From positions 1 to 59,902 of the forward strand of contig DATJXA010000132.1 of the NCBI GenBank assembly GCA_035500675.1: a stretch of DNA of 59,902 nt, written 5' to 3'. Origin of the DNA: Bacteroidota bacterium. GTDB taxonomy: Bacteria > Bacteroidota > Ignavibacteria > UBA10030 > UBA8401. Of this stretch, positions 1-59,902 are shown one piece after another; within the stretch, counting starts at the first letter, position 1, and the number at the start of each line of letters is the position of its first letter. The translations under genes were made by a program, and so were the position numbers. A model generated the notes under the pieces. The model saw only the letters and a program-made list of their open reading frames with translations. It had not been told where the DNA came from and made no database searches.

Positions 1-381
1 TCAGGCCAATCCAAGGTCGTAAACGTGGATGCAACCGGCGCGGCAGACTGGAAGCAGCGCATTCTTTCCGCAGGGTTCCGATTTCACAACGGCGGCTCTC
101 CCGTTTATATCGATGCATTGTACGTGCTCACTCATGCCGAAGAGAGCATCGGAACGACGAACCCATCGGTCGACGTCCTTACGGCAAGCCAGAAAATCGA
201 CGACCGCGGATTTGCCTTCGCGTTCGGGTTCGCGCCGAGAATTGCCGGCCCGATCGCGTTGGATTTTGAACTTGAATATTCCTTCATGCTTCGACAATCG
301 TCTAATGATGCCGGGCGCCAAGTCCCGAACCTCGGCGGCCTCTATTATGGTGGCGGCATTTTGTTCTATTTCAATAACTGA
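1..381 (+). CDS. Partial (5'-truncated) outer-membrane beta-barrel-like protein
   Basis: Frame is open from base 1 (SGQSKVVNVDAT...) to TGA at 379-381. Alternating amphipathic strands and an aromatic C-terminus (YYGGGILFYFNN). Confidence 0.6.
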   Translation, partial: SGQSKVVNVDATGAADWKQRILSAGFRFHNGGSPVYIDALYVLTHAEESIGTTNPSVDVLTASQKIDDRGFAFAFGFAPRIAGPIALDFELEYSFMLRQSSNDAGRQVPNLGGLYYGGGILFYFNN

Positions 382-388
382 GGCGCTT

Positions 389-1453
389 ATGAAAGCGATC
401 TTTGTTTTTTGCATCGCGGTTATTTCTGTCTCGCTTTGGGGATGCACGCCCGTGCAGCAACAGAAAAATTCCGAAGATCTCTCGTCGCTTGAAATACTTC
501 CTCACCCCGACACGCTCAACCTTTTCGTAAATGAAACGCAGGCGCTGAGCCTGCGGGGCACCAGCATCAACTCATCACAGCAAACGATCTCAAATACCGG
601 CGTCATCACAGACGCTGAATATACCGTGAGCAGTACGGATACTACAACGAGAGCAATTCCGTCCGATACCGCGGCATGGTCATCTTCCAATACATCCGCG
701 GCAACAGTTTCTCAGGGAATCGTGATAGCGCGCGGTCCCGGATTTACAAACATCACGGCTGCGGTCGGCAGGGTAAGTGCAGTGCCGCTCCTTGTCAGGG
801 TCGCTTCCGTGAATACGGCGCCGGGGTTGAGCCTCGACCCGCCGCTCGTCTCTTTGATATTTCAGGACAGCATCGTCGTCTCTGGCAACGTCCAGCAACA
901 GGCGATTCTCGTTATGACTGAATCGTCTTCGCATTACAACAACACGCATGTCGCGTACGATGGTGCCGGGAACTTCAAAGTGACTGTTGCGGGGCTCCAG
1001 ATCGGATACAGAACCATTGTGGCGACCGCGCAGAACCCGAACCAGACAAATCTCGCGACCACGCGTTTCAAATATGTGCGCTACTATGAATACCTTACTT
1101 CTGGCGCGGATAGTATTTGCGGCGATTGGGTCGGGACGACGCTCGGCCGCAATTTTAATTTTAACATTTCGCGGAACAATTTATTGCAGCGCTACGACAT
1201 CAACGGACACATCGATATTCAGTTCGAAGGAATAGGCCTCGTGAAAGACATTACGCTCACGGGGATCGTGAACCGCGATGGAACGATAAATGCCTCACTT
1301 TCGGGAACATATCAGGGGTTCAGCATATCGGGAAGTCTCACGGGATATTTCACATCCTCGGGGACTGGTGAGGGAGGCTATGCGGCAGCGGCTAAAAAAT
1401 CCGGCTGGCCTTCGTTAAGCGGGTCCGCGGATTGGACCGCGGTGAAACAGTAG
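389..1453 (+). CDS. Lipoprotein with bacterial Ig-like (Big_2-type) domain
   Basis: ATG at 389, 7 nt after the upstream stop (the track start at 29 overlaps the upstream gene). Signal peptide with lipobox LWGC. Big_2-like AWSSSNTSAATVSQGIVIARGPGFTNITA. Confidence 0.75.
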   Translation: MKAIFVFCIAVISVSLWGCTPVQQQKNSEDLSSLEILPHPDTLNLFVNETQALSLRGTSINSSQQTISNTGVITDAEYTVSSTDTTTRAIPSDTAAWSSSNTSAATVSQGIVIARGPGFTNITAAVGRVSAVPLLVRVASVNTAPGLSLDPPLVSLIFQDSIVVSGNVQQQAILVMTESSSHYNNTHVAYDGAGNFKVTVAGLQIGYRTIVATAQNPNQTNLATTRFKYVRYYEYLTSGADSICGDWVGTTLGRNFNFNISRNNLLQRYDINGHIDIQFEGIGLVKDITLTGIVNRDGTINASLSGTYQGFSISGSLTGYFTSSGTGEGGYAAAAKKSGWPSLSGSADWTAVKQ

Positions 1454-1459
1454 CAGTGT

Positions 1460-2125
1460 CTATATCTTATTGATGATGAACCCGTAGTCCTTCGCAAACT
1501 GCACAAGGTTGACGACATCGGTGATGTCTAGCTTCTTTTTGAGGACGGTGAAATGTTTCTCCACCGCCGTCTTGGTGATCGATAGTCGTTCGGCGATCTG
1601 TTCGGGCTTGAGTCCCTGGGTCAAAAACGAGAGGATCTCCATCTCGATGTCGGTCATCGGCTCTCTGATCTGAGAAAGCGTTGCCAACTCTGCGGAATGT
1701 TTTTTCAGAAGCCCTTCGACCATGATGCGCGAGACGCTAGGGCTGAAGAATCTTTTTCCCTCCGCAACGACGCGTATGGCGTCCGCAAGCTCTTCTTTTC
1801 CCACATTTTTCACGACATATCCACCCGCCCCGGATTTCAGGATCTGCGTGACGTATTTTTCGTTCTCAAACCCGCTGAGAATCAGAATTTTTGTCTTGGG
1901 ATATTTGAGCTTGATGATCTTGGCGGCATCGACTCCGGACATTTTAGGCATTTCCAGGTCGAGGATCACGACGTCGGGCGAAAATTTTTTGACGGCAGCG
2001 ACCGCTTCTTCGCCGTCGGACCCTTGTCCTACAACATCGAACTCAGGAACGGTCGAGAGGAGAGCCGAAATTCCCAACCGCACGACATCATGGTCATCGG
2101 CCATCACAATACGGATCTTCTTCAT
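1460..2125 (-). CDS. NarL/FixJ-family response regulator (REC + LuxR HTH)
   Basis: ADDHDVVR, VVILDLEMP (phospho-Asp), C-terminal HTH GLKPEQIAERLSIT. Confidence 0.92.
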   Translation of the reverse strand: MKKIRIVMADDHDVVRLGISALLSTVPEFDVVGQGSDGEEAVAAVKKFSPDVVILDLEMPKMSGVDAAKIIKLKYPKTKILILSGFENEKYVTQILKSGAGGYVVKNVGKEELADAIRVVAEGKRFFSPSVSRIMVEGLLKKHSAELATLSQIREPMTDIEMEILSFLTQGLKPEQIAERLSITKTAVEKHFTVLKKKLDITDVVNLVQFAKDYGFIINKI

Positions 2126-2164
2126 TATCTTTGCCTGGAATCTTGATAAAAATTTTCCTGACTA

Positions 2165-2193
2165 AAAGTATTTAATAGCGGCGCCAAAGTCAA
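2165..2193 (-). promoter_or_regulatory. Putative sigma70-type promoter of the response regulator
   Basis: TTGACT (2193-2188), 17 nt spacer, TACTTT (2170-2165) on the minus strand. Confidence 0.4.
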
Positions 2194-2311
2194 GGCATGG
2201 GTAATGGATCACTTCGACGATTGACCGCAAACCTTCCGAAGGTTTCTAAAAGTGACCGACTACCTGCGCGGATTTTTTTGCGCAGGCCGCTAAACCTTTC
2301 ATGCGCTTTCA

Positions 2312-2340
2312 TTGACAAACCAAAGGGCGTTTCTTATATT
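2312..2340 (+). promoter_or_regulatory. sigma70-type promoter of rsmA
   Basis: TTGACA (2312-2317), 17 nt spacer, TATATT (2335-2340), 39 nt before the GTG at 2380. Confidence 0.65.
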
Positions 2341-2379
2341 TTTGCACGATCGAACATCGCCTCCTTCTTCCGGCATTGA

Positions 2380-3183
2380 GTGACCCGACCGAAAAAATCT
2401 CTCGGACAAAATTTTCTCCACGATGCAAACATTGCGAGAAAAATTGTCCGGTCTATGAATTTATCAGCATCGGACCGCGTCCTTGAGATCGGCCCCGGAA
2501 AAGGGGCGCTGACCTCCTTGCTGCTGGATGAACTTCAAACATTGGCCGCCGTAGAGATCGATACTGTCCTTGCGGAAGAGCTCAAAAGGAAATTTGGAAA
2601 AAAGTTGAAGCTGTATCATGACGACGTGCTCCATCTCGATCTTGGCTCAATGGCGGGTGCCATGGGAGGGAACATCCGCATCGTCGGGAACATTCCTTAC
2701 AATATCACGAGCGCTATCATCTTTTGGATCATCGACGCTTCCTCGTTCGTTTCCGATTGCACTCTTATGATGCAGCGTGAAGTTGCACAGCGGCTTGTTG
2801 CGAAGCCGCGTACGAAAGATTACGGGATATTGTCGGTGATGGCGCAATATTATTCTACCCCTTCGCTCCTCTTTACAGTCTCTCCCGCGTGTTTTTTCCC
2901 CGAACCGGAGGTGACGTCTGCGGTGGTCGCGCTTAACTTTGAAAAACCGAACGAGAAAAGGGCTGCGGACGATGTGTTGTTCCGGAGTGTTGTAAGGGCG
3001 ACATTCGGCAAAAGAAGAAAAACTTTACGGAACGGGCTTCGGGGCATGAACATTCCGGCTGCCGTTCTTTCGCGACTTTCGGCAAACCTTGATCGCCGCC
3101 CTGAGGAGCTTTCCGTCGCGGAATTTACGACATTGGCAGACGAGTTGGCGGATCTCGAGATAACAGCTCCACCGCTTAAGTAA
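2380..3183 (+). CDS. rsmA: 16S rRNA m6,2A1518/1519 dimethyltransferase RsmA/KsgA
   Basis: KKSLGQNFL, VLEIGPGKG, GNIPYNIT, MMQREVAQRL, FGKRRKTLRN motifs. Confidence 0.97.
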   Translation: MTRPKKSLGQNFLHDANIARKIVRSMNLSASDRVLEIGPGKGALTSLLLDELQTLAAVEIDTVLAEELKRKFGKKLKLYHDDVLHLDLGSMAGAMGGNIRIVGNIPYNITSAIIFWIIDASSFVSDCTLMMQREVAQRLVAKPRTKDYGILSVMAQYYSTPSLLFTVSPACFFPEPEVTSAVVALNFEKPNEKRAADDVLFRSVVRATFGKRRKTLRNGLRGMNIPAAVLSRLSANLDRRPEELSVAEFTTLADELADLEITAPPLK

Positions 3184-3211
3184 ATCCGATTTATCAGGCT
3201 AACAGTTGACG

Positions 3212-4156
3212 ATGAAACCGAAATATTTCAGATCGTTCACCTCCACCGACCTCATCACCGTTGTATTTCTCACCCTCCTTTCGCTCACGTGCATAGCATT
3301 TTTTGAGAGGATCTCCCATTGGTTTCTGCTTGTTGCGGCCAACACAGTAGGTACGGTGCTCATCGCGCTCGGTTCTTCGAAGATCCGTAAATCCAGTCCA
3401 CGCTGGTTGAAGTTTGCCAGAGATTGGTATCCCGTCCCCATGATTTTCTTTGTCTTCAAAGAAATGTATCTCATGGTACACCCGATACATCCTCAGGATT
3501 ACGACTGGCTGCTCATTGAGATCGATCGATGGATATTCGGCGGGGATCCGACCCGCTGGCTGACGACGATTGCAAACCCATTCATCACCGAGATCCTGCA
3601 GGTCAGCTATGCCTGTTACTATCTAATTCTCATCAGCGTTTTCTTCGAGCTGGACCTCGAGAAACGCCATACCGAATATTTTCTGGGAGCGTTCCTTGTC
3701 GTCTACGGTTTTTTCCTTTCGTATATCGGTTACATTCTTCTGCCGGCGGTAGGACCGCGATTCACGCTGTATGATTTCAATTCATTGAATCGTGACCTGC
3801 CGGGGTTGTGGCTCACGAACCCGTTGCGCGAATTTGTCAACGCAGGTGAATCGATCCCTGCGGGGGTAACGAACGCGATCGATTTTGCGCAGCGCGACGC
3901 CTTCCCGAGCGGCCACACGCAGTTGACCCTGACTATCCTTTATATTGCGTTCACAAATCGACTCAAGAGCAGATGGGTATTGCTGGTCGTCGGCTCGCTG
4001 CTCATTGTTTCGACAGTGTATCTTCGCTATCATTATGTCATCGACGTGATTGCGGGAGTTGCTTTCTTCTTCTTTACCATTTGGAGCGGAAAAAAGATAG
4101 ATGCGTGGTGGAGAGGAGTGAAGAAACGATGGAAGGATGAGGCCGGCTCAGCTTAA
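3212..4156 (+). CDS. Membrane PAP2-superfamily protein (PAP2_3/Aur1-like)
   Basis: Multiple TM helices; PAVGPR, FPSGHT and STVYLRYHYVID motifs. ATG at 3212 preferred over TTG at 3206. Confidence 0.85.
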   Translation: MKPKYFRSFTSTDLITVVFLTLLSLTCIAFFERISHWFLLVAANTVGTVLIALGSSKIRKSSPRWLKFARDWYPVPMIFFVFKEMYLMVHPIHPQDYDWLLIEIDRWIFGGDPTRWLTTIANPFITEILQVSYACYYLILISVFFELDLEKRHTEYFLGAFLVVYGFFLSYIGYILLPAVGPRFTLYDFNSLNRDLPGLWLTNPLREFVNAGESIPAGVTNAIDFAQRDAFPSGHTQLTLTILYIAFTNRLKSRWVLLVVGSLLIVSTVYLRYHYVIDVIAGVAFFFFTIWSGKKIDAWWRGVKKRWKDEAGSA

Positions 4157-4175
4157 GCATCGCAGTAAAAACGCC

Positions 4176-4204
4176 TTGCCTTGGAGAGAGAATTTTCGTA
4201 ATTT
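4176..4204 (+). promoter_or_regulatory. Putative tRNA operon promoter
   Basis: TTGCCT (4176-4181), 17 nt spacer, TAATTT (4199-4204), upstream of tRNA-His. Confidence 0.5.
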
Positions 4205-4217
4205 AAGAGATACAAAG

Positions 4218-4245
4218 AGCCTGTGCGGTATGCGACAGGCTTTTT
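4218..4245 (+). terminator. Hairpin plus T-tract, possible terminator of rsmA-PAP2
   Basis: AGCCTGT (4218-4224) / ACAGGCT (4235-4241) followed by TTTT. Confidence 0.45.
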
Positions 4246-4255
4246 GAATCTTTAC

Positions 4256-4330
4256 GGTGGCCATAGTTCAGTTGGTTAGAATGCCAGGTTGTGGCCCTGG
4301 AGGTCGTGGGTTCAAGTCCCACTGGCCACC
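4256..4330 (+). tRNA. tRNA-His (GUG)
   Basis: G-1 plus acceptor stem GTGGCCA/TGGCCAC, discriminator C. Anticodon arm CCAGG-ttGTGgc-CCTGG, T-loop GGTTCAAGTCC. CCA is not encoded. Confidence 0.96.
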
Positions 4331-4337
4331 CGAGAAC

Positions 4338-4435
4338 AATTAAGAATTATGAATTAATAATTAAGAATTAGGAGAGAATATAAATTCGAGATTTAGTCTT
4401 TCCAATTATTAATTCCTAATTCTTAATTATTAATT
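4338..4435. repeat. AT-rich 7-mer-periodic inverted repeat between the tRNAs
   Basis: Five AATTANN units at 4338-4372 and inverted NNTAATT units at 4408-4435. Perfect 21-bp inverted repeat 4352-4372 / 4415-4435. Confidence 0.85.
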
Positions 4436-4443
4436 GTACCCTC

Positions 4444-4516
4444 GTCCCCATCGTCTAGAGGCCTAGGACCGGAGCTTTTCAAGCTTCTAACACGAGTTCG
4501 AATCTCGTTGGGGACA
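4444..4516 (+). tRNA. tRNA-Glu (UUC)
   Basis: Acceptor stem GTCCCCA/TGGGGAC, anticodon arm GGAGC-ttTTCaa-GCTTC, T-loop GTTCGAATC. CCA is not encoded. Confidence 0.95.
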
Positions 4517-4575
4517 CATTCCAAAGGGATATTTTTCCCAACATACTTTTTCTCATTTATCGATAGACCTAATTC

Positions 4576-4704
4576 TCATCTCAGGATCTTCTCTAGTTTT
4601 CTGCTCGATGACCTATTGGACAAAGCCTTCCGCCAACTCACCGGCGCTTGTTCAAAATGATTCTCACAATTTCTGAAAGATTCAGCATTTTTTTCTCATT
4701 CTCA
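4576..4704 (-). CDS. Possible small ORF (42 aa, MRMRKNAESF...KLEKILR)
   Basis: Open 43-codon frame with AAGGAG 6 nt upstream of the ATG. No recognisable domain. Confidence 0.25.
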
Positions 4705-4931
4705 TGGCAAACTCCTTAATTTAACCTGCAATCGAGATCAAATTTCCAAAGCTCTGACTGCTTTTTTGCTTCTCTCCAATCCGCTTGAGCCCCCTCCTCT
4801 ATTCTTCGACCTGTCATGGTACTGCTCTTCCACAATTGGTCTTGCGACCCCTTCCGATTGAGCCTGAACCTTTAGACGAAGATTAGTATATTATTCAATC
4901 GTTGTTTATGATTACGCATTATGAGGGATGA

Positions 4932-6386
4932 ATGAAAAAATACTGGATATGGGCCATCCTCCTTCTGGCCATCGGGTTAAGACTTTACCACATAAATTTT
5001 CCGGTTGCCGGATGGCACTCGTGGCGGCAAGCCGACACAGCGGCGATTGCAAAAAACTTTTATGAAAATGGTTTCCGCTTATTATTTCCGCAGATCGACT
5101 GGGGTGGAAATTCCCCCGGTTACGTCGAAAGCGAATTCCAATTATATCCATTCCTTGTTGCACTCCTCTATAAAATTTTCGGTGTTGATGATATGATCGG
5201 GAGACTTCTCTCGGTCCTTTTTTCTGCGGCTACCGTTGGCGGTCTCTACCTTTTGACAAAAAAATATTGCTCCGACAGGGTCGCTCTCTGGTCAGCATTC
5301 ATCTATGCGGTGATTCCGCTTAATATCTATTTCGGGCGCGCATTCATGCCAGAACCTGCAATGCTCATGTTCTCAGTCTTTGGCATTTACTGGTTTTCAG
5401 AATGGCTTGATCGTGGAGGGACAATTTATTTCGTTTCTTCATTGTTATGTATTGCCCTTGCCGCCTTATTGAAGATCCCGGCATTGTACCTAGGGCTGCC
5501 TCTTCTCTTTCTTTCACACTGTAAATATGGAAACGGGCTCCTCAAACAAAAGCTTCTTTGGCTTTTTGTTCTCCTCGTATTTCTACCCGTTGCACTATGG
5601 TATTACCATGCTCATGAGATCTTTCTAGCTTCCGGATTGACGTTCCGCATTTGGGAGGTTGGTACAGACAAATGGGGAAATTTAGATATCATCACGACCG
5701 TTAAATTCTATAACGATGTATTCTTCAAAAGCATAGCGGAACGTCATCTTACTTATGCTGGATTTATTCCTTTTGCTACAGGGTTGTCTATCACGCGACA
5801 GAGAAAAGAAGAAAAGGTATTCGATTTTTGGTTGCTGGCAGTCGTGATATATATCATTATTGTCGCAAGAGGAAATCAGGTCCACGAATACTATCAATTG
5901 CCTTTCATTCTCCCGGCGTCAGTCTTTGCCGGCAAAGCTTTTGACAAGTACCTGTCCTTAGATAGCTTTTCGGAATCAATGGGGGCCCGATTAGTTGTCC
6001 CTTACTTCTTCAGCCTATGTTTCTTTGGTCTCCTTGTTCTATCATATTTGCGATACGCGAATTTTATGAAGGGGGAAGATGTGACCTCTCCCCTTTTCAA
6101 ACTGGGAGCTTCGGTTCAATCTCTTACTGAAAAGCATGCTTTGATTGTTGCTGTTGATGAGGGAAATCCGGTCGTGCTCTATCGGAGCGATAGGAAGGGG
6201 TGGAATAGCTCACCAGAGGATCTTGATTCTCTCTTTCTTACAGAGAAAAAGGGCTTAGGCGCAAAGTTTATTGCGGGAGAAAGAAGCGTTTTTGAAACGC
6301 CCGCTCGCCAACAGATCCTGAAATGGTTGTTGACGAAATATGATCCTGTGATTGAAAACAACGAGTATTTTATTTTGAAACTCTAG
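4932..6386 (+). CDS. ArnT/PMT-like integral membrane glycosyltransferase (GT-C fold, GT39/83-like)
   Basis: N-terminal WRQADTAAIAKNF, ESEFQLYP, GRAFMPE motifs and many TM segments. Confidence 0.85.
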   Translation: MKKYWIWAILLLAIGLRLYHINFPVAGWHSWRQADTAAIAKNFYENGFRLLFPQIDWGGNSPGYVESEFQLYPFLVALLYKIFGVDDMIGRLLSVLFSAATVGGLYLLTKKYCSDRVALWSAFIYAVIPLNIYFGRAFMPEPAMLMFSVFGIYWFSEWLDRGGTIYFVSSLLCIALAALLKIPALYLGLPLLFLSHCKYGNGLLKQKLLWLFVLLVFLPVALWYYHAHEIFLASGLTFRIWEVGTDKWGNLDIITTVKFYNDVFFKSIAERHLTYAGFIPFATGLSITRQRKEEKVFDFWLLAVVIYIIIVARGNQVHEYYQLPFILPASVFAGKAFDKYLSLDSFSESMGARLVVPYFFSLCFFGLLVLSYLRYANFMKGEDVTSPLFKLGASVQSLTEKHALIVAVDEGNPVVLYRSDRKGWNSSPEDLDSLFLTEKKGLGAKFIAGERSVFETPARQQILKWLLTKYDPVIENNEYFILKL

Positions 6387-6538
6387 AACGCTTCCTACAA
6401 ACTTTTCTTTATCATGGTACTGTGTTGAATATTTTCCTGTAGGTTAGCTATCTTTCGGGCATTGCCCTGCTCGCGCGCACCTTCAGGCCTTTCAAGCAAT
6501 GCGAAAAATCGCAGATTGATTTGGTTTTATCCATCTTA

Positions 6539-7363
6539 TCATTTTTTTTGAGCAATCAGCGATTGTTGATGGACTTGGTCGTTATAGATTTCGATAAGGG
6601 AAAGATTATTCGCTAAAAGGACCTCTTTAACTATATCGAGATCATAAGCAACTGCGGCTTCCGGATATTTGACGTTTTCAACATAACAGCGGTCAAGCTT
6701 GTGGGCAAACGTCCAACGGTCACCCAGCCTCTTCTTCAGATAGTCGATGAGGAAGACTGTAAGATGAAAATACCCCCCTTTTCTTAAAACCCGTGCGCCC
6801 TCGCTAATGTACCGGCAAAAGTCGGCATAAAGGAGATGGCTGAACAGCGAAAGGGAGATGATAAGATCCGTAGAACTATCACCAAGTGGGAACGAATAGC
6901 CGGCTGTTTCTTTCCCTTTTGGATTATAAACTTTGCTGTAAACATCCGCGAAATAGAAATGAATATTCGAAGAGCGAAGATGGTTGTCGCACCACTCAAT
7001 CATTTGATTGTCAACATCGATCCCGGTGTAAGAACCGTGACTAGATAAGAATCGACTGAATGAAGGAACGTTTCTTCCGCACCCGCATCCAATTTCAAGG
7101 ACCTTAGACTCAGGTTTCAAATACCCCTTTGCCGAGAGCTCAGGAACAATATTGTTTCCGGAGTCAATAAACTGTTGATGATTTCTCAGTATGCGGTTGC
7201 CTACCCCTGTTCTTAACCTCATGGAAGCCGGTGGGAGTTCCGACCATTCCTTGCGCCCTTTTTTTATGTAAGAATCTGCTATATCTAGGATACTGGCCAA
7301 AGGCGATCGAGAAAGGATGGGAACCGACGGTACCAACAGTCTAAGAAATTTATCTTTTTTCAT
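6539..7363 (-). CDS. Class I SAM-dependent methyltransferase
   Basis: VLEIGCGCG motif I, GIDVD, DLIISLSLFSH, ARVLRKGG. Confidence 0.88.
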   Translation of the reverse strand: MKKDKFLRLLVPSVPILSRSPLASILDIADSYIKKGRKEWSELPPASMRLRTGVGNRILRNHQQFIDSGNNIVPELSAKGYLKPESKVLEIGCGCGRNVPSFSRFLSSHGSYTGIDVDNQMIEWCDNHLRSSNIHFYFADVYSKVYNPKGKETAGYSFPLGDSSTDLIISLSLFSHLLYADFCRYISEGARVLRKGGYFHLTVFLIDYLKKRLGDRWTFAHKLDRCYVENVKYPEAAVAYDLDIVKEVLLANNLSLIEIYNDQVHQQSLIAQKK

Positions 7364-7664
7364 TCTTGTTCTGGTTTAAAAAAACATTCTGAACATATCT
7401 CTGGATTTAAGAGTTGTGCCTGGCTTCAAAAAAATTATTGATGGCAGATAGTGGGAATCCGACGATTTGCACGCAACACCCAGTCAACCCCTGCGTCGGC
7501 GGTAATAAATTAAGGAATTTTTGAGTAACCTCCAACTATCCATCTTAAACCAACGGAATGAACAAAAGAACTTTAATCCTTCAGGGATATTATTGTGGGT
7601 GATTAAGTGTGGGGATTGCTTTAAGGCCTTTGTCAAGTCTTAATCAAGTAGCTACGTAAAAATG

Positions 7665-7695
7665 AAAAAGCCGGAACCGAGCGGTTCTGGCTTTT
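7665..7695 (-). terminator. Intrinsic (possibly bidirectional) terminator
   Basis: AAAAGCCGGAACC-GAGC-GGTTCTGGCTTTT, 46 nt past the stop of 7742..8830. Confidence 0.65.
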
Positions 7696-7741
7696 GTCGC
7701 TTGTCCCCAACCTCGCGTTGGAAACAAGACCATATGTATTT

Positions 7742-8830
7742 TCATTCAGCCGTAGGAAACGTGAGAGTAACTTTCGTGCCTCCTGCCTCCGATCTATCTA
7801 CCATCAAAGAGCCGCCATAGAGATCACATATCTTTCTTACAAGCGCAAGTCCGATGCCGGCCCCCTGCTGTTCATTCCGCTTCCGGTCAAATTGTACGAA
7901 AGCTCCGATATTCCCAATCTGTTCCGCGCTCATTCCCTTGCCGTGGTCCTCAACGAAAATAGACACCCGGCCGGATTCGAGTGAAGTGGCTATGTTTACC
8001 TTCGATCCCTTGTGTGAAAATTTCAAAGCATTGGTCAGGATCTCTTCAATCACTTTCTGTAAGTGGGACTCGAGAACGCTGACCCTTGCTTCAACAATGG
8101 AGACCAGAATATCATCCTTCCTCTGTGTTTCTAAACCCTCATTCTCAACGACCCGGCCGATAATGGGTCCAATATTGGGGAAGGGACCGCTGAAGACCTT
8201 TTTACGCTCTGGACTTGCTACTATAGAATCCAGCTCAGAAAGCAATAGCATTCTTTCAAGGAGCTTGTGCAGCCTCGTGGCCGACTTATGAATGTGTAAG
8301 CCTATATGCACTGTCTCATCGGCAGATAGGTCCCGTGTTTCTTGGAGGATTTCTGCAAAGCCTAAAATCCCAGTGAGAGGAGTTCTGAATTCGTGAGGCA
8401 ATGAAAGATTAATGTTCTTACGAAACTCGTCCAAGCGTTTCTTAATGTTGTCCTGCATCAGTTGATGTTTGCTCAAACGCAATTCAACCGCTTTGATCAG
8501 ATCGTCTTGTTCAAACGGCTTTGTGATGTAATCATCGGCGCCGAGCAACATTCCCTCTCTTTGTGATGAACGATCTATCGCCCCGGTCAGAAAGATGAAT
8601 GGAATGTCTGCCGTGCGCTCAGATTTTCGCAATTCTTTCAGTAATCCGAATCCGTCGAGCTCAGGCATGTTGACGTCGCTGATGATCAAGTCGGGGTTGA
8701 ACGAGGCAAGGCGAGCAAGGGCTTCTCGGCCGTTTTGGGCTTCATCCACTTCATATTCAGCCAATCGCAGAACCTGGACAATTGATTCCCGCATGAAATC
8801 TTCATCGTCTACAACAAATACTCGTTTCAT
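7742..8830 (-). CDS. Hybrid response regulator / histidine kinase (REC-HisKA-HATPase)
   Basis: VVDDE...ISDVNMPELDG receiver; LPHEFRTPLTG H-box; NALKFS, DHGKG, GAGIGLA. Confidence 0.92.
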   Translation of the reverse strand: MKRVFVVDDEDFMRESIVQVLRLAEYEVDEAQNGREALARLASFNPDLIISDVNMPELDGFGLLKELRKSERTADIPFIFLTGAIDRSSQREGMLLGADDYITKPFEQDDLIKAVELRLSKHQLMQDNIKKRLDEFRKNINLSLPHEFRTPLTGILGFAEILQETRDLSADETVHIGLHIHKSATRLHKLLERMLLLSELDSIVASPERKKVFSGPFPNIGPIIGRVVENEGLETQRKDDILVSIVEARVSVLESHLQKVIEEILTNALKFSHKGSKVNIATSLESGRVSIFVEDHGKGMSAEQIGNIGAFVQFDRKRNEQQGAGIGLALVRKICDLYGGSLMVDRSEAGGTKVTLTFPTAE

Positions 8831-8887
8831 TGACCCATTATTTTTTTATGAGTTTGCGGCTCACCATACAGTGTTTCGTCACCCATT

Positions 8888-11800
8888 TCAGCTGCTGTGT
8901 TCTGTCTCATGAAGGAGCTTATCAATTGCGCGCAGTAATTGATCGGCATTGAACGGCTTCACCAAAAATTCATACTTCGCGATCTCACCTTTTTTTGCTG
9001 CGATCTCGGCAGGACTTCCGCTTGTCAAAAGAATTTTCACCTGGGGATCGCTGGTTCGCAATATTTGCGCCAAGTCAATCCCGCTCATCCTTGGCATATT
9101 GATGTCGGAACAAACAAGCGCGATTGAACTTCGACTTTCCCGGTTGTAGACGAGCGTCGCCTCTACTCCATCAGTGGCAGTGTACACCTTGTAATTATAC
9201 GCTTCAAGGGTTTCCCGCGCAATCTGTACAATGGACTGCTCGTCGTCGACAATGAGAACGCCTTCTCCGTTTCCTCTCGGGAGAACCGGATGTTCTTCCG
9301 GTTCGATGGTCGCTTGCTCTTGATCGATTGTTGGGAAATAGATTTTGAACTCTGTTCCGCGGCCAACTTCGCTGACAAGCTTGAGAAACCCTTTATGATC
9401 GCGCACGATGGAATTCACAGTAGACAGACCTAGTCCGGTCCCTTTTCCGATCTCTTTGGTTGTGAAAAACGGGTCGAATATTTTCGCTCTGATACCCTCG
9501 GGAATGCCCATTCCTGTATCGCTGACGGACAAACAGACGAACACTCCGGGGCGCACACCTGCATAATTCTCGACGTCGGATTTAGAAAGATCGGCTTTTG
9601 TGCCGGAGATCCGGATAAGCCCCCCGGAGGGCATAGCATCCCGTGCATTAACGCAGAGGTTCAAGAGTATCTGATGAAGCTGAGTGGAATCGCCGAGAAC
9701 GGGTGGGAGATCTTTGGGAATCTCGACCCTGAGTTCGATCTCCTTTGGAAAGGTTTGACGGATAAAGGATTGGATCTCGTTTACAACATAGCGTAGCTGC
9801 TGCGGACTGAATTCCTGCTCGGTCCCCCGGGCAAAGGCAAGAACCTGTTTCACAATCTCGCTCCCACGTTTGCTGCTGCTCCGGACGTTCTGAAGTATCT
9901 TCTGAGAAAATTCATCGGTCATCTTGTTTGATAAAATATCCACACCCAGTAAGATAGGGCCTAACACGTTGTTGAGATCGTGCGCAATTCCGCTTGCGAG
10001 ACTCCCTATGCTGTCCAAACGCTGAGTACGCCGAAGCTGTTCTTCAAGTTGTTTTCTTTCGGTGATATCGCGTCCAATACCCAGGACCCCTATGAGCTTT
10101 CCGTTTCTCGTTTGCGGAACGGTGCTCAACTCTACCAGCACATATTTGTCCGACCTGGTCCTGACACGAACCTCCTCAAGCGGTTGAGCTTCTCCCTTCA
10201 TCGAACGGCCGAAACGTTCGCGGAGCCTGGTTACATCGTTCGGATGGAGTATGTCCGTAAATGGTTTGCCAAGCCACTCTTCCCTCTTCCATTCCGTAGC
10301 GGATTCAAAAGCCGCATTGATCGAAGTAATGTTTCCATCGGTCGATAATGTAAAGATCGCATCTCGAGCCGTTTCGACAAGCTCACGATATTGCACCTCC
10401 CGTTCTTTGATCATTTCTTCGGAACGTTTCCGCTCCGTGATATCCTGCATCGTGCCGACCAACCCCGTAATGCTGTTCTGCTGATTACGGATCACCTGAC
10501 CCTTGGCCAAAACGTGGCGCAGCTCGCCATCCTTCCGAACGATATCCAATTCGAGGTCATACGGGTCGCCGGTCTCCATCGTCCTCGCAACCGCAAGGCG
10601 CAAGATGGCGTAGCTCTCCGGGGTATAGAGTTTTGCTCTTTCGGCATCCCTTGGACCGGGAAGTGAAGGGTCCCAGCCGGTAATACGGTAGAGTTCGTCT
10701 GACCATACGGTTGTGTCGGTCGCTGCATCCCACCGAGAACTCCCGATTAATGCAATATGCTGGGCTACTTTAAGCTGTTGTTCGCTTTCTCTTAATTTGT
10801 TTTCGATATTTTTCCGATCGGTAATGTATTCGACAAGAACCGTTACGCCGATCAATTTCTTCCCGGAATCGTAGATCGGGTACATCCTTGTTCTCAGCCA
10901 AAACACCTTACCTTGAATATCTTCTTGAAATGATTCCTGTTCAGTATATTTCCCCGCTACCGCATCATTAAACATCGTTATAAAAATACTTTCCGTGCCG
11001 GCATACATAAAATCTTTGAAGTTTGCGCCGATGTAAACTTCTTTTCCGAGGTTTGATTGTATCCGTTCCTTAGCCGTTTTATTGAATTGTAAAACTTTTA
11101 GATCGGGAGAAAGCAGCCAAATAGATTCGCTGGCATTGTCAATGATAGCAGAGAACGTTTCTGCCTGTTCTTTAATGGCTGCTTCGACATTTTTTCGTTC
11201 CGTGATGTCGCGGATGATGCCTTGCTGGAATTTCTTTCCGTCTACTTCAATGGATCGGGAACTGATTTCTACAGGAAAGGTCGTTCCATCTTTGCGGCTA
11301 TGGGCCGTCTCAAAGACCGCTCCTTTGTTCGACTCGGCTTTTTGAATGTCCGCTTCGAATTTGCCGACCTCACTCGGTGCGCGCAATTTTCGAGCGTCCA
11401 TCCCTACAAGCTCCTCATGAGTATATTCATAGGCGGTTGACGCACGATCGTTCGCTTCGACAATCCTGCCTTGTTCATCCATCAAAAGAATGATGTCGTT
11501 GGCATACTTTGTCAAATAATCAAAGTGTTCGGTAAGCGCTCGGCGTTCCGTCTCGAGCTGGAGTTGTCGGCGGTAAAACGACGAGGTATTGCTTTGCCAT
11601 AAGAATGCGACTCCTCCCCCCGCTCCGAGAACAAGAAATGCGATGAGTACCCCAATGCTCCATTGGTTTCGTCTCAGCGGTGCATTCACTTCAGCTTCAT
11701 CCTCTTTCACGATGATGTACCATGGAAAGCTGGCTAACTTCTGTGCAGCGGCGTATACGGGCAAGCCTCTGTAGTCGATGCCCTGAGCGATACCGACGTC

Positions 11801-13147
11801 GCCTTGGAGCACGCGGGACCAGGAAAGTTTTGGATTTGTCACGGGGATGCGCCATTGAGATGAATCATTCGTCGTGAAACGCAACCCGCTCAAATTTACA
11901 ACCTCATTCCCCTCCATTTGAAACAAAGCGGATTCTGTGGTACGGCTTTGAACGGGCCAACTTTGAACAAGCGGAAACAAAACGCGATTAGGGTCATTCT
12001 GCAGAACTATTAATCCAATGAGCGTTTTACCCGAATGGTCGAACACCGGGTCAAACAGATCCAGCCGAAAATTTTTGTCGCCCCGGGTCTTGTGGATGTC
12101 GGAAAACAGAATTTTTCCTGATCGAGCGGAAGAGTCGAATAAAGCTTCGAAATCGTTCCTTGCCTCGTTCGGCATGAATGCACCTGCTTGCAAAATAAGA
12201 TTGCGGGTCCGATCGAAAAAAGCAATGGAGCTGTAGCCATAACTCTCCCTGACAGATTCGAACAATTGCTCTATTTCTTTCCGAAGGTTTTTGTCCGAAG
12301 GATGCAACAAATATCGTCGAAGCAACTCGCTCATCGAGGCTTTCTCGGAAAGAACTTGTGCGTCTCCGACCCGTTCACGCCTCCAGTCCTCCACCTGACT
12401 TGCCTTGAGTCTGGATATGTTCAGCAAATCGTCTTCAGCTGATCTTGCAATTTGAGCGCCGAGATATCCGGAATAGAAGTATCCTGCGGCTATTATACTA
12501 ACGCAGAAAATCAGGAAAATTGTCAGGAGGATTGTCGGAATTTTTCGGGTTGGAGCCGATTCGCTTTCAGAAACAGAGGCTGCGGGTGACGTGCTCGATT
12601 CGATTCCCTTCGTATAGAAGAAAATAAAAACCGCGACGAACGCAAAAAACAGAATGTGAGCCACAAGTCTAGTTTGAACCGATTGTTGTACCGTCCCCTT
12701 AGGAAGAAGTGCGTTCGCCTCTGCATACGCTATGACGATCTCCGACACGATGCAAAGAACGCCAACGATGAACCCGGGAGTCGTTCCTAAAAGCAATCCC
12801 GCACTCAGAAGCACCAAAATGAAGCCAACGAACGCTGGCGCCACAGTACCTCCGCCCGTTGAAGAAAGCGCAGTAACAACTAACCAGAAGAGGAGAACAA
12901 ACACGTAGCTAGCGAGGCGGGTTTTGCCCCGATAGATCAATGGGAAGCAGATCAAACTTGAGACCAGAACAAAAGCTACGATGCCAAGTGCACGCAGAAT
13001 ACCAGCGGGGAACACAATAGAAACGGCGGCGGCGAAGGCCGTTGTGATGAGGAGAGCGAACAAAAGGAATCCATGGAGCAGCTTTGACTGACGGCGCTGT
13101 TCCGGGTCTTGAAATTCCGGAGGGGAAAAAATGCGCGGAAGCTTCAT
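8888..13147 (-). CDS. Large hybrid sensor histidine kinase (TM bundle, periplasmic sensor, ~4 PAS, HisKA, HATPase, REC)
   Basis: [10 protein letters not shown]-box; [27 protein letters not shown]; C-terminal receiver; repeated RDITERK PAC ends. Start at 13147 (MKLPRIF) preferred over 13222. Confidence 0.92.
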
Positions 13148-13421
13148 AAATCGTAACCGCTCGATTGTGCCGACGATAGCTGGACGGAACATACATAAAG
13201 CCACACCGAGAAGCAAGTACACCGCAAAACAGGACCCTTTCGAACAGTCAGCCGAAAAGTGATTGCAGCAGATCCTTACTTCGTAAAATGGGAAATGTGC
13301 GGCCTAAGGAGGGGCATATTACTTTATGAACAATCATTCGAAAGAGGAATATCCAGCAGGGGCCCGAGAGCGGTAAGCGTGGTAATATATTTAGAGATCG
13401 ATTAATCCACTTCTATAGTAT

Positions 13422-14018
13422 TTACTCATCGTCCAATCCCTTACCGTCGAGAATTTTCGGCATGCATTTTTCAACCCTCGACTCCCGAGTCTTGGATTGT
13501 TTGGGCTGAGAAAAATAAAAAATGTAGGCCCTTTGCCGTCCCGGCGTCAAGGCGTTAAATGCATTTTTTAAAGCGGAGTTTTTATTCAGCGCATGCTGGA
13601 ATTCTTCAGGAATAATAAAGTCTGCAGTCTTTTTATAGCTCACTTTCAAGCCGGCTTTTTCCACTTCAATTGCTTCATAGATATAAGCTTTCAGGATGGA
13701 CCGCATTGCAGCTATTTCCTGAACATTGGTGAACCGAATCTGGCGAGCCGACTGCACATTCTTCGTTTGTTGGATGAGAACACCTTCGACGTCTTTTAAC
13801 AGGGCGCCTTTGAAAAAAAGAAACGCGCAGTATTCTTTAAACCCATGGATTAACACGATGTTGTTTTTCTCATAAGTGTAACACGGGCAGCCCCACTTCA
13901 ATTCTTCCGTCAGCCCGCAGTCGAGAACGATCGTCCTCAACTTCTCAAATTCCTCGTGCCACGTTTTCGCTTTGCTAAAATAAAAATTGACCTTAGGATT
14001 TATGCTGCTCTTTGCCAT
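13422..14018 (-). CDS. YdeI/OmpD-associated family protein (DUF1801 + OmdA-like)
   Basis: EELKWGCPCY, FFKGALLKD, ALTPGRQRAYI, QPKQSKTR motifs. Confidence 0.85.
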   Translation of the reverse strand: MAKSSINPKVNFYFSKAKTWHEEFEKLRTIVLDCGLTEELKWGCPCYTYEKNNIVLIHGFKEYCAFLFFKGALLKDVEGVLIQQTKNVQSARQIRFTNVQEIAAMRSILKAYIYEAIEVEKAGLKVSYKKTADFIIPEEFQHALNKNSALKNAFNALTPGRQRAYIFYFSQPKQSKTRESRVEKCMPKILDGKGLDDE

Positions 14019-14036
14019 GGTATTGAAGTGTGAAAT

Positions 14037-14588
14037 TTAGATTTTCAACGAACCGCGAAACCCCCTGGCGGCATAATAGGAGTCTGCTCCGTTGTGATAC
14101 ACGAACACTGTGTCGTAGCGGCGGTCACAAAAGATGGCACCGCCGAGTTTTCTGATTTGAGAAGGCGTTTTCACCCAGCTCGATGTTTTCGCATCGAAGC
14201 TTCCAAGTTCCTGCAAATCCCGGTATTGTTCTTCAGTTAACAGTTCGATGCCCATGGCTGTGGCCATATCGACTGCGCTGTTTTTGGGCTTAAATTCTTT
14301 TCTTGCGTTTAGCGCTTGACGGTCGTAACAGAGGCTTCGGCGGCCATTAGGACTTTCAGCCGAACAATCATAAAAAATGTATTCGCGTGTCTTTGCGTCA
14401 TAACCAACAACATCCGGCTCACCGCCGGTTCCTTCCATTTCATTGAGCGACCATAGTTTTTCAGGATGAGCATCCAATTTTGCTTGTACTTTAGCCCACT
14501 CAAGACCTTTATGACGGCTCTTGTTTTTTTCAAATCGGGCCTTTAATGTTGTAAGCAACTCATCCTTTTGCTTTGGCGATAACTTCAT
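14037..14588 (-). CDS. DUF4256 domain protein
   Basis: LKARFEKNKSRH, MEGTGGEPDV, RRSLCYD, YHNGADSYYAARGFRG. Confidence 0.85.
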   Translation of the reverse strand: MKLSPKQKDELLTTLKARFEKNKSRHKGLEWAKVQAKLDAHPEKLWSLNEMEGTGGEPDVVGYDAKTREYIFYDCSAESPNGRRSLCYDRQALNARKEFKPKNSAVDMATAMGIELLTEEQYRDLQELGSFDAKTSSWVKTPSQIRKLGGAIFCDRRYDTVFVYHNGADSYYAARGFRGSLKI

Positions 14589-14615
14589 TTTGCTCTCCTC
14601 ATGGTGTTCATCTTC

Positions 14616-14990
14616 TTATATCTGTTGAAGGGGCTTTAGTATGAACCGTCCGTACGCAACAAATCCGCATATTGCAGCTACGATAAGCCAATAGCCCAAA
14701 TGGCCTACATTGATCTCGGCGGAAAAAATATTCAACCCGCAAAAGAGGAGCATTTCCGCGGCTATACACGTCGCCGCGACAGGAGCTAGAATGGCCAGGC
14801 GTTTATTCAATGCCGGGAAGACCAGGCCAAGGGCACAGAGCAGCTCAACGATACTCATCGCCAGCCACATTCCGTGAGGAATCGCATTGAGGGAGGGTAC
14901 GGTTTGCTCCGAATTCGAAAACTTCCATACCGCGCCTACGACGGTATGCAGGGCGAGAAAAATTTGAAGGACCCACAAGAGAATATTCAT
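14616..14990 (-). CDS. DoxX-like membrane protein
   Basis: MNILLWVLQIFLALH...GAVWK and four hydrophobic segments. Confidence 0.75.
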   Translation of the reverse strand: MNILLWVLQIFLALHTVVGAVWKFSNSEQTVPSLNAIPHGMWLAMSIVELLCALGLVFPALNKRLAILAPVAATCIAAEMLLFCGLNIFSAEINVGHLGYWLIVAAICGFVAYGRFILKPLQQI

Positions 14991-15030
14991 AATTTATTTC
15001 TGTAAAAAGTTTGGTGAACAGATGCGTTGC

Positions 15031-15138
15031 TTTGTTCTTATTTTCTAGGATGTCTTGTATTCGGCTCTGCGCCATATTGATACCTTGCGCAAAAGACAAA
15101 CGCAGCACCTGGTTGCTCCAGCCACATGATTCATATGT
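15031..15138 (-). pseudogene. Probable C-terminal remnant of an SRPBCC-family gene
   Basis: TYES...QVLRLSFAQGINMAQSRIQDIL resembles, from memory and unsearched, the C-terminal helix of Bacteroidota SRPBCC proteins that precede DoxX/DUF4256/YdeI genes. No intact 5' part is present. Confidence 0.4.
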
Positions 15139-15530
15139 ACATGCATTTTGACTCAACTAACTAAAAATATACATACAGTTGTTTAGGTTCGCAAGAGTGG
15201 CGTTGTTGTCAGCATTTCAGCGGATCACGTTGTAGATAGGTTTAGCAAACTTCCGCGATTGGATGTTTTTGCAATTTGATGTTTCTAAAGGGCCCGGTCA
15301 TAAGCCAAAAGAAGCGCATGTATAAATTGGGGTATATAAACGTTCGGGAATGACGATAAAATGGAGTCGTCATACCTGCGTGCTTCTGGCGGGCAATCAC
15401 ATGACGGTGAAAAAAATGGCAAAACGTACCACTACCTAAATTTGCTATCCGGAATAGAATATGATATTTTACGGCAAGGTTTAATCATGTAGTGCAGTGT
15501 GCATTTTTTTAGATCGACGATAGTTATCCT

Positions 15531-16415
15531 ATGAGACGGATTGTTGAATGCGGGTTGGCCTTTTGCTTATTCAGCCTCGCCGTGATTGCACAAACAAGAT
15601 CCGATTCGCTGGCCGCCATCAAACCGCCAATAGGGCATCCATTACAATCTATTGAAAACGCCTCATTAAACCCCGGAAAGCAAAATTTTTTTCAGACTTT
15701 TCTGATGGACGAATCTGCAATTTGGACTTCGCCCTTTCATCTTGATCAACATGAAGCCCTTATTTGGGGCGGAGTAGCCGCGACAACGGCAATTGCATTT
15801 ACATTCGACGAATCGATTTCCACGGATGCGGTCAGGTTCGAAAAGGAACACGTCTGGGCTCAAACAATCAGTCCCATCGCTACGCAGTTTGGCCAGTTCT
15901 ACGTTCCTTATGGCATTGCTGCGTTGTATTGTTTAGACGGCATGGCCCTTAATGACAACACGCGCACCGATACTGGAATTCTAGCGGTTCAAGCTATGGT
16001 TCATTCCGGGATTGTCGTTCAGGTGCTCAAACATGTATTCGGAAGAAGTCGTCCGTTTGTGCACAAGGAAGAGGACAACTGGGATGGACCGCGAGTCATT
16101 CTTGTCCGGTATTATAGGGGAGGATTTTCGCCATACGATTCATTTCCTTCCGGCCACACCATCACGGCATTTAGCCTTGCGACGGTCATCGCTGAGCGTG
16201 AGGAACCCTGGGTTGGCGTTGTTGCGTACTCTTGTGCCGGCCTCTGCGGCGCATCTCGCGTTACCCAAAACGATCATTGGCTGTCGGATGTGATTGTCGG
16301 CGGAGCTCTCGGGGTTGCAATTGGAAATTTCGAAGTGAACACTCACCAGGAGCGTTATGGAATTTCTCCAATAATAGGCGCACGCTCAGCTGGGGTGTCT
16401 ATCCAATTTAATTAG
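15531..16415 (+). CDS. Exported PAP2-family phosphatase
   Basis: Signal peptide; complete KHVFGRSRP, FPSGH and SRVTQNDHWLSD motifs. Confidence 0.88.
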   Translation: MRRIVECGLAFCLFSLAVIAQTRSDSLAAIKPPIGHPLQSIENASLNPGKQNFFQTFLMDESAIWTSPFHLDQHEALIWGGVAATTAIAFTFDESISTDAVRFEKEHVWAQTISPIATQFGQFYVPYGIAALYCLDGMALNDNTRTDTGILAVQAMVHSGIVVQVLKHVFGRSRPFVHKEEDNWDGPRVILVRYYRGGFSPYDSFPSGHTITAFSLATVIAEREEPWVGVVAYSCAGLCGASRVTQNDHWLSDVIVGGALGVAIGNFEVNTHQERYGISPIIGARSAGVSIQFN

Positions 16416-16457
16416 AAGCAATCCCAACTATGGCGCCTTCCCGCCCCTATTGATTCG

Positions 16458-17447
16458 ATGATGGAGTCTTCCCTTTCTCTCAATAAGCCCTTACAATGGT
16501 CTCACCGAGTATGCTTGGCGATGGGCCTTGCGACAATGTTGTTCCCGATCGCTAAAGCCGGAACCGGCAATCAAATAGTTTCGCTGAGCGATAAAACGCT
16601 CGCGTCCGTGATAGCAAGCTCGGATTCGACGGCGCGCAAAGATACTGCAAAGCAAAATCAAGGCAGCACTACAGAATTAAAGTGGTATGATATGATTGCT
16701 CATATCCCGGGGGATTGGGCTCAATACGCTAATATAACATTCCGCGAACAAAACATTCCTTTCTATCTCGGAGTCGGTACAGCTACCACGCTTCTCATGT
16801 TGACAGACAATCAAACATACGAACCGTCAAAAAAGTTGTACGCAAACTCTACGGACGCTCGGACAATAAGCGACATCTTTGTGCAATTGGGCGATGGCAG
16901 TTCTCAGTTTGCCCTGGCGGGGGCATTCGGTATCTACGGTTTTATGGAACACGATGAAAAATCATTACGAACGGGGAGTGAAATTGCCGAAGCGATCCTT
17001 GCAGCAGGAGGCGTTGTTCAGGTATTAAAGCATATTACCGGCCGCGAAAGTCCGTTCGTTTCTTCAAGCCCGACAGGGTTATGGCGATTCTTCCCGAATC
17101 AATTAAAATACAGCAAGCATGTCCCGCATTACGACGCCTTTCCCTCGGGGCATGTATGCACCTCTGTTGTCACTGTTGTTGTGATACAAGAAAACTACCC
17201 GGAAGAAAAGTGGATATCTCCCGTCGGGTATGCAATAACGGGATTAGTAGGGGTGGGGATGGTGAACTACGGCATTCATTGGTACAGCGATTATCCGCTG
17301 GCGATTGCCATCGGCTATACTTTTGGAAAGATTATCTCCCATCCTGAGCTTGTAGGTCAAAATGATTCGCATACGTCAAAGTCTTTATCATTTTTTCCCT
17401 TTCTATCTCCGCACGGATCGGGCGCGACTTTGGACTTCGTTTTTTGA
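16458..17447 (+). CDS. Exported PAP2-family protein with variant motifs
   Basis: KHITGRESP, FPSGH, GMVNYGIHWYSD; N-terminal signal-like segment. Confidence 0.82.
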   Translation: MMESSLSLNKPLQWSHRVCLAMGLATMLFPIAKAGTGNQIVSLSDKTLASVIASSDSTARKDTAKQNQGSTTELKWYDMIAHIPGDWAQYANITFREQNIPFYLGVGTATTLLMLTDNQTYEPSKKLYANSTDARTISDIFVQLGDGSSQFALAGAFGIYGFMEHDEKSLRTGSEIAEAILAAGGVVQVLKHITGRESPFVSSSPTGLWRFFPNQLKYSKHVPHYDAFPSGHVCTSVVTVVVIQENYPEEKWISPVGYAITGLVGVGMVNYGIHWYSDYPLAIAIGYTFGKIISHPELVGQNDSHTSKSLSFFPFLSPHGSGATLDFVF

Positions 17448-17498
17448 TGAGCGACCCGCCCTTCTTTTTCTATCATCGTCATTCCTCATAAAACGAAA

Positions 17499-18164
17499 TC
17501 AGAATCTTTCGATTTCTACTTTTCTGAAATCGATGGGATACCCTTCGTATTGAAGAAGGATCCGTCCCTCCGTAACCGAAGGGTTGCTCCCTTCGTTCAC
17601 CAGTACCCCGTTAAGCTCCTGCTTGATCGTTCCGTTGAGGAATGTGACGGTTAGCGTATTCCATTCTCCAATAGGCTTTTCTGTATCTTGAAGGCGGTTG
17701 ATAACCACACTTCTCCCGGGTTCAGTTCTTTTACCGTTGACTCTGAGTGTGACCCCCTGAAGCAAAATGAAGTCTCCCGTTGAACCCTCCTTGATCTGAA
17801 ACTGAATCCCTTCCGGCCATAACGTATCGACAATTTTCGGCGGCACCAAGTACATCACGCCGCTGTTTTTCGTATTATTTTTCCTGACAAACATTGTATC
17901 GGTATTCCACCTGAACTCGACCGTTAATTTAAAGTCGTGGAACGATTGGTCCGACATAAGGTAACCGGCCTTTGCGCCGTAGAGCCGGATCATATGCTGG
18001 TCGACCGGAAAAAGGTCCGAGGCATGAAGATGTTTTCCCGACTGCGGTTCGTACGAATACCATCCGTCTAGATTGCTTTGGTTGAATAGCTGAATGACCG
18101 TTTGAGCGGCCATACACCGGGGGATGAAAAAGAATGCAAGCAGCAAAGGATATCGATGATTCAT
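17499..18164 (-). CDS. DUF1080 (3-keto-disaccharide hydrolase-like) protein
   Basis: LFNQSNLDGW, DFKLTVEFRW, NSGV, EKPIGEWN, GRILLQYEG...FRKV. Confidence 0.85.
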   Translation of the reverse strand: MNHRYPLLLAFFFIPRCMAAQTVIQLFNQSNLDGWYSYEPQSGKHLHASDLFPVDQHMIRLYGAKAGYLMSDQSFHDFKLTVEFRWNTDTMFVRKNNTKNSGVMYLVPPKIVDTLWPEGIQFQIKEGSTGDFILLQGVTLRVNGKRTEPGRSVVINRLQDTEKPIGEWNTLTVTFLNGTIKQELNGVLVNEGSNPSVTEGRILLQYEGYPIDFRKVEIERF

Positions 18165-18197
18165 AGAAGAAGTTAATTTCGGATACCACAGTTTCGA

Positions 18198-19034
18198 TCA
18201 ACCGAATTTCAGGTGCACCATTTTAATCGCTCTGAAAAAATTCAAAAGTTGAAACGAAGAGACGATCTTCTTGTCCAGGAATTCTTCCAAATTGATCCCG
18301 GAGTAATACGGGAATTCGTCGACAACCGATATTTCGTCGCTCCATCTCGCGATGGCTTTGCCCGAATTGACGCCCCAATGCCAACGGGCGAGCAACTTCG
18401 ACCTTTGGACCTGTATCCGGGTGATAAGAACATTATTTCTCAGCCAAAGAAGCGGTTTTGAATATGCATCAAACATTATTTCGCTTCCGGGAAATTCCCG
18501 GATCAAATCGAGAAACAGCCCTTTGATCTCCTCTTCCTGCAAATAGACGAACACGCCGGCCGACATGAAGAAGATTTTCGACCGGCGCTCCTTGATTTCT
18601 TGAAACCAGCTTCTGTCGAAGACGGATTTCGCGATAGACTTGTTTCGCTCACCCTCCGGAATTAATTTTAGCCTTAGCTCCATTGAATCCGGAAGGTCGA
18701 GGTCGTACCAAAATATTTTGCCGTTGTCTATCCGATGAAATGTTGTGTCAAGGCCAGCCCCGAGATTGACGATCGTCGCATCCGGGTATTTCTTAATAAA
18801 GGCCGAAAGCGCGGCGTCCAAATGGTATGCGCGTATTGCCGAATTAACCGAAATCTGCACGGGCATGTGTTTGAAGACGTCGTTGAAATCAAAATCCAAC
18901 CGTTCTACAATATCGTGGGCATATTTATCCTTGATGAGAGGATGCTCTTTTTCATACTCCTTCGCCCTTCCGAACAACGGAATGAGAAGCGTCCTTTGGA
19001 CATCTCCAAGATCAATCTTTATTTTCTCTTTCAT
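18198..19034 (-). CDS. Class I SAM-dependent methyltransferase (TcmP/LCM-like)
   Basis: VQRTLLIPLFGRA, VNLGAGLDT, WYDLDLP, AGVFVYL. Start at 19034 (MKEKIKIDL) preferred. Confidence 0.88.
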   Translation of the reverse strand: MKEKIKIDLGDVQRTLLIPLFGRAKEYEKEHPLIKDKYAHDIVERLDFDFNDVFKHMPVQISVNSAIRAYHLDAALSAFIKKYPDATIVNLGAGLDTTFHRIDNGKIFWYDLDLPDSMELRLKLIPEGERNKSIAKSVFDRSWFQEIKERRSKIFFMSAGVFVYLQEEEIKGLFLDLIREFPGSEIMFDAYSKPLLWLRNNVLITRIQVQRSKLLARWHWGVNSGKAIARWSDEISVVDEFPYYSGINLEEFLDKKIVSSFQLLNFFRAIKMVHLKFG

Positions 19035-19331
19035 GCGTAGTTTCGCCTTGTTTCGATCGACCTCGCAAGGCCGTCTGCCCCTTCGACGAATAATGTAATT
19101 TCTTGGCAGTTGAAACGCAACGATTAACGGCCACACTTCCCATTAATCACGGGCTGAGTGCGAAAGATGTGATACCCACCAGTACGTGAAGATTTCTGCA
19201 AAAATTCGTCGACGTTAAGTAAATGGAAGCACATGCCATAACGCCGTTGCAAAATGAGCGGCTTGATAAGCTCCCCAGCAAATCGTACCTTTTGCCTCAT
19301 TACGATTGAGAAAAGACACGGAAGATTCGCA

Positions 19332-21092
19332 ATGGCAACAAAAGACTTAGCACAGATGGAGTTTAAGCCGGACCGCCCGTTAAGGAACTTTTTGCATATT
19401 TACAACGGACAGTACCTGAAATTGGTCTGCGCAATAATCCTTTACACAGTAAAGCATTCTCCCGTGTGGATACTCCCGGTGGTCATCGCGCGGCTCATCA
19501 ACATCATCAGCGACACCTCTAAATATTCAGTGCGCGATGTGTGGATGGTCGGCGGAATTTTCTTTCTGGTCATCATCCAAAATATTCCGATGCATACTCT
19601 GTACGTGAGAGTGTTCAGCAGCGCGGTCAACACGATGCAACTGAACCTGCGCTCGGCGATCATCAAGAGGCTCCAGGAATTGTCCATCGCCTTCCACGAT
19701 AAATACCAATCCGGCAAACTTCAAACGAAGGTCCTGCGAGACGTCGAAACCCTCGAAATACTTTCGCGCAATCTGATGAATTCCGTCTTCCCGGCAATTT
19801 TGACGATCATTTTTGCGTTTTCGTTCACGGTCTTTAAGCAGCCGGTCGTCGCTCTTTTTTATGTGATCTCCGTCCCGGTGTCGTCGAGTCTTATATTTTT
19901 CTTTTCGAAACGGATGACCTCGCGCAACCAGGAATATCGCAGTGAGATCGAGTCCCTCTCTGCGAACGTCGTAGAAATGATACAGATGATTCCCATCACG
20001 AGAGCGCACGGGGTCGAAGACGCCGAGGTGTCTAAAATGAAGTCACGGCTCGAGCAAGTGAAGAGCAAAGGGATACGGCTTGAGATGATCGGCGCGTTGT
20101 TCGGGGCGAGTTCATGGACATCGTTCCAGATCGTCATGCTCGTGTGTCTGATCTTTACTTCCATCCTTGCATTCAACAAGAGCATCAGCGTTGGCGACGT
20201 CGTGCTGTTCCAGAGTTTCTTTGCGATGATCGTCGGCGCGGTCAATATGATCCTCAATGCGTACCCCGACCTCGCCCGCGGCTTTGAATCGATCCGATCG
20301 ATCAGCGAAATTCTTGAATCTCCGGATATCGAACAAAACGCCGGGAAGAGACCTGTCGTGTCTGTCGAAGGACATTTCCTTTTTGGCGACGTCGGGTACA
20401 CATATGATAAGGCTCGAGACCCGGCGGTGAGAAATATCAATGTTGAAATATTTCCGGGGGAGTCGGTCGCCGTTGTGGGGGAGTCGGGTTCGGGGAAGTC
20501 GACATTGATGAGCCTTATTATCGGATTTCGAAGACCGACTGCTGGACGGATACTGCTTGACGGTCACGATATGCAGGAATTAGACCTTCGCCAGTATCGC
20601 AAGTTCCTCGCGGTCGTGCCGCAAACGACGCTGTTGTTCAGCGGTTCCGTCCGGGAAAATATTGCGTACGGCGTCGGAACAGTGGACGACCGCTTGGTGT
20701 GGGAAGCGCTGGAATCGGCAAACGCTACGGAGTTCGTTTCAAAAATGCCCAATGGGCTTAACACAAACCTCGGCGAACTGGGAACGCTTTTGTCCGGAGG
20801 TCAGCGACAGCGCATTGCAATCGCGCGGGCGCTTCTGCGAAACCCTAAAGTCATTGTGCTCGATGAAGCCACCTCGTCTCTCGACGTGGTCTCCGAAGCC
20901 TTGATTCAGGAAGCGCTGCAGCGCCTGATACAAGGCCGTACAACTTTCATTGTCGCACATCGATTATCGACTATCCGGAATGCTAAACGAATTCTGGTCA
21001 TGAAAAACGGCTCGTGTGTAGAGTCCGGAGCTCATGAAGAACTCATGAACGCAAAAGGGGAATTCTACAAATATAAACTGTTACAGCAATAA
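19332..21092 (+). CDS. ABC exporter, fused permease/ATPase
   Basis: TM domain, Walker A GESGSGKS, LSGGQRQR, VLDEATSSLD, AHRLST. Start at 19332 (MATKDL) preferred. Confidence 0.93.
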   Translation: MATKDLAQMEFKPDRPLRNFLHIYNGQYLKLVCAIILYTVKHSPVWILPVVIARLINIISDTSKYSVRDVWMVGGIFFLVIIQNIPMHTLYVRVFSSAVNTMQLNLRSAIIKRLQELSIAFHDKYQSGKLQTKVLRDVETLEILSRNLMNSVFPAILTIIFAFSFTVFKQPVVALFYVISVPVSSSLIFFFSKRMTSRNQEYRSEIESLSANVVEMIQMIPITRAHGVEDAEVSKMKSRLEQVKSKGIRLEMIGALFGASSWTSFQIVMLVCLIFTSILAFNKSISVGDVVLFQSFFAMIVGAVNMILNAYPDLARGFESIRSISEILESPDIEQNAGKRPVVSVEGHFLFGDVGYTYDKARDPAVRNINVEIFPGESVAVVGESGSGKSTLMSLIIGFRRPTAGRILLDGHDMQELDLRQYRKFLAVVPQTTLLFSGSVRENIAYGVGTVDDRLVWEALESANATEFVSKMPNGLNTNLGELGTLLSGGQRQRIAIARALLRNPKVIVLDEATSSLDVVSEALIQEALQRLIQGRTTFIVAHRLSTIRNAKRILVMKNGSCVESGAHEELMNAKGEFYKYKLLQQ

Positions 21093-21108
21093 ATTACGGC
21101 AGTTCCGC

Positions 21109-21531
21109 CTACATGCCCTGAACTTTGCCGGGCTTTTTTCCTGCGAGAAACCGCTTCATCGGGTTCCAGTAGTATGTTCGCCACCCGCCGTTGACTCCGG
21201 GCGCTTCTTTGTCGGGAACGTTCGCATGCGTCGCAAGGAGAGCAACGTCCTTTCCTTTTTGTTCGAGGTAGATAATGAACGTCGAGTCGGTAGCTGAACG
21301 GCTCCAGTCGCTTCCTCTCCACGATTGCACAATGAGTTTGTCTTTGATCAGGTGAAGGTTCCTGCCGGTGATGTAGCCGCCGTGCGCCGAAAATTTTGCC
21401 CCTTCTTTCGCGGATATTTTTGCCGGCGCTCCTGTCACCATTGAATGTTTCTTTGGATTCATATAAACGTCGTATACATTTTTTGCGGTGGTATTCTTGA
21501 ATACTACCTTCTGAACAATGGTCTTTGCCAT
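21109..21531 (-). CDS. SRPBCC/AHSA1-domain protein
   Basis: VYDVYMNPKKHSMVTG, LIVQSWR, GWRTYYWNPMK. Confidence 0.85.
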   Translation of the reverse strand: MAKTIVQKVVFKNTTAKNVYDVYMNPKKHSMVTGAPAKISAKEGAKFSAHGGYITGRNLHLIKDKLIVQSWRGSDWSRSATDSTFIIYLEQKGKDVALLATHANVPDKEAPGVNGGWRTYYWNPMKRFLAGKKPGKVQGM

Positions 21532-21602
21532 AGCTGTTCCTCTCCTCGATGTTTATTTTTTAAATCCGTGAATTGAATTCCCTGTGAAGGCAACGCGAAA
21601 TG

Positions 21603-22058
21603 TCATTTCGGTTGTAAGTTTCTCATAAGGTTGTTCACGCAGCCGATCCAGCCGGCATTGTGATGGTCTCGCGTTTCTTCGTTATCAAAGTGAGCATGAG
21701 TAAGATGGAGTTCCGTTTTACTCCCTTTTTCAGTCAACTCAATGGTCACGACCGTCTCATGTTTAGCCGGGTCGTCCTCCCAGCACCAGGTGAAAACGAG
21801 ACGATGCGGAACGCGGATCTCGCGATACACTCCCGACACTACTCGGACGATATCTTTCCCCTTTTCCTTGAACCCGATCCGGTATTTCCCGCCGACCCGA
21901 AGGTCCACTTCCGCAAGAGGGGTTTCAGTGTCGGGTGGGGCAAACCATCCTTTGATCGATTCGGGAGTAGTCCATGCATCGAACACTTGCTTCACGGGCG
22001 CTGAAATTTCCTGGCGTAAAAATAATTTGATATCGCCGGAGGGCTTATGCTGTGGCAT
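21603..22058 (-). CDS. SRPBCC/AHSA1-domain protein
   Basis: APVKQVFDAWT, DLRVGGKYRI, RLVFTW, HNAGW. Start at 22058 avoids overlap with the ArsR gene. Confidence 0.88.
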   Translation of the reverse strand: MPQHKPSGDIKLFLRQEISAPVKQVFDAWTTPESIKGWFAPPDTETPLAEVDLRVGGKYRIGFKEKGKDIVRVVSGVYREIRVPHRLVFTWCWEDDPAKHETVVTIELTEKGSKTELHLTHAHFDNEETRDHHNAGWIGCVNNLMRNLQPK

Positions 22059-22066
22059 AGAAATTC

Positions 22067-22402
22067 CTAATGTTTTTTGGGCTTGGTGACAAATTTTTCG
22101 AGTGCGTCGAGACGTAATTTCCAAAACTGTCGGTAATGTTCAAGCCAGTGTAAAGCCTCGCTGAGCGTATCGACTTCAAGCTGCAGACGGTGGATGCGCC
22201 CATCTTTGGTGCGCGAGACAAGCCCCGCTTTTTCGAGCACGCGAAGATGTTTTGAGATCGCCGGCAGGGACATATCGAACGGCTCCGCAAGCTCGGTGAC
22301 GGTCGCTCCTTCGCTCATCAGGCGCGCGAGGATAGAGCGCCGGGTCGGGTCGGAAAGCGCCCCGAAGACGGCGTCGAGACGGTGTGAAGAATACTTAACC
22401 AT
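22067..22402 (-). CDS. ArsR/SmtB-family transcriptional regulator
   Basis: LDAVFGALSDPTRRSIL, ELAEPFDMSLPAISKHLRVLEKAGLV. Confidence 0.93.
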   Translation of the reverse strand: MVKYSSHRLDAVFGALSDPTRRSILARLMSEGATVTELAEPFDMSLPAISKHLRVLEKAGLVSRTKDGRIHRLQLEVDTLSEALHWLEHYRQFWKLRLDALEKFVTKPKKH

Positions 22403-22438
22403 TTGGTTAAATATAATGGATCACCTTCTCGTTGTCAA
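22395..22438 (-). promoter_or_regulatory. ArsR promoter with overlapping palindromic operator
   Basis: TTGACA (22438-22433), 17 nt spacer, TATATT (22415-22410). Palindrome TTAACCA-TT-TGGTTAA (22395-22410) covers the ATG. Confidence 0.75.
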
Positions 22439-22513
22439 GCAAAAAATCGCATAAACTTTTTGAACCTTCACGGCATGTTTCAGCGTCTTGGCAATTCCAA
22501 ACCTGCCTAAAAC

Positions 22514-22544
22514 AACAAAGGCCGACATTAAGCCGGCCTTTGTT
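22514..22544 (-). terminator. Intrinsic terminator after the T9SS propeller gene
   Basis: AACAAAGGCCG-9nt-CGGCCTTTGTT followed by a T-rich tail on the minus strand. Confidence 0.6.
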
Positions 22545-22563
22545 CGAGGAGCGTTCAGCGCCG

Positions 22564-25500
22564 CTATTTCAACAAGAGCATTTTCTTTACGTCAACGAAT
22601 TTTGTCTCGGGGTCTTTAACTGAAACCGCCTCGATCCGATAAAAATACAGCCCGCTGGGGACTAACGCATTCCATACCACCTCCTGGTACCCGGCAGGCT
22701 GCTCACCGTTTACGAGTTCCGCCGTCAATTGTCCCAATACGTTATAGACTCTTAATCGGACCGCGCTGCGCGTAGGAAGATCGTAACGAATTGTTGTTGC
22801 GGGATTAAACGGGTTGGGAAAATTTTGCCCGAGCGCGAATTGAGCCGGTACATCGGCGCGCGACGAAAGGACTCCCGTCAACGGCTCCCCTATTCCGTCG
22901 ACTTCGATCGTATCCGGAGATGTGCTTGCGCTGCTATAGATAATCAGCGTCGACTGCACAATGCCGGGAGACGATGGGGAGAAGATCATCGTGTCCGTCA
23001 GCGAGTGGGCGGGTGGGATAACGCATATCGAAGGCTTCGCGTTGAACGCCGGGGATCCGCTTATGATGGCGCTAATCTTCAGCGTATCAGTACCGTTGTT
23101 CATAATGGAGAACAGGCTGTCCTTCGACTGGCCCACCGTAACATTCCCCAACGAAAAAGAATGCGCCACCAGATGTAATACGGCACTTCCAACCCCGTTC
23201 CCCGATACCATGATCGTGTCGGTCGAAGATGCATTGCTCATGACAAAAAATTCGGCGCCCGCGGAACCGAGTGCGGCCGGCGTAAACCGAATCGTATCGA
23301 CAAAAAATTGTCCGGGGGCAAGGCTCACGGAAGTAGTCCGTACTGAGAACGGGCTTCCGGTCGATATGATATTGGGAATGGTAAGAATGTCTGTTCCGTT
23401 GTTAGCTATTGTTAATGTCGAATCTTTGAAACTTCCTACGGCAACGTTGCCAAAATTTACGGCATTGGTTGATAAATTCAGGATGGGCGTCAAAACAATA
23501 GAACTGTCAATCAACACTGCAAAATTCTGCACGGGGAAATTTGATATTGAAAAAATCTGCCCAGCCGCAAGTAATGTGTGAGACGCCTCAGCTAATGCAT
23601 AGACCGTCCCTGTGCCGATATTGTTATTGATGGAGGAGCTCCACGATGAAACATCTCCGGTCCCCGCATCGAGGTAGGCCAGTTGCTCCCGGGTCAACGA
23701 ATTGATCGTCTCGAACTGTCCTCCGATGATAAGCTGATTTCCAGACGGCAATATTGCATTGACGTTGAGCTGGAGGTTGAACTTAGCGTCGAATCCGGTC
23801 AACAATCCCCCTGTCTCATTGTCTACTGCCGCAATGCTTTTGCGCGTCGTTCCCCCCACCGTCGTAAACCCGCCTCCGAGATAGACCGTGGACCCAAGCG
23901 TCGCAAGCGACCAACAGACATAGCTTGGGTTTGGATTCCATTCCGTCAACGTGTCGGTTGTAGTATCAAACGCCGCGGCATAATTGCGCGTCTGACCGTT
24001 GATCTTCGAGAAAAATCCGCTCGTGAAGACCTGCGTTCCGGATTTCGCGAACGAATAGACTCCACCGTTGTCAAGAACGGGATGCCACGGCAGCACAACG
24101 CCGGTGTTCTTATCGACTGCAGCGAGATAGCTGCGAAGAGAACCATTGACGTTTCCGAAATTGCCTCCAAGATAGAGCCTGTTGCCAAAAACCATCATCG
24201 CGAACACCGATCCTCCCGCCGTCCCGCTCCAGGATGAAAGCGGGATCAAAGAACCCGCTGAGGTATCGACGGCGGCAAGGTATGATCTGTTGCTCCCGCC
24301 GATAGACGTAAAATTTCCGCCGACAATGACCTTATCTCCGACGACCTCAAGCGTGCTGACGCCTCCGGAAGCATTCGGGTTCCACGAAGTAATCGTACCG
24401 GTCCCAAGATCCATCGCTGCAAGGTTATTGCGCGTGACCGATCCGGTCGATGTAAAAAGCCCTCCGGCGAAAAGAATGTTGCCGTATGAAGAAAGTGTAT
24501 ATGGATTCGCATTGAGTTGAGCGTCCCACGCAGAAGCAGTTCCCGTCGACGTGTCTACAGGTGCAAGATAACTCACGCTTTTCCCTCCAACTGCAGTAAA
24601 ATCTCCCCCAACAAAAAGTTTTGAGCCTGCAATCGCAACTGCCCGTACCGTATTATTGGGAGCGGGATTCCATGACGACGCTGCTCCTGTTACAAGGTCG
24701 ATCTTAGCGAGGTTCGTCACGGATTGCCCCCCTATGGAAGTGAACGATCCGCCGACGTATAAATTTCCGTTCGAAAGAGCCATCGACGATACCGTGCCAA
24801 AACCGCCGCTAATCGATGCAGCAGGCTTCCAATTTGTGATTACGTTTCCCGACGGATCCATTTTACCTAAACCGTAGAGGGTGACGGTATCGAGTTTGGT
24901 AAATGGCCCGCAGGCGTAAAGGTATCCACCGGTATAAATAAATTGCGAGACAGAAGGACTCCCAGACGGAACGGTGATGCCTGGCGACCAGCTGGTGACG
25001 TTCCCCGCAGTGTCGACCGAACCTAACAGAAAATGAAATTGTGCCGAAAGCGAAGAAAAGTAACCGCCAACATAGACAAGACTTCCTACTTGTTGAATTG
25101 CCGTGATCTCGTTATCGGCTTTCGGATCCCATGCAAGCAGGCTGCCCGTTGCGGTATCGAACGCCGCGCCGTACCCGCGCGTTTGTCCTGCGATCGTCGT
25201 AAAATACCCGCCAACGTACAATCGGTTGCCCGAAAGGGAAAGACATTGCACGAAAGCATTTGGCGAAGGATTCCATGGATCGACAGAGTGATCGGGGCGA
25301 ACGTGAACCAGATATTTGTGCTGAGAACCGCCGGCGTACGTGAAGTTCCCACCGATATACCATCCACCTCTTCCATCCGGAACCGAGGCGTAGATCCTTC
25401 CCTGCACTGGGTCGAGCTTAGGAAATGTCCGGTCTGGCTTTGCCGTCGCAGTATCAAGGAATGTTCCTGTGCCGCATGCGTAGCCGATTTTTGTGAACGT

Positions 25501-25659
25501 CCCGCCGAGGTACGCTTTGTTGCCGCTCACGACAATGCTGTTGACCTGGCCGTCGAGCGGTGAATCGAACCACGGCTGGACGGTTTGAGAGTGTAGGGTC
25601 GTCAAAGCGACAACGGATGCGACAATTTCGATCCATAGTAACCTTTTGATTATTTTCAT
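22564..25659 (-). CDS. Secreted beta-propeller repeat protein with two Ig-like (ASH/choice-of-anchor-D-like) domains and a T9SS-type C-terminal domain
   Basis: Signal peptide from 25659; 14 repeats of ~48 aa (LYVGG.FT..GG..R..LAA.D..TG...WNP); NFGNVAVG and SLGNVTVG Ig repeats; QNFPNPFNPATTIRYDLP...GLYFYRI...KKMLLLK. Confidence 0.88.
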   Translation of the reverse strand: MKIIKRLLWIEIVASVVALTTLHSQTVQPWFDSPLDGQVNSIVVSGNKAYLGGTFTKIGYACGTGTFLDTATAKPDRTFPKLDPVQGRIYASVPDGRGGWYIGGNFTYAGGSQHKYLVHVRPDHSVDPWNPSPNAFVQCLSLSGNRLYVGGYFTTIAGQTRGYGAAFDTATGSLLAWDPKADNEITAIQQVGSLVYVGGYFSSLSAQFHFLLGSVDTAGNVTSWSPGITVPSGSPSVSQFIYTGGYLYACGPFTKLDTVTLYGLGKMDPSGNVITNWKPAASISGGFGTVSSMALSNGNLYVGGSFTSIGGQSVTNLAKIDLVTGAASSWNPAPNNTVRAVAIAGSKLFVGGDFTAVGGKSVSYLAPVDTSTGTASAWDAQLNANPYTLSSYGNILFAGGLFTSTGSVTRNNLAAMDLGTGTITSWNPNASGGVSTLEVVGDKVIVGGNFTSIGGSNRSYLAAVDTSAGSLIPLSSWSGTAGGSVFAMMVFGNRLYLGGNFGNVNGSLRSYLAAVDKNTGVVLPWHPVLDNGGVYSFAKSGTQVFTSGFFSKINGQTRNYAAAFDTTTDTLTEWNPNPSYVCWSLATLGSTVYLGGGFTTVGGTTRKSIAAVDNETGGLLTGFDAKFNLQLNVNAILPSGNQLIIGGQFETINSLTREQLAYLDAGTGDVSSWSSSINNNIGTGTVYALAEASHTLLAAGQIFSISNFPVQNFAVLIDSSIVLTPILNLSTNAVNFGNVAVGSFKDSTLTIANNGTDILTIPNIISTGSPFSVRTTSVSLAPGQFFVDTIRFTPAALGSAGAEFFVMSNASSTDTIMVSGNGVGSAVLHLVAHSFSLGNVTVGQSKDSLFSIMNNGTDTLKISAIISGSPAFNAKPSICVIPPAHSLTDTMIFSPSSPGIVQSTLIIYSSASTSPDTIEVDGIGEPLTGVLSSRADVPAQFALGQNFPNPFNPATTIRYDLPTRSAVRLRVYNVLGQLTAELVNGEQPAGYQEVVWNALVPSGLYFYRIEAVSVKDPETKFVDVKKMLLLK

Positions 25660-25755
25660 ACGTCCTTTCTTAAATTGAAACGGTGAATGAAAAAAGGCTT
25701 TGCGATCGTGATTTTTGAATAACATGGGAACTTCCCTCCAAAGGCCCTCTGCATC

Positions 25756-25795
25756 TTATAATCTTTCAATCAAGCAATCTTGTAATCTTGCGATC
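25756..25795. repeat. Degenerate 8-mer tandem repeat (x5)
   Basis: TTATAATC TTTCAATC AAGCAATC TTGTAATC TTGCGATC. Confidence 0.5.
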
Positions 25796-26020
25796 TTTGA
25801 TAAACTGGAAGGGCAATACGGGTATGAACATTCTCGGCCAAACAATCGGACCATGCATGTCGAAATCCTGGACTCAAGAATAGCAATTGCCGGACGGAAC
25901 TACTGTGATACCGCTCATGGATGATGGATCGTCAAGGGGTGGTACGTTGCGGTAGATGAATAAAGACATGGAGGTTACATGTGATCGGAGAGCTAACACA
26001 TCAAAGCCAAAAGAGATCCC

Positions 26021-26722
26021 CTACGTTCCATACATCAGCCTGTACCCAAGTTCACGAGGCAATCCTGCGGCAAGAATCTTGTCCGCTGCCGTGTCAATAT
26101 CATATTCCGAGCGATTCAACTCGTATTCCCACGCACTCGAATCGAAGATGCCGAATGCGAGCATCGGGTTCCCGTCGCGCGGCTGGCCTACGCTCCCAAC
26201 ATTGACAAGATACTGTTCAGTGTCCGTAACTGATTTTGCGCGGCCGTGAGGCGAAAAAATTCCTGGGACGTGCGTGTGTCCGATGAAGCAGATCTTTTCT
26301 TCGAAATGGTCGATCGCTTCGATAGCATCATCGACGTTAACAATGTAGTCCCATGCCTCCGGGGAATGTGGTGATGAATGTACCAGGAAGATGTTTTCCT
26401 TTTTCGCGGTCATCGGCAATGAAGATAAGAACGATTTGCTTTCGCTCGTGAGATGTTCTGCAGTCCACACGACGGCTTTGCGAGCGATGGGGTTGAAATC
26501 GTGCGCAAGCGAAGTATTCAGCGCCGCTTGGTCATGGTTTCCCAAAACGATGGTTGAACAACGACCACGAACGATATCGACACACTCGTTGGGGTTTGCC
26601 CCGTACCCGACGATATCCCCAAGGCATACGATCTCGTCGACTTTTTTCGTGTCGATGATCTCGAGCGCCTTTTGCAGGGCTTCAAGGTTTGAATGGATGT
26701 CCGAAATAATGGCGTATTTCAT
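26021..26722 (-). CDS. Metallophosphoesterase (calcineurin-like)
   Basis: SDIHSN, GDIVGYG, GNHD, VHSSP, GHTH, NVGSVGQPRD. Start at 26722 (MKYAIISD). Confidence 0.92.
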   Translation of the reverse strand: MKYAIISDIHSNLEALQKALEIIDTKKVDEIVCLGDIVGYGANPNECVDIVRGRCSTIVLGNHDQAALNTSLAHDFNPIARKAVVWTAEHLTSESKSFLSSLPMTAKKENIFLVHSSPHSPEAWDYIVNVDDAIEAIDHFEEKICFIGHTHVPGIFSPHGRAKSVTDTEQYLVNVGSVGQPRDGNPMLAFGIFDSSAWEYELNRSEYDIDTAADKILAAGLPRELGYRLMYGT

Positions 26723-26730
26723 ATGCTTCG

Positions 26731-28803
26731 CTATTGCAAAAACTTTTTCATCCAATCGATCCACCTTTTATAGACATCCGTCCTTCGGACGATGTCGCCG
26801 GGAAAGTGTGTATCGACCGGATATACATAGAATGCCGTTTGGACGCCGTTATCGAGAAGCGCATGATACATTTCGTAACTGTTTACGATCGGGACGTTGT
26901 CGTCCCCTGCGTCTCCCATAATAAGAGTCGGGGCTTTCACATTCTTTGCCAGCACGATCGGGGATTGTTCTCTCCAGATGTTCCAATATTCGTCGACCCA
27001 GGGCGACCCGCCAAAGAAATATAGGTCGCCTTTCTGATAATATGCAATCGTATAATCCATCACCCAATCATTAAGGGCGGCCCCCTCGACGGCAGCTTTC
27101 CATTTTGTCGGATAGTAACCGGTGAGCCATGACGTCATGTAACCTCCGTACGACCAGCCGGACACGCCAACGCGGTTCGTATCGATGACGTTGAGCTGGA
27201 GAATTTTATCCAACCCTGCCATAACATCTTTACCCGGTCCTTCGCCCGTGTCTTTGAAAATTGCGTGCTGATATTCATCCCCCAAATTTGTGCTCCCGCG
27301 ATAATTCGGCTGAAAGACAAAAAATCCCTCCGTTGCTAACAGTTCAGGCAATGGCGAAAATTCCACGGTCGATGCGCTTTCAGGTCCGCCATGAATGACC
27401 AAGACAAGCGGATACTTTTGACCCTTTTTAAATTCAACAGGATATGTGAGAATGCCATCTTCATCGAACCCATCGGGGCCTTTCCAGTCGACGGTTACTG
27501 TTTTACCGAAATCCAAACTGTCGGCAAAACTATTTACATCTGTAAGCCGTCTTGGTTTCGCAGAGAGCGTTTGCAAAAGATATAGTTCCGACGGATGCTC
27601 GGAGGTAGCCCCAGTGAAAGCGAGGATCCCGTTATTTGACACGCTGATGCTTTGGCTTTCAACCTCAACATTGCCAAGGTCAATTTGTTCGGCATCTCCA
27701 TCGATCGGCTGACGCCATATAATAGAGTGACTTCCTTTTTCTCCGGCGATCAACACCGAAGCAGCATCGGGAAGCCAGAGATAATTGTCTATATTTCGAT
27801 CCAGTTTCTGAGTGATGTCGATATTTTTTCCGTCTCTTCTCAGATAGACCGCATTCCCATTATTTTGATCACCGTTGCGAGGCCGCATAAATGAAAGCAG
27901 TTCTGTTCCCGGCGCATATTGTGGGTGACCCGAACCCTCGTCTTCAATTAAAGCTCTCGCTTCACTGCCGCTTGTATCGACTTCCATGATCGTCGAATGC
28001 CAGGCATTACCGTCCCACACATCTGGGAATTGCTGAAAGACAATCGCACTGCCGTTTTTACTCCAGCTTAACGGAGAAATGGTTTCCTGGTCGGTGCAGA
28101 GGCTGACATCCCCCTTCGTTAATTGTTCGGCCTTGCCCCCTTTCGATGAGACGATCCAAAGATGCCACGGCTGCAATTCAGCGCGCACCAGATAATTGTT
28201 ATAGCTCACCTTGAATGCATCTTCATGATGCTTGATTTCTTTGGGATTGGGAATAGTATCTTGAGCCACAAAAGCAATTTTCGTTCCGTCTGGACTCCAG
28301 GTGAATTCTTTGACGCCCGTTTTTGATTCCGTAATCGGCACGGGGTCGCCGCCATTCATCGTCATCACATAGATTTGCGTCTCATCCGAATCGGGGCCTT
28401 TCGCGATGAATGCTAACTTGCCGCCATCGGGCGACCATTGCACTTCGGAAATACTTTTTCTCTCGAATGTAACGCTTCGGAGCGTGCCATCGCTCACATT
28501 GACAAGGTCAATTTCTTCCTTGTTCTTATCGCTCTCCCATTCGGGCCGGGAAACAACAACTGCGACCTGGCCTCCGTCGGGGGAAATCTGCGGATCGGAA
28601 AGCCGGACGATTTTTCTGACATCGTCCGGCGTAAAGACTTTCCTAGCGTTCTGCGGCAAGGCGATAGAGGGCAATAAGAGAATAACTGCCGACATATAAC
28701 ATGAATAGATCGGCTGCATAATAAAAAATCTTTTACGCCTACTCATTGTCCGTTCGCCCAACTTATCAAAAAATTTAGCCAGTAAAATTTTTTGGCCGGT
28801 CAT
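26731..28803 (-). CDS. S9 (prolyl oligopeptidase / acylaminoacyl peptidase-like) peptidase with WD40-like propeller
   Basis: IHGGP, NYRGS, GWSYGG nucleophile, PQISPDG/WSPDG repeats, DDNV, H. True start is uncertain and may be downstream. Confidence 0.92.
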   Translation of the reverse strand: MTGQKILLAKFFDKLGERTMSRRKRFFIMQPIYSCYMSAVILLLPSIALPQNARKVFTPDDVRKIVRLSDPQISPDGGQVAVVVSRPEWESDKNKEEIDLVNVSDGTLRSVTFERKSISEVQWSPDGGKLAFIAKGPDSDETQIYVMTMNGGDPVPITESKTGVKEFTWSPDGTKIAFVAQDTIPNPKEIKHHEDAFKVSYNNYLVRAELQPWHLWIVSSKGGKAEQLTKGDVSLCTDQETISPLSWSKNGSAIVFQQFPDVWDGNAWHSTIMEVDTSGSEARALIEDEGSGHPQYAPGTELLSFMRPRNGDQNNGNAVYLRRDGKNIDITQKLDRNIDNYLWLPDAASVLIAGEKGSHSIIWRQPIDGDAEQIDLGNVEVESQSISVSNNGILAFTGATSEHPSELYLLQTLSAKPRRLTDVNSFADSLDFGKTVTVDWKGPDGFDEDGILTYPVEFKKGQKYPLVLVIHGGPESASTVEFSPLPELLATEGFFVFQPNYRGSTNLGDEYQHAIFKDTGEGPGKDVMAGLDKILQLNVIDTNRVGVSGWSYGGYMTSWLTGYYPTKWKAAVEGAALNDWVMDYTIAYYQKGDLYFFGGSPWVDEYWNIWREQSPIVLAKNVKAPTLIMGDAGDDNVPIVNSYEMYHALLDNGVQTAFYVYPVDTHFPGDIVRRTDVYKRWIDWMKKFLQ

Positions 28804-28807
28804 CTAT

Positions 28808-30937
28808 CTACTTTCCTTTCATCAGTTCGATGTATTCCGGTTCATTCCGGATCGGGTCGAGATCGGGGTCACGCTTGATCCATTCATAAAATCCATACCC
28901 CGACCCGATTGCTTTCTTCAACGCCTGGAGCGCGAGCGCCTTGTCTCCAACATTTGCGTAGAAACATGCTGCATTGTAGAACATCAGCGGATCGTTCGGG
29001 CTCAATTCGATGGCTCGTGCCGCTTTGGCTTTCGCCTCGTCGAGATGGTCAGTTCGCACCAAGACAAGGGCGTAGAAGATATGAGCCCGCGCGTCGTCGG
29101 GATGCTGCAACAGGTAACGCGGGAACATTTCCATGGAAGCCGTGAGCCATTTCTCAACGTTTTCCTTTTCTTCCAGGCGGCTGTAACACAGCACGATGTC
29201 GCCATAGGCTGTATAAAAATCGGCGTTGAGTTCGACAACCTTCCGGAACATCTCTGCCGCTTCCCGCACGCGGTCGGTGGTGACATACGTTCGGCCGAGT
29301 ATCCAATAGGCGGTATGATTGCTCGGGTTCAGCTCGATCGCTTTCTGACTCGATTCCAGTGCTTCGCCGTGCGACTTCTTATAAAGATAGACGAGACCCA
29401 ACGCGGAATACGCCTCGGACAATGAGGGGTCGTACATCAACGCTTTGAGGCCTGCTTCCAGCGCTTTGTCCAGCAGGGTATCGTTCCTTTCGAACTGTTG
29501 GTAGAGGTGCGCGTACGCCTCGCTTAACCCCGCATACGCGTCGGCATATCGCACGTCATACTCGATTGCTTTTTGAAAAAGTTCGATCGCGATCTGCACG
29601 CCGTTTTTTGTGAACCGATACATCGAGTCTCGTGCGCGCAAATTGCAATCGAATGCCTGAGCGCTCAACGTCGGACGCTTTGTGAGCACCACCTGCTCTT
29701 TCGGGGTGAGTTTGACCATCAGGGCATCGACGATCTGTTTTGAAACTTTTTCCTGAATATCAAAAACGTCCTCGAGCTTACCTTTGTACGTTTCCGCCCA
29801 GAGCTGCGCGTCTGCGTCGACATCGACGAGCTCGACGGCGATGCGGAGGTTGTCCTGAAATTTTCTGACGCTTCCCGCAAGGATGTAGCGCGTGTCGAGC
29901 TCTCGTCCGATCGTCTTGACGTCCTTGGTCGTCGTTTTGTACTGCATCGATGTCGTCCGCGGCACGACCCGAATATCTTTGAGCCTAGACAAGTTGATGA
30001 TCAGCTCTTCCGTAAGGCCGTCGCTGAAATAGTCGCTTTCTTTATCGGGACTGATATTGCCGAACGGGAGTACAGCGATCGCTTTTGTCTGGGGTTGAGT
30101 CTGGGCGCTTTCGATCGCCTTGAGTGTGTCCTGTAAAGAGTGGAGCACTTCATCGGCAGTTTGATAGCGCTGCAACCGATCCTTCGCCAGCATCTTTTTG
30201 ATGAGAGAGTCTACTTGATGGGGAATTTTTCTGTCCATCAGGCTTGGAACGGGAGGATCTTCGTTCACGATCAGATAGAGCAATCCGGCTTCATGTTCCG
30301 ATTTAAATGGAAGGTCGGCGGTGAGTATTTCATAGAGCACGACACCCAGAGACCAAATATCGGACCGCTGATCGGCGGCTTCGCCCTGAGCCTGTTCGGG
30401 CGACATGTACGACAACGTTCCGAGCGATGTGCCGGTTCTTGTCAAACCGGAACTGCTTTTAAGTTTCGCGATGCCGAAATCCATGATCTTGAGCTTTCCG
30501 TCGTTCGTCAGCATGACGTTTTCCGGCTTGATATCCCGATGGACGATATTTTTTCCATGGGCCGCCTTGAGCCCTTCAGCGATCTGCGATGCCCACGCGA
30601 TCGCCTGCTGCACCGGAACGCCCGTCCCTGATTTCAAATTTGTCATGTATCTCTTCAGAGTCGTCCCTTCGAGATACTCCATCACGAGGAACATTCCGTC
30701 GTCGTGCTCATCGATCTCATACACGTTAAGGATGTTCGGATGATTAAGGGATGCAGTCGCCTTCGCCTCTTGAAGGAATCGCGCTTTACTGTCTGCAGAC
30801 GCTGAAAGGTGAGAAGGAAGGATCTTGATCGCGACCATACGGTCGAGCTTCAGGTCCTGGGCCTTATAGACAACGCCCATACCGCCTTCGCCGAGCTTTT
30901 CGAGAATTTTATAGTGTGAGATTGTTGAACCGATCAT
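28808..30937 (-). CDS. Hanks-type Ser/Thr protein kinase (STK1) with TolB-N-like domain and TPRs
   Basis: LGEGGMGVVY, VAIK, HRDIKPEN, DFG; AIAVLPFGN...YFSDGLTEELI; TPRs ending YNAAC...DPDLDPIR. Confidence 0.95.
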   Translation of the reverse strand: MIGSTISHYKILEKLGEGGMGVVYKAQDLKLDRMVAIKILPSHLSASADSKARFLQEAKATASLNHPNILNVYEIDEHDDGMFLVMEYLEGTTLKRYMTNLKSGTGVPVQQAIAWASQIAEGLKAAHGKNIVHRDIKPENVMLTNDGKLKIMDFGIAKLKSSSGLTRTGTSLGTLSYMSPEQAQGEAADQRSDIWSLGVVLYEILTADLPFKSEHEAGLLYLIVNEDPPVPSLMDRKIPHQVDSLIKKMLAKDRLQRYQTADEVLHSLQDTLKAIESAQTQPQTKAIAVLPFGNISPDKESDYFSDGLTEELIINLSRLKDIRVVPRTTSMQYKTTTKDVKTIGRELDTRYILAGSVRKFQDNLRIAVELVDVDADAQLWAETYKGKLEDVFDIQEKVSKQIVDALMVKLTPKEQVVLTKRPTLSAQAFDCNLRARDSMYRFTKNGVQIAIELFQKAIEYDVRYADAYAGLSEAYAHLYQQFERNDTLLDKALEAGLKALMYDPSLSEAYSALGLVYLYKKSHGEALESSQKAIELNPSNHTAYWILGRTYVTTDRVREAAEMFRKVVELNADFYTAYGDIVLCYSRLEEKENVEKWLTASMEMFPRYLLQHPDDARAHIFYALVLVRTDHLDEAKAKAARAIELSPNDPLMFYNAACFYANVGDKALALQALKKAIGSGYGFYEWIKRDPDLDPIRNEPEYIELMKGK

Positions 30938-30974
30938 GATATATCCTTTGTAATCCTTGTTCGTTTTATGTTGA

Positions 30975-31629
30975 TCGACCCCAAAGGGGTCGAATTGTAC
31001 AGGACCGGGGCAACGCCCCGACTCATATTGGAAACAAGCCTCTATGAACCCTGAAAGGGTGAAACAATTATGTCAATCCCAGATATAACGTTCATCAAAT
31101 TTGATCTTGTATGCATTCAAAAATGCACGATACTCATCTTGAAAAATTTTCTTACGATGATGCTCTTCTTGGTTTGCAATATATTTTTTTACACGCTCAA
31201 CCTCAGATTGACCTACAGAAAATGCGCCATACCCGTTCTGCCATGCGAATTTGGACAAGAGCCCCCCTTTCGACTTGATCCATTTCGATGACCCGCGTTT
31301 GATTTCGCCTACTACCTTTGCGATAGAGAGATTGCGCGACAATGAAGAAAGAATATGCACATGATCTGCAACTCCTCCAACAATCAAAACGGGACAATCG
31401 AGATTTTTACACGTGCCGCCGAGATAGGCGTGTAATTCTTTGCGTACAGTTTTGTCAACGAGAAATGGGAACCTGTGCTTCGTCGAAAAAACAATGTGTA
31501 TCAGAACGTTCGCAAGTGATTGAGACATATCCCCCCCCCATATAACCCTTTCAGGGTTACTGATTAGTACGGTTTGTTGTGTGCCGAGGACGATGTCCTC
31601 GGTTGAATTATGCTTCCCCCTTGGGGAAG
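30975..31629. mobile_element. Y1 transposase flanked by inverted three-hairpin modules (REPtron-like unit)
   Basis: Module 30975-31060 (+) and module 31543-31629 (-) enclose tnpA, with ACCCT-GAA-AGGGT hairpins nearest the gene on both sides. Confidence 0.7.
31073..31528 (-). CDS. tnpA: IS200/IS605-superfamily Y1 (HUH) transposase, RAYT-like
   Basis: IHIVFSTKHR, HUH motif DHVHIL, SSKWI, WQNGYGAFSV, catalytic Tyr in KYIANQEEHH. No adjacent tnpB. Confidence 0.9.
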   Translation of the reverse strand: MSQSLANVLIHIVFSTKHRFPFLVDKTVRKELHAYLGGTCKNLDCPVLIVGGVADHVHILSSLSRNLSIAKVVGEIKRGSSKWIKSKGGLLSKFAWQNGYGAFSVGQSEVERVKKYIANQEEHHRKKIFQDEYRAFLNAYKIKFDERYIWD

Positions 31630-32484
31630 GTTTAGGCGTTATCCTTTTTTAATGATTTAATAAAATTCTTTGATGAAAATACTTCCCAATCAATAACTGC
31701 AACGACCCTGAAAGGGTCCCATATTCAAGGTCGGGGCAACGCCCTAACCTGAAACGATCTAAATACAATGATGAACCCCGAAGGGGTGATATATTTCTCT
31801 TCTCAGGAGTATCTTCCATTGTATTTCTTCTTAAGTATGTAACCCTTTCAGGGTAACACGGTAATACGATTTGTCGCACTCCGCGGGCAATGCCCTCGGT
31901 TACAGTATTCTTCCCCTGCGGGGAAGAATCATGCTTTACATTATTATATTAACCACAAAACATCGCACTCAGTTAACGCGTTGCTCCAATTCGGGAAATA
32001 ATTGTTTTCAATCAGAAAATGTGATGACCCTGAAAGGGTTCGATATTCAAAGGCGGGGCAACGCCCCAACCTGAAACGATTTAAATACAATGTTGGACCC
32101 CGAAGGGGTGATATATTTTTTTCCGCACGGATACCTTGTTTATGTTTTCTTGATTATGGAACCCTTTCAGGGTATCGTATTAATGGGTTTGTCGTTTTCG
32201 AGGGCATTGCCCTCGGTTACAATATCCTTCCCCCTTTGGGGAAGACGATGGCTTTATCTATTTTAGAAATGCAAGAAAATCTTTTAATAAAAATATTTCA
32301 CAATCAATAAATGTGACGACCCTGAAAGGGTTCGATATTCAAAGGCGGGGCAACGCCCCGACGAAGAGGATTCGACTATAATGATGAACCCCGAAGGGGT
32401 GATATATTTCTCTTCTCAGGAGTATCTTCACCTTCGTAGAAGAACACTTTTCAAGAGTGTAATAGCGCGAGATTATTCAACCGA

Positions 32485-34458
32485 TCATTGCTGTTTGCTC
32501 CAAACGTTATTCGACAGATCGACGTCGGGCAATTGAAAATCGGGATCCACAATGACTGAATCTATTGCACTCGTCGAATGATACTTAAATTTCCACGTTT
32601 TGTGCGACAGCCAGATTTCAACGGGCAAATTAACTCTTCCGGATTTGCCGTTTGATTCCTTCACCTCGACGGTCACCGGCATGACCATCTTATCGTTATT
32701 CTGAATCGTGATGAGAGAACCTTTGGACGGATCGTTATCAACATACGCGACGTTCGTGACGGCCTGATCGAGTTTCCAATTTTTTACGAACCATCCCTTC
32801 CAGAACCAGTTGAGATTTTCCCCGGCTGCATTGTTCATGCACCTGAAAAAATCGAACGGACCGGGATGCTTGAACGCCCAATTTTTAATATAATTTCTGA
32901 ATGCATAATCGAATCGTTCGGGTCCAACTATATAATTTCTCAAAAGCACAAGGCCGAATGAGGTTTTGAAATACTCCAAGGGGTGAACGTACTTCCCAGG
33001 GATGTTATCGGCATAGGTTAAAATAGGAGGAAGAGTGTCACTCAAATAAGGAACGACCTCTCGCGCCGGATTTCCCCCATTCGGCGCATACTCCCCGTCC
33101 CGTTTCGGCGCATATTCGCCATGATTAAAATCCTCGAACGACAGGATATCGATGAATGTATTGAACCCCTCGTCCATCCATGCGTCCTCCCTTTCATTCG
33201 AACCGACGATCATCGGAAACCAATTATGCCCGATCTCATGATTGATCACCATCCATAATTCTTTTCTTGTCGACTTGTACCAGCAAAAAACAATCGCTGG
33301 ATACTCCATCCCTCCGACAGGTCCGCCGACCGTGACAGCGTTCGGATAAGGGTATTCAAACCAGTGCTTGGAAAAAATTTCCACGCTGTTTTTCAAATAT
33401 TCTGTCGCCCTCCCCCACGCCGTATCTCCATCGCTTTCAATTGGATATACCGAATGAGCCAAACACGGTTTGCTGCTCGGCAAATTGACCTTTGCCGCGT
33501 CCCAGATAAATGCCCTCGAGCTTGCCCAAGAAACGTCGCGGGCGTTGTGAATGATATAATGCCAAACATCTCTCCCTTCAGCAGTCGGCCGAGCTTCACC
33601 TTTGCCGATTTCTGACGGGGAAATAATATAGACAGTTCTATTGCTTTTTCGAGCTTTGTTGAGCCGGCCGATCTCGGTCTTCGTTAAAACTTCCCCGGGG
33701 TTGACCAGTTCACCCGACGCGGCGACAATCTGATCCCACGGGACGTCGACGCTGAAGTCGTAATCGCCATAGTCCAAATAAAATTCGCCGCTTCCTAGGA
33801 ACGGAAGCGTGTTCCATCCTTTTATATCATCATACACCGCCATCCGTGGATACCATTGAGCGATATCATAGACGAGGCCGTTCTTCGAGTTCATCCATCC
33901 GGATCGTCCGAGTCCCTGGGGCGCGATTTTGAAAGAATATCTGATATGGATCTGAATCTTTCCGCCTTTGGATTTCAGCGCCGCGGCCAGCCGTATTTGC
34001 ATCCTCGTATCGGTGATCAGGTAGTGAGCCGGCTGCAATTTGCCGCCTTCGGAAATTGAAACGTCTTTTATATCGAACCCTCCGTTAAATTCTTCTGTGC
34101 CGCTGAGGTTCGGACCGGAAAGCGCTCTCGATCGGGAATCGTTTCTAAATCTGTTTTGGTCCAGGTACAGCCAAACATAGTCCAGGTTATTCGGGCTGTT
34201 GTTTGTGTACGCGATGACTTCATCCGCAGTAATGCTGGCATCGCCTTCGTTCAATCGTGCATGTATTTTATAGTCGGCTTTGTTTTGCCAATACCCCGGC
34301 CCCGGCGTGCCGTCGGCACTTCTATAGAGTGAACCTCCGTTTGCGTCAAACAAGGGGTCAAAAGTTTCCCTCGGATCATAACTCGAATGCTCTTGAGCGA
34401 TCAATGGAGTAATGAAGAAGAGAACGGGAAGCCAAAAATATTTTTTCTCAATGCACAT
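32485..34458 (-). CDS. Exported M1-family metallopeptidase
   Basis: Signal peptide; GGMEYP, HEIGHNW (HExxH), WMDEGFN. Confidence 0.93.
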   Translation of the reverse strand: MCIEKKYFWLPVLFFITPLIAQEHSSYDPRETFDPLFDANGGSLYRSADGTPGPGYWQNKADYKIHARLNEGDASITADEVIAYTNNSPNNLDYVWLYLDQNRFRNDSRSRALSGPNLSGTEEFNGGFDIKDVSISEGGKLQPAHYLITDTRMQIRLAAALKSKGGKIQIHIRYSFKIAPQGLGRSGWMNSKNGLVYDIAQWYPRMAVYDDIKGWNTLPFLGSGEFYLDYGDYDFSVDVPWDQIVAASGELVNPGEVLTKTEIGRLNKARKSNRTVYIISPSEIGKGEARPTAEGRDVWHYIIHNARDVSWASSRAFIWDAAKVNLPSSKPCLAHSVYPIESDGDTAWGRATEYLKNSVEIFSKHWFEYPYPNAVTVGGPVGGMEYPAIVFCWYKSTRKELWMVINHEIGHNWFPMIVGSNEREDAWMDEGFNTFIDILSFEDFNHGEYAPKRDGEYAPNGGNPAREVVPYLSDTLPPILTYADNIPGKYVHPLEYFKTSFGLVLLRNYIVGPERFDYAFRNYIKNWAFKHPGPFDFFRCMNNAAGENLNWFWKGWFVKNWKLDQAVTNVAYVDNDPSKGSLITIQNNDKMVMPVTVEVKESNGKSGRVNLPVEIWLSHKTWKFKYHSTSAIDSVIVDPDFQLPDVDLSNNVWSKQQ

Positions 34459-34528
34459 GGTATATCTCTTCGAATAAATTATTTAGCCGGAGGAAAAAAC
34501 TTAATCGCTGAATTGTGAAAAACGCCTC

Positions 34529-36886
34529 TTATTTCACCAAACCGGATTTTTTCGTCAATGCAATGAACCTCGGTTCGGTTCGGATGTCATCCCACGCGTC
34601 GTCAATGAGGAGGTTCCCGAACCAGATGCTGTGGTCGTTAAAATCTTTCTCGAGCATTTCCAGGGCTTTTTCTTTATCCCCAAGCCCTGCATATATTCTG
34701 GCGATGTTGTATGCCGAACCGGTTCCTTCGTTGTACCTGCGCTCGTTCTCTTTCAGAAGCTTGAGGGCTTTGTCCCTCATGTTGTGCTTTGCATAGAAGT
34801 ATGCGAGAGAGGATATACATTCGCTCGAACGTCCCGACAACTCCACGGCTTTTTCGAGCTGTGCCTGGGCATCGGAATATTTTTTTAAGCGATTATTTGC
34901 GATCCCTTGCCATTCATACCCGACCGCAAACGACGGGTCGAGCTCGACCGATTTTGTAAAATAGCCAAGCGCGTCTTCATACTGTCCGCGAAGAAGCGGG
35001 ATGAGGCCTAAGTTAATTTCGATGATGGGGGAAAACGGGTCGAGCTCGTGCGCCTTTTGGATCATTGCCGAGGCCTCTTCTGTACGCCACGTCCTAACAA
35101 GCATGATGTTGTACCAGTGATACGCCGTCCCGTACCGCGGGTTCAGCGAAATGGCTTGTTTGAATTCCCGCTCCGCATCATCATATTTCCATTCTTGAAC
35201 ATAGCAGAGTCCGATTGTGGCGTGAGCTTCTGCGAGCGAATTATCGAGATCGAGCGCGCGACGGGCAGATGCCAATGCCATGGGCACCGTGACACTTGTC
35301 GGGATTCCAGAATATTGCGATTGGAGGACGTAACAGTCTGCCAGCCCCGAATAGGCGAGCGCATAGGTCGAATCCAGCACAATTGCTTGATTCAAATATC
35401 CGATCGCGCGCACTATCGAAGCGGCGGTGCGTTTGTTCCAGTAATACCGTCCTTGCAGATATAACTGATATGCCTGAGTGTTAACAGTGGATGGCTGGGT
35501 AATTTTTTCCCGAGTCTCCGTCGAGAGCCCGATGCCAAGCTTCGATGACACGTCGTCAGTGATTTGCTGCTGCAACGAAAGAAGGTCCGTCATCGAGGAA
35601 TGATAAAGATTGCCCCACAATTCCGATTGCCGGTTGACGTCGATCAGATCGACCTGAACGTCCAGGACCTGGCCACGATGAGTGATCGTTCCCGACAGAA
35701 CCGCCCCGACATTTAATTTCGACCCGATGGCCTGAATGTCCATCTCTTTTCCCTTGAACCGGAACACGGTGCTGCGTGGAATGACCCTCAACGATGATAT
35801 TTTCGTGAGATTGTTGATGATACTTTCGGTGAGGCCGTCCGAAAGATATTCCTGTTCCTGCGACGCGCCGGCATTTTCAAACGGAAGCACCGCGAGTGAA
35901 TCGATCCCCTTCGCGCGGCCGCTGTAAAAATAGGTCGCTAGTGCTATCAACACCACTGCGAGGCCCACGGAGCCGAAGATGAAAAAATTTTTCTTCGGCA
36001 TAGACTTTTTAACAACGGGATGATCTTGTTCCACCGGAGGAGCGGCCGCATCGACCATCGATGGACGCATGACTCTCGACGTTTTCTTTCGCTCGCGCCG
36101 CAATTCGCTCACCATGTCGGCGACCGATTGATAACGATCCTCCGGATTTTTTTCGAGCGCCCGTGCGATAATGCGCTCAAGTTCCGGAGATGCTCCCGGT
36201 TGAACCTTCGTTAACGGCGTCGGTTCCTCGTTGACGATGGAATAGACCATTGCTGCTTCATGTTCGCCGCGAAAAGGTAGCTTGCCCGTCAACATCTCGA
36301 AGAACAAGACGCCAAAGGAAAAAATGTCGCTCCTGTAATCGACTTCTCCTGCCTGGATTTGTTCCGGCGCCATGTAGCCGAGCGTTCCAACCGTGCTGGA
36401 GGTGCGTGTGAGCTTCAACGATCCTTTCAGCTTTGCCAACCCGAAATCCATCACCTTGACCTGGCCCTTCGAGGTCAGCATGATATTGTCGGCTTTGATA
36501 TCCCTGTGGACGATCCCTTTGGAATGAGCTTCTTGCAGCGCCTCGCCGATCTGCGCCGCTATAACGATCGCATCGTCGGATTTTGCAAAGGGAATCTTCT
36601 CGCCGAGAGTTCCGCCGTCGATGTATTCCATTGCGATGAAGAGCTGTCCCTCGTGTTCCTCGACTCCGTAGATCGTGCAGATATTGGGATGATTGAGTCC
36701 CGCTGCGGCTTGCGCTTCCTGAAGAAAACGTGCCTTTGCAGTCTCATCCTTCGTCACCCTGTCGGGAAGAAATTTAAGAGCCACGTTGCGGTTCAGCGTC
36801 GTATCGTGGGCCTTGTAGACAACGCCCATTCCTCCTTCGCCGAGCTTTTCAAGAATTTTATAGTGAGAAATAGTTTGTCCTATCAC
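34529..36886 (-). CDS. Hanks-type Ser/Thr protein kinase (STK2) with TM, TolB-N-like domain and TPRs
   Basis: GTG start; LGEGGMG, VALK, HRDIKADN, DFG; TM segment; SLAVLPFEN...YLSDGLTESII; TPRs. Confidence 0.95.
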   Translation of the reverse strand: MIGQTISHYKILEKLGEGGMGVVYKAHDTTLNRNVALKFLPDRVTKDETAKARFLQEAQAAAGLNHPNICTIYGVEEHEGQLFIAMEYIDGGTLGEKIPFAKSDDAIVIAAQIGEALQEAHSKGIVHRDIKADNIMLTSKGQVKVMDFGLAKLKGSLKLTRTSSTVGTLGYMAPEQIQAGEVDYRSDIFSFGVLFFEMLTGKLPFRGEHEAAMVYSIVNEEPTPLTKVQPGASPELERIIARALEKNPEDRYQSVADMVSELRRERKKTSRVMRPSMVDAAAPPVEQDHPVVKKSMPKKNFFIFGSVGLAVVLIALATYFYSGRAKGIDSLAVLPFENAGASQEQEYLSDGLTESIINNLTKISSLRVIPRSTVFRFKGKEMDIQAIGSKLNVGAVLSGTITHRGQVLDVQVDLIDVNRQSELWGNLYHSSMTDLLSLQQQITDDVSSKLGIGLSTETREKITQPSTVNTQAYQLYLQGRYYWNKRTAASIVRAIGYLNQAIVLDSTYALAYSGLADCYVLQSQYSGIPTSVTVPMALASARRALDLDNSLAEAHATIGLCYVQEWKYDDAEREFKQAISLNPRYGTAYHWYNIMLVRTWRTEEASAMIQKAHELDPFSPIIEINLGLIPLLRGQYEDALGYFTKSVELDPSFAVGYEWQGIANNRLKKYSDAQAQLEKAVELSGRSSECISSLAYFYAKHNMRDKALKLLKENERRYNEGTGSAYNIARIYAGLGDKEKALEMLEKDFNDHSIWFGNLLIDDAWDDIRTEPRFIALTKKSGLVK

Positions 36887-37023
36887 AATATTTTTCTCCC
36901 CCTCCCGCCAAAGAACGGCGGGATGCTCAAATTTTCAATCCCGCAAAAAAGCTGCGGGAGAAAATTTGGCACTTCGCCGAGCTTCTCGAGGATTTTATAG
37001 TGCGATATTGTCTGTCCGATCAT
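36835..37023 (-). repeat. 52-nt direct repeat (36972-37023 vs 36835-36886) flanking an 85-nt double-hairpin insert
   Basis: 43/52 identical; 8 synonymous changes plus ATG/GTG. Hairpins at 36928-36968 and 36903-36923. Confidence 0.9.
36883..37023 (-). CDS. Unannotated 46-aa leader ORF duplicating the STK2 N-terminus
   Basis: MIGQTISHYKILEKLGE-VPNFLPQLFCGIENLSIPPFFGGRGRKIL*. TGA (36885-36883) overlaps the STK2 GTG. An alternative ATG lies at 37026. Confidence 0.6.
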   Translation of the reverse strand: MIGQTISHYKILEKLGEVPNFLPQLFCGIENLSIPPFFGGRGRKIL

Positions 37024-37034
37024 CATCGCTTCAA

Positions 37035-39719
37035 TTATTTATTTTCCACCAGATTCTGCCAGTTAAAAATGAGCGACCCGTTTTTCAGAGATTGAGTGTT
37101 CAATGTCCGCGTCACCAAAATTTGTTTTCCGTCTCTCGAGATATCCATGACGTTTGTCTGAAATCCGGCGTCGATTTTAAACAGCTGTTTCGTTTGGCCG
37201 ACATTGATCTCATTTCCCGAGATGGTGACAGGGACTGAAAATACTTGCTGGTTATTGAGCGTGTACATAATCTCCCTGCCGTTATTGAGCCATCGGGGCT
37301 GCTCGCCACCGTTCGTCGATACCTGCCACTTGCTCGGTGAGCCGTCGGTCGGCCTGATGTAGACTTCGTTTTTGCCCGTTTCATCCGATTCATACGCGAA
37401 CCATTTTCCATCGGGCGAAAATGTCGCGAGCCATTCGTCAAACTCGGAGGTCAATAACGGAGTGTATTTCTTTTCTCTTATGTCGTACATCCCGACATCC
37501 CATTTTTGCACACCTTGCGTGTTGATGGACAGAAGCAATTTATTCCCATCATGTGAGACGTCGGTGACATAGGAACTGGTGTTCCCGGCATAGATCAAGT
37601 GCTCATCGCCTGTACCGTTGCTGTTTTTCTCGTAGATGCTGAAAACCCCGCTGGCGTTCGAGCTGAAATACACCTTGCTGTCGTCCGGCGACCATGAAGG
37701 GACGAGCTCGGTGCCTTTATCAAATGTAAGACGCGTGTCGGAGTTACGCTGAGTGTCATGGATCCATAAATCGGTATTCTTTGCCGATTCGTCCAATGCA
37801 TCGGTCGCAACGTATTTTCCGTCGGTGGAAAACGCCGCCCACGTTGTCGCAACTTTTGATTGCATCGTATGTTGGATGACGCCGTTCGCACCGTAAATGA
37901 CCATTTCATTATCGGATTTTGCCGTGCCGAGATACGCCAGTCGACCATCCCTCGAAAATGAAAAAGTCCCTTTGCTTCGCACCCTTGCGTATAAAACGCT
38001 TTCCAAAATCGGGATCGGCTCGCCTTTCAATTCCAAGGAACCGTCGTCGAATCGTTGGGCAAGCAAAGAATTTTGTTTATAATAGAGCACCCATCCGCGA
38101 TTGTAAACGATATTACTCGATGCGTGGACGACAATTTTATTCTTCGTATCGCCGAGAGAAGCTACACGAATATGGTCTGCGTCTTCCTCGAGCGACGGTT
38201 TGCTTGTCTGGACAGTGTAAAAGAAGTGGTCCCCGTCGGGCAAAAAATATGGCCAGCGATGATTTACTTCATACTCGGTCGAGTCGAGCCGAGTAAGTTG
38301 CTTCGCTGTTCCTCCTGCCGAAGAGACTTGATACAACGGCCCACTGCTGCTCGGCGCGAAGATAATCACCCCATCCTTATTCCACGTCCCGCCTCTTCCG
38401 TCCGTTGCGTCACAAACGGTGAATGACGGTCCCCCTTTTGCATCGATCTTTTTGAGCTTTCCGTCAGCAAAGTACGCGATCATTCTGCTGTCATACGACC
38501 AAAACGGATAGGACGCATTTTCAGTGCCCGATAAAAGCAAAGGCGTCGGTGCATCCAGTGGCCGCACCCAGAGGTGATCTTTCCCGAGAGAGTCGACAGC
38601 GACGAACGCAATCATGCTGCCGTCGGGGGAAATTTCCAGATGGCCTCCGACAGTTGAATTGAAAATATTTCCTTTAGGGGCTTCGAACGAGAGTTGAATC
38701 AACTCAGGCCCTTTCTTAATAAATAGAAAGTACCATCCTACGACAGCGATCAGCAACACCGACAAAGCAATCGAGGCAGCCATCCAAACATTGAAAGGTA
38801 ATGCCTTCTTCTGCGGAAGCGTTTCGTATTCCGCAGTTTGAGGAGCGATCCTCGTCCCGGATGAAATCTGGCTCTTGCGCACGGCAAGAATTCTGCTTGC
38901 GGTCTGGCGGCTCGATTCACGTTTAAGTTTTCGAAGATCCTTGACGATCTCCTTTGCGGATTGATACCGCTCGTCCGGGTCTTTTGCGAGACATTCAAGG
39001 AGAATTGCATCGAGGTCGGTGGGCACGTCTGGCTTGAGGATCGAGATCGGTTCGGCATCGACATTGACGATCTCGTAAATGATGGCGGTCTCATGAACGC
39101 CTTTGAACGGCGATTGCCCCGATATCAATTCATACAACAGAACGCCGAAGGAAAAGATATCGGTGCGGTGATCGACGTTGAACCCCTGCACCTGCTCGGG
39201 CGACATATACCCCACTGTTCCGACGGTATTGCCTTCCCGTGTCAGACGCGAAACGCCCTGAAGTTTCGCCAGGCCGAAATCCATGATCTGCACGAGACCG
39301 TCCTTCCGCAGCATCACATTTTCCGGCTTGATGTCCCGATGGACGATCCCCTTTTCATGGGCGGCAGCTAATCCCTCCGCAACCTGGATCCCGATGTCGA
39401 TCGATTGTTTGAAAGAAATATTGTTCTTCCTGTCGCGCAGCGTTTCACCGTCGATGAATTCCATTGCGATGAACAACTGGTCTTCATATTCCGCGACATC
39501 ATAGATCGTGCAGATATTGGGATGATTCAGAGTAGCGGCGGCTTTCGCCTCCTGCATAAATCGCTGGCGGTCGGACTCAGTGGAAGAGACGCTCTTCGTC
39601 AAAAATTTAAGTGCAACAAACCTGTCGAGTTTGGTGTCCCTGGCTTTATAGACGATGCCCATGCCACCTTCGCCAAGTTGCTCGAGAATTTCATACTGAA
39701 GAATCGTTTTACCAATCAT
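37035..39719 (-). CDS. Hanks-type Ser/Thr protein kinase (STK3) with TM and TolB/PD40 beta-propeller
   Basis: LGEGGMG, VALK, HRDIKPEN, DFG; TM; ISPDG, FWSYD, WSPDD, FSPDG repeats. Confidence 0.95.
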   Translation of the reverse strand: MIGKTILQYEILEQLGEGGMGIVYKARDTKLDRFVALKFLTKSVSSTESDRQRFMQEAKAAATLNHPNICTIYDVAEYEDQLFIAMEFIDGETLRDRKNNISFKQSIDIGIQVAEGLAAAHEKGIVHRDIKPENVMLRKDGLVQIMDFGLAKLQGVSRLTREGNTVGTVGYMSPEQVQGFNVDHRTDIFSFGVLLYELISGQSPFKGVHETAIIYEIVNVDAEPISILKPDVPTDLDAILLECLAKDPDERYQSAKEIVKDLRKLKRESSRQTASRILAVRKSQISSGTRIAPQTAEYETLPQKKALPFNVWMAASIALSVLLIAVVGWYFLFIKKGPELIQLSFEAPKGNIFNSTVGGHLEISPDGSMIAFVAVDSLGKDHLWVRPLDAPTPLLLSGTENASYPFWSYDSRMIAYFADGKLKKIDAKGGPSFTVCDATDGRGGTWNKDGVIIFAPSSSGPLYQVSSAGGTAKQLTRLDSTEYEVNHRWPYFLPDGDHFFYTVQTSKPSLEEDADHIRVASLGDTKNKIVVHASSNIVYNRGWVLYYKQNSLLAQRFDDGSLELKGEPIPILESVLYARVRSKGTFSFSRDGRLAYLGTAKSDNEMVIYGANGVIQHTMQSKVATTWAAFSTDGKYVATDALDESAKNTDLWIHDTQRNSDTRLTFDKGTELVPSWSPDDSKVYFSSNASGVFSIYEKNSNGTGDEHLIYAGNTSSYVTDVSHDGNKLLLSINTQGVQKWDVGMYDIREKKYTPLLTSEFDEWLATFSPDGKWFAYESDETGKNEVYIRPTDGSPSKWQVSTNGGEQPRWLNNGREIMYTLNNQQVFSVPVTISGNEINVGQTKQLFKIDAGFQTNVMDISRDGKQILVTRTLNTQSLKNGSLIFNWQNLVENK

Positions 39720-39862
39720 CGCATAATTTCCTTTCCCCTCCCGCCGAAAAACGGCGGGATTCTCAAAATCACTGCCACTCGCTGAGTAGGGCTCGTGGGT
39801 GATTTTGGAACTTCGCCCAGTTGCTCGAGAATTTCATACTGAAGAATTGTTTTACCGATCAC
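39668..39862 (-). repeat. 52-nt direct repeat (39811-39862 vs 39668-39719) flanking a 91-nt double-hairpin insert
   Basis: 48/52 identical; 3 synonymous changes plus GTG/ATG. Hairpins at 39764-39807 and 39739-39759. Confidence 0.9.
39716..39862 (-). CDS. Unannotated 48-aa leader ORF duplicating the STK3 N-terminus
   Basis: AAGGAG RBS then GTG; MIGKTILQYEILEQLGE-VPKSPTSPTQRVAVILRIPPFFGGRGKEIMR*. TGA overlaps the STK3 ATG (ATGA). Confidence 0.65.
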   Translation of the reverse strand: MIGKTILQYEILEQLGEVPKSPTSPTQRVAVILRIPPFFGGRGKEIMR

Positions 39863-39945
39863 AAGTCGCTCCTTTCAAACTGATAACTGCCACCGCACTC
39901 TACCGAACCCTCGATGTTAAACAAGAGAAGATAGGAGAAATCGTT

Positions 39946-40689
39946 TCAATGAGTGAACCATTCTGCCGTAAGACAGCGGTACACTTTTGTCGTCAGATCC
40001 TCGCTTGTCGCCGATGTTGTCGTCGCGCTCGCGTGAGAAACCCGCCAGCGGACCGAAGCCGGTAAAATTTTATAGATCGATTCCAACAGCTCGCCGATCG
40101 AATGGATACCGGGCGACTGAAGTTCAACGGTCTCGTCCCAGAATGAAATGACGTGGAACTTGTGCTGTTGACGGAGAAGGATCAGGTCGATGAACCCTTT
40201 ATGAGCTTTATATTTTGGATGGATCTCAGACGCGAAAAGAGCTTCGAATGTATTGACTTGATCTTCCTGGACAGTGAGCTCAAGGATCTGAACGGCAAAC
40301 GGTTTCGCTTTGAGCTTGCTGATGTTCTCCGAGCCGGCGACGGATCCGTCAAATCGTTCGATTGTCGGCTCTATTTGGATCGGAGTGTATTCGAGAGACA
40401 GGTCTTCCGTCAACTCCAGTTTCCATTCGTTTGAATCGGCAAAATATGGCCGGAGCGAATCGACCAATTTAGTATACAAGCCGCTCTTTTCATAGTCTTC
40501 CGAATCTTTGCGGGATTTCCAGATTGTGAGGGAAATACATTCCTGCGGTTTGTCGGTATTTTGGAGCAGCGAGGCAAATGCGCATCCCTTTGTGGAGCGA
40601 AGAGCAGAGAGCACCGACTGCGCATAGGCCTCGGCATTCTTCTCCGATTCCTCGGCGCGTATGATGTGAGTGACAAGCCTTAGAAACAT
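39946..40689 (-). CDS. Tandem ABM (dimeric alpha/beta-barrel) domain protein
   Basis: ALRSTKGCAFASLLQ...ISLTIWKSRKDSEDYE; second repeat HKGFIDLILL...VISFWD. Confidence 0.75.
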   Translation of the reverse strand: MFLRLVTHIIRAEESEKNAEAYAQSVLSALRSTKGCAFASLLQNTDKPQECISLTIWKSRKDSEDYEKSGLYTKLVDSLRPYFADSNEWKLELTEDLSLEYTPIQIEPTIERFDGSVAGSENISKLKAKPFAVQILELTVQEDQVNTFEALFASEIHPKYKAHKGFIDLILLRQQHKFHVISFWDETVELQSPGIHSIGELLESIYKILPASVRWRVSHASATTTSATSEDLTTKVYRCLTAEWFTH

Positions 40690-40732
40690 CGCTTCCTCAT
40701 CTGCAATTGTGGTGGGGACGACGATACTGTTT

Positions 40733-42031
40733 TTATTGCACTCGCTTAATGACCATCATCGTGATGTCGTCGGATTGGGGATGAGCGCCGGCATGTTTTC
40801 TCACTTCTTTGACCACCGCGTCGATGATGTCCTCGGCCGAACGGTTCCGTTGTTCGAGCAAGAGAGTTTGAAGGCGTTCATCCCCAAACTGCTCTTGATT
40901 GCTGTTCATCGCTTCGCTCACGCCGTCGGATTGGACGACCAGAATGTCCCCGGCGCGCATATCGATCCGTTCATCTTCATATTCTGCCTGAGGGAGTAAT
41001 CCGATCATCAGTCCGCCAGTTTTCAGCCGCTGGATCGTCCCATCGCTGCCGATCAAAAAAGGCCAGTCGTGACCGGCGTTGGAATAGTGTATGTTGTGAT
41101 GTTCGACGTCGATGATGCCGTAGAAAAGCGTTGCAAACTTTTCGGGGCTTGTGCTTTCGTACAGCAATTTATTCGAGCGCAAAAGACATTCGGAGGGCGC
41201 TTGAGACACCAGCGTCTGCCCTCGAAGCGTCGCTTGAAGGTTTGCCATGAGGAGCGATGCCGGCAGCCCTTTGCCCGAAACATCTCCGAGGCATAACGCC
41301 ATGCGTCCGTCGCTTTTCGGAATGAAATCGAAATAGTCGCCGCCGATAGACTGAGCGGCGATCGTGCGCGCAAAGATGTCGTACCCTTCAAGGCCCGGGT
41401 TGCTCCGGGGCAAAAGGTCTCGCTGGATTTTTGCCGCGAGGCCGACCTCCTGCTGCATCTTGATATACAGTTTCTCCTCTTCGATCAATCGGGCGTTCTC
41501 GACGACCTGCGCGGATTGCGCCGAGATGATTGCGAGAAGACGCTGGTCGTCCGTGTTGAACGATTGTCCTTCCTTCTTATTATAAACGGTGAGGACGCCG
41601 CGCAGCTCGGATTTGACGATCAAGGGCACGCACAAAAGCGTTCTGATATTGTCGTCCCAGTGTACACCTCGGAAACGTACGTCGTTTGCCGGATCGTCCA
41701 CGCTCAGCGGTTTTTTATTCAGGTGCATCCAACCGATCAACGCCTGGTGCATGTGAAATGCCGGCGCGCCCGCTGAAGACACCATCGTGCGGATCAGCGT
41801 CTTCATCGACTTCTGCTCTTCTTCCACCAGTGTGATGACACCTTGTTCCGCGTTGACTGCCCTGAGAGATTTCCGGATCAGCGTCTGCATGATCTCTTCG
41901 GCGTTCAACGAAGCGCTGATGGCCCGCGCGATGTCGTTGAGAATGGAAAGTTCTTCAACCGCACGGCGAAGCCTGCGCACTTCATCTTGAAGCGCATCGA
42001 TGGATTGAGTGGGTTGAGGTTTTTCAGCCAT
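40733..42031 (-). CDS. GAF + SpoIIE/PP2C Ser/Thr phosphatase (RsbU-like)
   Basis: GAF domain; IGGDYFD, GDVSGKGLPA, SNAGH, SDGVSEA, SDDITM. Confidence 0.93.
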   Translation of the reverse strand: MAEKPQPTQSIDALQDEVRRLRRAVEELSILNDIARAISASLNAEEIMQTLIRKSLRAVNAEQGVITLVEEEQKSMKTLIRTMVSSAGAPAFHMHQALIGWMHLNKKPLSVDDPANDVRFRGVHWDDNIRTLLCVPLIVKSELRGVLTVYNKKEGQSFNTDDQRLLAIISAQSAQVVENARLIEEEKLYIKMQQEVGLAAKIQRDLLPRSNPGLEGYDIFARTIAAQSIGGDYFDFIPKSDGRMALCLGDVSGKGLPASLLMANLQATLRGQTLVSQAPSECLLRSNKLLYESTSPEKFATLFYGIIDVEHHNIHYSNAGHDWPFLIGSDGTIQRLKTGGLMIGLLPQAEYEDERIDMRAGDILVVQSDGVSEAMNSNQEQFGDERLQTLLLEQRNRSAEDIIDAVVKEVRKHAGAHPQSDDITMMVIKRVQ

Positions 42032-42665
42032 TCGGTATTCATTCCTTGAAAACGATTATGAGCATGCGCTGAACAATTCTTCAACAGCGACGATTTCGTC
42101 AGAAAAGATCTACTCTATCTCAATTATCCAAAAGAGAGAGTTATGGTGTGTGGCTCTGCACTGGATATTAAGGCGATTCAACAGCGGCGGGATCGACAAA
42201 TTGGGGCAAGAATCTTGCCATTTTGTTCATTCACAATGGTTTACGCCTACAAATGTCCGTCAAAAGTACTCTTTCCGGTTGCTATTGTCAAGACAACACG
42301 ACGCGTGGCAATGGAACTGTCGTAGAAATACGGGATTGAAGGGATAAAAAAGCAGGATTGAGTCGTGGTTCAACTGGAAGTTTTCTCAAAAACATCTCAT
42401 CGTTCATTCAAAGGGAACAAATTGATGTGCCCCTTGTCAAGGTCAGGATGAACGCAGAATAAACGAAACAGCTGGTTCCATTTTCTTTAACGATCGCTAA
42501 AATGATTGATGCCATGGTTTGAAGCCATGGCATCGCTCATTACACCTAATAGCTTTAATTTACGGAAGCGCTTTCGGTCAGTGCAGATATTTTTTTGTCC
42601 GAAACAGTTATCTCTTGACAACTCGGACTGATCTTATTTTCTACTCTTTTAAAAATGTCATCCCC

Positions 42666-43439
42666 TCACTTTACCGCCCGTATTGTCCAAAAATCGTCCG
42701 AGAGATTTGCCTCGAGAAGATAAGAATACGGAAGCGTGAAGTAGTCTTTCATACCCCATCCCGTTCCCCACGAATTGCGCACGATGAACCATTGCTTGGC
42801 ATCGTCGTAGCCGACTGCAACAACGGCATGTCCTCCCTCCATTTGTTCATTCGGCTTCGGCATCGCGGCATGCCCGGTCTTTGCAACGGAAGCGCTCATA
42901 AAACTTTCGTAGACCGAAAAACCGAACACGAACGGATAGCCCGAAGCAAGACATCCCTTCATTTGATTAGCAGTTCTGGATACGCGTTGATACAACACCG
43001 CTTGATGCATTTTTGCATAACTGTAACATGATGCTGGAGGCTTGTCTTGAAAGTTTGTAATGTCGTACGGCCAAAGAGATTCCGGGCAATCTCCTTGCTT
43101 TCCAACGCTCTTGATCCCGTCGCGGATTTGCGCACCGCTGTCCGAGTCTACTGTTCCCTCCATCGCCCGCTCGTTGTAATAGATGAACAACCGCGACGGC
43201 ATAAAGTACTTTATTTTCTGTTTCATCTGGTCGAACTCGATCGCGGCCGCAATGGCATTTGCCGTGCAACTCCCGAGCTGCCCTTGATCGTACACCGGCG
43301 GACATTTTCCCCGTAGGTCTACCTTCGCGGGCAGTTTTGCCAGCCATTCAACGGGCGCAGCATACACATGATCCCGATGGTCGGGCACATCCGGCACCCA
43401 GCCGAGATGCGGTTTAGATAAAGAACGTACGCTTTTCAT
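42666..43439 (-). CDS. C1 (papain-family) cysteine peptidase
   Basis: DQGQLGSCTAN, GGHAV, RNSWG. GAGGAG RBS before the ATG at 43439. Confidence 0.92.
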   Translation of the reverse strand: MKSVRSLSKPHLGWVPDVPDHRDHVYAAPVEWLAKLPAKVDLRGKCPPVYDQGQLGSCTANAIAAAIEFDQMKQKIKYFMPSRLFIYYNERAMEGTVDSDSGAQIRDGIKSVGKQGDCPESLWPYDITNFQDKPPASCYSYAKMHQAVLYQRVSRTANQMKGCLASGYPFVFGFSVYESFMSASVAKTGHAAMPKPNEQMEGGHAVVAVGYDDAKQWFIVRNSWGTGWGMKDYFTLPYSYLLEANLSDDFWTIRAVK

Positions 43440-43858
43440 TGAGCCCTCCTCTGAAATATATTGTGTGACCAAAAAAATGTTTTGTTGTGGCCATCGCGGA
43501 TTGCCGGTGAGAAAAAATATATCTCTCACTGCAAAACTGCGTTTTTGCGTGCTTATGGTCTAAAAAAGGGGATAAGGAAATCGGTTGGACGGATGTGCTG
43601 CAACCATAGTAACCAATCCCTCCGTTTTTGGTTCTCTCCTTGATTGCTTCGATTAGAGGATACCCAATTCCCTTAATCTAACGGCAAAAATAAGCTGTTT
43701 TGGAAGAGAAGTCAAGTAATTTTTTGAATACTATGAAAATTTGCGATTGAGGCTTTTGCATCCCCCTAACAGGCAGTATGGTTAAAATCCTTGAGGCTCA
43801 ACGCGCGGGAAAGGAGACAACAATGCGGTACTAAAGGAAAGCGATGCTTGTGATAGAA

Positions 43859-46171
43859 TTATGTTCTTGGCTCACCAAGGACATTTCGTATCGTATTAAG
43901 CATTTCGTTCGGCACAAACGGCTTCTGAATAAAATCTTTCGCGCCGGTCTCAAATATTGTTTTCTTTTGGTCGGGTTCAACGTAACCGCTTGTGAGGATA
44001 AATTTGACCGACGGATTGATCTTCAGCAATTGCTTTAACACTTCATGCCCGTCTATCTTCGGTAAGCCTAAGTCGCACACAACGAGGTCTATTTCTTTTT
44101 TATGCGAGCGATATATTTCAACCGCTTGTTCCCCATCGGAAGCGGTAAGCACGTGATATCCTTTCCCTTCCATCGATGCCAACGCCAATTCCTTGAGCAC
44201 ATCTTCATCTTCGACAAGGAGAATTGTCTCCGTTCCTCCGGGGCCTTCGCCTGAGAGGTCTTTTTTTAATTCGCCGCCTTCTACTACCTCCGGGGTATCG
44301 GGAAAGTATAAAGAAAACATCGTCCCCTTACCCGGAGCGGTTGTCAGATCGATGAATCCATAATGGAGCTCCATGATGCCAAATACGACCGAGAGCCCTA
44401 GGCCAGTTCCTTTTCCCAGCTCTTTCGTCGTAAAAAACGGCTCGAAAATGCGGCGGCGAGTTTCCTCATCCATTCCCGTTCCCGTATCGCTCACTTCGAC
44501 GAGAACGTGATTGATGTTCTTTGCTTTTGGAAATTTCGCAATAACGTTCGTGCCTTTTGCCTGCTTCGTTTTTATCGTTATGACTCCTCCGTTGGGCATA
44601 GCGTCGCGGGCGTTGATGCTGAGATTGAGGAGGACTTGATGTATTTGCGTTGCATCCGCATAGATCAAGGGGAGGTCTTGTGCGAGCTCAGTTGAAACGG
44701 TAATAGTCTTGGGGAGAGTTTGACTCAGGAGCGAAGTAAGTTCTTTGACTGAATCGTTCAAGGAAACTCGACTAAAGAGAACGTCGCTCTTGCGCGCGAA
44801 TGTCAGGAGTTGGCGGACGAGACCCGCACCGCGCTGCGCGGCTTTGGTGATCGTGCTGATGCTCTGAGAGACCTTTTCCTTATCGATACGGCCGCGCTCG
44901 ATAATCGTGCTATGTCCGATGATGATGCCGAGGATATTGTTGAAATCGTGGGCGATCCCGCCGGCGAGCGTCCCGAGGCTTTCAAGCTTTTGTGCCTGGA
45001 TCAACTGATGCTCCAACGATTTCCGTTTGGTATCGTCGAGCATGTATGAGTTGATCCAGAGGAGGTTATGCTTGTCATCAAACTTCCCTACAACGTTCGC
45101 AATAACATCCACCGGGGCACCGGTTTTGTTCACCATCGAGATACCTTGGTTTTCCACTTGCCACCGCGATCGTATTTTTCGGATCAACTTGTCCCTGTCC
45201 TCCGAGTGCTTATACAAACGAGTCATATTCATCGACTTGGCTTCCTCGACGGAAGCGAATCCAAACAGCCGCACGAAAGCTGGATTACATTCCAAAATGG
45301 CGCCATCTGGCATCGAGGCGACGGTTGCGGCAAGATTGCTTTCAAAAAGATTCTGATATTTTTCTTTCGATTCTTTGAGCGACTCCCGTGCTTTTTTCTG
45401 TTCCGTAACGTCCCTGCCGATTCCGACAAGGCCCGTGATCTCTCCCTTCTGATTTCTGAGAGGCAGTTTCGTAGTGAGAAGCCAGTGCTTTTGCCCATCC
45501 CCGTCAATAAAATATTCTTCTTTATCGACGATCGGAGTCCCTGTGCGTATGACGCTCATGTCGTCCGCGTGAAACCCCTCCGCCAATGCTTTTGGGAAGA
45601 AGGCAAAGTCGTCCTTTCCCAACGCTTCATCCTCGGACTGCAACCCCATGTTGCGCAAATCCGCCAGGTTTGCGAGCGTTTTGCGGCCTTGCAAGTCTTT
45701 GACATAGATCGCATCGGGCAAATTATCAATGACGGTGCGTAGGAGAATTCTCTCTTGCTTAAGGTCTTCGTTCGCCTTTTTTTGAAGCTTGCGCGCCTGG
45801 GCGTCTTCAAGGGCACGCTTAATTGCAGGGATCAGGCGTGCGTTCTTGCTCTTCAGGACGTAATCCGTTGCTCCGCGAACCATGCCTTCGATGGCTGCGT
45901 CCTCGCCGATCGTACCCGATACGAAGACAAACGGGGTCTCCGGGCACTTTACCCGCGCAATTTCCAAAGCAGATTTTCCGTCAAAGGATGGCAGCGAGAA
46001 ATCGGAAATGATGAGGTCGTACGGCATCTGATCGATCGCGTTGGTAAATTCATCACGGGTCTGCACGACCTGAATGACACAAGGAATTGCGGCTTCGTCC
46101 AATTTGGCGCGCAGAAATTCGGCGTCGGTCGGATTGTCTTCGAGATGTAAAATATTCAACATCGTGGCCAT
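43859..46171 (-). CDS. Hybrid kinase REC-PAS-PAS-HisKA-HATPase-REC
   Basis: N-terminal receiver, IAHDFNNIL H-box, GTGLGL, C-terminal receiver. Confidence 0.93.
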   Translation of the reverse strand: MATMLNILHLEDNPTDAEFLRAKLDEAAIPCVIQVVQTRDEFTNAIDQMPYDLIISDFSLPSFDGKSALEIARVKCPETPFVFVSGTIGEDAAIEGMVRGATDYVLKSKNARLIPAIKRALEDAQARKLQKKANEDLKQERILLRTVIDNLPDAIYVKDLQGRKTLANLADLRNMGLQSEDEALGKDDFAFFPKALAEGFHADDMSVIRTGTPIVDKEEYFIDGDGQKHWLLTTKLPLRNQKGEITGLVGIGRDVTEQKKARESLKESKEKYQNLFESNLAATVASMPDGAILECNPAFVRLFGFASVEEAKSMNMTRLYKHSEDRDKLIRKIRSRWQVENQGISMVNKTGAPVDVIANVVGKFDDKHNLLWINSYMLDDTKRKSLEHQLIQAQKLESLGTLAGGIAHDFNNILGIIIGHSTIIERGRIDKEKVSQSISTITKAAQRGAGLVRQLLTFARKSDVLFSRVSLNDSVKELTSLLSQTLPKTITVSTELAQDLPLIYADATQIHQVLLNLSINARDAMPNGGVITIKTKQAKGTNVIAKFPKAKNINHVLVEVSDTGTGMDEETRRRIFEPFFTTKELGKGTGLGLSVVFGIMELHYGFIDLTTAPGKGTMFSLYFPDTPEVVEGGELKKDLSGEGPGGTETILLVEDEDVLKELALASMEGKGYHVLTASDGEQAVEIYRSHKKEIDLVVCDLGLPKIDGHEVLKQLLKINPSVKFILTSGYVEPDQKKTIFETGAKDFIQKPFVPNEMLNTIRNVLGEPRT

Positions 46172-46189
46172 TGGGACCTCTCGACTCGC

Positions 46190-46645
46190 TCAATTCATTT
46201 TCTTAACACTGCCTTGTGGCGCTTCGTTGATGAGCGCCCAAAAGACCCCCAACTCTTTGACCGCATCGACGAATTCCTGGAAATTTACCGGCTTCACAAC
46301 ATAGGCATTCACCCCAAGTTTGTAGCTCATAACAAGGTCCTTCTCCTCCCGCGACGATGTCAGCATGACCACCGGAATCGTTTTCAGTTCAGGGTCGGAT
46401 TTCACTTGGCGAAGCACTTCGAGGCCGTCGACTTTCGGCATCTTGAGGTCAAGAAGGATCACGGCAGGGTTTCCCTGGCCTCTAAGCTTGAAGTTCCCCT
46501 CTCGGCGTAAATACTCTAGTCCTTCTGCTCCATCGCGTGCAACAACGACCTCGTTGGCGAGTTTGTGTTCTTCAAGGGCAGCAAGTGTGAGTTCGACGTC
46601 TTTCGGGTTATCTTCAACGAGTAGAATCCGTTTCAATTCGCTCAT
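46190..46645 (-). CDS. Single-domain response regulator (Rcp1-like)
   Basis: ILLVEDNPKD, ILLDLKMPKVDG, LTSS, YVVKP. Confidence 0.93.
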   Translation of the reverse strand: MSELKRILLVEDNPKDVELTLAALEEHKLANEVVVARDGAEGLEYLRREGNFKLRGQGNPAVILLDLKMPKVDGLEVLRQVKSDPELKTIPVVMLTSSREEKDLVMSYKLGVNAYVVKPVNFQEFVDAVKELGVFWALINEAPQGSVKKMN

Positions 46646-46660
46646 GTGGTCTCCATAGAT

Positions 46661-48499
46661 TTATACAGTGTGTGCCGTCTGATGTGGAAGAGAAAAATAA
46701 AATGTCGCGCCTTCATTGACTTTCCCTTCTGCCCATGTTCGGCCTCCATGCCGCTGGATGATGCGGCGAACGTTCGCGAGGCCGATCCCCGTTCCTTCAA
46801 ACTCGTCAAGACGATGAAGCCGTTGGAACACTCCGAAAAGTTTATCGGCATAGTTCATATCGAAACCTACTCCGTTATCCTTCACAAAAAACTCGACCTC
46901 GTTCCCATTATCGACGGACCCAACTTCAACTTCAGGTTTCTGCTTTGGCCGGCTGTATTTTACCGCATTCCCCAGCAGGTTTTGAAAGACAAGCCGAAGC
47001 ATCGACTCATCGGCCTCCACTTGAGGCAGGGGCTGTACACGCCATGAAATCTCTTTTCCCCGGGCTTCTTCTTTGAGGAAACCGATCATTTCATTGACGA
47101 TTTTCACCGGATCGACTTTCGTCGAACGCATTTCGGTCCGCCCCATGCGCGAAAAGACCAGCAGCTCGTCGATCAGCACGCCCATTTGTTTTGCAGAATC
47201 GGAAATTGTGCGAAGAAACCGCTGTCCCTTTTCGTCGAGGATGGCGGCTGCGTGCCTGGTCAACATATCGGCAAACCCATCGACGTGGCGCAACGGAGCG
47301 CGAAGGTCGTGCGAAACGGAGTACGAAAAGGCCTCAAGTTCACGGTTCGCCGATTCTAACTGCGCGGTGCGCTCGGCCACACGGTTTTCAAGCTCTGCAT
47401 TAAGCTTCCGAACGTCTTCCTCGGTTTTTTTACGTTCCGTGATATCGATGGAGAGGATGAAGATCCCTTCGGGCACGGGCTGAAAGCTGAGGTCGAACCA
47501 GCCGACGGTGTTGTCGGGAAACGTGAATTCGTTTTCCAGTTGGATCGCCACGCGCTCGTCGAAACATCGCTGATACACTTTGTACACCTCGGTGCGCTCG
47601 ATGCCGGGATATAATTCCTGCACCGTGTGGCTGAGCAATTGCTCTCTGGAATATTTAGCGTGTTTTACAAAGGCGTTATTGACATAAAGATACCGCCAGT
47701 CGAAGCTGATGATCTGACATCCTTCCATCATATTGTCGAGCGTCGATCGGTAGCGCTTCTCCGCGGCCTGGAGCGTTTCATTCGTTCTGCGAAGGTTTGA
47801 ATCTCGTTCCTGAATTTGGGCCAGCATCTCATTGAATGAATCTGCCAACAGACCCGTTTCGTCGTTGGTCATCCGGGGCGCGCGTAACGAAAAATCCTTT
47901 GATTCTGCCACGTGCTTTGTCGTGGCTGCCAGTCTCAAAATGGGGGCGGCAATGTTACGCGCGAGTATGGTGGCAACAACGTACGTCACGGCGAGAGTGC
48001 CGATGAGCACAAGAAAGGCAATCTCGATATACGACCAGAACCGCTCCTTCTGTCCGACGAGGTCCATGCTAAGATAAATGGAGCCGATGGGCGCGCCGTT
48101 CAAATCGATCGGCTTGAAGAGGATCAGATCATTATCTTCATACCGGGATACGCTTGAAAGGGGACGAGGGGGAAACACAACGTTTTCGCCCTTTCTGACG
48201 TATGAAGCGAAAAGCTTTCCGTTGTTATCGTAGATCGCGCCGGCAATGATTCGTCGTTGAGAGGCAAGAGAATTGAGAACGTGCGCCGCGTCGACTGAGT
48301 CGTGAAATGCAAGCGCTGCGTTGCTGTTCTCGGCGATGATGTCGGCCTTCGTGATGATATCGTTGACCTGACTTTTTCTGTACGTGATGCGTTCGTAAGT
48401 AAAGAATCCGCTGAAGACGAGAATAATCGTAAGAAGCACGGTCGAAAGAATGACCAACTTCAATTTCGTCCGGATCGGCGTCTTGTCGAAAATTTTCAT
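46661..48499 (-). CDS. Sensor histidine kinase: CHASE8-like periplasmic domain, HAMP, PAS, HisKA, HATPase
   Basis: AALAFHD...AIYDNNGKLFASY; HAMP with DETGLLADSFNEML; FSYSVSHDLRAPL H-box. Start at 48499 preferred. Confidence 0.9.
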   Translation of the reverse strand: MKIFDKTPIRTKLKLVILSTVLLTIILVFSGFFTYERITYRKSQVNDIITKADIIAENSNAALAFHDSVDAAHVLNSLASQRRIIAGAIYDNNGKLFASYVRKGENVVFPPRPLSSVSRYEDNDLILFKPIDLNGAPIGSIYLSMDLVGQKERFWSYIEIAFLVLIGTLAVTYVVATILARNIAAPILRLAATTKHVAESKDFSLRAPRMTNDETGLLADSFNEMLAQIQERDSNLRRTNETLQAAEKRYRSTLDNMMEGCQIISFDWRYLYVNNAFVKHAKYSREQLLSHTVQELYPGIERTEVYKVYQRCFDERVAIQLENEFTFPDNTVGWFDLSFQPVPEGIFILSIDITERKKTEEDVRKLNAELENRVAERTAQLESANRELEAFSYSVSHDLRAPLRHVDGFADMLTRHAAAILDEKGQRFLRTISDSAKQMGVLIDELLVFSRMGRTEMRSTKVDPVKIVNEMIGFLKEEARGKEISWRVQPLPQVEADESMLRLVFQNLLGNAVKYSRPKQKPEVEVGSVDNGNEVEFFVKDNGVGFDMNYADKLFGVFQRLHRLDEFEGTGIGLANVRRIIQRHGGRTWAEGKVNEGATFYFSLPHQTAHTV

Positions 48500-48503
48500 C
48501 GCA

Positions 48504-49106
48504 TCAGATCGGGTTGATGACTCGCGCAAGCCGAAGAAGCTTCGAACTGGCTTTAAGGTCAGCAACTTTCAGGGCCTGCATGTTGATCTCAAATCGCAAT
48601 TTGTTGTTGTCCATAAAAAAGCCGATCCCCCCTCCCTGACCGCCAAAATCGTCCATGTCGCTCACCGTGAGGGTCGATGAATCCCCGATGCGGCGCAGGA
48701 CCGAATGGAACGATTCTTTTTCGGAAGAACTCACAAAGAGCACCTGGCATGGACTGAATTCGCCGAGAGAGTGGAAGCGTTTGACGACGATCGAACGCGC
48801 GCCGATCTTTTCCGATTGCACCGTCTCGTCAAGAACTTTTCCAAAAGGATCTTCTCCAAGGACTGCCAGGACAATCGGGGCATCCTGATTCGGAAAAGCC
48901 GAATCAGGCCATTCGACAAATTGGAGAAAATTCAGGATATACACGGCTTTAAAACGGTACTCAACTTCCTTCGATGTCTGTGCGTGCGCAATACTTGAAC
49001 GAAAAATACATATCGATGCAATAATGACGATCGTGCATCGCTTTGCGAATGACCCTCTCATCATTGTCAACCGTCTAAGCATTGCGTTCGCGCTCGTAGT
49101 GCTCAC
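48504..49106 (-). CDS. YfiR-family periplasmic protein
   Basis: EYRFKAVYILNFLQFVEWP, LAVLGEDPFG, LRFEIN, SSKLLRLA. Exact start is uncertain. Confidence 0.85.
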   Translation of the reverse strand: MSTTSANAMLRRLTMMRGSFAKRCTIVIIASICIFRSSIAHAQTSKEVEYRFKAVYILNFLQFVEWPDSAFPNQDAPIVLAVLGEDPFGKVLDETVQSEKIGARSIVVKRFHSLGEFSPCQVLFVSSSEKESFHSVLRRIGDSSTLTVSDMDDFGGQGGGIGFFMDNNKLRFEINMQALKVADLKASSKLLRLARVINPI

Positions 49107-49115
49107 TATACGTAA

Positions 49116-51188
49116 TTACAAGGAATACGATATTTGTCCATATCCGCTCCGCACGATCTCTTCGCGCCCCAAACCCGGATACCCGTATTCGGGATGGCGC
49201 GGATGCAAAAGATTCTCTCCGACAAGCGAAATTTCAAACCGTTTACCCGGACGCCACCCCAGCTGGAGGTTTAACTCGAAATAGCTTGCCACGATGCCTG
49301 GAGTCGGGCCATTGTTCACATGCAATTCATCGACCCAACGTGGAATAAGGTCGAGTTCTATATTATGCAACAGGTCCATCGAAGAATGAATCGAGAATTG
49401 CTGTTGGGGATCGGCCGTTTCGTTGAGCCCGTTGGTAAAATCCGAGCTGCCGGATTTGACATGGATACGTTCTATGAGAAGATCGTAACCCCCGCGTAAT
49501 AACCACCAATCCAGCGCTTGCACATTGGCGTTGAGTTCAAACCCTTTTGTAAAGCCTTCAAGGTTATTGTTGAATATTAATGGAATCGGTAAAATCGGCG
49601 TGGTCGGTGTAGGAGTTAAGCTTCGGACGTTCTTGTAATCATTATAGAATGCCGAAAGCGAAACGGAAGCTTCGGAGCCGATCTGGAATCGGTAACCCGC
49701 CTCATAGGCAATAACCGTCTCAGAAATGAAATTCGTTCCCGCGTCATACAAATAACTGTAGGGCGCTGGAAGTCCCGTCGGCGAAGAAAAATCATGGTCG
49801 ATGCGCGACGGCGTTCGAACCGCACGGGAGACCGCGGTCCACAGCGTGTGCTGATCCAGAAAATTCCATTGAAGGCGCGCGTTGGGCTCGTACTCATACC
49901 CTGTGTAATCGTTGTGCTCGATTTTACTCCCCAAAGTAAAGAATAGGTCTTCCTGGAGAGTAAGTTCATCCTGCAAAAATCCATTGTAGAGATTCTGATT
50001 CAGGACGGAGGGCGTAAACACGACCGTCGGCGAATTTCCAACGACATCGTGCGTACGACGGTACCCAAAACCCCAGATTATCCGATTGATCCCGCCGAGA
50101 GGGAATCTGTGCTGGAAATCGACATCGTACGTATCGAGCCCGTCGGTTAAGTTCCCAGCAGGAAGAGGTTTCGCAGCGGGCTTCGGGGATAACAGATATG
50201 TGTGATCGTAATACAATTGTACCTTGATGTCCGACTCGCTCGAAATAGTATGCGTCCATCGGCTCAGAACATTGCCCCCGCTCACTTTGCCGTTGCCGCC
50301 CGTCTCCTGGTTTTCCGTGCCGCTATAGTAATCTCCCTGAAGCGTGATATTATTGTTTGGCGACGACGCGGCATCGATCCGAAAACCGCCTTGGCCTTTT
50401 TTCCAGGAATCCGACGTGTCGTCTCCGTTCGCCGCCACTTCGTCACCGCGGTTAAAATATTTACCGTAGGCGCGGAAGAAGACGTTGGGGGCCAGTATCC
50501 CGCCATACCGCACATCGGCAAAATCTTGTAACTCGCTGCCGCCCCCCGCCGATACAAACCAGCCTTGCGTTTCTTTTGCGCTTTTTGTGATGATATTGAT
50601 CACCCCGTTGACTGCATTCGCGCCCCAGAGTGTCCCGCCCGGACCGCTGATGACTTCGATGCGGTCGATATCTTGCAATTCATAATCCTGCGCGTCCCAA
50701 AAAACTCCGGAGTAAAGAGGCGAGTATACGGTTCGCCCGTCGATCATGACAAGAAGTTTATTGGACAAATCCGTGTTGAATCCGCGCGCGCTGATAGCCC
50801 AGTCGTGCGAATTCTTTTGAGCCACATCCAAATTAGTCGCGAGCCGTAAAGCTTCCGGAATACTCGAAGCTCCCGATCGTCTGATCTCGTCGGCAGTGAT
50901 GACCTGAATTGCCGAGGGCGTTTCGGAGAGTTTCTCCGGGCTTTTTGAAACTGAAGTGACCTCAATATTCATCAGGTCTTCGAGGCTGATTTTTTTCAGC
51001 TCGGAGGTCGAGAGCGTGTCGGCGCCCATCGTTGCGCTTCTCATTTCAGCGCCGAACGCAATAAAAAAAATCATACAGAACACCAGCGTCTCAAATCGTC
51101 GATGGAGAATGTTGCGGTGAAGCGAAGTTCGTCTTGCTGCGAGTCTGGGCTGTTCCTTCTCGCTGAAGCATATGCGGCTTTCGTTCAT
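49116..51188 (-). CDS. TonB-dependent receptor
   Basis: SLEDLMNIEVTSVSK plug start, IDRIEVISGPGGTLWGANAVNGVINIITK, barrel ending GQISYSL. Start is uncertain. Confidence 0.93.
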   Translation of the reverse strand: MNESRICFSEKEQPRLAARRTSLHRNILHRRFETLVFCMIFFIAFGAEMRSATMGADTLSTSELKKISLEDLMNIEVTSVSKSPEKLSETPSAIQVITADEIRRSGASSIPEALRLATNLDVAQKNSHDWAISARGFNTDLSNKLLVMIDGRTVYSPLYSGVFWDAQDYELQDIDRIEVISGPGGTLWGANAVNGVINIITKSAKETQGWFVSAGGGSELQDFADVRYGGILAPNVFFRAYGKYFNRGDEVAANGDDTSDSWKKGQGGFRIDAASSPNNNITLQGDYYSGTENQETGGNGKVSGGNVLSRWTHTISSESDIKVQLYYDHTYLLSPKPAAKPLPAGNLTDGLDTYDVDFQHRFPLGGINRIIWGFGYRRTHDVVGNSPTVVFTPSVLNQNLYNGFLQDELTLQEDLFFTLGSKIEHNDYTGYEYEPNARLQWNFLDQHTLWTAVSRAVRTPSRIDHDFSSPTGLPAPYSYLYDAGTNFISETVIAYEAGYRFQIGSEASVSLSAFYNDYKNVRSLTPTPTTPILPIPLIFNNNLEGFTKGFELNANVQALDWWLLRGGYDLLIERIHVKSGSSDFTNGLNETADPQQQFSIHSSMDLLHNIELDLIPRWVDELHVNNGPTPGIVASYFELNLQLGWRPGKRFEISLVGENLLHPRHPEYGYPGLGREEIVRSGYGQISYSL

Positions 51189-51235
51189 GCGATTAAGAAT
51201 ATGTTGTATGAGGATGTTTTGCTACGACAATTCTT

Positions 51236-51637
51236 CTATCGGGCTGAAATGTGGAGCGACGCAACAGTTTCATGGAACAATGATTCGATGAGCCGTGGTA
51301 TTTTACTCGTAATCTCCGACTTGGTCACAAAGTCGTCCGCTCCTGCCACTCGTGCGGCCTTTCGGTACTCGTTGCTTTCATGGATCGTAAGGATGACGAC
51401 CTTTGACGAATGGGTCTCCTGCTTGATCAACTTCATCGCAACCAGTCCGCTCATGCCGGGCATGGCGAAATCCATCAAGACAAGGTCCGGCTTTAATTCT
51501 GCAGACATCCTCACAGCTTCCTCGCCGGAGGTGGCTTTGCCGATACATACAAGATTGCTGTTGCCCAGCGACACCAAGTATCGTTCGATCGAGTCGAGAA
51601 AGCTTTCGTTATCGTCAACTAAAAGAAAACGGACCAT
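51236..51637 (-). CDS. Single-domain response regulator
   Basis: FLLVDDN, VLMDFAMPGMSG, DFVTK. Start at 51637 preferred. Confidence 0.85.
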   Translation of the reverse strand: MVRFLLVDDNESFLDSIERYLVSLGNSNLVCIGKATSGEEAVRMSAELKPDLVLMDFAMPGMSGLVAMKLIKQETHSSKVVILTIHESNEYRKAARVAGADDFVTKSEITSKIPRLIESLFHETVASLHISAR

Positions 51638-51817
51638 GGTCGTTTCCGCGTTTGTAAAGCACAAAATTGGTTCTTTGCGTTGGTGCAAATGTAGAGCTAT
51701 CAACCTAGTGCGTCAATCGGGGAAAGACCTGAATACGGAGGGGAAAAAACCTGAAGGCCCCCCTGAAAAAACACAATCTAGCCCTTTTTTGTCAGGGCAC
51801 TACTTTGTCCGGAATGA

Positions 51818-52471
51818 TCAACCTTCCGGAGATACGACGCCGGCCCGTAAAGCATATCGAACGAGGCCGGCGATATCGTGAATATTAAGACGCTCCATGA
51901 GCTGGGTTCTGTGAGTTTCAGCCGTTTTGGGACTCACGTTGAGAATAGAGGCGATCTCTTTCGTCGTGCGCCCCTCCGCGATCAATTGAAGGATCTCGCG
52001 CTGACGAGGAGTCAAACTTTCGATATTTTGTTCGTGGTCGGGAGAAAGCGCCGTGTACTCTTCTACAAGGTATGTCGAAATTGCGGGTGAAAGATATTTT
52101 TGGCCCCGGGCGATCGCTGTCAATGCGACTTCGAGTTCGGACGTCGCAGCATCTTTGATCAAATATCCCATGACGCCGATGTGCAACGCCTTCATGACAT
52201 ATTCTTTTGAGGAATGCATGCTGAGTATGATGACCCTGCAATCGGGATGCGATTTAATGATCCGCTCCGCGGCTTCAAGACCGTTGAGCCCGCTCATGGC
52301 AATGTCCATCAACACTGCTTGCGGCCGTAATTTTTCGACAAGCTCAACTGCCTCGCGTCCGGTGCCCGCTTCCGCAACAACTTCAACCCACGCGACATCT
52401 TTCAAAAGAGATCTCATACCTGCGCGTACAAGGGTATGGTCGTCCGCAAGAAGTACACGAAGCTTTTGCAT
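51818..52471 (-). CDS. NarL-family response regulator (REC + LuxR HTH)
   Basis: LADDHTLVR, LMDIAM, LTPRQREILQLIAEGRTTKEIA. Confidence 0.93.
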   Translation of the reverse strand: MQKLRVLLADDHTLVRAGMRSLLKDVAWVEVVAEAGTGREAVELVEKLRPQAVLMDIAMSGLNGLEAAERIIKSHPDCRVIILSMHSSKEYVMKALHIGVMGYLIKDAATSELEVALTAIARGQKYLSPAISTYLVEEYTALSPDHEQNIESLTPRQREILQLIAEGRTTKEIASILNVSPKTAETHRTQLMERLNIHDIAGLVRYALRAGVVSPEG

Positions 52472-52485
52472 TATTCCTCCTTCGG

Positions 52486-55164
52486 TCATTTTGTTGGACT
52501 GTCGCTTTGTGCCATCCCAACGGGCAATCGCACTTCTACCGACGTTCCCTTTCCGCGAATCGATTTGAATTCCAGAACTCCGCCAAAAAGGGAAACTCTT
52601 TCCTGCATTCCAAGGATCCCGAATGACTTGCTTTGGATCGCATCGGTCATAGCTCGGTCAATATCAAACCCGATACCGTCGTCGCGAATACTCATGGCAA
52701 GGCTTATGCCGTTGCGCTGCATTTCAATCTCTACATGACTGGCCCTGCTGTGCTTGGCAATATTTGTCAGCGCTTCTTGGGCGATCCGGAAACAGATGGT
52801 TTCGAGGTCCGGGTTAAATCTTTCCGAAACGCCATCCGCTATAAGCCTTCCCTCAAAACCGACTTTGGTTTGAAACCGCTCCAACTGCCATCTCAGCGCG
52901 GCGAGAAGGCCAAGGTCGTCGAGAATTGACGGGCGGAGGTCGAGGGAGAGATTTCTCACTTCGCGTAAGCACGCATCGAGCATCAAGACGTCGTCGTTCA
53001 ATCGGTTGATCAAGTCGACGGGTAGAGGGTTTCGGCGAATGACTTCCAAGTCGATCTTCGTCGCTGTAAGAATTTGTCCGATCTCATCGTGGAGTTCTCG
53101 TGCAATCTGCCGGCGTTCGTTCTCCTGGATTTCCAGAAGCCGGTGTGAAAGCCGTCGAAGACTCCGCTGTGTCGTATGGAGCGCAACTTCTGCTTTTTTT
53201 CGCTCGGTGATATCGACGCATACGCCCGAAACAAGTCTGTCGTCGAGGGTCGCGCTCATGATAATTGTCTTGACCGAGCCGTCTTTCATCAGCAGCTCAG
53301 TTTCAAACCCGTCGGACTTTCCTTCAGCACACAGAGCGTCGACAAATCGTTTATGATCGCCTGCATTTCTGTGAAGTTTTTGAAAGTTCAATGCACTAAG
53401 TTCATGAAGACTTTCATATCCAATCATCCGCAGGAAGCCATCGTTCGCAAAAATAATTTGACCATCCGGGGCAGATTGAAAAACGCCCACCGTAGCAGTG
53501 TCCACGAGGTCGCGATACTTTTTTTCCGACGCAATTACGGCCTTTTCTGTGTGGATACGCTCGGTGATATCCGAAGTGACAACGACGACCCGCTCGCCTT
53601 GAAGCGGCGCCGCGCTTACATTCGTCCAAACGATCTGGCCGTTTTCTTTTACTATACCGATCTCGGAATTAAGCACCGTCCGTTGCTCTTTAATCGCTAC
53701 TGTGCTCGGGAACTCTTCATTTGGTTTCGGCGAGCTATCGCCGCGTATAAACTTCCGGCTTGAGGCTTCTCCCTGAAATATTTTCCCTTTTGGCATCCCA
53801 ATAATCGACGCAAGAGCGGAATTCATTTCAAGAACTTTATACTCACGGTCCATAATTGAAATCCCGACGGGAAGTATTTCAAAAATGGCTTTCATTTCCT
53901 GCTCCCGAGACAGCAATTCTTCCTCTGTTCGTTTTCTTTGAGTGATATCAATGCCTATCCCAAGACTCGTTCCGTCAGAAAGTTCGAACCTCGCCCACGT
54001 CGTATCAATAATCCGCCCATCACGTACGCACATTTTGAAATCTTCCCATCCCCCGTCGGATTCACGGACAAAGTTCAACACTGATTGGCGATAGCCAGGG
54101 TCGGGATAACATTCGACAAAAATGTCGCGATGTTGTTCTTCCAATTCTTTGAGCGTCCATCCGAGCTTTAGCTCCCATTCCTTATTGACGAACAAAATTT
54201 TCCCCCTCTTGTCGGCAACGCTGAGCATCGCCGGAAGGTTGTCAAAAATGTTCTGCAGAAGTTCCTTCTGTTGTTTCAACTCCTCCAATGCGCCCCTATG
54301 TTCGGTGACGTCTTGACACGTGCCGAACAGACTGACCACTCTTCCTTGCACATCCTTTGCGACGCGCCCAACTTCGCGCATGACTTTGACTTCCCCCGAC
54401 GGAAGGACAATCCTATATTCGACCGTAAAATCCTTCCCGTGACTGCGTGCATTCAGATTCGCATCGATCACGATCTGACGGTCTTCTTCACAAACACGAT
54501 TCAAAAAATCCTCATGCTTTCCGGAGAAATGAGCTTTATCGAAACCGAAAAGGCGGTACAATTCATCCGACCACATGATCGTTCCTGCGCACACGTCGTA
54601 CCTCCAGTTCCCGATTTTCGCCACTCGTTGCGCCATTGCAAAATCCTGCTCGCGCACGCGCAATTTTCCATCGAGTTTGTTCCGCTCGGTTATATCCAGT
54701 GCAAACGACAATAGCTCTTCCTCACCGTCATGCTCGACAGCCACAACCGAGGTAATGACATCTCGCATCGCTCCCGATTTAGTTCGGATGGTAGCCTCTA
54801 ATTCCTGGATTTCTTTGTGTTCTTCCAACGTCTTTCTCACCAAGGAAAACGTTTCTTCGGATGTGTACATATTGAGGTCGCTGGAAGTATGTCCGATCAA
54901 TTCTTCTCTGGTATATCCAAACAGTTCTTGAAATTTCTGATTTGTGTCTTTAATCCTCCCGCTAGAACGATCGGTGATGCACAAAGCAATAGGACTCGAG
55001 CAAAAAACCTTTCTGAATCGCTCTTCGAATTGCCGCAATGTTTGCTGAACTCCAGTGTGTCCCGGAATTTTGTTTAACGCGAAATTTTTCAGTTTTCTGT
55101 TTTGATCCCGGAGAGACTTGAGTTCACTGATCAATTCTAATTTTGTTTTAGATTCGTCTCTCAT
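52486..55164 (-). CDS. Cytoplasmic multi-PAS histidine kinase (HisKA_3)
   Basis: About five PAS/PAC repeats; ERRQIARELHDEIGQ; EALTNIAKH, DDGIGF, GILGMQER. Confidence 0.93.
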   Translation of the reverse strand: MRDESKTKLELISELKSLRDQNRKLKNFALNKIPGHTGVQQTLRQFEERFRKVFCSSPIALCITDRSSGRIKDTNQKFQELFGYTREELIGHTSSDLNMYTSEETFSLVRKTLEEHKEIQELEATIRTKSGAMRDVITSVVAVEHDGEEELLSFALDITERNKLDGKLRVREQDFAMAQRVAKIGNWRYDVCAGTIMWSDELYRLFGFDKAHFSGKHEDFLNRVCEEDRQIVIDANLNARSHGKDFTVEYRIVLPSGEVKVMREVGRVAKDVQGRVVSLFGTCQDVTEHRGALEELKQQKELLQNIFDNLPAMLSVADKRGKILFVNKEWELKLGWTLKELEEQHRDIFVECYPDPGYRQSVLNFVRESDGGWEDFKMCVRDGRIIDTTWARFELSDGTSLGIGIDITQRKRTEEELLSREQEMKAIFEILPVGISIMDREYKVLEMNSALASIIGMPKGKIFQGEASSRKFIRGDSSPKPNEEFPSTVAIKEQRTVLNSEIGIVKENGQIVWTNVSAAPLQGERVVVVTSDITERIHTEKAVIASEKKYRDLVDTATVGVFQSAPDGQIIFANDGFLRMIGYESLHELSALNFQKLHRNAGDHKRFVDALCAEGKSDGFETELLMKDGSVKTIIMSATLDDRLVSGVCVDITERKKAEVALHTTQRSLRRLSHRLLEIQENERRQIARELHDEIGQILTATKIDLEVIRRNPLPVDLINRLNDDVLMLDACLREVRNLSLDLRPSILDDLGLLAALRWQLERFQTKVGFEGRLIADGVSERFNPDLETICFRIAQEALTNIAKHSRASHVEIEMQRNGISLAMSIRDDGIGFDIDRAMTDAIQSKSFGILGMQERVSLFGGVLEFKSIRGKGTSVEVRLPVGMAQSDSPTK

Positions 55165-55933
55165 GTTAATCTCCTCGATCTAACGCTTGCTGCGGAAATC
55201 TTAAAGAAGGGCGCGAATAATGCTTTCCGGATGGACTAAGCTCCGTATTGGCTTATTCGTTCTTCGGCTTAATCATCGCCAGCCGTTACTGCAGTGTTTA
55301 GCCACACCTGCAACGGCTTTGATGAAATTGCTTTCACAAATATTAAACGTAAACTTCGGCAATCTCAGACCTCGGTGGGGTCGGTCTGAGTCAATCAAGT
55401 CTACCTCTTTTAAGGTTCTATCACAATACCTTACATGAGGTATTCTATGTCATATGCTCGTTTTTGATAACGTGATCATTGACATTCAAGTTACAAACGA
55501 AGGATTAGCCCTTGTGATGAGGGCTAGCAGACTGTGGGCTTTGCGAAGGACAGGACAGAGTTTTTGCCGAATAAGTATGCCAGCACAGTCTGAATACTCT
55601 AAACATAAAACCTGAAAATTGGTTTCCGTTGGACCGATTCAAACAAAGGATTCAAATGATTGTAACTTCTACAAAATTGAAATATCCATCAGATGCTAAG
55701 TAAGTCCGGATTCGGTTTTCAGGATTGTACAATTTTTATACACTAAGAACAAAGGGAAAACAGCGATTTTCTATACAGGCAATAGCGAGACGAAACAGCA
55801 TTGTATTATTTTCAATTATGGTGAAATTAGCTTAAAATAAGCACTTTTTTGACATCAAAGATCAACCATTAAAACCTTCATAACCGTATGACCTACAATC
55901 GATTACGGGAATTTTGTTCTTCCTGGCATTCTT

Positions 55934-55948
55934 GGAGTGCACTTTGCA
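55934..55948 (+). promoter_or_regulatory. Possible sigma54 (-24/-12) promoter
   Basis: GG (55934-35), N10, GC (55946-47) in TGGAGTGCACTTTGCA; the -24 box is non-consensus. Confidence 0.25.
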
Positions 55949-55981
55949 ACTCTCCTAGCCATGAATCAAGGAGAGAGCAAA

Positions 55982-56560
55982 ATGAACCGATCGAGAAACT
56001 TAATAACCGCAGTCTGGGTAGTGGTGATCATCCTTTCCGTTGGGACCACCGGTTCTTACAGCCAGACCTTCGACCTGCTTTCGGCGAAACCGAGCGATAA
56101 AGTTGCCTCAAGCCTTTTCTTCGCAGTCGACAGTAATAAAATCGTGAATGCCTATAAGATGTTTTCATTCTCGTCTCCTGTGATGAAAATTCGTGATTCG
56201 GTTTTTGTCATCGGCGAAGTCAATAGCGCTGTTTCAGCGGTGAAGAGCAGCGATCCAGGCGTCGCCCGCGATTTCTCTCTTGAGCAAAATTTTCCAAACC
56301 CTTTCAACCCCTCCACGACCATCCGTTTTACAGTTAGAAAGAGAGCAAAAGTTTCCGTAGTATTGTACGACGTCACCGGTAAAGAGGTAACGACCTTAGT
56401 GAACGATGAACGGGAATCCGGATCCTACGACTTGCATTGGAACGGAACATCGGACAAAGGCGTTTCGGTTGCATCGGGCACGTATTTTTATCGCCTCTTA
56501 GCGACTGCCGACGACGGAACCAAGACAAGCGACACCAAAAGAATGGCGCTCATCCGGTAA
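55982..56560 (+). CDS. Small secreted protein consisting mostly of a T9SS-type/FlgD-Ig C-terminal domain
   Basis: GGAG RBS; signal peptide; QNFPNPFNPSTTIRF...WNGTSDKGVSVASGTYFYRL...KRMALIR. Confidence 0.85.
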   Translation: MNRSRNLITAVWVVVIILSVGTTGSYSQTFDLLSAKPSDKVASSLFFAVDSNKIVNAYKMFSFSSPVMKIRDSVFVIGEVNSAVSAVKSSDPGVARDFSLEQNFPNPFNPSTTIRFTVRKRAKVSVVLYDVTGKEVTTLVNDERESGSYDLHWNGTSDKGVSVASGTYFYRLLATADDGTKTSDTKRMALIR

Positions 56561-56562
56561 AT

Positions 56563-58971
56563 ATGAAAAAACTTATTCTCATCGCTATCGTTGCCTGTCT
56601 TGCGCCATGGAGTAATTCTGCGACTGCACAAAACCTTATCGTAAAAAATTTCGGTGCGAGTGACAGCCTTCAAAAATTCCCTCCACACACTGCAATCTTA
56701 AACGTGGTTCAGGGAAACAAACCTCTTTCGGCAACAAGCGTTCATGAAGATGAAAAAGTGAACGTCATCATTCAATTTTCCTCGCCCCCAAAAAGCTCCG
56801 TTAAAGGATTATCTTCATCCAAAAGTACCGCAGCATCAAAACAACAGTCTTCTTTTATCAGCAATATTTCTGCTATGCATCCGACGACAGTAGTTTCGCG
56901 TCGGTTCACCGAGGTGCTCAACGCCATGGCAATCACTGTATCGAAAAAAGAAATCGGCGCCATCGCACAGGAGCCGGGCGTGCAACGTGTTTATGAAGAT
57001 AAAAAAGTTTCTGCTCTTGCAGTCACGACCCCCTCGGCAATCGACAGCCCTTCCAGCGATGAAGATTCTGATTCGTCGGGCGGGAATGGAATCAAAATAG
57101 GGGTGATCGACACGGGGATAGATTATCTGCACGAAGCGTTTGGCGGTGGTTTCGGCCCCGGCTTTACCGTCGCGGGTGGATACAATTTTGTCACAAACAA
57201 TCCCGACCCGCGTGACGATAACGGACATGGGACTCATGTCGCCGGCATTATTGCGGGCAATGCGCCCTCGTTTAAAGGAGTGGCTCCCCATGCCCGGTTG
57301 TACGCTTACAAAGTGCTGGATGCGAACGGAAACGGCAGCATGTCGACGGTGATTGCAGCGATCGAGCAGGCCGTGAAAGACAGTGTGCAGATCATCAATC
57401 TCAGTCTGGGCACGTCCGACGGGGATCCGGACGATATCCTTTCACAAGCGGTCGACCAGGCTGTTGAAGCCGGCGTCGTCGTAGTCGTCGCTGCGGGCAA
57501 TGACGGGGACTACGGAACGATCGATTCCCCCGGAGCTGCACGCGAAGCGCTAACCGTCGGAGCTACCAACGCAGAAAATTCCGTGGCTTCATTCAGTTCC
57601 AGGGGACCTTCGAACAAGATCTACGGATGCAAGCCTGATATTGTCGCGCCCGGAGAATCGATTCTCTCAGCAAAAATGAACGGCGGCTATATCGCCATGA
57701 CCGGCACATCGATGGCGGCGCCGTTTGTTGCGGGCGCCGCTGCGCTCCTCAAACAGCGCCACCCTGAATGGAACGCATACCAAATCCGCGACGCTCTTAT
57801 AGCTTCGACGCGAGATCTGCATGCTCCTATTTTTTCAGAAGGAAGGGGAAAACTCGATACGGCGAGGATCTCGACAGTCTCCGCGACCGTCTCACCGTCG
57901 ACGATCAGTTTCGGGTTCGACAACCCATCGATCGCCAAATGGAATAGGGGCGACACCGTGCTTATCTCGAACCTTTCATCCACACCGAAGACGTATTCCA
58001 TCAAAAACTCCTCCCCCGCTCCGGGTATTACCGTTGTCGTCTCCCCGACAACGTTCAGCATCGACGCGAACGGCTCGCAGAATGTTGCCGTTGAATTGTC
58101 CGCGGATAACACAGTACTTCCTGACAATGCCGTTTTTCCGCTCGGATACGGCGGCAACCTTCTGGCGATATCCGATGCGGATACACTCACGATCCCGTAT
58201 GTGTTCTTCAAGGGGTCTGTGTTCCAGATCTCCTTCAACGAAACGCCGTTCCAGGTCCTTATCCATGATGGAAAAAAGAATGCATTCTATTATAATCCTA
58301 GCGGGACGTTTCTTTCGGCATTTGTCCCTCCCGGCACATACGATATCGTCACCACATTTACGGGGTCGGCGTACGTCGTAAAAGAAAATATCAACACGAA
58401 AGACTCACTCGATTTCAAGGTCAACAGGAGCCAGGCATCGCATGAGGTCGTCGTCTCTCCGACAGATGAGAATGATTCTGCGTTTGTCACCGCCGGGTCA
58501 AATATGACATACAGTTATATCGAAGCACTGCGGCACACCGCCTCCGGCATCAGCGAAGTGACTCTCGGAGGGGGCAATGTCGAAACGCAGTCGCTCGATC
58601 AAAAAATGTTCTTTTCGGATATGAGTCCGCGTTACTCCTTCGGCTATGCGCTCAACATTCAAATGGGGAATTCGCGATCGTATACATACGACGTCGAGCT
58701 CGACACCGGAATCACGTCCGCCCACACCGTGGCGTTCACGTCTTCAGATTTCAAGCGCATCGATTTCAAATACGACGTCGATTCGACCACCCCGAGAATA
58801 TTTCCGGTCATTTGGTCGGCATTCGCTCCTTCCAGCGGTGTTGTTGCGGTGACCTACTTCGACGGCAACAGCGCCCCTCTTACATATCCTTTTATGCAAA
58901 CAGGATATTATACCCGCCGCACTTCCATCGACTTCCCCATCCTCCATTTCAGAGAGGCGTATAAATATTGA
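56563..58971 (+). CDS. Secreted S8 subtilisin-family peptidase (I9 propeptide, S8, Fn3-like)
   Basis: Signal peptide from the ATG at 56563; VIDTGIDY, HGTHVAG, GTSMAAP triad motifs. Confidence 0.93.
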   Translation: MKKLILIAIVACLAPWSNSATAQNLIVKNFGASDSLQKFPPHTAILNVVQGNKPLSATSVHEDEKVNVIIQFSSPPKSSVKGLSSSKSTAASKQQSSFISNISAMHPTTVVSRRFTEVLNAMAITVSKKEIGAIAQEPGVQRVYEDKKVSALAVTTPSAIDSPSSDEDSDSSGGNGIKIGVIDTGIDYLHEAFGGGFGPGFTVAGGYNFVTNNPDPRDDNGHGTHVAGIIAGNAPSFKGVAPHARLYAYKVLDANGNGSMSTVIAAIEQAVKDSVQIINLSLGTSDGDPDDILSQAVDQAVEAGVVVVVAAGNDGDYGTIDSPGAAREALTVGATNAENSVASFSSRGPSNKIYGCKPDIVAPGESILSAKMNGGYIAMTGTSMAAPFVAGAAALLKQRHPEWNAYQIRDALIASTRDLHAPIFSEGRGKLDTARISTVSATVSPSTISFGFDNPSIAKWNRGDTVLISNLSSTPKTYSIKNSSPAPGITVVVSPTTFSIDANGSQNVAVELSADNTVLPDNAVFPLGYGGNLLAISDADTLTIPYVFFKGSVFQISFNETPFQVLIHDGKKNAFYYNPSGTFLSAFVPPGTYDIVTTFTGSAYVVKENINTKDSLDFKVNRSQASHEVVVSPTDENDSAFVTAGSNMTYSYIEALRHTASGISEVTLGGGNVETQSLDQKMFFSDMSPRYSFGYALNIQMGNSRSYTYDVELDTGITSAHTVAFTSSDFKRIDFKYDVDSTTPRIFPVIWSAFAPSSGVVAVTYFDGNSAPLTYPFMQTGYYTRRTSIDFPILHFREAYKY

Positions 58972-58984
58972 GGTAAAAGACAAG

Positions 58985-59135
58985 TTTAAATTTCAAAATG
59001 CAAAGGGCAAAGTTACAATGTAAAATTCAAAATGTCTCTACGATAAAGAAATGTACTATTTCAGATTGCGCGTTTTACTTTTTAATTTTTCACTGTAACT
59101 TTGCCTTTTACCCTTTGCACTTTGAACTTTTAATT
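58985..59135. repeat. 7-mer-periodic imperfect inverted repeat between convergent genes
   Basis: Left arm CAAAATG CAAAGGG CAAAGT TACAATG TAAAATT CAAAATG. Perfect matches 59006-59017 / 59094-59105 and 58999-59007 / 59111-59119. Confidence 0.8.
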
Positions 59136-59167
59136 GCCAATCGGCCGGAGCGTTGGCGAACGGAGAG

Positions 59168-59902
59168 TTACTTCTTAACGATGTTGAATTGCTGGATTTT
59201 TGTGTAGAGGGTCTTCAAGCTGATGTCAAGAATTTTCGCCGCAAGCTTTTTATCCCACTTTGTCTGAAGAAGAACGCCTTCGATATGATGCTTCTCGAGA
59301 TCGCGAAGCGATATTGCGCTCCCAATTTTTTCCGGGCCGGCGGTCGGAGTTTGCTCCGTCGACGGCGTCCGTGGAAGGGCCAGGTCTTTAAGCCGGATGT
59401 ATTCGTCTGAAGAGAGAATAGCTGCGCGTTCCAAAACATTCTCCAGTTCTCTCACATTGCCCGGCCAATCGTAACGCATGAGGGCGTCGACAGCGTCGGG
59501 ATGGAGTTTTTTGGGAGTGCGGTTTCTCAGGCTCTTGGAGACAATTTCATTCGCGATGACCGGAATGTCCTCTTTGCGCTCACGCAAAGAAGGAATAGTG
59601 ATCGTGATGACGTTGAGACGATACAGCAAATCCTCTCGAAACCGGCCTTCTTTCACTTCGTCAATAAGATGCCTGTTGGTTGCCGAAATAATGCGGACAT
59701 CCGATTTCTGAGTTTTGTTCCCTCCTACTCTGCGGAATTCACCCGTTTGTATGAACCGAAGGAGTTTCGGTTGAAAGACGGAGCTGATCTCTCCGATCTC
59801 GTCGAGGAATAACGTCCCACCGTTAGCCAACTCCACCAGTCCCTGATGCATCGCATGAGCGTCGGTGAACGCTCCTTTTTCATGACCGAAGAGCTCGCTC
59901 TC
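59168..59902 (-). CDS. sigma54-dependent (NtrC-like) activator, 5'-truncated by the window edge
   Basis: ESELFGHEKGAFTDA, GTLFLDEI, RIISATN, FREDLLYRL, WPGNVREL, Fis-type HTH. Confidence 0.93.
   Translation of the reverse strand, partial: ESELFGHEKGAFTDAHAMHQGLVELANGGTLFLDEIGEISSVFQPKLLRFIQTGEFRRVGGNKTQKSDVRIISATNRHLIDEVKEGRFREDLLYRLNVITITIPSLRERKEDIPVIANEIVSKSLRNRTPKKLHPDAVDALMRYDWPGNVRELENVLERAAILSSDEYIRLKDLALPRTPSTEQTPTAGPEKIGSAISLRDLEKHHIEGVLLQTKWDKKLAAKILDISLKTLYTKIQQFNIVKK

Follow-up and report, generated by a model that had tools for sequence, protein, structure and literature searches.

The 48-codon open reading frame directly upstream of the Ser/Thr kinase gene STK3 belongs to a repeated "relay leader" cassette, of which it forms one unit, present before kinases that begin with MIGxTIxxYxIxExLGEGGMG. 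A unit comprises a start codon with a copy of the first 17 kinase codons (here N-copy, or N), a 74-nt two-hairpin RNA (motif S), and a short tail with a Shine-Dalgarno (SD) sequence and the next start. In related loci the RNA covaries, the reading frame and the syntenic position are conserved, the N-copies evolve in concert, and the number of units varies from one to four. We consider it fairly probable from these sequence comparisons that the STK3 leader is a translated termination-reinitiation relay across structured RNA; actual translation, reinitiation, and any gating role of the hairpins are what we infer from this pattern. The window analyzed here is the whole stretch of 59,902 nt (60 kb), and related loci are designated L001, L008, etc.

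Anatomy of the leaders and their neighborhood

The features of the locus are listed in Table 1. The description given in the first-pass annotation, that is, a leader with a strong ribosome-binding site of its own, an N-terminus equal to that of STK3 up to three synonymous changes, and a stop codon overlapping the STK3 start, agrees in full with the sequence. The N-copy and the STK3 start (39719..39668) differ by GTG/ATG, ATC/ATT, ACA/ACG, and CTG/CTT, the last three being synonymous, and the leader ends with CGA TGA, so that ATGA at 39719–39716 is shared with the STK3 ATG. In the STK2 pair (37023 vs. 36886) there are nine mismatches, the start codon and eight synonymous ones, with no non-synonymous changes, and GTGA at 36886–36883 joins the leader stop and the STK2 start; hence the reported difference of four vs. 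nine mismatches in 52 nt is reproduced as well. Stop/start overlap, a criterion for translational coupling, is present at both leaders. Still, the ATGA overlap comes free, as kinases here begin with Met-Ile (ATG ATx), and the informative feature of the leader is its reading frame rather than the overlap.

Table 1. Coordinates of the leaders, their RNA elements, and adjacent genes in the window.
Feature	Position	Strand	Remarks
SD sequence AAGGAG of STK3 leader	39869..39874	-	6-nt gap to GTG at 39862-39860; direct reading
STK3 leader ORF, 48 aa, GTG start	39716..39862	-	TGA overlapping STK3 ATG
N-copy in STK3 leader	39811..39862	-	52 nt = first 17 codons of STK3 + 1 nt, 4 mismatches
RNA motif S, 74 nt, STK3 leader	39738..39811	-	covariance-model hit 91.5 bits, E 2e-19
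Hairpin 1 of STK3 motif S	39811-39759	-	~19 pairs, tandem G.A motif, U-rich loop 39794-39779
Hairpin 2 of STK3 motif S	39758-39740	-	CCCGCCG/CGGCGGG
Unit tail with weak SD (AAGGA) for STK3 start	39720..39737	-	direct reading
STK3, Hanks-type Ser/Thr kinase + PD40/TolB-like beta-propeller, 894 aa	37035..39719	-	Pfam Pkinase 1.8e-55, PD40 5e-24
STK2 leader, 46-47 aa	36883..37026	-	starts 8 nt past STK3 stop; TGA overlaps STK2 GTG
Second RNA motif S, STK2 leader	36902..36972	-	covariance-model hit 74.1 bits, E 2e-15; fold z-score -3.8
STK2, Ser/Thr kinase + TPR, 785 aa	34529..36886	-
ABM-domain protein	39946-40689	-	between phosphatase and STK3 leader
GAF-PP2C (SpoIIE) phosphatase	40733-42031	-	same-strand block upstream of leader

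Scanning the window for the 52-mer with up to 16 mismatches yields five sites only, each of them a kinase start or a leader. Synteny with L008 and L009 extends over the full order PP2C, ABM, leader, kinase, and in L001 the ABM gene alone is found upstream. This conservation of position, together with the fact that the spacers of the STK3 and STK2 leaders belong to a single structured-RNA family, speaks against the earlier suggestion of independent events of different age, if these are taken as local duplications.

No terminator-like site was found between the ABM gene and the leader in the terminator scan, and the combined scan of the gene block for sigma-70 promoters and terminators revealed no break inside it and nothing above shuffled sequences. 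For the leader itself the scan gave a single terminator-like hit, a weak stem covering part of hairpin 1 and lacking a proper T-run, and the site counts were those expected from shuffles.

A structured RNA motif within the leaders

The N-copy and the STK3 start copy are separated by 91 nt containing the 74-nt motif S, the core of the leader element, supported at STK3 also by single-sequence folding. The proposed pairs are formed in 98.5% of alignment cells, compared to 84% in shuffled and approximately 40% in slid controls, a level that 500 shuffles never attained, and 17 of the 25 pairs show compensatory changes. With 75 distinct sequences, 97.3% of cells are paired, and compensatory changes are seen in 21 of the 25 pairs. 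The secondary structure of motif S is thus backed by compensatory changes beyond the controls.

In the window, the covariance model finds motif S at the STK3 and STK2 leaders only. Eighty-one further hits were obtained in 333 kb of related loci (Ignavibacteria/Bacteroidota and Zixibacteria MAGs), of which 80 lie on the sense strand of the kinase, the single antisense hit being weak (30.6 bits). Nearly all of them have the N–S–N context, with an N-terminal copy on one side and a kinase-type start on the other, and hairpin 1 invariably begins at the junction between the N-copy and the spacer. The strand is better argued from orientation relative to the gene than from the wobble counts, in which the difference between G-U (27) and A-C (18) is too weak for a decision. 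Comparison of the region 36700–40000 with Rfam (cmscan, E up to 10) yielded chance-level hits only, with no match to the leader RNA.

Small GC-rich hairpin repeats transcribed within operons are known as REP/BIME elements, associated with RAYT (Y1) transposases. In the window and the related loci covered here, motif S appears to differ from them: its two copies in 60 kb both belong to kinase leaders, almost all copies in relatives are co-oriented with the kinase, and the motif covaries instead of being identical in sequence. A Y1 transposase with REP-like hairpins (30975–32430) is present in the window at a distance of 8 kb; no sequence similarity between motif S and this transposase or the REP-like array was observed.

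Reading frame, exchange, and copy number of the units

The survey of relatives covered 55 distinct units from 93 loci, with length statistics calculated on 51 clusters. The start-to-start length equals 2 mod 3 in 44 of the 51 clusters (binomial p 7e-15), and in 41 of 51 units the leader stop falls exactly on the next start. The coupled units have 14 distinct lengths, from 98 to 218 nt, every one being 2 mod 3; as the frame is kept over all of them, we argue for translation of the leader as far as the start of the kinase. The spacers are open in the leader frame in 51 cases out of 55, compared to 12 and 34 in the other two frames. Moreover, in the junction classes GE/VPKSP.., GGM/SQN.., and KF/QNSPR.. 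identical spacer DNA comes to be read in differing frames, yet all of them end at ATGA, and hence selection seems to act on translation reaching the start and not on the peptide tail. Homologous short ORFs on other contigs have been annotated as genes. Comparative data on frame and openness over 14 lengths and several junction classes therefore support the coupled, translated leader proposed in the first-pass annotation, which had missed the conserved RNA core and the variable-copy tandem repeat.

Two observations qualify this picture. An SD core of at least 4 nt is present in the tail of 41 of the 51 units, and therefore the kinase start could work independently of the leader, so that the dependence may be partial. 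About ten of the 51 units (L014, L011, L050, L064, L082, L093, L040, and L058 among them) are out of frame or contain stops, suggesting that the relay is dispensable or decaying in some genomes. Besides, frame conservation could be partly inherited along with a spreading cassette. A search for RNA-seq support turned up no RNA run containing the locus.

The same data bear on the possibility that the leader is a dead remnant, left over, untranslated and with no role, from a partial duplication of the 5′ end or from an upstream kinase gene since deleted. Kinase 5′ ends left behind after deletion do exist in L001 and L045, some units have decayed (an in-frame stop in L014, six non-synonymous changes in L008:5713), and purely synonymous divergence could go back to a period in which the copy still served as a real gene start. 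On the other hand, the frame and openness have been retained across 14 lengths and several classes, the right-hand boundary never departs from the beginning of hairpin 1, leaders at the syntenic site have changed almost only synonymously after the lineages split, and the STK3 leader has a strong SD; with the frame statistics in particular, we regard a dead remnant as improbable.

As the kinase is in the –1 frame with respect to the leader and this frame is open across the STK3 spacer, one might also think of recoding that joins the leader N-terminus to the kinase, either by –1 frameshifting at CCAAAA or by bypassing from one GAA to the second GAA; C CCA AAA directly precedes a stable hairpin in many units, and such joining would account for selection on the amino acids of the N-copy. 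However, the –1 frameshift fusion was rejected, as stops break the kinase frame in 21 of 55 spacers, that of STK2 among them, and U CCA AAA (STK3) and CCA AAU (STK2) are poor slippery sites, the heptamer not being conserved. Bypassing was rejected on anatomy: the putative take-off codon is not followed by a stop, and we know of no precedent for bypassing 143–286 nt, the bypass in T4 gene 60 being 50 nt. Recoding of either type is thus very improbable.

The N-copies depart from the kinase starts almost solely by synonymous changes, with pN/pS of 0.12 across pairs, synonymous sites being often saturated. The ratio of synonymous to non-synonymous differences between syntenic leaders is 9:0 for the window vs. 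L009 and 8:0 for the window vs. L093. At that, lineage-specific synonymous variants are common to the leader and kinase N segments in L093, L008, and L009, and the middle N in two-unit arrays is of the K-type in L001 and of the Q-type in L045. These observations support gene conversion, earlier mentioned as an alternative to independent events, and the N-copies, judging by their sequences, show concerted evolution. Most likely, the N-copy stays kinase-like because gene conversion together with gain and loss of units exchanges it with real kinase starts; a function of the N-copy peptide itself is less likely, as conversion from kinases can explain its amino acid conservation without any function. 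As for the spacer subtype travelling with the downstream N, the patterns in L001 and L045 contradict each other.

Such exchange is also the basis for a selfish or neutral alternative, in which hairpins, SD, and a fresh kinase 5′ end spread by homologous recombination or gene conversion with no regulatory benefit. The ultra-conserved first codons of paralogues would be the target, the old start would be stranded, and the frame would be kept since other frames would damage kinase expression. One spacer subtype indeed occurs with different N types and kinases, the STK3 spacer sharing 92% identity with its counterparts in L007, L001, and L049, and L008 has two different kinases 3 kb apart whose spacers are mutual nearest relatives (92%), while the N segments are locus-specific. 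Further, arrays consist of heterogeneous units with junctions at positions 12, 52, ~60, and 93 nt; the L054 spacer lies in frame inside a kinase with no second N; and the repeats mediate loss of whole kinases, the K-type kinase of L008 and the window being absent from L001 and L045. The variable number of units fits the same process. Nevertheless, for spread by homology alone a conserved secondary structure would be superfluous, whereas covariation of the hairpins extends across phyla, with the tandem G.A and the loop invariant, and the leader is stable at a syntenic site in diverged lineages. Spread with no benefit therefore seems rather unlikely to us, although it is compatible with the relay mechanism, and the two are not exclusive.

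Copy number at the locus itself was assessed using Logan unitigs from two wetland metagenome runs. The unitigs break precisely between positions 45 and 46 of N and after its position 52, the depth of the spacer+N unitig is approximately 2–2.5 times that of the flanks (82.6 vs. 32–35, and 10.5 vs. ~5), and a 53-nt unitig of single-copy depth is the exact k=31 junction expected for a kinase-type N followed by a spacer. From depth and junction together, the true number of tandem 143-bp units at the locus is most likely two or more, compared to one assembled, and the assembly has probably collapsed one leader unit, making the copy number here wrong. With one to four units per related contig, the unit is a variable-number tandem repeat whose copy number differs between relatives. 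One practical consequence is that short-read assemblies collapse units of 137–146 bp, and gene callers miss the leaders or label them as hypothetical proteins. That the duplicated 52 nt are themselves an assembly artefact, two strain variants joined, is hardly credible: the locus does come from a metagenome assembly and the unitig graph does branch at the leader, but the same architecture is seen on independent contigs from many samples, and by the unitig arithmetic the assembly shows too few units of a tandem repeat rather than too many.

The proposed relay and known systems

In the relay we favor, ribosomes would load at the strong SD of the leader, translate the N-copy, and melt both hairpins; they would then terminate at UGA of AUGA and restart at, or set free, the next start region, belonging either to a further leader unit or to the kinase. 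In this way, translation coming from upstream through the structured RNA would be required for kinase synthesis or would adjust its level. Simple coupling leaves the role of the conserved hairpins with their tandem G.A and U-rich loop unexplained. A possible, and tentative, extension is that the element is a homology-driven, transposase-free "start cassette" of structured RNA, SD, and fresh kinase 5′ end, that it repeatedly invades the ultra-conserved first codons of a large kinase family, that old starts pile up upstream as a chain of relay ORFs, and that the hairpin RNA, by which the cassette would be useful or at least tolerated, may serve as a ribosome-gated riboregulator over the kinase family.

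In operon coupling, e.g., of trpE and trpD, ribosomes are handed on at an AUGA stop/start overlap. The stop of the kinase leader similarly overlaps the next start codon, whereas its upstream frame is not a gene but 48 codons made of a gene-start copy and structured RNA, a unit that occurs in chains of one to four. In attenuation of the trpL and hisL type, a short leader ORF and hairpins precede the regulated gene; in contrast, the kinase leader has no runs of regulatory codons and no U-tract terminator, and its ORF extends across both hairpins to the start codon instead of ending ahead of them. Classical attenuation was rejected for these reasons, namely the absence of a terminator and an ORF spanning the hairpins.

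Two further systems are similar in some respects. In the mgtC-mgtB intergenic region of Salmonella, translation of the mgtQ ORF controls translation of the next gene via alternative stem-loops and ribosome-destabilizing residues (PMC8092293). The kinase leader is likewise a short ORF overlapping stem-loops, but no evidence of alternative pairings is seen in it, and its peptide tail is not conserved. The ppe2 leader of Mycobacterium tuberculosis contains a B12 aptamer and a translated uORF, and expression of ppe2 requires translation of this uORF, mainly via termination-reinitiation (PMC11260477). Both leaders have a short uORF in structured leader RNA, its translation being predicted at the kinase leader; however, the ppe2 uORF is unrelated to its gene, whereas the kinase leader starts with a copy of the gene's own first 17 codons and its unit is tandemly repeated, and instead of the B12 aptamer it contains an undescribed two-hairpin motif inside the uORF. 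We have found no literature description of a leader copying the N-terminus of its own gene.

Apparently, this device is widespread and has escaped description. A recurrent element before kinases is now defined, represented by about 80 instances and a covariance model and giving rise to testable predictions; it provides a new structured RNA candidate placed inside a putatively translated frame, as well as a candidate natural case of chained termination-reinitiation. Ignavibacteria, Bacteroidota, Zixibacteria, and comparable uncultured groups are rich in Hanks-type kinases, and to our knowledge almost nothing is known about the control of these kinases. Repeats of gene starts remodel kinase arrays through gene loss, changes in copy number, and concerted evolution, and, if the "start cassette" reading is true, the whole kinase family would be under one translational control.

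Leader reading frames preceding the two kinase genes

The adjacent Ser/Thr kinase genes STK3 and STK2 are each preceded by a short leader ORF. As claimed in the first-pass annotation, the STK3 leader opens with a copy of the kinase start (N-copy), the 52 nt being identical save the start codon and three synonymous third-position changes; a strong Shine-Dalgarno sequence, read directly in the sequence, precedes its GTG, and its TGA stop overlaps the kinase ATG. The resulting ATGA at the leader/kinase junction is automatic, as the kinases start with Met-Ile. The STK2 leader has eight synonymous and no non-synonymous differences from the STK2 start, begins 8 nt past the STK3 stop (gap 37027-37034) and lacks a good Shine-Dalgarno sequence. 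In the whole window, look-alikes of the 52-mer are found only at the kinase starts and in these two leaders. Together, the two kinases and their leaders resemble a single block, chained by translation, that follows genes for a GAF-PP2C phosphatase and an ABM-domain protein (ABM).

Leader units and kinase genes in the window
Feature	Position	Strand	Remarks
AAGGAG Shine-Dalgarno sequence of the STK3 leader	39874-39869	minus	6 nt, then GTG at 39862
STK3 leader frame	GTG 39862 to TGA 39718-39716	minus	48 codons; TGA overlaps STK3 ATG
STK3	39719..37035	minus	894 aa; Hanks-type Ser/Thr kinase with PD40/TolB-like propeller
STK2 leader frame	37026/37023..36883	minus	46/47 codons; ends TTG TGA on STK2 GTG
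STK2	36886..34529	minus	kinase-TPR gene directly downstream of STK2 leader
Motif S, copy 1	39738-39811	minus	covariance model
Motif S, copy 2	36902-36972	minus	covariance model

A search with the leader peptide identified four short ORFs, annotated as genes on other contigs, with the leader in the syntenic place, and one scan each of genome and metagenome contigs added 84 further loci. The gene order is GAF-PP2C phosphatase, ABM, leader(s), kinase in loci L008 and L009, and ABM, two leaders, kinase in L001–L006. From the loci we extracted 55 distinct units, each consisting of an N-terminal copy, a spacer and the next kinase-type start, and arranged in arrays of one to four. Some shorter units of 98–116 nt (L022:208-330, L022:3047-3150, L050:1757-1860, L088:621-720) carry, in a shorter spacer, another small hairpin in place of motif S (described below) and keep the architecture and the ATGA frame; hence, the architecture recurs with unrelated spacers.

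A two-hairpin RNA motif in the spacers

The spacers of the STK3 and STK2 leaders (85–91 nt between copies) align with each other. When 29 spacers are aligned, they fold into two hairpins, with compensatory changes in 15 of the 23 predicted pairs. After trimming to 74 columns, with a hand-written structure, 98.5% of cells pair, compared to 84% in shuffles and about 40% with slid partners, and double changes occur in 17 of 25 pairs; for 75 distinct sequences aligned to the covariance model, these values are 97.3% and 21 of 25. Hairpin 1 of this motif S starts at the exact base where the kinase copy ends, and has a variable, covarying stem, two small bulges and a U-rich loop. Its core, CGAGC...GCGAG, is almost invariant, and we read it as putative tandem G.A pairs between two covarying pairs. 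Hairpin 2 (CCCGCC/GGCGGG) precedes a GGGAG. An Rfam search with the leader region yielded no match to the motif.

The covariance model has exactly two matches in the 60-kb window. Related loci totaling 333 kb contain 81, of which 80 share the orientation of the kinase and essentially all lie between an N-copy and a kinase-type start. A kinase ORF of L054 (640-830) contains the 74-nt motif in frame (..LGE-VRKPPASASQRVAAVFRIPPYFGGS-SMGVV..) and lacks a second N-terminal copy. This arrangement represents either an intermediate of insertion or the outcome of a deletion, and the motif would interrupt the glycine-rich loop.

Other small hairpins were also observed. A 30-nt in-frame insert between SHY and KILEKLGE of N segments (L048:1440-1475, L059:1440-1475, L083:80-150, L077:1790-1830) forms two mini-hairpins, GCGCC-AAA-GGCGC and TCCGCC-TCT-GGCGGA, translates as APKAHPPLAD, and represents another type of small hairpin element that these coding starts tolerate. 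Elsewhere in the window, small GC-rich REP-like hairpins with loops of 3–4 nt form an array (30975-32430) around an IS200-like Y1 transposase (31073-31528; Pfam Y1_Tnp, 2.8e-27). This looks like a RAYT/REP cluster, and its hairpins have no sequence similarity to those of the leaders.

Conservation of the leader frame

Of the 51 sequence clusters, 44 have a start-to-start length of 2 mod 3 (p 7e-15, the units sharing ancestry), and in 41 of 51 leaders the stop coincides exactly with the following start. All 14 lengths observed among coupled units (98–218 nt) are 2 mod 3, so that loops and tails have tolerated only indels whose size is a multiple of three. In 51 of the 55 spacers the leader frame is open; the remaining two frames are open in 12 and 34, respectively. 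These frame statistics favor the leader being read by ribosomes and run contrary to its being a dead remnant, which we consider improbable; recoding by frameshift or bypass is more improbable still, given that the –1 frame is not conserved.

Moreover, the spacer joins the kinase copy at varied points (after nt 12, 52, about 60 or 93), so that the same spacer DNA is read in different frames (VPKSPTS.. vs. QNSPR..), and still the end is on ATGA. Hence, reach of the start codon is conserved, and the peptide tail is not; the conserved feature of the leader would thus be translation arriving at the start codon. The units L049:1474-1626 and L051:1008-1159 (152 and 151 nt) are nearly identical, but a G-run in the tail is one G shorter in L051, whose leader thereby leaves the coupling frame; the difference may be genuine or may reflect a sequencing error.

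Probable unit exchange and reinitiation relay

Across N-copy pairs pN/pS is 0.12, with synonymous sites often saturated (synonymous to non-synonymous changes are, e.g., 12:1 in L007 and 9:0 in L057), and nearly all differences among syntenic leaders between lineages are synonymous (9:0 for the window and L009, 8:0 for the window and L093). Lineage-specific synonymous variants are common to the leader and the kinase of one genome (L093, L008, L009), two-unit arrays have a middle copy of upstream type (L001) or downstream type (L045), and the residues kept in diverged copies are exactly those kept by the kinase family. From these patterns we think that N-copies stay kinase-like mainly because gene conversion and the gain and loss of units exchange them with genuine kinase starts; a function of the leader peptide itself is less likely. 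Homology-driven spreading of a "start cassette" among paralogues is compatible with the relay proposed below; as the whole explanation it is possible, if rather doubtful, since alone it leaves the conserved RNA structure unexplained.

Neighboring units are nearly identical in L001, L045, L079 and L008 and very different in L052, L058, L085 and L088; in L008, two different kinases have spacers that are more closely related to each other than to any other spacer. The K-type kinase of the window and L008 (2879-6000) is absent from L001 (2043-2330) and L045 (1474-1760), where the K-type leader(s) directly precede the next, Q-type, kinase. Such a loss looks as expected from recombination between repeated units.

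Copy number at the window locus was assessed by mapping Logan unitigs (k=31) from two wetland metagenome runs. Unitigs break exactly at N positions 45|46 and after 52, the spacer+N unitig has 2–2.5 times the flank depth (two runs), and a 53-nt unitig of single-copy depth has the exact length and position expected for a kinase-type N followed by a spacer. These observations indicate at least two tandem leaders before STK3, and most likely the assembly has collapsed one of at least two 143-bp units at 39668-39862, the true locus resembling L001. The STK2 leader is single-copy. An assembly artefact is the least probable explanation of the leaders, as the data indicate more units than assembled, not fewer.

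We consider a translation-reinitiation relay through the leader units to the kinase the best reading, and a fairly probable one. Ribosomes would enter at the strong Shine-Dalgarno sequence of the first leader, translate the N-copy and melt both hairpins, terminate on AUGA and restart at the next start, one unit after another, as far as the kinase. Ribosomes completing STK3 would supply the STK2 leader. The sequences establish the anatomy, the covariation and the conserved frame; leader translation, restart at the next unit and a gating effect of the hairpins are putative. Among described systems, the M. tuberculosis ppe2 leader comes closest: PPE2 synthesis requires translation of a uORF under riboswitch control and proceeds chiefly through termination-reinitiation (PMC11260477). 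The small ORF mgtQ is of a related kind (PMC8092293). Compared to both, three features set the kinase leaders apart: the leader copies the start of its own gene, a new RNA motif lies within the translated frame, and the unit is repeated in tandem.
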